Shown here: positions 1 to 64,000 of the stretch, piece by piece | How the letters are laid out: each line of letters opens with the position of its first letter | How positions within the stretch are numbered: the stretch's first letter is position 1 | DNA from: Saccostrea echinata | Lineage: Eukaryota | Assembly: GCF_033153115.1 (NCBI RefSeq) | Contig: NW_026889750.1 | Coordinates: forward strand, 31,930,001-31,994,000 | Direction of reading: 5' to 3' | DNA length: 64,000 nucleotides | The notes under the pieces: generated by a model | Told to the model about the DNA's origin: nothing | Database searches by the model: none | What the model saw: the letters and a program-made list of their open reading frames with translations, nothing else | Program-made: the position numbers and the translations under genes

Positions 1-1338
1 TTTTAAATTGGGTAGTTGTGGTACACTACCCCCATTTTATATCCTTTTTCTTTTGCTAATAAATACATTTTATCATTTCATATAAAGACTTCAAAATTAT
101 CTTTGGTAGACCCAGGATTTTTTAAAGGGGGGGTTCAACAGGCTAATAATGGGGTCTGAGCCAGTGAGGGCCACCTTGTGGCCCCAGTGGGTAAAGGACA
201 AAAGCCCCTTTAAGCTCCCAGGATTTGGGTCCTTTTTAAATCAGTTTTGTGAGTTGTGTTATGTATATTTTATGTATAATAAAAGCAATATCTAACCAAA
301 AAAAAAATGATTATTTCACCTTTACTAAATTTTGGCACACATGAGGGGGAAGGGGTATATAGAAACTGTTTTAAGAACAGTTTTTTACGGTAATAGAAAT
401 TTCATATTCATCCAGGATTTTAAATTTAAAATACGAATAATAGATTTACCTCCTAAAATTATGTTTCTGGGGAACATAACAAATTTTATTTTAATGCTTT
501 ATAGGCAGTGAAAAGGAATTATACACTAAGTCTTAAAGACCTTGAAGACTCAGATTCATATTTGAGTTGTTATTTATATAATTATGATATATGCTGATAA
601 AACAGATTATGACATAATATTAAAAAATAATATTTATACCTAAAAATTATCAAATGTAGTACCTTAGAAAATTACATGAATTAATAGCCAAATTATTGTT
701 ACTACAAAATAACATATCTTTACTTATAATATCTAAAATTATAGACAGAAACTGTTTGCATCATTGAAAACTGCAGAATAGAGTAAAAACCTCTGCAATA
801 CCTTAAATTCTTGAACATGTAATTGTAGAAGTAGTCTTTGACAATATACGACATTGTAAGTCTTGTTCAAATCTTAAACCAAATTTTACTCATTGTTCAA
901 AAACTAAAGAGTGTCATAAAAAGAAGGAAGTGGTTTGTGTTGCATTAATTTTTGTAGAATCGTTTGTTATTGTATCTCAAAACACAAATCTCAGATTCTC
1001 GTACACAAGAACCCCCCCCCCCCCCCCCCCCCCGCGCTTACTATCAGCTTCTTTAAATAATGCGTCAATCATATCCATGTTTCGAACGTCAAACCATGAG
1101 CATCCACAAACTTAATAATTAATTAAAATAAATATTTGATGATTTTTAAAAAGATGTATCATTATGAATGAAAAGAAATTAAAAATGTGTATTCAGAATT
1201 TCCTCGACGTTCGCTGTTAGTCAATATTGACGCTATGCAAGCGCGTCGTATAAAAAAGGGGAAAATAATATACAAAAGACGTATAAAAGATAAAAAAAAA
1301 CAGCTGCAAATGATAGTAAGTAACAGATTTATACTTAC

Positions 1339-1374
1339 GAAAAAGGATCCAAAGCACTTCGAGGCGTCTGCCAT
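1339..1374 (-). CDS. Probable first coding exon (MADASKCFGSFF) of an unidentified gene transcribed away from TOPBP1
   Basis: Minus strand reads aagacgATGGCAGAC...TCCTTTTTC|gtaagt: good Kozak context, exactly 12 codons and a perfect donor. It lies in a CpG-rich patch with a CCGGAA ETS-like motif just upstream. No downstream exon was identified in the window. Confidence 0.5.
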
Positions 1375-1856
1375 CGTCTTCTTTTCTGGTTCTCCAGGTC
1401 GACCGGAAACCAGGCAACTCATTGCCAGACAAACATGAGTCATTTGTAGACTATGAATTTTCGAAATTTTAAATACTGAACTCACGAATGAATGAAGGGT
1501 AAGAAAATATAGGAAATGATTAAACTAAATGGGATATTAATTAAAACTATTCATATATAGCGGATTTTGATTAATATTACACATTTTCTCTGGGCGACTT
1601 AATAGATATATATATTCCTATGAAAATATATGCCGGGTTATAAATAATTTAATTATTTCTCGCTATGCGAATAAAAAATGCAGAAATTATAATTGCATTG
1701 AAAAAAATAATTACCAAAGAGTCTTATTTCAGGACATCAGTCATCTTACCACAAAGTACACTGCCTTAATGATCAGTTAAAATATTAGGGAGACCGGAAA
1801 AAGTCTGCTTAATCCATCGGGGTCCCAGACCGATATATAAATGCTTAACTGGGTTC

Positions 1857-1997
1857 NNNNNNNNNNNNNNNNNNNNNNNNNNNNNNNNNNNNNNNNNNNN
1901 NNNNNNNNNNNNNNNNNNNNNNNNNNNNNNNNNNNNNNNNNNNNNNNNNNNNNNNNNNNNNNNNNNNNNNNNNNNNNNNNNNNNNNNNNNNNNNNNT
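1857..1997. other. Assembly gap (N run)
   Basis: Run of n. Confidence 0.99.
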
Positions 1998-2450
1998 TAT
2001 AAAATAGAGTGAGAAGAATTTAAGAATACCAGTCTCAAGATGTAATTGTGTTAGAAGTGACTTGTATAGACACATTATCATGATTAGTGACTTGTATAGA
2101 CACATTATCATGATTATGTACATTGGAGGAGTACACTTTGGAATATGCTTATTTATTGGATTTTTTTTATCTTCATCTTCTGTTCGAAAATTGTCATAAC
2201 TACAATTTGATTAAATTAATTTCTTTGTGTAATGATAACGATCGTATGTGAGCGGATCAAAGGATCTAATTTTAATTAGATTGGTCATCATTTTATGACC
2301 CCGTAGCACAGCCTAAAAAGATATGTCCTTGATCGGGAAAAGAGGAAATAACCTGACCCGCAACATGGTGTTTGTTCTACACTGTCATAGAGCAAAAATT
2401 ATTAAAAACTCTCCAAAGTCTACAACCAATAGATTTTAAAAAAAAATCAT

Positions 2451-3170
2451 TTTTATGCCCCGCCATGAATATGGCCGGGGCATATAGTGTTTGTCATGTC
2501 CGTCTTCCGTCCTTCTGTCCTTCCGTCTGTCCTTCGTCACACTTTGCGTTTAGCTCTGTTCAAAGCTCAGTTTCAAAGAAACTATCCGAGATGTTTTTAT
2601 CAAACTTCATATGCTGATAGATATTGATGAGAGCTATGCAACTGCATCAACATTTTTTGACCTTGACCTTTCTTTTGCCCTTGACCTCACTTTTCTTAAA
2701 TTAGTGTTTAGCTCAGTTTTAAAGATACCATTTAAGATAGTGTAATCAAACTTCATATGTTGATACATACTGATAAGAGCTATTCAACTGCATCAACATT
2801 TTTTGACCTTGACCTTTCTTTTGACCTTGACCTCACTTTTCTTAAATTAGTGTTTAGCTCAGTTTTAAAGAAACCATTCATAATATTTTTATCAAACTTC
2901 ATATGCTAATACATACTGATGTATCCTTTTCAACTGCATCAACAATTTTTGACCTTTCCCTTTCCCTTTCCCTTGACCTCACTTTTCCTAAATTAGTGTC
3001 AAACTTCATATGCTGATACATACTGATGTAAGCTATTCAACTGCATCAATATTTTTTCACCTTGACCTTTCCTTTGACCTTGACCTCACTTTTCTCAATT
3101 TGTGTTGAAATGTTGCATTACTAATATACCCTCGGCGGGGCATTCATGTCCTATGGACATATTTCTAGTT
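2451..3170 (+). mobile_element. Non-autonomous Helentron-associated (HINE/pearl/DINE-1-type) element, family A copy 1
   Basis: 5' subTIR atgccccgcc with adjacent inverted copy ggccggggcat, (gtcc)n microsatellite, 4 internal repeat units (spacings 146, 146, 107 bp), 3' subTIR ggcggggcat plus hairpin atgtcctatggacat, T-rich ends. A near-identical copy is at 30353-30899. Confidence 0.85.
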
Positions 3171-3306
3171 TAGTCCTGTTCTTTCTTCTTTAGGTAGGAG
3201 CATGTAAATACATATATTGTTAAGATAAATTTTATATGGAAAGCTAAGTTATTGTACAGTGTGTAAAGCCTTTTTTTAACCAAATTTTAGTTCCCCCAGC
3301 ACTTAA

Positions 3307-3974
3307 GGTAGTTCGATCCTCAGGTTCTGAAAATCAGCTTATAAGTAATTGAAAATGCTCACAAAAATGTCTCTGATTTCACAGAGTAAAGTGAATTTAC
3401 CCATGTTATTTCTTCAAAGTTCGTCATTAAAGTTAATCATATTATATAGGGAAAATTATTAAATCTCAAATATATTTTCAGGAAATGCAAATAAAAACAC
3501 CAGCTATGCATTTTCTAATTGAAAATTGATCAACAAATATATTTTAGGATAAAAAATATAGGTATCCAGGCATTTTGAGAAAATTGCATCTTTTTATGCT
3601 TATACAGTATATTAGTTCTTCTATTTACTTCAATTTTTATGTAATAAATAGTGTAAAAAGTTTGTGCTATCATTGCTGGACATCACATATCACGTCTAAT
3701 TTCATACCCTGCTAATAAGCATTGCTATCTAATGCTAGATAAAAGGAAATTCAATTTCTCTAAAAATGCATTTATTTTTTTTCTTTTTATGGGGTACAAA
3801 TGTCAACTTTAAAAAAAAACATTTCTAAGACATTAAATGATCTTGAATCATATTGAGATGCAAAAAATGAAAATTGTTGCACGAAAAGATCTCAATTTCA
3901 AGCTTCATATTTAGACTTTTGAAATAAAATAATGAATTTAAGAGTTATCCTTCCTGGCTAAGGATCGGATATCC
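3307..3974. mobile_element. Degenerate TTAA-targeting MITE (Kolobok-like)
   Basis: ttaa|ggtagttcgatcct ... aggatcggatatcc|ttaa; imperfect TIR with RR termini. Confidence 0.45.
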
Positions 3975-4059
3975 TTAAATTTTATTTTTATTGCACAACA
4001 TTAGAATAGGTTTTACAAACTGTTTTTCATCACTTTACTCTTTTAAATTTTGATTTTAT

Positions 4060-4954
4060 GTCTTTTTATGACGCCACCTTCTCGGGTGCTCCTTAAACAC
4101 AGGAGGGAATTCCTATACTGAACTGAACTGGCAGTGAAATGAATGGCGCTGTGGGTCGGAAGTAGTAAAGCCGTATTCCTAGGGCTCTTCCCGAAAACGC
4201 ATATTGTAAATCCAAAGTCACGAGTAATTTGATTACCGAGTTTATTAAAGCTTTTAACAATGGACAACAATTTTACTATTAGCGAACTGAGTGACACATA
4301 ACACGTGTTGAGTAAACAACAGTCTGTGAAAAGCTCTGATAAGATGGAAGTGAAAGAAAGATAAATAAAATAAATACATGAACAGGCGCGGATCCAGGAA
4401 TTTTTTTCCGGAGGGGGGGTGTTTTGTTTTTTGTTTGTTTTTTTGTTTGTTTGTTTGTTTTTTTTTTTTGCTTCAGTATATACTTTTAATAACTCTGCAA
4501 ATTCCAGGGGGTCCGGACTCCCTCTAGATCCGCGCATGCATGAGTGTTTTTAATCTGTAGTTCTCAACAATTGTGCAAAGATATATTGAATATATATATC
4601 ACATAAAATTCTATGCTATAAATATAGAATTGTTTATGTTTAAAACATCAAATGCCTGTGATATAACGTTATACGTTATATTATATGATACATACATAAA
4701 AAATGTCTCTGTCACATATCATCTTTGAAAGCCACAAAGGTTTCGATCCGCCTCACCCTTCACACTTAGTTGCGGAGTATTTGATCGGGTTCGACATTAC
4801 AAAAATTTACACCAAACTTAAATAATGGCGGGTTGGGAAATTCCATCCAAACTTTTAGTTTTGTCATGTTTTTGTTGACTTGTAATAGATGCCCAACATA
4901 TGAATACGCAGAGATAAAAAGTCATTGTTCTTTGCCTACTGTAATGATGTAAGT
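4060..4954 (+). promoter_or_regulatory. Putative TOPBP1 promoter and non-coding first exon
   Basis: Local CpG enrichment. Motifs: aATGGCG (YY1-like) at about 4142 and 4824, CGGAAGT (ETS) at about 4157, ggcgggttgggaaa (E2F-like) at about 4827. A donor gtaagt at 4949 could join the acceptor at 6690 upstream of the ATG. Motif assignments are inference. Confidence 0.4.
4383..4538. mobile_element. Small MITE (caggcgcggatcc...ctagatccgcgcatg)
   Basis: Short TIRs with G-run interior; same family as 44537-44936 and 46625-46979. Confidence 0.7.
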
Positions 4955-5182
4955 AAACAGCAAGTACTTCAAAGAAAGAAATTGACTGGAAATCTTGAGT
5001 GTTTTACCAATGAGTCGATGCAGGATTAGCAGGCCTGATTTAGCTATATAGCTTGAAATAGCATATCTTTATTTAGCTATTCAAAACAGCTTGATAATCT
5101 ACTTAAATGCGGTTTTACAAAAAAAAAAAATAATGAAAAAAAGACAAAAAGTATGTGACTACTCATATTTGTTGTATCATAC

Positions 5183-5845
5183 GGTATCAGGTTCGTTCGC
5201 CCTAGGCTATCTACCTGTTCGCATGAGTCCGTTCGCGCAGGGTCCGTTCGCCATTATTCTTGTTCGCCCTATATCTCGTTCGCCCTAATATATTTACAGT
5301 ATATAGTAAATATTAACATTTGTTATTAATTTTATTCAATATTTTACGACTTGGCTTTTTTTTTTCCAAATGTTGCTACAGAATTTTTTTTATTTACCAT
5401 AATCTTAATTAAAACAATTCAAATTTGATATTAATGCTTTTTACATGCTTAATTGGTTTAATTATACTTTAAAGTATCACTGTTATTTAGGGGATCATAT
5501 CTGTGTGTTTTTTTTTTGTTTTTTTTTTTACAATCTGCATTATATTTTGAAAACAATTAAAGGACGGAAAATTTCTTATATTATGAAATTTCTGTTGGTC
5601 TGCCAGGTCTTTGATAGGAGAGGTATTTAGTGTGACCACATGCATACATCTGTTGTCTCCTGTGTGCAATTTATGTACCAATGTACATATAATTTATTTA
5701 AAAAAATACATTGGTTCATTATTCAACTTTCTGCAATATAAATAAGGCAAACGGACCCTGTGCGAACAAGTTTTAGGGCGATCAGACTCTGGGCAAACAA
5801 CGGCGTCAAGGCCGAACAAATTTTAGGGCGAATGAATATACAACC
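5183..5845. mobile_element. MULE/foldback-like non-autonomous DNA transposon
   Basis: 9-bp TSD gtatcatac (5174-5182 and 5846-5854), GG...CC termini, subterminal gttcgcc/ggcgaac arrays in inverted orientation. Confidence 0.75.
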
Positions 5846-6740
5846 GTATCATACTATATGAAAAGCAATCTAAATCAAAGATTAAACATTGCTGCATTTG
5901 AACACTTTTAAGCAAAAGATGTGTTTCCATTTTTTTTTTTTTTTGATAACTGTACACTATCTTGTGTGCAGTTAGGCATGGATAAGTATGATTCCCAATG
6001 CTGTGGACCCCAGCCCCTAGTCCCAAATTACTGAAAAATACACTGTTGCTGATCATTGTGTTGAATTATCTTGCTGATCTGCTTTATAATTTGATTTGAG
6101 AAGTAACTGTGTTGTTACAGATCAATTGCTTTATATAGCCCCTAAAGTTTTAGTACTTTGAGGGCAAAGTCTATGTAAACAATTTTTTTATGCTTTGTTT
6201 TCAAAACAATGCAAAGTTGAAAACTGTCACTGCTAAATCTTGGTATTTTGAATAGCTTAATAAAGTTGCATAGCTATTTCATACTATGTATCTAAATTAA
6301 GAGATCTTGCTGGACTGATTACCGTAGTTTAAGATTGCAAATGTTATATAATTTTCTTGTTGAAGCCAAGTAAAACAAATTTTGTAGGATATTTAAAGAA
6401 CTGAATTAAAAAAAGTTACCAAGTCTCAAAATACATATTTAATGCAGAAGTTGCCCTTACATGTATATAGGCAGCACTGCAATACTTTACAACAATAAAA
6501 AGACAAAACCCCACATTTATAACATCAGAATAAGAAAACAAATAGCTATAAGTAAATAACACATAAATGACAAATTCAATTTATATTTATTTATTTTATA
6601 TTTATTTATTTTAATCAAAGCATTGTTCTAGGTCAGGTGGTAGATGGGTATTACATCAACACTTTAATCTCCAAATACTTTCTGTGTTAGGTTGCAACTC
6701 CACTTGAAGTTAGTTTGATTCGAACAGTGAAGCAGATAAA

Positions 6741-9700
6741 ATGGGGGAAGATGAATTCAGGGTCCGCTGTATCATATCAGACAATGATGATGGACAAGAA
6801 AAGGCTTCAGAGGCCATGAAAAAAGCTCACAAGGTAAATAATTTACCATATGTTTTAGACCAATGGTATAAACGTACATGTATTCTAATTAGTGTAAACT
6901 AACAATTTCAAATGTCTGAGGTATGATTCTATTAGGGCTTGTGTATTGTAATATTTATAGATCTGTGTCATTTTAAATTATGTATTTGCAGAGCCTAATT
7001 GAAGAAGGATTTTGTGTTGAGTGGATGAAGGACTCAGACTGTCTGAAGGTCATCAAAAAAGAAAAGAACTGTGTTTATCTCTATGATCCATTTGGTGGCA
7101 AATCTTTCAACCATATCAGAAATTTGGGATGCAGGTGGAAATTTTTTTTCATAAGAATATTTTCATCGAAAAATAAATAAGTGGATATTTGTGTTTTATA
7201 TGTCATTGAAACTTGATGTTTGATGATTTATGTAATGCATACATGTATCTTTACAGGATATTTGGACCCCTCTGCATTTTGTCTTCACTTGAGTATAAAC
7301 TTGTAAGTCTTAACACACGTCTGTTTTACACTTTGCATCGATATCCTATCATTTGTCAAAACAGAGCTCCAGATGAGGTGTTTATTTGCAAAAATATGCA
7401 TTGAATTCTACAAAATATGCATTAAAATTTAAAATTTGGCATACAGTTACACATAAGCAATTGTAAATATGCATGTAGTTCGAATGTAATGTGTATCAAC
7501 ATGTGATGGATTGAATGATATATACAGGTATGAAATAAATTATAAAGTGAACTGGGGTTAGCTAGATCAGTTTCTGAAGAAAGATTTAATTTAAAAAAAA
7601 ATCATTGTTTTGTTTCTTTGAACAGAAAAATCTTGGGATAGGTACAGTTAAGCAAAAAAATCCTTGAGTCATCTGTTTTAGATGATATCATCTCAAGTAT
7701 GACAGACAGAAACAATAGATGACTGGGGAGAAAAAATAGTGCAAGGTATTGGCAATCAGAGAGGGCGTTATCTGTAAAATTAGCAAGAAACACAATGTTA
7801 AAATGATATTTGGAAAATATGATTCTTCTACTTTTCCAAAAAAAAAAAAGCTAAAGAGAATTTCCTGTGCCTGTAGTAACTTTGCCTACCATATCAGGGG
7901 TAGACAAATAGAATTTTTCAGTACTTGCCCTCGGACAGGTTATCATCGTAAAATTACTTGTCCTACCAAAAAATATGCTTGTCCCACCTTTTTCTTAATT
8001 AAAATATATTAAAGCATTATCGTTTATATTAAAATTATTTCTCAATTGATACACTACATTGGGACCAAATTAGACCCAAAATCACTTAAATATCTAAGGA
8101 AAAATTCTTGAGGGGTAATTGTTGTTCCAGGGAGATTTCCTAGCTTGTGCAGTGTGTATATCTATATACATGTACATAATTTAAACATTTCTCTATATTA
8201 CTTTAGCATAAAAAAAATACTCAAGAAAAAAAAAATGAAGACACCAAATTATTTGATGATTTCCAATTGCAAGGCATATGAATATCAAGCATTAGAATTA
8301 AAATGCACATTGTCAACTTACAATTTCTCAACTGAAAAAAGGTTATTTCATATCCTGCATAATATGCATACATGATCACAGTTCATTATTTTACATGCTT
8401 TAGTAGCTACACATGAAATTCTAGAGGGGTTCTGACCGAGTATTTGATGTAATGGTCAACAGCAGCGAAAACAGGTGCTGTATTGTGATTCATTACATTT
8501 CTTCAGCGGTAAAACAAACAACATTTGTTTTGTTAACTGGAGAAGCACTTGTCCGCAGGCAGGTAGCACTTATCAAATAACTTGCCCGCCAAACAAAATT
8601 GGTTGTCCCGGGCGTCGGGCAATGCTGTTTGTCTAGCCCTGCCATATGATCATCCTGTTCCAAAGCTGTTCAAAGAAATCAATTATTTAAGCATTCAGAG
8701 AGTATTGCATAAGCAATACTAATCCTCTACTGGCAAATTAAAAAGGCTGTAATTCTGTCAAAAATCATCGAACTGGAATGAAACCCAAAACCCAAACTTA
8801 TCTATAACTCATCAAGATAAATAACCAAAAATCAGTTCAATATCTGCATGCCTTGAGAAAAAAAAGTGCAGAAAAACGAGTGAGACAGACTTACAGACAG
8901 ATGGACAGCTAGATGGAGGGACAGACAGACAGACAAGGAGGAAATGTTTAGTCCCCTTGATTTAACCAGTAGGGGACTAATAAAATGGTGACAAAAGGTC
9001 GTGTTGACATTTTTTAATTTGATTTTAAATAAATGCAGGAATAATACGTACAGCTGATTTAAAAAAAAAAGAAGAAAAAACACTTTAGCTATATAAGTTC
9101 AAAATTGATTTATGGTCCATAGTGAGTAAAATATCCTTAAATGGCAAAACAGCAAATACATGTAAATTAACAAATACTCTTTTACGTTTTTACTGAGAAG
9201 CAAAATCTGAATTGATTTAAAAATAGGGAGTAAATAAACTTTGCACTAACAAGTAATCTGGAGCTCTTTCAGTTTATATAAACCTTAACTTACGTATGAA
9301 CTTGTTAATGTTATTACATATCTATTTCTATAATCTTAAGTCTGTATGTGAAATTTGTATATTTTTGTTGTTGTTCATTAAGGAGGTTCCCTTTACCTAA
9401 TTTTATTACTTTTTGTTGGTGTTCATTAAGGAGGTTTCCTTTACCTAATTTTATCACTTTTTGTTGGTGTTCATGAAGGAGGTTTCCTTTATCTAATTTT
9501 ATTATTGTTATTCTTTCTAGGATATCCCAAAGAGGAGTGTCCCTGTGTACAATCTGGCCATGAAAGACATTGTAGTGTGTTGTACCAACCTTGTTAAACA
9601 AAAAAGAGTAAGCAATTTCTTATGACAACATTTTGAATAATTACTAATGGTTCTAGAAAATATACATAATGTTATCACCCTATTCAAATCCATTTTTAGA

Positions 9701-12700
9701 TTTGTTTAAAATATCTTTAATTTCAATTTGCCTCTTTCCCTTAGTGAAGATGGGGAAGAAGGTTATGCTTAATAGGAAGTACAGTTAATTAAAAACTGTT
9801 TTTTATCAGTGAATAACAATGTTTTCCTTTTCTGTGTGAAGACGTGACGGTAAAAGGGATAATATTTATATATATAATGTATGCATATGTTTAGATCTGA
9901 TATATAAAAGAAAATTTTCTATTTTTTAATTGCATGCTCGATCTAAAAAAGCATTAGTTACCTAATAACTAGATATGACTGATTTGACAACCCTTAAAAA
10001 GTGATGCACTACCATTTCACCAAGAATTTCAATTCTTGTATGAAAGTTTCCTTTTGAAACATAGAATATAATTAATATGCAACTGAAAATGTACCGTAAT
10101 GGTCAAAGTGAGTTCAAAGTTTGGAGGGGGGAAATTGCATGCAAATGTTTAGGAAATGAGGGAAATTCCATCTTCAAAAGAATTTTCAGATTGATCCCCC
10201 CTTCTTTTTCCTTGAAGTTTATGAGTTTTGTTTTTTGACAGAATGAGCTTCATGAGAAGGTGGAGGCAATGGGAGGCCTAGTCAGCAGGGACCTAACACA
10301 CAATGTCACTCATCTCATCGCCGGGGAAGTTGGTAGCAAAAAATACCAGGTATAGCAATGATTTATCTTCACCTACATGAATGAAGGGGAAAAATTTGTT
10401 ATTACTCATATTTTAATGTATGTGCCAAAGAAAAAACTGTTTACAAATGTTTAAACCTTAATTAAATTGTGTATCATAGGACACTGTTTTCGAGCACATA
10501 GAATGAATAACTATTTGCCACAGCTTATAGGAAATCTCAGGTTCATCTCAGATTCATTTATTTGGGTTCATCATTGTTCTGTCACTTTATTTTATCTTAT
10601 TTGGTTTAAATAACTTTCATTGAAAAATACTTAGGTTGCTGCTTCTACTGGCAAACAGGTTTATCTCCCTTGTTGGGTTGATAAAGTTTGGGAAGCCTCC
10701 CAGAACAAGTAAGTAGTAGTTTTTTTCCCCCATTATAACATATGTTTCACTTGATCAGTTCTGTTGGCTTAATTCTTGAGGTACATGTGTTATAACAAAA
10801 GTGGTATTGATAATAAGGTGGAATACCATCCATGTAGTTTTTTGAATTGTACACTGCAGACACATCCATGGCAGTAGTGGGGAATTCCTGGAGTACTCTT
10901 GTCCCGTCTTCAAGGGTTTAGTCATCACCGTGTCTGGCCTGGACTCGGAGGAAAGAAATCAGGTCAAAAAAGCTGTGGAAGCAGAGGGTGAGTGCATCAT
11001 TGATATTGGAGACTTCTAATGATTCTCTGTGAGTGAGTGTAGAATTAAGTGATGAATTTTTATGTTTCACTGTAAAGGGAGCAGGTACACAGGTATCAGT
11101 TACGTCCCTCAGCTGTGTGGGCAATGACTCTTACAGGTGATATGTGTTAAGATGCAGTTCATTAAAAAAAATTGTTTACATTTGTAGGAGGAAAATATAC
11201 GGGGGAGATGAAGGTCAATGAATGTACACATCTCATCATAAACAAACCAAAAGGTACATCTACATATCCAAAGCATTGAATTAGGAGGAGATATTCATAC
11301 CAAGTATTTTACATCACTATTTAAAATAGTTAGAATAGTGATATTCTTTTAATAGTTTAATTTTCTTATAATGATCCAGAATGATCTTTCTGACAATATT
11401 TTTGAACTGTAGGTGCTAAGTATGAGTTTGCCAAGAAGTGGAAGATTCACATAGTGAAATCGGACTGGTTGTATGACTCCATTGAGAGGGGTTACTGCCT
11501 GGAGGAGAGAGATTTCTGCCTGACTCATGACAAGGAGGATGAAAAGACTGAAGTCAAAACATCGACCCCTGAGAAAGAAAACGGAAGTAGAGGTAGCATT
11601 TGTCAGTGTAGATTTTATTTTAGGTTTAGTAGATTTCTTTTCTAATAAACATACACTATTTTGTTTTCAGCCTTGGTTATTTTAATTGTAAGCATCAAAA
11701 TACATTTAAGTGTTGGTTTTTTGGGAAAAGTGGCACAAAATTTGAAAACTGAAGTTTTATTAAGCTTCCCTTGCTAGTTTTTGACTTTAATTATTCCCCA
11801 ATAATTATGAGGAATACTGATGTCAAATTGAAATATACCACTATTAAGGAAAAAATTATGCTCATTGAACAAAAATAAGATGAACACCTATGGTGATTTG
11901 TGTGTTTCAGTAGATAGGATGTCAACATTAGCTGATATCAGCTGTATATCAAATGTGTCAGCAATACAGACAACACATCTCAACGAGACGTCAGCCACCA
12001 CACAGAACAGGAAGTCAACAGATGAGTTTGAGACAACAGTAGAGTCTATTGATCTCACCAAGTCAACATCAGATCTCTTCCTGGATGGCTGTAAGGTACA
12101 GACTCAGTGATGACCTCAGTGGAATAATGGGAGATTTATTGAAAATTGAAGTGGAAAGATAAAAAAAGATTCATGACTCTTGACAGTGAAGATAATTTAA
12201 AAAATTATATTTTCAAGAACTTAAAGGAATTAATTTGTCGTTGCAATTTCTTTTAGATTTATCTAAGTGGATTTAGAGGAGTTGCCTTAGAGAAACTGAG
12301 AAAAGTAATAAATGCTGGTGGAGCAACAAGGTAGGATACTTAAAGTTCATATGAATGTGAATTATCAATTACACTATGTATGCACTATTCACGTACATAT
12401 ACATGTATTCCACTACGTACATATCTGAGACTGAGCTGTACAATCTGACATTTGTAGGTTAAACACCCTGAGTGAGAACCTCACTCATGTTGTGGTTGGA
12501 GAAAGGATTGAAAAAGACCTTGAGACACTGAAAACAGCAACCTTCAGGTATGTGATATATCTCCAAAAACACCATCTGAATTATGACATTCAAGGGTGTC
12601 CTAATATGAATTCTGTGTACAGCACTGATAATTCATGTATAAATTTTATGTTTTATTTCTCTTTTTAAAAAAAAAAAATAGACCCAGGTTTCTATTTTTT

Positions 12701-26000: not shown

Positions 26001-29000
26001 CAACAACTTACAGGAGATGATGGACGCCCAGTTCTCAGATGTTGAGGAGGAGGAGGACCCAGTACCTCAACTTCCCGAGGTAAGGTTTTCTTGTATGAAT
26101 TATGTATTACAAAAATACAGCAGATTCATCCAGTTATACCAATATTAAATCATGATTTTTAAATGCAAATTAATAAAATGATCTATGAATTTTTTTTTTA
26201 GTTCAAAATTTTTTTCACATTTTGTTTTGTAGAATGAACCAGACAGAAGATTATCCTCACCCCAGGCACCCCATGTCGGTATGAATTATTAATTTTGTAT
26301 AATCAATTAAATAAGCAGATTTACAGAGGGTTCTTGTATGTAGGGGTGCAGCGATACACTAACCTCACGATACGATACGTATCACGGTATTCAGTTCACG
26401 ATACGATACATATCATGATACATAACAAGGTTAAAAAGTCTTTCAAGTTTTTCATCATATTTTTTTTTAAACTTGACAGGGTTATACAAAATATTCATAT
26501 TTTTTAATAATAATTAAAATAACATTTTGTTAACTTGAATTGGATTGTTAGGTAGATCTTTGAGTTGTGTCAACATTCTAAACCAATGATGAACATTTAC
26601 AGGGACCACGGGGACCTTTCCTAATAATCTTCCTTTTAAATTGGAATGAAAAAGGAAGACATTCTTTTATTCCTTTTATTTATGTAGAAAACCAGTTGTC
26701 ATATTTCTCGTGTTAATACGTTTCAGTCAACAAGACAGCGAATTTTCATCGAAATACACACGTGATGGAATATCGTGTATTACCAAAGAATACGTTGAGA
26801 TCTAAAGGGTTTATCATTTGTCTTAACATCTATAACTCATAATCACATTAAGTCCCTCTCCGTGTTAAATCTGAGGTCTGTAAGATGCTGGAGATGAGTT
26901 TAACTGCCGTAAATGCGTTATCGGCGACCTCACGTTTTGCGCAGAAGCCATTTTGAAATAGTAAAGAAGGAAATAGAACGGACAAAGTGGATAATTTTGG
27001 ACCGATTGAACCAAACCGTGATATCAATTTAGCGTGTCGTGAATTGAACCCTGGAAAAATATACCGCGATATACCGTCAAACGGTTTATCGTTGCACCCT
27101 TACTTGTATGTCACCTATAGTGTATCCAAGGGCAAACATCTATAATGAATTTCACAGAGGCAAATTATTGTAGGCACTGCTATATAAAATTAAACATTAA
27201 CAAGCAGTGTATGAGGAATAAAATAAAACTGCAACAATTAATAGAGTAGGTTCAAACTTTGCTTCAAATATTATAAAATGTACGGTACACAAAATGAATA
27301 ATTTACAGTGCAGATAACTTTTGTGACTTAAAAAAACTTATTGTATTTGTAAGAGAGGATAACATTCAGTGACCAAAACCTGAAATACATGTTTTGTGTA
27401 AGAACAAAATATTACAACTTAATCTCACTATTGTGATAAATGCACAGTTGTACTTCTGGTGTGTTATTAGAATCCATAGTATAGATGATCAGAGTGAATA
27501 TCTTTTGGGAGTCGGGTTTTCTTTTATGCAGCTTTCCATAAACAATCTGAGCAGACAGTCCCCTCCCCTCAGCCTGTGAATTTAGAGGAGGAGAAGGGAG
27601 GAGAGGAGACAAAATCGACCCCACCCATCTTCATTTTGTCAGGCTTGTCTAAAGAGGTATGTTTCTATTTGTTCACTACTTTTGAAAAAAGTGCAGGTTG
27701 ACATGTTGCAATTTTTTTTGGAATATTAAAACTTCAGTGTGTTTATATTGCATTTTCACTTCTTGAAGGAAAGAGATGATTATGGAGTTTTAGTAGAGAG
27801 CCTTGGTGGCAAAATGTTGGATGGACAAAATTTTGACCCATCCTGTACCCATTTGGTTACTGGTGAGTAACAAAAAGTACAATGTATTTCAAAATTGTTA
27901 CTTGTGTGCATGATTTTTTTTTGTTTTGATTTCTTGAGAAATTTAAAATGCATAAAGATTTAAATACATTTATAAATTATTTTAAAAACTAGTTTTCATG
28001 TAAGAAATGAGTGACATTTCTGAATTTTGCAGGTGTTCCGGCAAGAAATGAGAAATTCCTAGCCTGTGTTGCCTCTGGAAAGTGGGTTTTACACAAGTCC
28101 TACTTTGAGGCTTGTAGACAAGAGGGCAAGTTTGTACAGGTGGGACATCATCTAATTGTAATATACAAAATGTATTGGAGAAAAAGAAACCACAGTTGAA
28201 CTTTGTTATCTCAAACACTGATCTCATGTACATGTATACCAGAGATAAGTTGGAAGTGATTTAGTAGTCCCAACCACTTTTTATCTTTTTTTTTTAAAAC
28301 CTTTTTATCTCAAATCTTCACAGATATCTCGAAGTTTAATCTCAGTCCCGTCAAGTTTGAGATGATGAGGTTTGACTGTACTTGTTTACTTTTTCCTTGA
28401 TTAAATAATCTGACATTAACATAAGTCAAATTCATAAACCTCTTTTTCATCAGTGTTGTAAATGTATATGTATATAGTATAACATATGGTGTAGCTGGAG
28501 TTTTTACATTCACCTCTGTTTTCTGTTGACAGGAGGATTTCTATGAATGGGGTGGAGATGGAACAGCCAGCTTGCTTGGAAAGATGAATCCAGCAGTTAG
28601 AAAGCTCTGTGAAGCTGCCCATCGATGGAGGCTAATGATCAATTCCCCCTCACAGGTTACAGTCCTCTGTTTTTACTTCTTTGTTCTCTGTTTTTATACT
28701 GTAACTTTAGATAGTGTTTCATCTTACAAAATTAAGAAAAATGAAAGTATCTACACTATTGATGTCAATGAGTATTTGAGTACCGGTACTCTACCACTGT
28801 TCTGTAATATGACTATCAACCAAGTATTTTTCAGTTGGTTATCATTAAGTATGAGTTATTTAATAGTAATTCTTAATTCAAGTTCATAAATTGAAAGAAT
28901 TTTCTGGAGTAGAAATGAGCCATTGTATTTAATTTAATTGTATTAGGTAAAATATGAAGTTAAAGAAAATTGAATTTAAACTAGTATGAGAAAAAATATT

Positions 29001-29734
29001 GAGTACTTGACTATCACTCAACTAAACCCCTAATTATCCCTTTACACTATACCTGTGAAATTGACATCCCTTTATATCTACGCAGATAGTTTAAGGACAA
29101 TTTTCTCAATGCTAGTTCTCCTTTATTCACTAGTCTTGTATTGGAGCCTTCAGTGACTGGAAAGTGGTGCTGTGTACCGACCGTAAGAAGGAAGACAACT
29201 TCCGTAGACTTCTAGAAGCAGGGGGAGCCACTGTTCTTACCATTAAACCACCCTTTCATAAACCTGTGTCAGCCAGTCATGCATTTTTAGAACTGAACAA
29301 AGTGGAAATGTCGGAGGATGATATTTCTACCCTGGTGAGGTCAGGGGTCATATGTATAAAACCCGATTTTATTGCATCTCACCTCACCAACAGTCCACCA
29401 CCAAATCCAGAAGATTTTTGTCCATCAGAGGTCAGAACGCTCTTAAAGAGGTAACTTATTTTTTGGTCTTTGCTTAGAATGATGAATATTCAGTGTTTTT
29501 TAATAGACCATAACTTTCCTTTGGATACATAATGGAAATATTAGTTTGAATAAAAACATTATTAGATTTTATGTAAACTTTTAGAAAAGTTCATGTATTT
29601 GATTGAGATCATATGATGAAATGGTAATAGTACTGAACAGATAAAGGCAGGTTTTTATTTTATTTTTCAACAGTCTCTCTGGAAAGAGGAAACTCTCTTC
29701 ATCAGATGACACTCGTAAAAGACCAAGAAGATGA
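6741..29734 (+). CDS. TOPBP1: DNA topoisomerase II-binding protein 1 (multi-BRCT scaffold, ATR activator), 38 coding exons, about 1647 aa
   Basis: Frame-consistent GT-AG exons: 6741-6833, 6992-7134, 7257-7302, 9521-9607, 10242-10349, 10635-10708, 10860-10987, 11188-11253, 11413-11592, 11911-12095, 12257-12330, 12458-12547, 12799-12921, 13173-13303, 13446-13541, 13671-13775, 13924-14033, 14381-14493, 16824-16883, 18205-18333, 18693-19296, 19500-19613, 20325-20402, 20537-20650, 21598-21744, 22001-22084, 22706-22774, 24328-24609, 25015-25100, 25539-25567, 25757-26079, 26233-26278, 27532-27656, 27769-27862, 28033-28139, 28533-28655, 29134-29450, 29674-29734 (sum 4944 nt). Diagnostic peptides: [45 protein letters not shown]...[16 protein letters not shown]...STHL...[17 protein letters not shown]...[40 protein letters not shown]-terminal KRK...KRPRR. 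Confidence 0.97.
7895..8641. mobile_element. hAT-like non-autonomous element with 6-bp TSD (TOPBP1 intron)
   Basis: ccatat|caggggtagacaaa ... tttgtctagccctg|ccatat. Confidence 0.7.
8688..8982 (-). mobile_element. Degenerate HINE-type element, family C
   Basis: Same ends and (gaca)n microsatellite as 20978-21429. Confidence 0.65.
9362..9505 (+). repeat. 48-bp tandem repeat x3 immediately upstream of TOPBP1 coding exon 4
   Basis: gttcat(t/g)aaggagg recurs at 9373, 9421 and 9469. Confidence 0.9.
15367..16260 (+). mobile_element. HINE-type element family B carrying 166-bp satellite-like units (about 4)
   Basis: ttttagctcacctgagc...gctcaagtgagc 5' end, (gtct)n, internal repeats, 3' ctcaggtgagc plus hairpin ggcccatgggcc. 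Confidence 0.88.
16937..18069 (+). mobile_element. Tc1/mariner-pogo superfamily non-autonomous element
   Basis: TA|ccgtatatactcgcctataagtcgg ... ccgacttataggcgagtatatacag|TA. An internal remnant at 17639 ([10 protein letters not shown]...EFK) resembles a pogo transposase N-terminus. Confidence 0.85.
20978..21429 (-). mobile_element. HINE-type element family C
   Basis: subTIR agtcccctaccgg / ccggtaggggact, hairpin gtattgcattagcaatac, (gac[ag])n microsatellite, two internal repeat units. Confidence 0.8.
22852..24320 (+). mobile_element. HINE-type element family B with about 7 tandem 166-bp satellite monomers
   Basis: gattcaa anchor at 23179, 23345, 23511, 23677, 23843, 24012 and 24177; same termini as 15367-16260. 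Confidence 0.92.
24691..24880. mobile_element. Mariner-type MITE
   Basis: ta|ctgtaaaccaact ... agttggtttacag; a similar degenerate MITE is at about 18447-18662. Confidence 0.65.
26341..27102. mobile_element. hAT non-autonomous element
   Basis: 8-bp TSD cttgtatg on both sides, TIR taggggtgca/tgcaccctta, cgata subterminal repeats. Confidence 0.9.
28193..28378. mobile_element. Tigger/pogo-like MITE
   Basis: cagttgaactttgttatctcaaac ... gtttgagatgatgaggtttgactg|ta imperfect TIRs. Confidence 0.55.
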
Positions 29735-30043
29735 TGAGCGATAATTCATTATTTTTCACAATCATGAAAAGATTATAGAAATGTGACTGTTCTGATATTG
29801 AATGTATTTTTAAATCCTGAAAAAAGTGCTGGTGATAGCTACTGTGTAGAAATAGATAGAATAATAAGTAATGAAAAGAATGTCTGAAGCATTTTAAGAT
29901 GAGCATGCATGAAGATCGATGTCCAGTCAATAGTATCTCCATATCAACAGTTTTGTGTTTGATTTTTTAATGATTTGAATATCTATGAAGAAATTGTGTT
30001 CATATATCTGCATAGGAAAGTCTACTATGAATCTATTCTGATG

Positions 30044-30049
30044 AATAAA
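30044..30049 (+). terminator. Candidate TOPBP1 polyadenylation signal
   Basis: AATAAA about 310 nt after the stop; further A(A/T)TAAA at about 30077-30085. Confidence 0.45.
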
Positions 30050-30302
30050 ATAATGATATTTTATGTGTTCTTAAGATTAAATAAAATAAGAGGAAAATGT
30101 TGAAGCTCTTTTTATGCTCTTGCCTTGAAATGTCCAGGGAACATAGTAATACCCCCTTTTCTTCCTTTATTCAGTTCATTCCGTCTTCTGTCAAAGTTAG
30201 TTTTCCAGACTTTTTTCACTGTGCATAAAGATAATGAGTGCCTACTACAGATCAATTACCACAATATTACAAAAGTTATATCCTTTATATATCTTACATA
30301 TA

Positions 30303-31638
30303 CTGAAACGCAAAAGAAACGCAACAAGCAGTAATCTACAAATATTTGAATTTTTTATGCCCCGCCATGAATATGGCCGGGGCATATAGTGTTTGTCATG
30401 TCCGTCTTCCGTCCTTCCATCTGTCCTTCCGTCACACTTTGCGTTTAGCTCTGTTCAAAGCTCAGTTTCAAAGAAACTATCCGAGATGTTTTTATCAAAC
30501 TTCATATGCTGATAGATATTGATGAGAGCTATGCAACTGCATCAACATTTTTTGGCCCTGACCTTTCCTTTGACCTTGACCTCACTTTTCTTAAATTAGT
30601 GTTAAGCCCAGTTTTAAAGAAACCATTCATAATATTTTTATCAAACTTCTTATGCTAATACATACTGATGTAACCTTTTCAACTGCATCAACAATTTTTG
30701 ACCTTGACCTCACTTCTTAAATTTGTGTCAAACTTCATATGCTGATACGTACAAATGTAAGCTATTCAACTGCATCAATATTTTTTCAACTTGACCTTTC
30801 CTTTGACCTTGACCTCACTTTTCTCAATTTGTGTTAAAATGTTGCATTACTGATATACCCTCGGCGGGGCATTCATGTCCTATGGACATATTTTTAGTTA
30901 TGTAATGATTTTCAAAAATGAATACAGTAAGGTAAAACTCGATTTAAAAACATCAGAGATTTGATAAAAATGTTAAATGATTATCTTTTAACTTTAGAAA
31001 GTAACACATGACTGTTAAAACAGCCCCCACCCCGGCCATTCAATTATTGCGTGCAAGACTGTCATGCACAAAAGTTGCAGCTTGATTTCTACGATGCAGT
31101 AGGTTCATCAATCTCGAGATCTGAGCGAAAGAAATATTGATGATGAGGTCGAATTTTCTCTAGCCAAGCGGATTGTAGTACTGTAACCCTTGGGCTTCCG
31201 GTCCAAGGAATGTCATTCATGCTAATTATTGGAGCGTGATGTGGATCATGTTTGCATCTGCAACTCGCCATCATCTTTATTTTGATATTTTCCAGCTGGA
31301 GCAATGGAAATGCGTACTTATGTCATTTCCTGAAGGAAGCCTTGGCATCGCTTACGGAAAAGAAAGGAGAATTTATTTTTCGGAACATTGCTGCATTACT
31401 TATGATGAACAGATACAAATCATTAAAACCCCATATTATTGCCAAATGTTTTATTAAACATGCAATTTTTGATTTCTGTTAAACGGACTCAAACTTAACT
31501 TCCGGTAATGGTATGAAAATCATTCAACAGTTAAATTACCGATATTTACTAAGCTGAAGATGTTCTTACTCTTTAGATACAAAATTATATCCTATATGTA
31601 ATATCCCCCCCCCAAAAAAAATAGGATTTTGCGTTTCA

Positions 31639-31639
<1 letters not shown>
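30303..31639 (-). mobile_element. Degenerate Tc1-like element hosting a HINE insertion
   Basis: ta|ctgaaacgcaaaa ... ttttgcgtttcag|ta. Minus-strand remnant NDIPWTGSPRVT (about 31183-31218) resembles the Tc1 GRPR AT-hook region. Confidence 0.7.
30353..30899 (+). mobile_element. HINE-type element family A copy 2 (3 internal units)
   Basis: Near-identical to 2451-3170 with one unit fewer. Confidence 0.88.

Positions 31640-31710
<71 letters not shown>
31640..31710. repeat. (TA)n microsatellite
   Basis: About 35 TA units; resumes after 32926. Confidence 0.97.
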
Positions 31711-31713
<3 letters not shown>

Positions 31714-32926
31714 GGATGTCAACGAATATTCGAGTACTCGACTATCGTTCGATCATACCGACTATCGAGTAAAACTTCTTTAGTCGGTTATTCGTTAAAA
31801 ATGTGTTACCTGAGAGTAATTTTAAATTCAAGGTAATAAACTTGGATTCGCCCATTTCATTTATATACAGATCATTGTTCTTGTAAGTAAAACTCAGGGT
31901 ATGGTTTAACTGTTCAAAGGAAATTATTTGTATGTCGATTTATGTGCGGCAAATATGCCTTAAAAAATCTACAGTTTTTGGAATACTTTAAAGGATTTTA
32001 GGATGGAAAAACAATTAAAAGTACTTTTTCAAGGTTATGTGAAACTGAACTTGTATTCTGCAGTGGAACATCAAATATGATGTATCATATGCAGAATCCG
32101 TCAAACGTACATATAGTAAACACAATCTTCAACTGAAACTTTTCTTAGGTAAGTTCTCCGCAAAATGCCCAAAAAAGCAGAGCCGGAAAGAAAAATGTTG
32201 CTATCACAAACATGATTATCAAGGATTGTCTACCACTTATTGTTGTAAATGGAGAGGACGTTCAAGAATTGTTTGGTTTTGTATATTCAAATTATAAAGT
32301 TTCAACCTGCAATTCCATAAGATCTGACGTAATGCAACTATTCATAAAGAATAATTAAACAGCTGTTACAAAATTGTAAAGACATGTAAATTGGGGGACA
32401 GTTATGAGCGTAATTAAATGGTGTTTCTTTCTGATATCAATATCATGCAGTCATTTTAAGATTGTATTGATTGTGTGCACAAAATCTCATAACTAAAATT
32501 AATCGCAAGCTCTCTCTGTTTTTATGAGGCACGCTTTAATTGTTTACCAGTCACAGGTCTGTCACGACACATAGAAATGGCTTCAGTTAATGGGTACATG
32601 TACTATCGTTATGAAAAGAAAGGACAAATGCAAGCGTTTGATATCCTGCATTTAGATAAAATGTGCAGAAAATATTATATTAATTTTGAAATCAAATACA
32701 TTGGATAAATGTAGATGTACAGTATTTATTGTACACTGTACTACGACTCAGAAATTCGTTGTATAATGGTGATAGCGTAGGTTTAATATTGTACAACTAG
32801 TCTATAAAAGACAAATAGTGAAAATGACATGAAAAATTAATTTAAATTTCAACGAATATTCGACTATCGTTCGACTAAAGCCTCCTACTATTCGACTAAG
32901 CTGTTCGAATAAAATTGATATCCCTA
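31711..32926 (+). mobile_element. hAT (Ac/ZBED-type) deletion derivative inserted in (TA)n
   Basis: tagggatgtcaa ... ttgatatcccta TIR. Transposase remnants: CETELVFCSGTSNMMYHM (BED finger, about 32038) and ITNMIIKDCLPLIVVNGEDVQELF (about 32203). Confidence 0.85.
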
Positions 32927-33319
32927 ATATATATATATATATATAGATTTATATCCTTTGAAAATGTCCGTAAAACCTAGCTGTCCTGTCATCTGCCAAA
33001 TTGGGCATTAAACAACAAGGATCAGTCATTGTTATTCACAGGATAAGAGATGCAACCCAACTCAGAATATCCTATTATATACATGTATACATATACATGT
33101 ATAGTTTTGAATCTGCATGTACACTTATGAAGAGAATAGTCAGCAAATGAAAATCAAAAAATAAACCAAGGTTCATAATCTACTACATTACTGGCAACCA
33201 ATTCTTATTTTTGACCTTGTATACATATAAACTTACACAGATACCTATTTGTTGTGAGCCTTGACTTTAATAATTATTGTTCATTTCACGTTTACCCTAA
33301 TGTTAAAGAAACTGTTTGA

Positions 33320-33666
33320 TTGATTGATTGTATGTTGTTTTACGTCCCGTTCGAGGATTTTTCACTCATATAGAGACGTTACCGTATACCTGCGAAGGGC
33401 TTCAAAATTTAGATCTTTACTCGGCACTCAGGGCCATTGAGCAGTGAGAGTTCTTTATCGTACCAATGCCTACCGTGACACGGGGCCTCGGTTTTTTAGG
33501 TCTCATCCGAAGGAGCCGCAACTTTCACTTCAAAGTGCCGAGCGCTTGGCGAAGGAACAGTTGCTACCTATTTTTTTATTGACTTAGGTCAGTCGCGGCC
33601 GTGCTTCGAACACACGACCTTCCGATCACGGAGCGAGCGCTCTACCGACGGAGCTACCGTGACGGC
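33320..33666 (-). mobile_element. tRNA-derived SINE
   Basis: 13-bp TSD agaaactgtttga, head with A box tagctccgtcgg and B box gttcgaagc, 3' tail gggacgtaaaacaacatac(aatc)n. Confidence 0.92.
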
Positions 33667-33959
33667 AGAAACTGTTTGAGATACTTTCATTAAATTTCAT
33701 TTAAAAATGCAGATTTGCAAGAGTTGTTCAACTGTGCCAGTATTTTCTTTGACCTTCCATCTGACCTTGACTTTCCCCCTCATTACTTCAAACAACTTCA
33801 TACAAAGATAAATCTCTGTAATATCATTTCAACCTACCGGTAACCTACAAAGTTAATAGAAAGAGAAATTCAATGATACCCACTTTCTCCCCCATCGAGG
33901 TTGAACTCTCGACCTGCGAAACCTGTCTCCTAGCAGTGTTGGAACAGCTTGGTAGACCA

Positions 33960-34093
33960 NNNNNNNNNNNNNNNNNNNNNNNNNNNNNNNNNNNNNNNNN
34001 NNNNNNNNNNNNNNNNNNNNNNNNNNNNNNNNNNNNNNNNNNNNNNNNNNNNNNNNNNNNNNNNNNNNNNNNNNNNNNNNNNNNNNNNNNNNN
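33960..34093. other. Assembly gap (N run)
   Basis: Run of n. Confidence 0.99.
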
Positions 34094-34176
34094 AACGCTA
34101 CGTACATGCTACAAAAACATCTGACCTGAAAGTGTTTAATATGAATGAATTAAGTTTATTATTTCTTTCATCATAA

Positions 34177-34748
34177 TTTTTAGCTCCACTGGTCAGAGAC
34201 CAGAAGAGCTTATGCGATAGTAAGGTGTCCGTCTGTCTGTAAACAATTTTTCAAAAACGCTACTTCTCTACAGTTTTGGTCCGATTTCAATATAACTTGT
34301 CACACAAGTAGACTACAGTAAGATACATAATTTTATATATCGGTTTCTGATTTCGATGAACGGTGTTGCAATGGTTGCTAAAAATAGAAATTTCTGTGAA
34401 ATACTTTCAAAATGCTACTCCTCCTTCTACAGTTTTGGTCTGATTTTCATATAGCATGGTTTACAAGTAGACTACACTGATACATAATTGTCTTTATCAT
34501 TTTTTTTATTCTGGTGAATGATGTTGCCATCTTAACTAAAATCGAACTTTTTCTGTAAAATTCTTTAAAAAAGGCTACTCCTCCTACAGTTTTAGTCTGA
34601 TTGCAACCTTGTCACAAAAAGAGACTAAATTATGGTTCATTATTTTATTTATGGCTGTTGCAAAGTTTCAAGTCCATGTGCTACTTTTCTCTTCCTTTGT
34701 TATAAGTATAAACCAGTAGAGCTACAGTCTCGACAGAGACTTCTGGTT
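34177..34748 (+). mobile_element. HINE-type element family E
   Basis: ttttagctccactggt 5' end, (gtct)n, 3 diverged internal units, 3' accagtagagcta plus hairpin agtctc..gagact. A similar 3' end is at about 53375-53414. Confidence 0.7.
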
Positions 34749-34841
34749 TTATTAGCTCAGACAAAAAAACAAGATACATATTCATCTTGCAAAGCAAAGT
34801 ATTTGGCGGGAAATATTAGCTTTAAGGTAAAATAACACAAC

Positions 34842-36091
34842 TTTTTATGCCCCCGTATCGAAGATTCGGGGGGTATATAGTTTTTGCCCTGTCCATCCGT
34901 CTGTTTGTCCGCAAAAACTTTAACCTTGCCCATAACTTTTGATTGGTTGGAGCTATGGTTTTCATATTTCACATGTGACAAGACCTTTCTTTGAGTACCA
35001 CCATATTTGACCTTGACCTTGGAGTTTGACCCAGTTTTGCAAAATTTTACCAAACTTTAACCTTGGCCATAACTTTTGAGCAATTGATGCTAGGGCTTTC
35101 ATACTTCACATGTGTAATCTTTGTGACAAGACCTTCCTTTGGAACCAACAACTTTGACCTTTTGACCTTGACCTAGGAGGTTGACCTACTTTTGAATAAC
35201 TTTAACCTTGGCCATAACTTTTAAACGGTTGGTGATAGGGCTTTCATACTTCACATGTATAATCCTTGTGACAAGACCTTCCTTTGGATACCAACAACTT
35301 TGACCCTTTGACTTTGACCTTGGACTTTGACCTACTTTTGGAAAACTTTAACCTTGGCCATAACTTTTGAACAGTTTGTGCTAGGGCTTTCATATTTCAC
35401 ATGTGTAATCCTTGTGACAAGACCTTCCTTTGGATACCAACAACTTTGACCCTTTGACCTTGGAATCTGATCTACTTTTGGAAAACTTTAACCTTGCCAT
35501 AACTTTTGAACAATTGGTGCTAGGGCTTTCATATTTCATATGTGTAATCCTTGTGAAAAGGCATTCCTTTGGATACCAACAACTTTGACCCTTTGACTTT
35601 GACCTTGGAGTTTGACCTACTTTTGGAAACTTTAACCTTGGCTATAACTTTTGAATGGTTGGTGCAAGGGCTTTCATACTTCAGATATGTAATCCTTGTG
35701 AGAAGACTTTTTTTTTTGGATACCAACAACTTTGACCCTTTGACTTTGACCTTGGAGTTTGACCTACTTTTGGAAAACTTTAACCTTGGTCATAACTTTT
35801 GAACGATTGGTGCCTCTGCTTTCATATTTCACCTGTGTATTTCTTGGGAGAAGGCCTTTCCTTTGGCACCATTAAAAATGACCATTTGACCTTGATGTTT
35901 GACTTACTTTTGAAAAACTTTAACCTTTTCCATATTTTTTCAATGGTTACTTCTAGGGCTTTCATATAGGTATATTCCTCGGGACAAGACCTTACTTTGG
36001 GTACCAACATATTTGATTTGCATTTGAGAAAGTTTAACCTTTGCTATAAGTTGCCATACGGGGGCATCAGTGTTTCACAAACACATCTTGT
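34842..36091 (+). mobile_element. HINE-type element family D copy 1 (about 8 units of about 145 bp)
   Basis: ttttatgcccccgtatcgaagattcgggg 5' end, tandem aactttaaccttggccataacttt units, 3' acgggggcat plus hairpin gtgtttcacaaacac. Confidence 0.9.
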
Positions 36092-36408
36092 CCTTGTTTT
36101 TTCAGAAATCAGCAATATTTCTCATAGATTTATATTCAAATACGTAACCTGAATAAGGTTTGCGGTGTCAACTAGGATAATTTTGTAAGATTTTGTCACA
36201 ATGTAAAAACTATGTGCAGAATTTTGTATAGAATTATATAGAAACCAAAACAAAGTCACCTATTTTAGCACCAAAGAACACTTACGATTTCTTTATGTTT
36301 TAGAGATTCATTATTCATGTCATTTCTATTCAAAATCAGTCAAAAAATATATATCAATCCATTTGGATTTCACCTGCATCAATTTTTGTTTGTGTTATGT
36401 ATCCTTAA

Positions 36409-36721
36409 GGACAGACGATACAAACTTTATCAAAAATTTTGAAAATAACAACTTTAGTCATGTTTATATAAGTAAAAAGAATAAGTTTAACCGAATAGAT
36501 TTTAATTTTTCATTCACATCTTAACAATAATGGGATTTTAAGTAATAAAAACTTGAATAGAATAAGAATGGTTGCAGACAAGTAGAATTTTAAACACCGT
36601 AGAAAGTTTACAAATTCTTAATAATTTAGAAATTTATTATTCGCATCATTTACAACCAAAATAGGACCAAAAATATATACCAATCCAGGTATCTTTTTTC
36701 TTCTGTTTGTATCATTTGTCC
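36409..36721. mobile_element. TTAA-type (Kolobok-like) MITE
   Basis: ttaa|ggacagacgatacaaac ... gtttgtatcatttgtcc|ttca. Confidence 0.55.
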
Positions 36722-37345
36722 TTCATTAAAGTTTAAATCTGAGCCACACTTCAATCTGCATATACTTTATTTATTTCCAGACAAACAAACAGACATGTTT
36801 ATAACAGAATTCATCGAGGAGAAACACGAAATGTCCTTGTCTAGTAAAATAAATAACCTTGAATTTTTAAAAGAGAATATTGTAAACATCAAAACCGCAA
36901 ATTTTGTCACGTTAAATACCGGTAGTTTTTTTCTCTTTTCTCGTTTACTCACAGAGAGACTGTTTTGTGATAATTCTACTTGTGATTTCCTAGGTTGGGG
37001 TAAACAACCCTCCTTTGGATCAAATAACTTTAAAACGTGTATTTTTAATGCCACTACCATGTAATGGAGCACGTATTATTATGTGTTATTTACAGGTTTA
37101 ACATTGAAATTTGTAAACAGGAAGTTTATGCATAAACATATAAAAGGGGTTTTTTTAAGTAATCATTATATAATGGAACATACTATGTATGCTGCATCAT
37201 CATGTAAATTTCAACAGCTGGACATTTATTTCGTACATGCAAAGCATTATTTGTAGAAGTTGTCGTGTCCAACTGACATTTTATTTATCCTTGCGAAACT
37301 TCAAAGTGAAATAAGTTGAAGAATATTTCGAGACATTTTTAGGAG

Positions 37346-39982
37346 ATGTTTGAAACCATGAAGTATACTGCGTCTCTGCTTGTAATTTTGCTATATATAT
37401 CTGACGTATACACCCAGAATGACAGCATGGCGGTACCCTCCACCACTGCCGCTAACCAAGCTTGCAGCATAGTCATACAAGGCAAGAAAACCAAAGAGGA
37501 CTTTGACAGTCTGTTCAACAAAGACACCAAAAAGATGGTGAAAATCCAATTCAATTTTCAAAACGACACACAAGGACCATTGACAGGATTAGCAGAAACA
37601 AACATTTTTTTACCCTTAACGTGGATAAAAACCAAAGTACTAGAAGCCAGTCAATTACTAATGCTGAAAGAGGAACTCGTTTCTTTTAAATACTCGACAC
37701 TACGTTATGGTGTTGAAAATTTTGCTGTGAGTATTGCAGAAGATCCCGAAAACTGCTTTGCCACAAACAATCTAAATGCAACTCATCTAGAATCCAAACT
37801 GAGGGACCTCGTTCTGAGCAGTTTTGATCCAGATAATACGGGAGCGAGTCCCGAGGGTCACCAAGTATGTAATCAACACATTAAGGATAATGGTCAAGGG
37901 GTAGCGGAGTTCTATTACTTTTGTTGTAATAGAGACGAGGATGGTAATATCGTTTGCTCAGAACTGAAAGAAGATTTTGGACTCCTCGTATTTTTCCGCA
38001 TACTTGTGATTGTTAGCATTGTGGCGTTGTTATATAGTCCCCTTTTAGTGCCGGAACATTGGTATCGTAAGAAATACATAAACTTGAAATTTACTCACAC
38101 ACTTAATGACACGGCTAAGGTCAAGATCTTAAAGACAGCAGATAGCACACATATTCAAAAATCTAAGAATACGATAAGATATAAGGATCTTCTATCCAAT
38201 CCTCATATGCATTTATTCAAAGACGTAGTGACCGATTTGCGGGAGGACCAGGTATATGTGATAACGATGTCCAGACTTTTGTTTAAAATGAAAGCAGATC
38301 ATTTGGTTACGGCTAAATATGTCCCCATTGAAATATTTAGAACTGTATACAAGGCCATATTTAAATGCAAGGTTCGAGATCGAGATGCAGTGAAGAACTG
38401 TTGTTATAGCAATATGTGTTGGCCTTTAAGACCCTGTAAGAGAACTGTAGCGTGGTATAAATGTTTGGAAAATCTCATGTCTCTGCTGCTTCTACCACTT
38501 ATTGCAATACCCTGGGTAATACGACTTTACTTTTATTATGTCTATGAAGACGTTAACAGAAATCTGCGGGACGAGGCGGCAAAGACGCACAATCTTCGCC
38601 CAGATTATCCTGGAAATCTCATGGCTTACCTCACGCCTTCCCATGGAATTTTCCTCTTCTGTTATACTGTGTTCATATTTGACATTTTTCTGTTTCTTAT
38701 TTTACAGAAGAAAGCGGTGGAACGCTCTTCATATGTTATAAGACGATCTTTCCGAGATATGCGTGGCATAAACCGAACCAAGGCCTTTGCATTTTGTATA
38801 AAAATCCTCCTTATCCCAATTAGGAAATGTGGCATTTTCTTTTTGGTGGTTGGCTGGATCTACTTAGTAGTTGCAGTCCCTCTACTGCTGCTGGCTATTG
38901 CCCTTTATTCTATGCCTCTGGTTAACATTATTTGTCGATTTCTGTTTCAGTTCTTGGAAAACAAATTCCCGGAAAAGTGTTCTGATCCCGTAATCAAGTC
39001 ATACGAAGACTTGTATAAGAAGGACTACATAATCCCAAGACCGATATTTGTTGATGATGGGCCACAGAAAGATCCAAGGTCAAATGCGGAGAGACTGGCT
39101 AAATGGCTGATTACTCTGTTGCTCGTTATATCCCTTATCGCCTGGACGGTGTTGGCTTTTGAGTTTATTATTGTGTTCATTGAATATCTTTTCTATCAGC
39201 TAGTTGGACTGGTATTGAATTGGAGTGTATGGAGTCCCTATGTAGCACTGGCTCTTCTTCTGGTTTTCTATGCTAGGAATTCCTTTAGGAGTGTCACCCA
39301 ACGATACCAAAAGTTTAGTGAAAAACTTATAGATTATGTTAACTCAAAAGTAAAGGACGAAGACATAAGAGCTTTAATTAAGAAAGACCCAAAGGACCAA
39401 AGGAATAACGCTTTCCAACTTAATGATGAATGTGACGAAAAACAGGAATTTGAATTATTTGTCCGAGACTCACAACTGGGATGGAAAATGCCTCGAGTGG
39501 TTTTATTCTTAGACATCACCGATATAACTTATATTACTAAGCGCTTTTTCTTTAAAGTTGCCATTATGCTCAATGCTGGATGTCCAGGTAGTCTCACAAT
39601 CAATCTTTTGTCCGCATTATCGAAGTTCATTGTAAATCTCATATTTCTGCTCTTTGTGCTTCTGATCGTTGGAGTGTTCGGCGAGGAAAAAGAGGTGTCC
39701 GGACTTAACCAAGCTCTTTTAGCAACTGTAGCGGGATTCCTGCCATATGTTTTCGAGAGGTATCTTATAAAATATCCTCCAAAATATGATTTGAATACAG
39801 GGAGTCCCATTTTCCAAGTAACTTTTGATGAATTCCTCCAGGATTATAAGGAGACCGCTTTTGTTTCTGACATTGAGGCATTAAGTACAGATGAATGCTC
39901 GGACAAAACACAAATAGATCTTCTGATAGACACGAGTGAAGGAACAACCGGAAATTATCTTTTAAATGCTGATGTTGTGTAA
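37346..39982 (+). CDS. Uncharacterised multi-pass membrane protein, 878 aa, single coding exon
   Basis: 2.6-kb uninterrupted ORF in AT-rich DNA. N-terminal signal peptide (MKYTASLLVILLYISDVYT), Cys-containing ectodomain with N-glycosylation sequons, about 9-10 hydrophobic segments. A ttttag acceptor 3 nt before the ATG suggests a 5' UTR intron. Confidence 0.9.
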   Translation: MFETMKYTASLLVILLYISDVYTQNDSMAVPSTTAANQACSIVIQGKKTKEDFDSLFNKDTKKMVKIQFNFQNDTQGPLTGLAETNIFLPLTWIKTKVLEASQLLMLKEELVSFKYSTLRYGVENFAVSIAEDPENCFATNNLNATHLESKLRDLVLSSFDPDNTGASPEGHQVCNQHIKDNGQGVAEFYYFCCNRDEDGNIVCSELKEDFGLLVFFRILVIVSIVALLYSPLLVPEHWYRKKYINLKFTHTLNDTAKVKILKTADSTHIQKSKNTIRYKDLLSNPHMHLFKDVVTDLREDQVYVITMSRLLFKMKADHLVTAKYVPIEIFRTVYKAIFKCKVRDRDAVKNCCYSNMCWPLRPCKRTVAWYKCLENLMSLLLLPLIAIPWVIRLYFYYVYEDVNRNLRDEAAKTHNLRPDYPGNLMAYLTPSHGIFLFCYTVFIFDIFLFLILQKKAVERSSYVIRRSFRDMRGINRTKAFAFCIKILLIPIRKCGIFFLVVGWIYLVVAVPLLLLAIALYSMPLVNIICRFLFQFLENKFPEKCSDPVIKSYEDLYKKDYIIPRPIFVDDGPQKDPRSNAERLAKWLITLLLVISLIAWTVLAFEFIIVFIEYLFYQLVGLVLNWSVWSPYVALALLLVFYARNSFRSVTQRYQKFSEKLIDYVNSKVKDEDIRALIKKDPKDQRNNAFQLNDECDEKQEFELFVRDSQLGWKMPRVVLFLDITDITYITKRFFFKVAIMLNAGCPGSLTINLLSALSKFIVNLIFLLFVLLIVGVFGEEKEVSGLNQALLATVAGFLPYVFERYLIKYPPKYDLNTGSPIFQVTFDEFLQDYKETAFVSDIEALSTDECSDKTQIDLLIDTSEGTTGNYLLNADVV

Positions 39983-40298
39983 ATATTGCTTTAAGTATAG
40001 GGACAATATAAATTCTCCTTCAATCTTAATCATATTTTATAATTAGCGTTAATTTCTTTTATATAGTTTATATATCATCATTCAATACAAACCTCGAGAG
40101 ACTAATATTAATGGGTGATGCAAAGATCAATAATTTTTTTTTTAAATATTGTTCACGTTTTTTAAAAGTATTTATTTAAAACTTCTGGTCGGCTGAAAGG
40201 TACGTCGTGAACGGAATGTTCTGTCTGTAATATTCTCCAGAAATTCGTATAACAGTTCCCAGTCCAACATCATCAGAGGTATTTGGTTTTCCATTAAA

Positions 40299-41208
40299 AA
40301 ACAAGATGTGTTTGTGAAACACTGATATGGCAACTTATAGCGAATGTTAAACTTTCTCAAATAATGCAAATCAAATACTTTGGTACCAAAGTAAGGTCTT
40401 GTCTCGAGGAATATACCTGTGAAATATGAAAGCCCTAGCAGCAGCCATTGAATAGATATGGAAAAGGTTAAAGTTTTTCAAAAGTAAGCCAAAAATCAAG
40501 GTCAAAATCAATGGTGCCCAAGGAAAGGCCTTCTCACAAGAAATACACCTGTGAAATATGAAAGCCCTGGTACTCACCTTTCAAAAATTATGGCATAGGT
40601 TAAAGTTTTTATTAAAGTGGGTCAAACTCCAAGGTCAAGGTCAAAAATATTTGTACCCAAGGAATACACATGTGAAGTATGAAAGCCCTAGCACTAATCG
40701 TTCAAAATTATGTTAAAGTTTTGGTAAAATTTTGCAAAAGTGGGTCAAGCTTTTCTTGTGACAAGATCTCTCCTTGGGTACCAACAATTTTGACTCTAAC
40801 CTTGTTTGACCCACTTTTCAAAAAAACTTTTACCATAATTTTTAAACAGTTGGTGCAAGGGCTTTCGTATTTCACAGGTGTATTTCTTGTGACACCTTCC
40901 CTTGGCAAAATACAAGGAATACACTTGTGAAGTATGAAAGCCCTAGCACCAATCGTTCAAAAATTATGGCCAAGGTTATGCAAAAAGTGGGTCAAACTCC
41001 AAGGTCAAGATCAAGGTGTCAAATATGTTGATACCCAGACTAAGGTCTTGTCACAAGGAATGCACATGTGAAATATGAAAGCCATAGCTCCAACCAATCA
41101 AAAGTTATGGGCAAAGTTAAAGTTTTTGCGGACAAACAGACAGACAGAAATAAGGACGGACAGGGCAAAAATATATGCCTCCGAATCTTCGGTCACTGGG
41201 GCATAAAA
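40299..41208 (-). mobile_element. HINE-type element family D copy 2 (inverted, internally rearranged)
   Basis: Ends are the reverse complement of those at 34842-36091; a short internal inversion lies at about 40750-40900. Confidence 0.85.
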
Positions 41209-41907
41209 AAGACAGAAGAAGAAAAGCATATACAGGTATAGGGCTAAGGCAAAGAAAGAGATCACACACGAAACGGGCATGGAATTTATGTACTGTTTCT
41301 GTGGATACAGCTCATGAAGTTAACAAACAGTGTTCTTTCTTGGTTTCTATAACAGCCAAAATCTTGTACAAGTCATATTCTAAACTTGTATAAGTGAGTG
41401 GCTCAGAATAGTTTTTTAAACTACTGGGTTTGTTTATAGATTAGACAAAATCAGGAACATAAGCAACTGATACCACGAACACTACCGTTTCAGACTGCAA
41501 CTTTCAGTGCAAATAAAATGCACAATTCTTTTCATTGCCAATGACCATGGTCATAACTTATAACGAAAAATAAAACAGAATAAAGAACAAGCATTGAAAA
41601 GTATGGGCTTTAAAAATGCAGTCACATGGTGCGTGGTCATAAATGAACTTTCATTTTTTTGTGTATATAATGTTTTTTTTTTCATCAATATTGTTTCTTG
41701 GCTTCTTTGAGAGCCCAAGACTCGAACAAGTCACATTCTGAACTTATATGGATGAGTGACTCAAAACTTTAGTAATCTACTGGGTCTGTCTATAAAATAA
41801 ACCACACCAGGGATATTAGCAAATGGTACCACGAACACTACCGTTTCAGACTGTGACTTGAATGCATATTTACAAAAGAAAAATAAGACTATAACGGTAT
41901 GAACAAT

Positions 41908-43846
41908 AACTAGAGTGTTCTAAGGAACGCATATGTCGCCTGCTTTGTAGCTTCATTAAAGATGTGAATAAATCTAAGAGTGGTTAGCTTTTTATTTACT
42001 ATTAGCATTGTAGTGCATGCATTTGCCTGCAAAGAGAAAATGGCATCCATGGATAGTATAAGACTGCGATAGAATCTGACAATCAAAGAAAATATGGTTC
42101 CCTAACCCTCAAATGAATAATTAAATTGAAATTATTGGAAATAACTATTTATCATTTTATTAATACGTGACTCCAACAATCCTTCAAAAGAGATTTCAGT
42201 ACGTCTTAACTGCAATTGTCAGTCTACACCATCCATTGTGGAATACCAATCCCAATGTATTTTCATAGTATTTAAATATAAGTTTGTGTGGTAACTGAAT
42301 ATCATACAGTTTCAAAGTAATGTATCATGAGCTCAACGTGTTTCAAACAATCCTCCAAAAGAGATTTCAGTTTGTCTTTACTGCAATTGTCAGTCCACAC
42401 GATCAACTGTGGAATACCGATCTCAATGTATTTTCATAGTATTTAAATATAAGTTTGTGTGGTAACTGAATATCATACTATTTCAAAGTATAGTATCATG
42501 AGCTCATAAACATGTATAAATGCTAATTATCAAAATTTCAAAAGACAAAGGTTAAAATTAACTGTCCGGGGTATTTATTGCAAAGTAGGTCAAAGGTCAA
42601 GGTCAAGTGGATTGTAATGCTGGTATTTTTCATATTGTCTTATGACAAACAGTGCACATGCTAAACAGCGTAGACTTACCTCTTAAATGTCAAAAATATG
42701 CTGTACATCGGCACTTTGAACTATTTTGTAAAGTAGGTGAAAGGTCAAGGGTCACGAGGTTGGTAACCATGGAAATTTACAAAAGCCATAGTGCCAAGCA
42801 ATATATGTGCACAATACCTTCAAGATCTACTAAAACCTTGTATTCCACCCCACACCCCATATTCCTTAAGAAACAATGATGGTCTTACTTTTCTTATTCC
42901 CCAAACTAGGACCACATCATATATGAATAGTTATTTCCCGCCTACAATTAAACTATGGAATAATTTACCATATCATATTAGAAATTTACCAACTCTATCT
43001 TCATTCACTAATGCCATTAAAAAGGCTCATTACAGAACTCCCAATAAGCTTTTTAATCATGGAAATCGTAGTCAAAATATTATTCATTGTCAATTAAGAA
43101 ATAATGCTAGTAGTTTAAATGCTGATTTACAGAAAGATTATATAATTGAAAGTTCCAAATGTGAAAACTGTGGGTTTTCATACTGAAAATGCATATCATT
43201 TTTTCTTAGAGTGTCCATGTTATGTCGAGCAAAGAAATACTCTTTTTAATTGTATATCTAGTATAGACCTGCAACATCCTGTATCTCTATATCTATTGTT
43301 ATTTGGTGATAGTAATATTCCTTATGCAAAAAATAGGAAATTGTCTGATTGTGTTCATAAATATATTTAACAAACCAAGAGGTTTCATAAATGATGTGAA
43401 ATTAAGAAATATTTGTTTCTTGTTTAAATCAAATACACATTCATTGTATTTTATATAAATTGCTGTAATTCCCATTTTTCAGTTTTTTTCTCTCATTTTC
43501 ACATAAACCGGTATTCATTTGGTTTTTTTTCTCCACTGTTATTTATTTATTTATTTTTTATTTTCTCCGAAATTTCATTCAATTTTGTGTTACTTAACTA
43601 TAACTTATTGGTGATATGAACCTGTATTTATATGTAGTAATATGTATATTTTAATTAACCTTGTACCTGTGGAGAAGGCTTATATAGGCTATGCCTGCTG
43701 CCCAATCCAGTTATGTATTTATTACATAATAAAATATGTTCAAAACAGTTCTCCAGATACAGGATGTGACAGATTGATAGACAGACAGACAGACGCCGGG
43801 TAAAGTGATCCCTAAGTGCCGCTCTGCTCTGCAGGCGACACAAAAA
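41908..43846 (-). mobile_element. HINE-type element containing a nested LINE fragment and a tandem duplication of about 172 bp
   Basis: subTIR tgtcgcctgc (41935) / gcaggcgaca (43830), (gaca)n at 43780, duplicated block 42173-42335 / 42345-42506. Confidence 0.65.
42815..43745 (+). mobile_element. 5'-truncated CR1/L2-group LINE (ORF2 C-terminus plus 3' UTR), frameshifted
   Basis: PYSLRN...RTTSYMNSYFPPTIKLWNNLP...IIHCQLRNNASSLN...C ENCG/ENAYHFFLECPCY, split over two frames; 3' UTR ends with aataaaa. Confidence 0.85.
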
Positions 43847-44390
43847 TGACATCACGAGAAAGTAGGTGTGGAACGAATTTACTCTTTTCAGATGTATACA
43901 ACTTAGGAGACATTAAATCTGTGTTGTTTCTTGGCTTCCTTGTACAAGTCGCATTCTTAACTTTAAAGTGTAAGTGGAGTCAAAACAATTTCTTTAACCT
44001 ATCGGGTATGTTGATGGAAAAGACATAAACCAGGGAGATTAGTAGCTTGTACCATAAACACTACCGTTTTACACAGCATTTTGTGTGCATATACAAATCA
44101 AATTTGTTATCGTTGGCAATGGGTATACTCATAACCAACAACTAGAAATAAAACAGAATATCATGAAAGAAATATTTTCAAAACAATTAAATATAAAAAA
44201 TAAATTATCCAACTCTATGGGCATAATGATTATACTTTGAAAATATATTAGTACATTACTTACACTTCTTTTTGATTAAGGATGCCACATAATCCACACG
44301 ATGGAGGGCAAATATACACCCTGGATTTTGGTGTTGTGATTTTTTTTATAATTGAAATTCGTTATTTTTTTTTTAATTCAGACACGACAC

Positions 44391-47125
44391 TATGGAATTC
44401 CATATACGACAGCCAACTGCTTACTGCCAACTGCTCACTGCTTACTGCCAACTGCTCACTGCTTACTGCCAACTGCCACACGTATTTGAATAAATTTTCA
44501 TATTTATATTGATATTTATGTGAATTTTCATAAAACCAGGCGCGGATCCAGGATTTTTTTTACAGGAGGGGTCCACCCCAGTAAAAAAAAATCCAACACA
44601 GAAATTTCTTGACCAAAAAAAAAAAAAAAAAAAAAAAAAAACAAACAAACAAACAAACAAAAACGTAAAATCCTTTCATAAACGTAAAAAACCTATTTCG
44701 GGGGGTGGGGGGGTGGGGGGTGGGAGGGGGATTGACATCTTATGCTTCATATCTATGACTTTTCATATCAACTTAACATGGATCCACGTTTTCTAGGAGG
44801 GGGGGGGGGGTCCAAGGTCACAGTGGCTTTTAGTTGGTTTAATATATACATTAAATAGCTCTACAAATTCCAGGGGGTGGTCCGGACACCCACCCATCCC
44901 CTCCCACCGACCCCCCCCCCCCTAGATCCGTGTATGTAAAACATAACTTATTTGGGAAAACAAAGAGATATAGATCTTTAATTTGAGAAAATATTTCACT
45001 ATAGAAATTAACGGAAAATGGAAATTTATTTTCAAACATCTTCCCCGCGAAACAACAGATCCCTTTTTTCCGTTTTTATTCATTCCAAAGGTTTTGTTGT
45101 CTCACGGGGGGGGGGGGGGGGACACGTGTTTGAAGATTAAAAACAGGAAAATAGTCATTTTATTACCAATTTTAAATGAGATCACAAATAAGAAATGTAC
45201 TTTATCACTTTATCAATCTCACATGTTAAATCTTACAAAAGTTAAAACATACGGTGAGATTTAAGAGTCATTTATCCATTTTCATTTTCATGAAGGCGGG
45301 AATCGAGAGTTGGAGTGCGTAGTTCTTACAATAATAACAAAATTTGGCGGATTTAGGAATTTTTAAACTGTAAAGTCGAGGAGGGAGTAAATCGGAAGAA
45401 GGGGTGTTTCCTCTTAAAAACAAAACATTTAATTTCTGCATTTCGTTGCAGGCAAATAATTTGATAGCTTTTTTTGACGCGGGTAAGGGGGGGGGGGGCG
45501 GGTCACATACGACAAAAGAACAAACTTTTAAAAGGGTCTTGAGTAACATTTGTTGGTATATGTATTTATAATAGAAATATTACTGAAAGTTATAATAACA
45601 AATAACTTTTGCCTAGTTTAAAACATCGAGTAAAACTTTTGGATTTTCTTTTTACCCTAGGAAAAGTACCTATGTGTGGGAATTTTTATATGTGTCTTAT
45701 GTAAATCGTTTTAATGGCTAATGTTCGACCTGTTAGATCTGTAAAAAAACATTCGTGGTGGTGGTGGTTGGGGGGGGGGGGGCGTAAACACTAAATTTCC
45801 AACATATACTATATACAGTAGTTCTCCCTTACGGAAGCGTATTAGTGCCACGTAATGTTTTTTTTTTAAAGTTGGCTTTGCCAACTTTAAAATTGGAAAT
45901 TCCAACTTTAAAGATGAAAATTCCAACTTTAAAGTTGGCTTTTCCAACTTTAATCTTGGCTTTCCCAACTTTAAAGTTGGTAATTCCAACTTTAAAGTTG
46001 GCCAAATTCCGCCAAATTTTGTTATTATTGTAAGAACTATGCACACCAACTCTCGATTTCCGCCTACATTTTCCATCCATTTAATTCAATATAAATGGCA
46101 ATTTGGACATAAAAACTTGTTTGAATGCAAGAAAAGTTCATTAGTATTAAGAACTAATTTTAAAAAACCAGTGACAAAAAGTTAATTGCTCTTATTTACA
46201 ACTCCTTTCATAAGGGGGTAGAAAATTTTATTAATTGAAATCAGGCTGAAAACGTCACCATTTTCAAATACTCATGAAAATGATAATGGATAAATGACTC
46301 TTGAATCTCACCGTATGTTTTAACTTATGTAAAATTTAACATATGAGATTGATAAAGTGATAAAGTACATTTTTTATTTGTGATCTCATTTAAAATTGGT
46401 CATAAAATGACTATTTTCCTGTTTTTAATCTTTAACCACGTGCCCCCCCCCCCCCCCCCCCCCCCCGTGAGACAACAAATAAAAACTGAAAAAAAGGATC
46501 TGTTGTTTCGCGGGGGAAGATGTTTTGAAAATAAATTTCCATTTTCCGTTAATTTCTATAGTGAAATATTTTTTTCAAATTAAAGATTTATATCTCTTTG
46601 TTTTCCCAAATAAGTTATGTTTTACATACATAGATCTAGAGGAGGGGGGGGTCGTTGGGAAGGGGGGGTTCCAGACCACCCCCTGGAATTTGTAGAGTTA
46701 TTCAATGTATAGACCTATACTACACCAACTAAAAGTGACCTTGGAAACCCACCCACCCCTAGAAAACGCGGATCCGTGTTAAGTTGATATGAAAAGTCAG
46801 AGATATGAAGCATAAGATGTCAATCCCCCCCCCCCCCCCCCGCCGAAATAGGTTTTTCACGTTTAGTTGAGGAGTTTACGTTTTTTTTTGTTTTGTTTTT
46901 TTGTCAAGAAATTTCTGGGTTGGATTTTTTTTTACTGGGGTGGGCCCCTCCTGTAAAAAAAATCCTGGATGCGCGCCTGGTTTTATGAAAATTCACATAA
47001 ATATCAATATAAATATGAAAATTTATTCAAATATGTGTGGCAGTTGGCAGTAAGCAGTGAGCAGTTGGCAGTAAGCAGTGAGCAGTTGGCAGTAAGCAGT
47101 TGGCTGTCGTATATGGAATTCCATA
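44391..47125. mobile_element. Large foldback DNA transposon with inverted arms of about 0.9 kb, IS3EU-like termini
   Basis: cgacac|tatggaattccatatacgacagcc ... ggctgtcgtatatggaattccata|cgacac (6-bp TSD, TAY..RTA ends); arms 44391-~45293 and ~46272-47125. Confidence 0.88.
45866..46003. repeat. 21-bp tandem array built on the palindrome ccaactttaaagttgg
   Basis: About 6.5 units following a tacgg terminus-like sequence at 45830. Confidence 0.9.
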
Positions 47126-47364
47126 CGACACAGTTCAAGCTTTATCCTTTTGTTACAAAACATTTTTTAAAAAATTATTTTTCTAAATGACCTTTTACCC
47201 ATGAGGGAATTAGTAAGTGAAAAATGATACAATTGAATCAAAGCCAGAATAATGTTAGACACAACTAAAGGTACTATGAGTGAGTTCAAAATATATAATA
47301 ATTATTTGTAGGATTTTTTTTGAATGAAATAGCTAATATCCGTTTTGCATTACATTTTATTTTT

Positions 47365-48030
47365 CTGATAGTGACCTTGAGCTTGTCCAAAGGACCTTAG
47401 GTCAAGATCTTGACATCCCCAGGTCATAAGTAACCTTTGTGTCAGGTATGGGTTTCCAATCCTTTTCTGATACAAAGTTGAGCAGATAATAATTTAACGG
47501 TTTTTGTGCTGTTGACCTTTTTCTTGCTCAAATGACCTTGGACAAAGGTCATGACATACTAACTGGTTATAAGCATTCTTTGATTGATGTACAAGCATCT
47601 AATGTTTCTCTCTTAAAACGATCATAAAATGATTTTAAAAAATACACATTACATGTATTTTGCAAGTAACCACGAACTAACCTAAACCACCCGTATCAAG
47701 GACATGGCATTCTTCCAAGTGATTTTTTTTTTTTTTTGTTCCTGTGAACTTTCATTTCACCATTAAAAGATATGACTAGCACAGGAATTAAACATTTCTG
47801 CCAGTAACATTGAACTTGTAAAAATGACCTGGGTTAATTAGAATTTATGACAGACCCTCAGGCCGTAAGTAATATTTGTGTGAAGCATGAAATTCCAGTG
47901 TTACTTTATAAGAAAGTTATGAATTTACTCAACTTGTACACTTTTTTGCCAGTGACCTTAAACGTGGCTAAATGACCTTGATTAAAGGTCATGACACACT
48001 CTCATGTCATAAGCAATCTTTATGTTAAGT
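47365..48030. repeat. Degenerate HINE-type tandem units (gtgaccttga...ggtcatgacac)
   Basis: Four to five highly diverged units. Confidence 0.5.
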
Positions 48031-48792
48031 TTTGGGGTACAAATATCTTTTAATAATTAACTTTCCTGAAATAATTGGTATTATTATCATGTTTATGAGA
48101 GAACTAATTGAAAATGTTTGATTTTCAAATCGATTTCGAATTACTCCCATGTGCATTTTGATATTCTAATGACATGAAATGATTAGAAAATTCAAATTAA
48201 AACACACGTTTGTTACATAAAGACTGTAAAATTTTCACAAATGTTTAGTTGGAAAAGCTCACACTCTCTGTGTGTGAGCAGATGAATATTAGAATTCTTT
48301 TTATCATCTCTGGATTATACCAACTTTAATGTTGGAAGAATCGTCATATATCTTTTCAAAAAAAACAAAACAAAACAAAACAAACAACAACAACCAAACA
48401 AAACAAAAAACAAAGCAAAACAAAAAAACTATATTGACTAAAATCTTGATAAGTTTTTGAAAAATGCATTTTATTAATTTAGAGCTTTATTCGACCAATT
48501 AAAGTAAGATTACAACTCGTTTGAACATTTAAGTGTTGTTTTGGATGTTGACCTTTCTTCTTGTCCAACAAATGGGTCAAATCAGATAAAAGGCACTTGA
48601 AATTTTATTTAGAAAATGATAGGATTAGTAGCTTGGTATGATAATGGATGTAGCCATGTACTCAAACCCACACGGTGCTACCAACTTAACACCTTTACGC
48701 GGTTTTTCTCTTCTAGAGATAACCAAAGTCACTCTTATCTAAGTGCAGACGACAGTGCAACGTCTGCAGAAGACAGCAACCTGTAGAGAACA

Positions 48793-60079: not shown

Positions 60080-63000
60080 AGTGATAACATGAGGCCCTAG
60101 AAAGAAACGAAATTTTTGGTGCTTTTTAGTGAGGTATTTTTATTGATCTATGTAAAAAAAAAAAGATAAAGGAAATACACAGGAAGAAATAAATAGCAAG
60201 AATCAATATCAATTCAAAAATTATTATTTATTTTCTTAATATATTACAAGTTTTTTTTACACCTAGAAAAACACTATTTGGCTCCAAAACGACGGAGGGT
60301 TGGGGCAAGTCTCGCTTTTGTGTGGGTTCAAGCTCCTTCAAGAACCAACATAGTGAGGGGAAAAAAATAAACAACAAACAAAAAGGAAAAAAAGAAGCGA
60401 TTTTTAAAGACTCGATCATAATTATATAATCATCTTGAATAACTTTCTGGAACATTTATATTTTTTTGACAAAATTTTCTCAGGAATGCAATCACCGTTT
60501 ACTAATAATTTTATAGATGCCAATAAATATTTCCAAGAATTTACGATATAATCATCGTCTGGAAGATAGGTTAACAACAAAACAAATGTTAACATGTAAA
60601 TGAATACAAGAACTGAAATGATTAAAAAAAAAAATTAACATTACCTTAATATGCCTCAATCCGAACACTCTTAGCTAAGAATACCGACTGCTTGCATTGC
60701 GAAGTGAATCGATAAACATCACAACCAAACAAGCTTAATGGAAACAACACCAAAGGGTAAAATACAAATACCTTGTTTATAAATTGCCAAATTGTTCTGG
60801 GACCTAGTAATTGAAGTGACTTCGCTTAATTACTGTTACCCACAGAAGATCTCGCAAACGAGTCGTTTGTCTTCATCCGCGTGCCAATTCAAGCGTGACC
60901 ACTTTATCTTACATCATTTGGGTTAAATTTAGCTGAATCTTGTTTGATAAGTTTTTATATGTGGTAGGTATGCAGTTATTTTAATTAGTTTGAATGAAAT
61001 AAATGGGTCATCACATACTGAGAATGCAGAAAGTAGAACACTTTCGACCTTAAAATCAAGTAATCTTTTCCCTTCTATTTTGCGATCATGCGATGTTAGA
61101 ATTGTTGGGAAAATTGTTAACAATGAACACGAATGTATTTTCAGATGGAATGAAAAGTAAAGAGATTCCAGATGAGATATTTTTTTTAGATAAAATTAAA
61201 TATATTTTTCCGGCTAGTATTTCTTTATTATTATTTTTCTAAATTGATAAATAAATTTAGACTAACAGCTGTTGACAGGCTCGGTGCAAATTTGTATAGA
61301 GTCTTGACAGGTATAAAAATAAAAGAATTCTTTCAGTTCAAAAGCATCATTTCCCCTCAAGAGAGGAGGCACTATCAACGATAAAGATTGCAGATTTCTG
61401 AAATAAATCAAATTTTTAACAGTTCTCATGCATCACGTCAGAGAACGGCATATATCTCGCAAATATAAACGAAAGCTGTCAATCTTATTCAGGTTGATGA
61501 GAATGGTGTGAGAGTGGTAACTTTTATGATATAAAGTGTGTTATCAAAGGATTTTTTCCTCAAGTTTATTGCGTGTCTGTGTGTATTTCATTATTTAATG
61601 TGAAGTATATTTGTATTTTTAATAGTTGTCTACATCTGCCTTCTTTTTATAGAAAGATATTAGTATTCAGAATAAAAATATACATAAATTGTTTTGCAAC
61701 TTGTTTTTATTCTCTGTTGAGAAGTTGATGGCTCGTTTTTACTCCTCCTCATTGAGGTACAAAGAACTGTCAACTTCTCAACAGGGAATACAGTGTTCTA
61801 TGTGTATTAACAAGCTTAATGTACAAAAGAAGCTAAAGAAGTAGGGGTGAAAACCTTAAAGACCAACGCAGTTCTAACTATTGCATTTCTAATCCAGATT
61901 GAAACTTTTTTTTCTTTTTGGGGACTACTGCTTTTACACTCTCTACGATCGGCTCATACATTCACCTCTGTCGTTGGCTCGCGTATGTCACAGTGTTAAG
62001 CACAAGAAATAGTGCGTTTGTTTTAATTCACTATAATTAAATTCATTCACTAATGTTTATCTTTTAAGTTTATATTTACTACGTAGATATGGAACTATTA
62101 ATTTAATTTGAAATAATCCTTGGAATAACATTTTTTTTTTACCTTATGTCAAAAATCTTGGTGTCTGAGGTGTCTGAGAAATGGAACAAAAGACAACTCT
62201 GCAAGGGAGATTGCTGCTTTTATTGCAGGAAAACAAATGATAAGAGAATTCGAAGTGTCTTATTCTACTTGTCGTACACAAGAAGTGTCCATCACTGTGT
62301 CCTTAAAATAGCGCAGTTCCTTCTGTCTGATTTCTATTTAATTTGAGTGATCATGACACAGTTATTCATTTTCACTCCATGCTGATGACGTTGTTACCAA
62401 ACGCATTATCACGTGATAACATCTTCTGCAATAGTTTTCACTCTATTTTGATAAGGCTTATTTAAATCTAACAGTATAATAACTAACAATTTGGGTTTTC
62501 TAGTAAACAATAAACAGCTTTGCTACTTTTAGAAAATTATTTATTAAATTTCAAAACCTATCTCCTCCTTTAATTTTGCCTGATTTCGTTGAAAAATTTA
62601 AGATAAGTGTAAAATACGTCAATATTGTTAAATCTACAAATCAATTTTGCATTTCAATGAAATGCTGTCACTAAAGATATAAGAATGTTGTAAATCATAC
62701 TAATATGCTTCTGCGCTTGGACTCTGATTAATTTACTAGCCTTATTTCAACGAACCTTGCTAAGAGTATATCACGCATCAATTAAGATACAGCATCTTTT
62801 ATATTTGATTTCGAAAAGAATAATTCTGAAAAAATCCAATATACTTCTCCTCTTACATTCATTGAATGAATTTGAACTTCGATATTAAATTGCAAAGACT
62901 GCTTCAAGAAACACAATGTGCGGATTTAACAGTTTGATGAACAGTTATCGGTGTTATTAAAATTCAAATATTCCAAAATGTTCTCCTCTTCTCTATATCT

Positions 63001-63251
63001 TATTTTAATATCATTAAACAAAAGCTCTCTAGAATATTCTTATATGAGATATTTCAATGATAACTCCGCACTTTTTGTCCCATTTGAAACTAAAACCTGT
63101 TGCCTGTTCGAGTTTATATTACATGAAGATTTCACTGTATCGATTTTTAAGTTCGAATTAAAGATAAAACTAAACCTTATAGAGAAAATTCAAATTGATC
63201 AAGATGCTGCTCGTTTTTTGGGGGAGATTGTGTACGCATACGTTACTTACA

Positions 63252-63826
63252 TACGAAACGCCAAATTAATACATATTCAAATATTTGTACATATCTTCAA
63301 ATCAATTTTACCTTTCTCCAAATGAATTGAAGATGGGGTGAATTCAATTATACTTATCTTTAATTCATTTGTTGATAGGTACAATGGTTTTTAAGATTTA
63401 CTAATACATGTACTAAGAATTAAAGATAGGTATAATTGATTTAAAGAAAGGTGCAATTGAATTAAACCTAGGTTTGGAGATAGGTAAAATTATTTGATAT
63501 GTACCTATCTTCAAACATTTAAGAACAAACTAAGAATTAAAGATAGGTATAATTGAATTTAAGGATAGGTGCAATTGAATTGAATCTATGTATAATTGAT
63601 TTGTACCTATCTTAACACATATTTAAATATATTGATTTGAAGATATGTACAAATATTTAAATAAGTGTACTTATTTTCACCTATCTTTAATTCATTTAGA
63701 CTTGTCTTTAATTCAGAAGTACCTATCTTCAATTTATTTGGAGATGAGTTCAATTACTCGAAGATAGGTACAAATATTTGAAGATAGGATCAAATATTTG
63801 AATATATGTTAATTTGGCATTCCATA
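63252..63826. mobile_element. IS3EU-like foldback element with internal repeats of about 22 bp
   Basis: cttaca|tacgaaacgccaaatta ... taatttggcattccata|cataca (6-bp TSD, 1 mismatch); acctatctt/aagataggt units in both orientations. Confidence 0.75.
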
Positions 63827-64000
63827 CATACATTGCTTTAACGCTATTTGCCAGCATCAGAATATTTAAAAAAAAAAGCGATAATATTTTAACATTAAAA
63901 AATATTTTAATTTTCTCTAAAGCCAAAACCTGTTCACCGCAATGTGAGCGTATTTCGCACAGAGCAAGCACTCTTTTCGATATGATAGTGTTTACTTCTT

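What the first reader, a model, noticed from the sequence alone, without database searches (positions are those of the whole stretch)
37346..39982. Orphan intronless 878-aa membrane protein with receptor-like ectodomain and channel/transporter-sized TM bundle
Seen: an intact single-exon ORF with a signal peptide and an N-terminal domain of about 190 aa holding six Cys (including VCNQH...YFCC...IVC) and NDS/NDT/NAT sequons. TM1 is followed by a long basic loop ending in a Cys cluster (CKVR...CCYSNMCW...PC...WYKC), then about 8-9 further hydrophobic segments, a GCPG motif and a terminal -DVV. Knowledge: -D-x-V fits a class III PDZ-binding motif. I recognise no GPCR, MFS, ABC, Cys-loop, DEG/ENaC, TRP or innexin signature. 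Inference: an undescribed receptor or channel family, possibly a ligand-sensing channel or an immune/chemosensory receptor. It is intronless among intron-rich neighbours.
Basis: partly seen in the sequence, partly recalled or inferred. Interest (0 to 1): 0.75.

Follow-up and report, generated by a model that had tools for sequence, protein, structure and literature searches.

The report
Uncharacterised lophotrochozoan nine-helix membrane protein family
This is a real, transcribed, single-exon bivalve gene for a large multi-pass membrane protein; it is not an orphan but belongs to a sizeable family seen so far in molluscs, annelids and brachiopods that nobody has characterised and whose predicted structure resembles nothing solved so far.

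The parts
37138..37145 (+). TATA-like box (TATAAAAG), putative core promoter
   Evidence: Read directly. It ends 36-49 nt before the first base of the long contigs in 4 of 4 runs (37181, 37191, 37192, 37194). Promoter function is inferred, not shown.
37181..40325 (+). Transcript-like unit: longest contig span (X1). The shorter spans are 37191-40142 (X2, two contigs), 37192-40143 (X4) and 37194-40029 (X3).
   Evidence: table 8. The contigs are colinear with the DNA and no joint lies inside the ORF. Depth is zero at 36879-37075 in all four runs. The 3' end is not defined, because contigs break at a T-run near 40131-40146 and repeats follow.
37346..39982 (+). Coding sequence, 878 codons plus stop, single exon
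37346..37414 (+). Residues 1-23: signal-peptide-like leader
   Evidence: Hydrophobic helix 2-22 with low pLDDT. 92 of 118 family members with an aligned N-terminus have a hydrophobic stretch before the first conserved Cys. No signal-peptide predictor was available.
37415..37975 (+). Residues 24-210: extracellular or luminal alpha/beta domain with six conserved Cys and three sequons
   Evidence: No structural look-alike.
37976..38032 (+). Residues 211-229: TM1
   Evidence: Hydropathy 2.83; helix 211-229.
38033..38464 (+). Residues 230-373: basic cytoplasmic region with long beta-hairpins (246-264, 302-316) and conserved C341, C352, C353, W370
   Evidence: Family-wide Lys+Arg is 15.7%, net +9.0 per sequence.
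38465..38965 (+). Residues 374-540: TM2-TM5. Includes R393, E401, H433 and Y440 near the outer face, the invariant P524, and R531 in the short helix 524-540.
38966..39112 (+). Residues 541-589: poorly conserved, low-confidence loop, cytoplasmic by inference
   Evidence: pLDDT 48-70 and column conservation 0.19-0.20.
39113..39280 (+). Residues 590-645: TM6-TM7 hairpin with E606 and E613 seven residues apart, G621, N625 and the invariant Y642
39281..39607 (+). Residues 646-754: cytoplasmic helix extension and beta-rich insert (688-731), then the conserved G-x-P-G (745-748)
39608..39766 (+). Residues 755-807: TM8 plus a kinked, highly conserved polar Gly/Pro segment (S785, N788, Q789, G797, P800) that is either TM9 or re-entrant. 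This is the slowest-evolving part.
   Evidence: Omega is 0.02-0.06 in 3 of the 4 pairs examined; dS is saturated in the L001-L002 pair.
39767..39979 (+). Residues 808-878: acidic C-terminal tail with a beta-hairpin (835-862) and conserved D842, ending in -DVV
   Evidence: C-terminal V/I/L in 83 of 128 family members.

Best explanation
SHOWN. This is an intact, transcribed, unspliced gene under long-term purifying selection. It encodes a multi-pass membrane glycoprotein. It is one of about 11 intact single-ORF paralogues in this bivalve genome, alongside broken copies. The family is found in molluscs, annelids and brachiopods, and databases tag it PF28478. It has no detectable sequence or predicted-fold similarity to any characterised family.

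INFERRED LAYOUT. A signal peptide is followed by a 190-residue ectodomain with three likely disulfides and N-glycans, facing outside or into a lumen. Then comes TM1, a basic cytoplasmic beta-rich region, and eight more helices. Two of those are short or kinked and may be re-entrant. Most of the mass lies in the cytoplasm, and so does the C-terminus.

INFERRED MECHANISM (low confidence). The membrane core forms an ion- or small-solute-conducting path. It would be lined by two conserved glutamates on one face of TM6 (E606, E613), by conserved arginines (R393, R531), and by the near-invariant polar Gly/Pro segment after TM8, which would act like a pore loop. The ectodomain and the composite cytoplasmic domain would regulate it. 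The C-terminal Val/Ile/Leu would serve PDZ scaffolding or ER export.
For: Gene and expression: ORF. In 4 of 4 runs laid, one or two long contigs cover the whole ORF at 99% identity or more. They start at 37181-37194, after a TATA-like box, and depth is zero in the unique DNA at 36879-37075.

Selection: NG86 dN/dS is 0.085-0.178 in the 5 of 7 listed paralogue pairs whose dS is not saturated.

Family: 24 matches in the own genome. 390 representatives at E<=0.001, of which 184 are at E<=1e-30. Named members are all lophotrochozoan.

No known relatives.

Topology: positive-inside charges in this protein. Family-wide, sequon density is 1.55 per 100 aa in the ectodomain against 0.49-0.67 in the five putative inner or short loops (0.97 in the C-tail). 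Lys+Arg is 15.7-17.0% in three inner loops.

Conduction idea: conserved membrane-embedded E606 (90%), E613 (78%), R393 (93%) and R531 (85%), plus N788, Q789, G797 and P800 (77-100%). TM8-9 is the slowest-evolving region, with omega 0.02-0.06.

C-terminal signal: V/I/L in 83 of 128 members against a 26.5% background, binomial p about 1e-19.
Against: Nothing here shows conduction. Buried Glu/Arg pairs can be purely structural, and they also occur in enzymes and receptors. No internal pseudo-symmetry was detected: hhalign probability was at most 5.4% in 12 of 12 comparisons. No oligomer model could be made. The membrane core was never folded and searched on its own, so 'no known fold' is properly tested only for the ectodomain. 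The runs are labelled 'RNA?' as a guess. The within-species differences seen in contigs are 5 non-synonymous against 2 synonymous, which does not by itself show constraint on this particular copy. Subcellular location is unknown, so the 'ectodomain' could be luminal in an organelle.
Confidence: 0.35

Rival explanations
1. It is a non-conducting signalling or adhesion receptor. The disulfide-bonded ectodomain binds an extracellular ligand or partner. The signal passes through the helical bundle to the large cytoplasmic beta-rich domain, and PDZ scaffolds hold the C-terminus.
For: A conserved, glycosylated ectodomain with six near-invariant Cys. Most of the mass is cytoplasmic. A family-wide C-terminal V/I/L. 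Tandem arrays with dead copies, as in many receptor families.
Against: No known signalling domain was found in 52 of 52 members. The ectodomain does not evolve faster than the core, with omega 0.09-0.19, which is unlike typical chemosensory or immune receptor expansions. The strongest conservation lies inside the membrane, at TM8-9 and TM6-7, and a mere anchor would not need that.
Confidence: 0.25
2. It is a membrane-embedded enzyme or lipid or solute handler of the secretory or endolysosomal pathway. The N-terminal domain would be luminal. The conserved polar cluster near the outer leaflet (R393, Y397, E401, H433, Y440, N625, N788, Q789) would form an active or binding site. The layout resembles SID-1/SIDT proteins (recalled): leader, ectodomain, TM1, cytosolic domain, then many helices.
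Confidence: 0.2
3. The gene is cargo or a domesticated gene of a mobile element or virus. That would explain the lack of introns, the multiple copies and the inverted repeats on both sides.
For: Inverted arrays of a repeat with a period of about 145 bp bracket the gene, at 35022-36091 and 40369-41127. The gene is intronless and multi-copy.
Against: The bracketing repeat is a genome-wide element with 2,642 first-look candidates, of which 40 were scored. None of the 8 other paralogue loci compared shares it, and flank similarity occurs only within L001 (flanks of 1.2-1.5 kb, L010 left out). No ORF of 130 aa or more near the gene matches a transposase, RT or integrase. No match among viral structures (BFVD, best E 0.28) or PHROGs. 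The family is deep, diverse and under purifying selection across three phyla.
Confidence: 0.03
4. It is a chance ORF or a decaying pseudogene with no function.
For: Contig differences within the ORF are 5 non-synonymous to 2 synonymous. The family contains dead copies.
Against: There are 878 codons without a stop in DNA of 33-38% G+C. All family-invariant residues are kept. The fold prediction is confident. Coverage is transcript-like in two studies. dN/dS against the closest paralogue is 0.138.
Confidence: 0.02

Closest known systems
Pfam PF28478 (name not visible to me) / 'uncharacterized protein' entries such as Magallana gigas K1S6K8 and A0A8W8INV4, Mya arenaria LOC128203536, Biomphalaria glabrata LOC106061662, Lingula anatina LOC106180515, Liolophura sinensis LOC135475228
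   Same: Full-length homology: 53-58% identity to the Magallana set, and 19-38% to the rest at E values from 1e-186 to about 1e-40. The conserved Cys pattern and motifs are the same.
   Different: Nothing differs in kind; this is simply another member. In the tree it sits just outside the clade formed by its paralogue L002 and the Magallana proteins (FastTree, support values not inspected).
SID-1 / SIDT1-2 transmembrane family (architecture recalled, not homology)
   Same: Multi-pass helical membrane proteins of comparable size. Some have cytoplasmic beta-containing inserts.

Membership tests
Pfam PF28478 | Match of the protein to the family HMM above its gathering score | not testable with these tools
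   The model is absent from the local Pfam copy: no hit, and 'no family PF28478'. Indirect support: 7 of 8 close homologues and the annelid member P0118 carry the precomputed tag. The untagged one, P0005, is a 621-aa fragment.
Pfam PF28478 | Full-length homology to tagged members | tested here: met
   53-58% identity over 92-100% of the query to the 7 tagged proteins, E from 0 to 1e-296.
GPCRs (7tm_1/2/3, Frizzled) | Sequence match to a 7TM Pfam family | tested here: not met
   No Pfam-A family at E<=0.01 in 52 of 52 members, apart from one spurious Amj hit.
GPCRs (7tm_1/2/3, Frizzled) | Seven-helix fold similarity | tested here: not met
TMEM16 / OSCA-TMEM63 / TMC | Pfam match, or ten-helix fold similarity | tested here: not met
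   No Pfam hit. None is among the rows shown.
SID-1 / SIDT | Pfam SID-1 match; fold similarity above noise; conserved metal-binding His residues (recalled) | tested here: not met
Transposon or virus protein | Shared terminal repeats at paralogue loci; neighbouring transposase or RT; viral structural or sequence relatives | tested here: not met
   No flank similarity among the 9 paralogue loci compared. The bracketing repeat is genome-wide. No TE domains in neighbouring ORFs of 130 aa or more. BFVD best E 0.28. PHROGs best E 0.12.
Class III PDZ ligand (D/E-x-hydrophobic at the C-terminus; class definition recalled) | Acidic residue at -2 and a hydrophobic last residue, conserved in the family | tested here: inconclusive
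   This protein ends in D-V-V. In the family the last residue is V/I/L in 83 of 128 members. Position -2 is T in 13, S in 12, E in 11 and D in 0 of those 83. A C-terminal hydrophobic signal is conserved; the class is not. Binding was not tested.

The most novel reading that the evidence does not exclude
The family founds a new structural class of animal membrane channels or transporter-like receptors, seen so far only in Lophotrochozoa. It would have an ectodomain fold and a nine-helix core unlike any solved protein. It would conduct ions or small solutes through a path lined by the TM6 glutamate pair and the conserved pore-loop-like segment after TM8.
Probability: 0.3. Interest if true: 0.8.

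Novelty: categorically new. Interest (0 to 1): 0.6.

Why it matters
Molluscs, annelids and brachiopods make up a large part of animal diversity, and many of their lineage-specific genes have no known function. This family is large, old (shared by at least three phyla), expressed, constrained and confidently foldable. Even so, sequence profiles and structure searches both fail to link it to any characterised protein. If it proves to be a channel, transporter or receptor, it would add a new fold class to membrane biology and a new physiological component to oysters and other cultured or ecologically important species. There are two caveats. Databases already list the family (a Pfam accession and 'uncharacterized protein' entries), so what is new is the lack of any functional or structural relative, not the existence of the sequences. 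And an uncharacterised family is not yet a demonstrated new system.

Tried and rejected
Searches that found nothing:
- Pfam-A on the protein and on all 52 alignment members; NCBIfam; PHROGs.
- PDB by sequence and by profile (the best rows, phospholamban at E 0.0097 and MsbA at E 0.08, are hydrophobic noise).
- ESM Atlas with this protein and with P0007: no usable hit.
- Foldseek against the PDB and BFVD. VIA-align wide and a second look on the whole model. Foldseek and VIA-align wide on the ectodomain alone.
- Papers. Search listings only; I opened no paper. 'PF28478' gave 0 papers. Six accession or locus names gave 0 papers. Two keyword searches listed 15 of 31 and 15 of 19 papers, and none concerned this family by title or abstract start. 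Supplementary files were not consulted, and gene lists in supplements of mollusc transcriptome papers could mention these loci.

Low-yield searches: the search for homologous proteins with alignment A1 and with the annelid member returned only what was already known.

Ideas rejected:
- A spliced 5' UTR exon. The 148-letter loose end of one X2 contig before 37191 was not found in the window and no AG precedes 37191. I read it as a chimeric join, or as an exon lying outside the window; this stays unresolved.
- Internal repeat or pseudo-symmetry: hhalign probability at most 5.4% in 12 of 12 comparisons.
- A fast-evolving ectodomain.
- A transposon carrying the gene.

Rows left out. The tree and the C-terminus counts used the 128 of 157 fetched representatives that are 750 aa or longer (29 shorter ones dropped). 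The tree also used 9 own-genome ORFs (L010, which is broken, was dropped). Only the best 150 of the 390 hits were listed, so the weakest 240 were never seen. dN/dS was printed only for paralogue pairs above 40% amino-acid identity (7 of 36 pairs).

Inspecting model coordinates, which were not provided. Tissue of expression, because the runs are coded.
Full report
OBSERVATION

The window has one long open frame at 37346..39982 on the + strand: ATG to stop, 878 aa. It is the only ORF above 400 aa in the 64 kb. It lies in the most G+C-rich 2-kb bin of an AT-rich window, 38.5% against 29-38% elsewhere.

- a hydrophobic leader;
- six Cys in the first 210 residues (40, 137, 175, 193, 194, 204);
- sequons at N25, N73 and N144;
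- a strongly hydrophobic TM1 at 211-229;
- a 144-residue basic loop (28 Lys+Arg, net +16) that ends in Cys 341, 352, 353, 358, 364 and 373;
- GCPG at 745-748;
- a terminal DVV.

Hydropathy gives seven clear segments in all. The AlphaFold helices add two short or kinked ones, 524-540 and 786-807. My count is therefore nine helices if both of those cross the membrane.

IS IT A REAL, EXPRESSED GENE?

Five runs from two studies hold 96-100% of the ORF's sampled words. Their kind is only guessed to be RNA. I laid four of them on 35500-41400.

In 4 of 4 runs, one or two long contigs cover the whole ORF with at most four other letters per contig:
- X1: 37181-40325
- X2: 37191-39552 and 39554-40142
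- X3: 37194-40029
- X4: 37192-40143

No joint lies inside the ORF. Depth at 36879-37075 is zero in all four runs, and it is low or zero from 36288 onward. Uniform genomic DNA would not give that pattern. The runs also assemble to only 48-75 million letters, against a 923-Mb genome. I therefore read them as transcript data, although this is not proven.

All four contigs start 36-49 nt after a TATAAAAG at 37138-37145. The 3' end is not defined.

One X2 contig carries 148 foreign letters before 37191. Their first 30 letters are not in the window, and no AG acceptor precedes 37191. This is probably a chimeric join, but a distant leader exon is not excluded.

IT IS NOT AN ORPHAN

A six-frame search of the window's own genome gave 24 matches. 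I group them as about 11 uninterrupted full-length frames of 880-1032 aa:
- this gene;
- a 60%-identical copy 10.9 Mb away on the same contig;
- four copies in a 290-kb cluster on C29;
- single copies on C52, C47, C56, C45 and C2.

About five more copies are broken or fragmentary, with TAG, TAA or TGA stops or scattered pieces. All but one of these are in the C29 cluster. This is a birth-and-death tandem family. The intact copies are single ORFs even in deep clades, so the lack of introns is old and is not a recent retrocopy event.

Across public data, 8 close homologues (53-58% identity, one 78% fragment) were found. The exhaustive search of 1.84 billion representatives found 390 at E<=0.001, 301 at E<=1e-10 and 184 at E<=1e-30, mostly 850-1100 aa and aligned end to end. 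Only the best 150 were listed.

I looked up the names of 30 representatives. Nine carry an organism name:
- Mya arenaria, Potamilus streckersoni and Mercenaria mercenaria (bivalves);
- Biomphalaria glabrata and B. pfeifferi (gastropods);
- Liolophura sinensis (chiton);
- Owenia fusiformis, three clusters (annelid);
- Lingula anatina (brachiopod).

With the two Magallana gigas entries, all 11 organism-named clusters are lophotrochozoan (lineages checked). Every name is 'uncharacterized', 'hypothetical' or 'unnamed protein product'.

Seven of the 8 close homologues, and the annelid P0118, carry a precomputed Pfam tag, PF28478. That model is not in the libraries I could use, and no paper in the searchable library contains the accession.

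SELECTION

Nei-Gojobori dN/dS between paralogues is 0.138 (L001-L002, dS 1.97), 0.178 (L004-L005, dS 0.88), 0.135 (L006-L009, dS 0.98), 0.085 and 0.112. In two further pairs dS is saturated. Several of these dS values are high, so the ratios are rough, but all lie far below 1.

By region, the TM8-9 segment is the most constrained, with omega 0.02-0.06 in three pairs. The ectodomain, at 0.09-0.19, is no faster than the rest.

Against this, the seven differences seen between contigs and the window inside the ORF are 5 non-synonymous (A101V, A139T, D210N, V221L, D347N, all conservative) and 2 synonymous. The sample is too small to decide, but it is not evidence of strong constraint on this copy.

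NO KNOWN RELATIVES

By sequence, there is no Pfam-A match for the protein (best E 0.19). Across the 52 members the only match at E<=0.01 is one spurious Amj hit. NCBIfam, PHROGs (best E 0.12) and the PDB by sequence or profile give nothing. The ESM Atlas gave no usable hit.

By structure, AlphaFold2 with a 52-sequence alignment gave a confident model, mean pLDDT 85.9 and pTM 0.79.
- Foldseek against 350,542 PDB chains: best E 0.13 at TM-score 0.05.
- Foldseek against BFVD: best E 0.28.

So the ectodomain has no look-alike among solved structures. For the membrane core I can say only that whole-model searches found nothing, because it was not folded alone.

LAYOUT

Positive-inside charges in this protein and family-wide statistics over 137 sequences agree on the topology.
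- The N-terminal domain is acidic, with 1.55 sequons per 100 aa against 0.49-0.67 in the loops (0.97 in the C-tail).
- The TM1-2, TM3-4 and TM5-6 loops have 15.7-17.0% Lys+Arg and a net positive charge.
- 92 of 118 members with an aligned N-terminus have a hydrophobic leader.

The inferred order is: signal peptide; outer or luminal alpha/beta domain with three probable disulfides; TM1; a cytoplasmic beta-rich region with conserved C341, C352, C353 and W370; TM2-TM5; a variable loop; the TM6-TM7 hairpin; a cytoplasmic beta insert; TM8; a kinked conserved segment; and an acidic cytoplasmic tail. Roughly half of the protein is cytoplasmic.

The residues conserved in the 52-sequence alignment are listed. 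The invariant ones are C40, C137, C175, C193, P524, Y642, G797 and P800.

Inside the predicted membrane helices the conserved charged or polar residues are R393 (93%), R531 (85%), E606 (90%), E613 (78%), N625 (88%), N788 (77%) and Q789 (85%). No internal repeat was detected.

C-TERMINUS

It is V/I/L in 83 of 128 full-length representatives (V in 53), against a 26.5% background, p about 1e-19. Position -2 is T in 13, S in 12 and E in 11 of the 83. Among this genome's nine intact ORFs, four end in V. This fits either PDZ binding or a C-terminal-valine ER-export signal (both from general knowledge). Neither was tested.

MOBILE-ELEMENT RIVAL

The gene is bracketed by inverted arrays of a repeat with a period of about 145 bp, at 35022-36091 and 40369-41127. 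That repeat is a genome-wide element, with 2,642 first-look candidates. Of the 42 matches listed, the 40 full-length ones are 91-100% identical (one is the query itself); the other two are partial, at 75-78%. The eight other paralogue loci show no flank similarity to this one or to each other. No neighbouring ORF of 130 aa or more has a transposon domain. I reject this rival.

HOW IT MOST LIKELY WORKS

It is shown that the gene is real, transcribed, constrained and a family member. The layout is inferred.

The mechanism is a weakly supported guess. Three things suggest a polar path through the membrane, meaning an ion channel or small-solute transporter regulated by the ectodomain and the cytoplasmic assembly:
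- conservation is strongest inside the membrane;
- two glutamates lie one heptad apart on TM6, with two conserved arginines in other helices;
- a near-invariant polar Gly/Pro segment follows TM8.

I give this about 0.3-0.35. A non-conducting receptor gets about 0.25, and a membrane enzyme or lipid handler of the secretory pathway about 0.2. The rest goes to 'something else'.

COMPARISON AND NOVELTY

The only family it belongs to is the uncharacterised one tagged PF28478. The nearest known architecture I can recall is SID-1/SIDT, which has the same order of parts, but neither sequence nor fold supports a relationship.

The gene itself is an ordinary member of a catalogued family, and the 'orphan' label is wrong. 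The family, however, lies far from every characterised kind of protein that I could test. That is why I rate it categorically new, with the caveat that databases already list its sequences and that its function is unknown rather than shown to be new.

An earlier first-reader note on another contig of this genome (s1-817892) describes what sounds like a paralogue. I could not verify this.

Noticed in passing
window 35022-36091 and 40369-41127: Arrays of a repeat with a period of about 145 bp, in opposite orientation on the two sides of the gene (arms 72-92% complementary). The element is genome-wide: 2,642 first-look candidates, and the 40 full-length rows among the 42 matches listed are 91-100% identical (one is the query itself). 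It shows very high depth in the transcript-like runs, up to about 17,000. The paralogue loci do not share it.
   Followed up: partly
window 58877-60079 (-): A single 400-aa ORF with a hormone-receptor domain (HRM, E 2.8e-13) and a secretin-family 7TM domain (7tm_2, E 1.5e-13). It is a second apparently intronless membrane-protein gene, 19 kb downstream.
   Followed up: partly
window 37191 (run X2): One X2 contig carries 148 letters before 37191 that do not lie in the window. It is either a chimeric contig or a distant non-coding leader exon. The contigs of the other three runs simply start at 37181-37194.
   Followed up: partly
G000:C29:42.58-42.87 Mb (L003, L004, L005, L010 and unfetched places): A tandem cluster of family copies spanning about 290 kb. 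Four copies are intact frames. The others are broken by TAG, TAA or TGA stops or scattered into pieces, which is a birth-and-death pattern.
   Followed up: partly
window 37647, 37760, 37973, 38006, 38384 (non-synonymous); 37606, 38791 (synonymous): The differences between the run contigs and the window inside the ORF are 5 conservative amino-acid changes and 2 silent ones. Each is seen in one run only. The sample is too small for a test, but the ratio is high for a constrained gene.
   Followed up: partly
window 29164-29454 (+): A 96-aa ORF with sub-threshold similarity to a TopBP1/SLF1 BRCT domain (E 0.006, 17 bits against a cut-off of 27). It may be an exon of a neighbouring multi-exon gene.
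   Followed up: no
window 42791-43186 (+): A 131-aa ORF with no Pfam match. Its sequence reminds me of the C-terminal tail of non-LTR retrotransposon ORF2 proteins. That is recalled, not tested.
   Followed up: no
P0150 cluster (Biomphalaria glabrata LOC106061662): The source lists four isoforms of 1017, 1016, 969 and 968 aa, so at least this gastropod member appears to be spliced within its coding region, unlike the single-ORF copies here.
   Followed up: no
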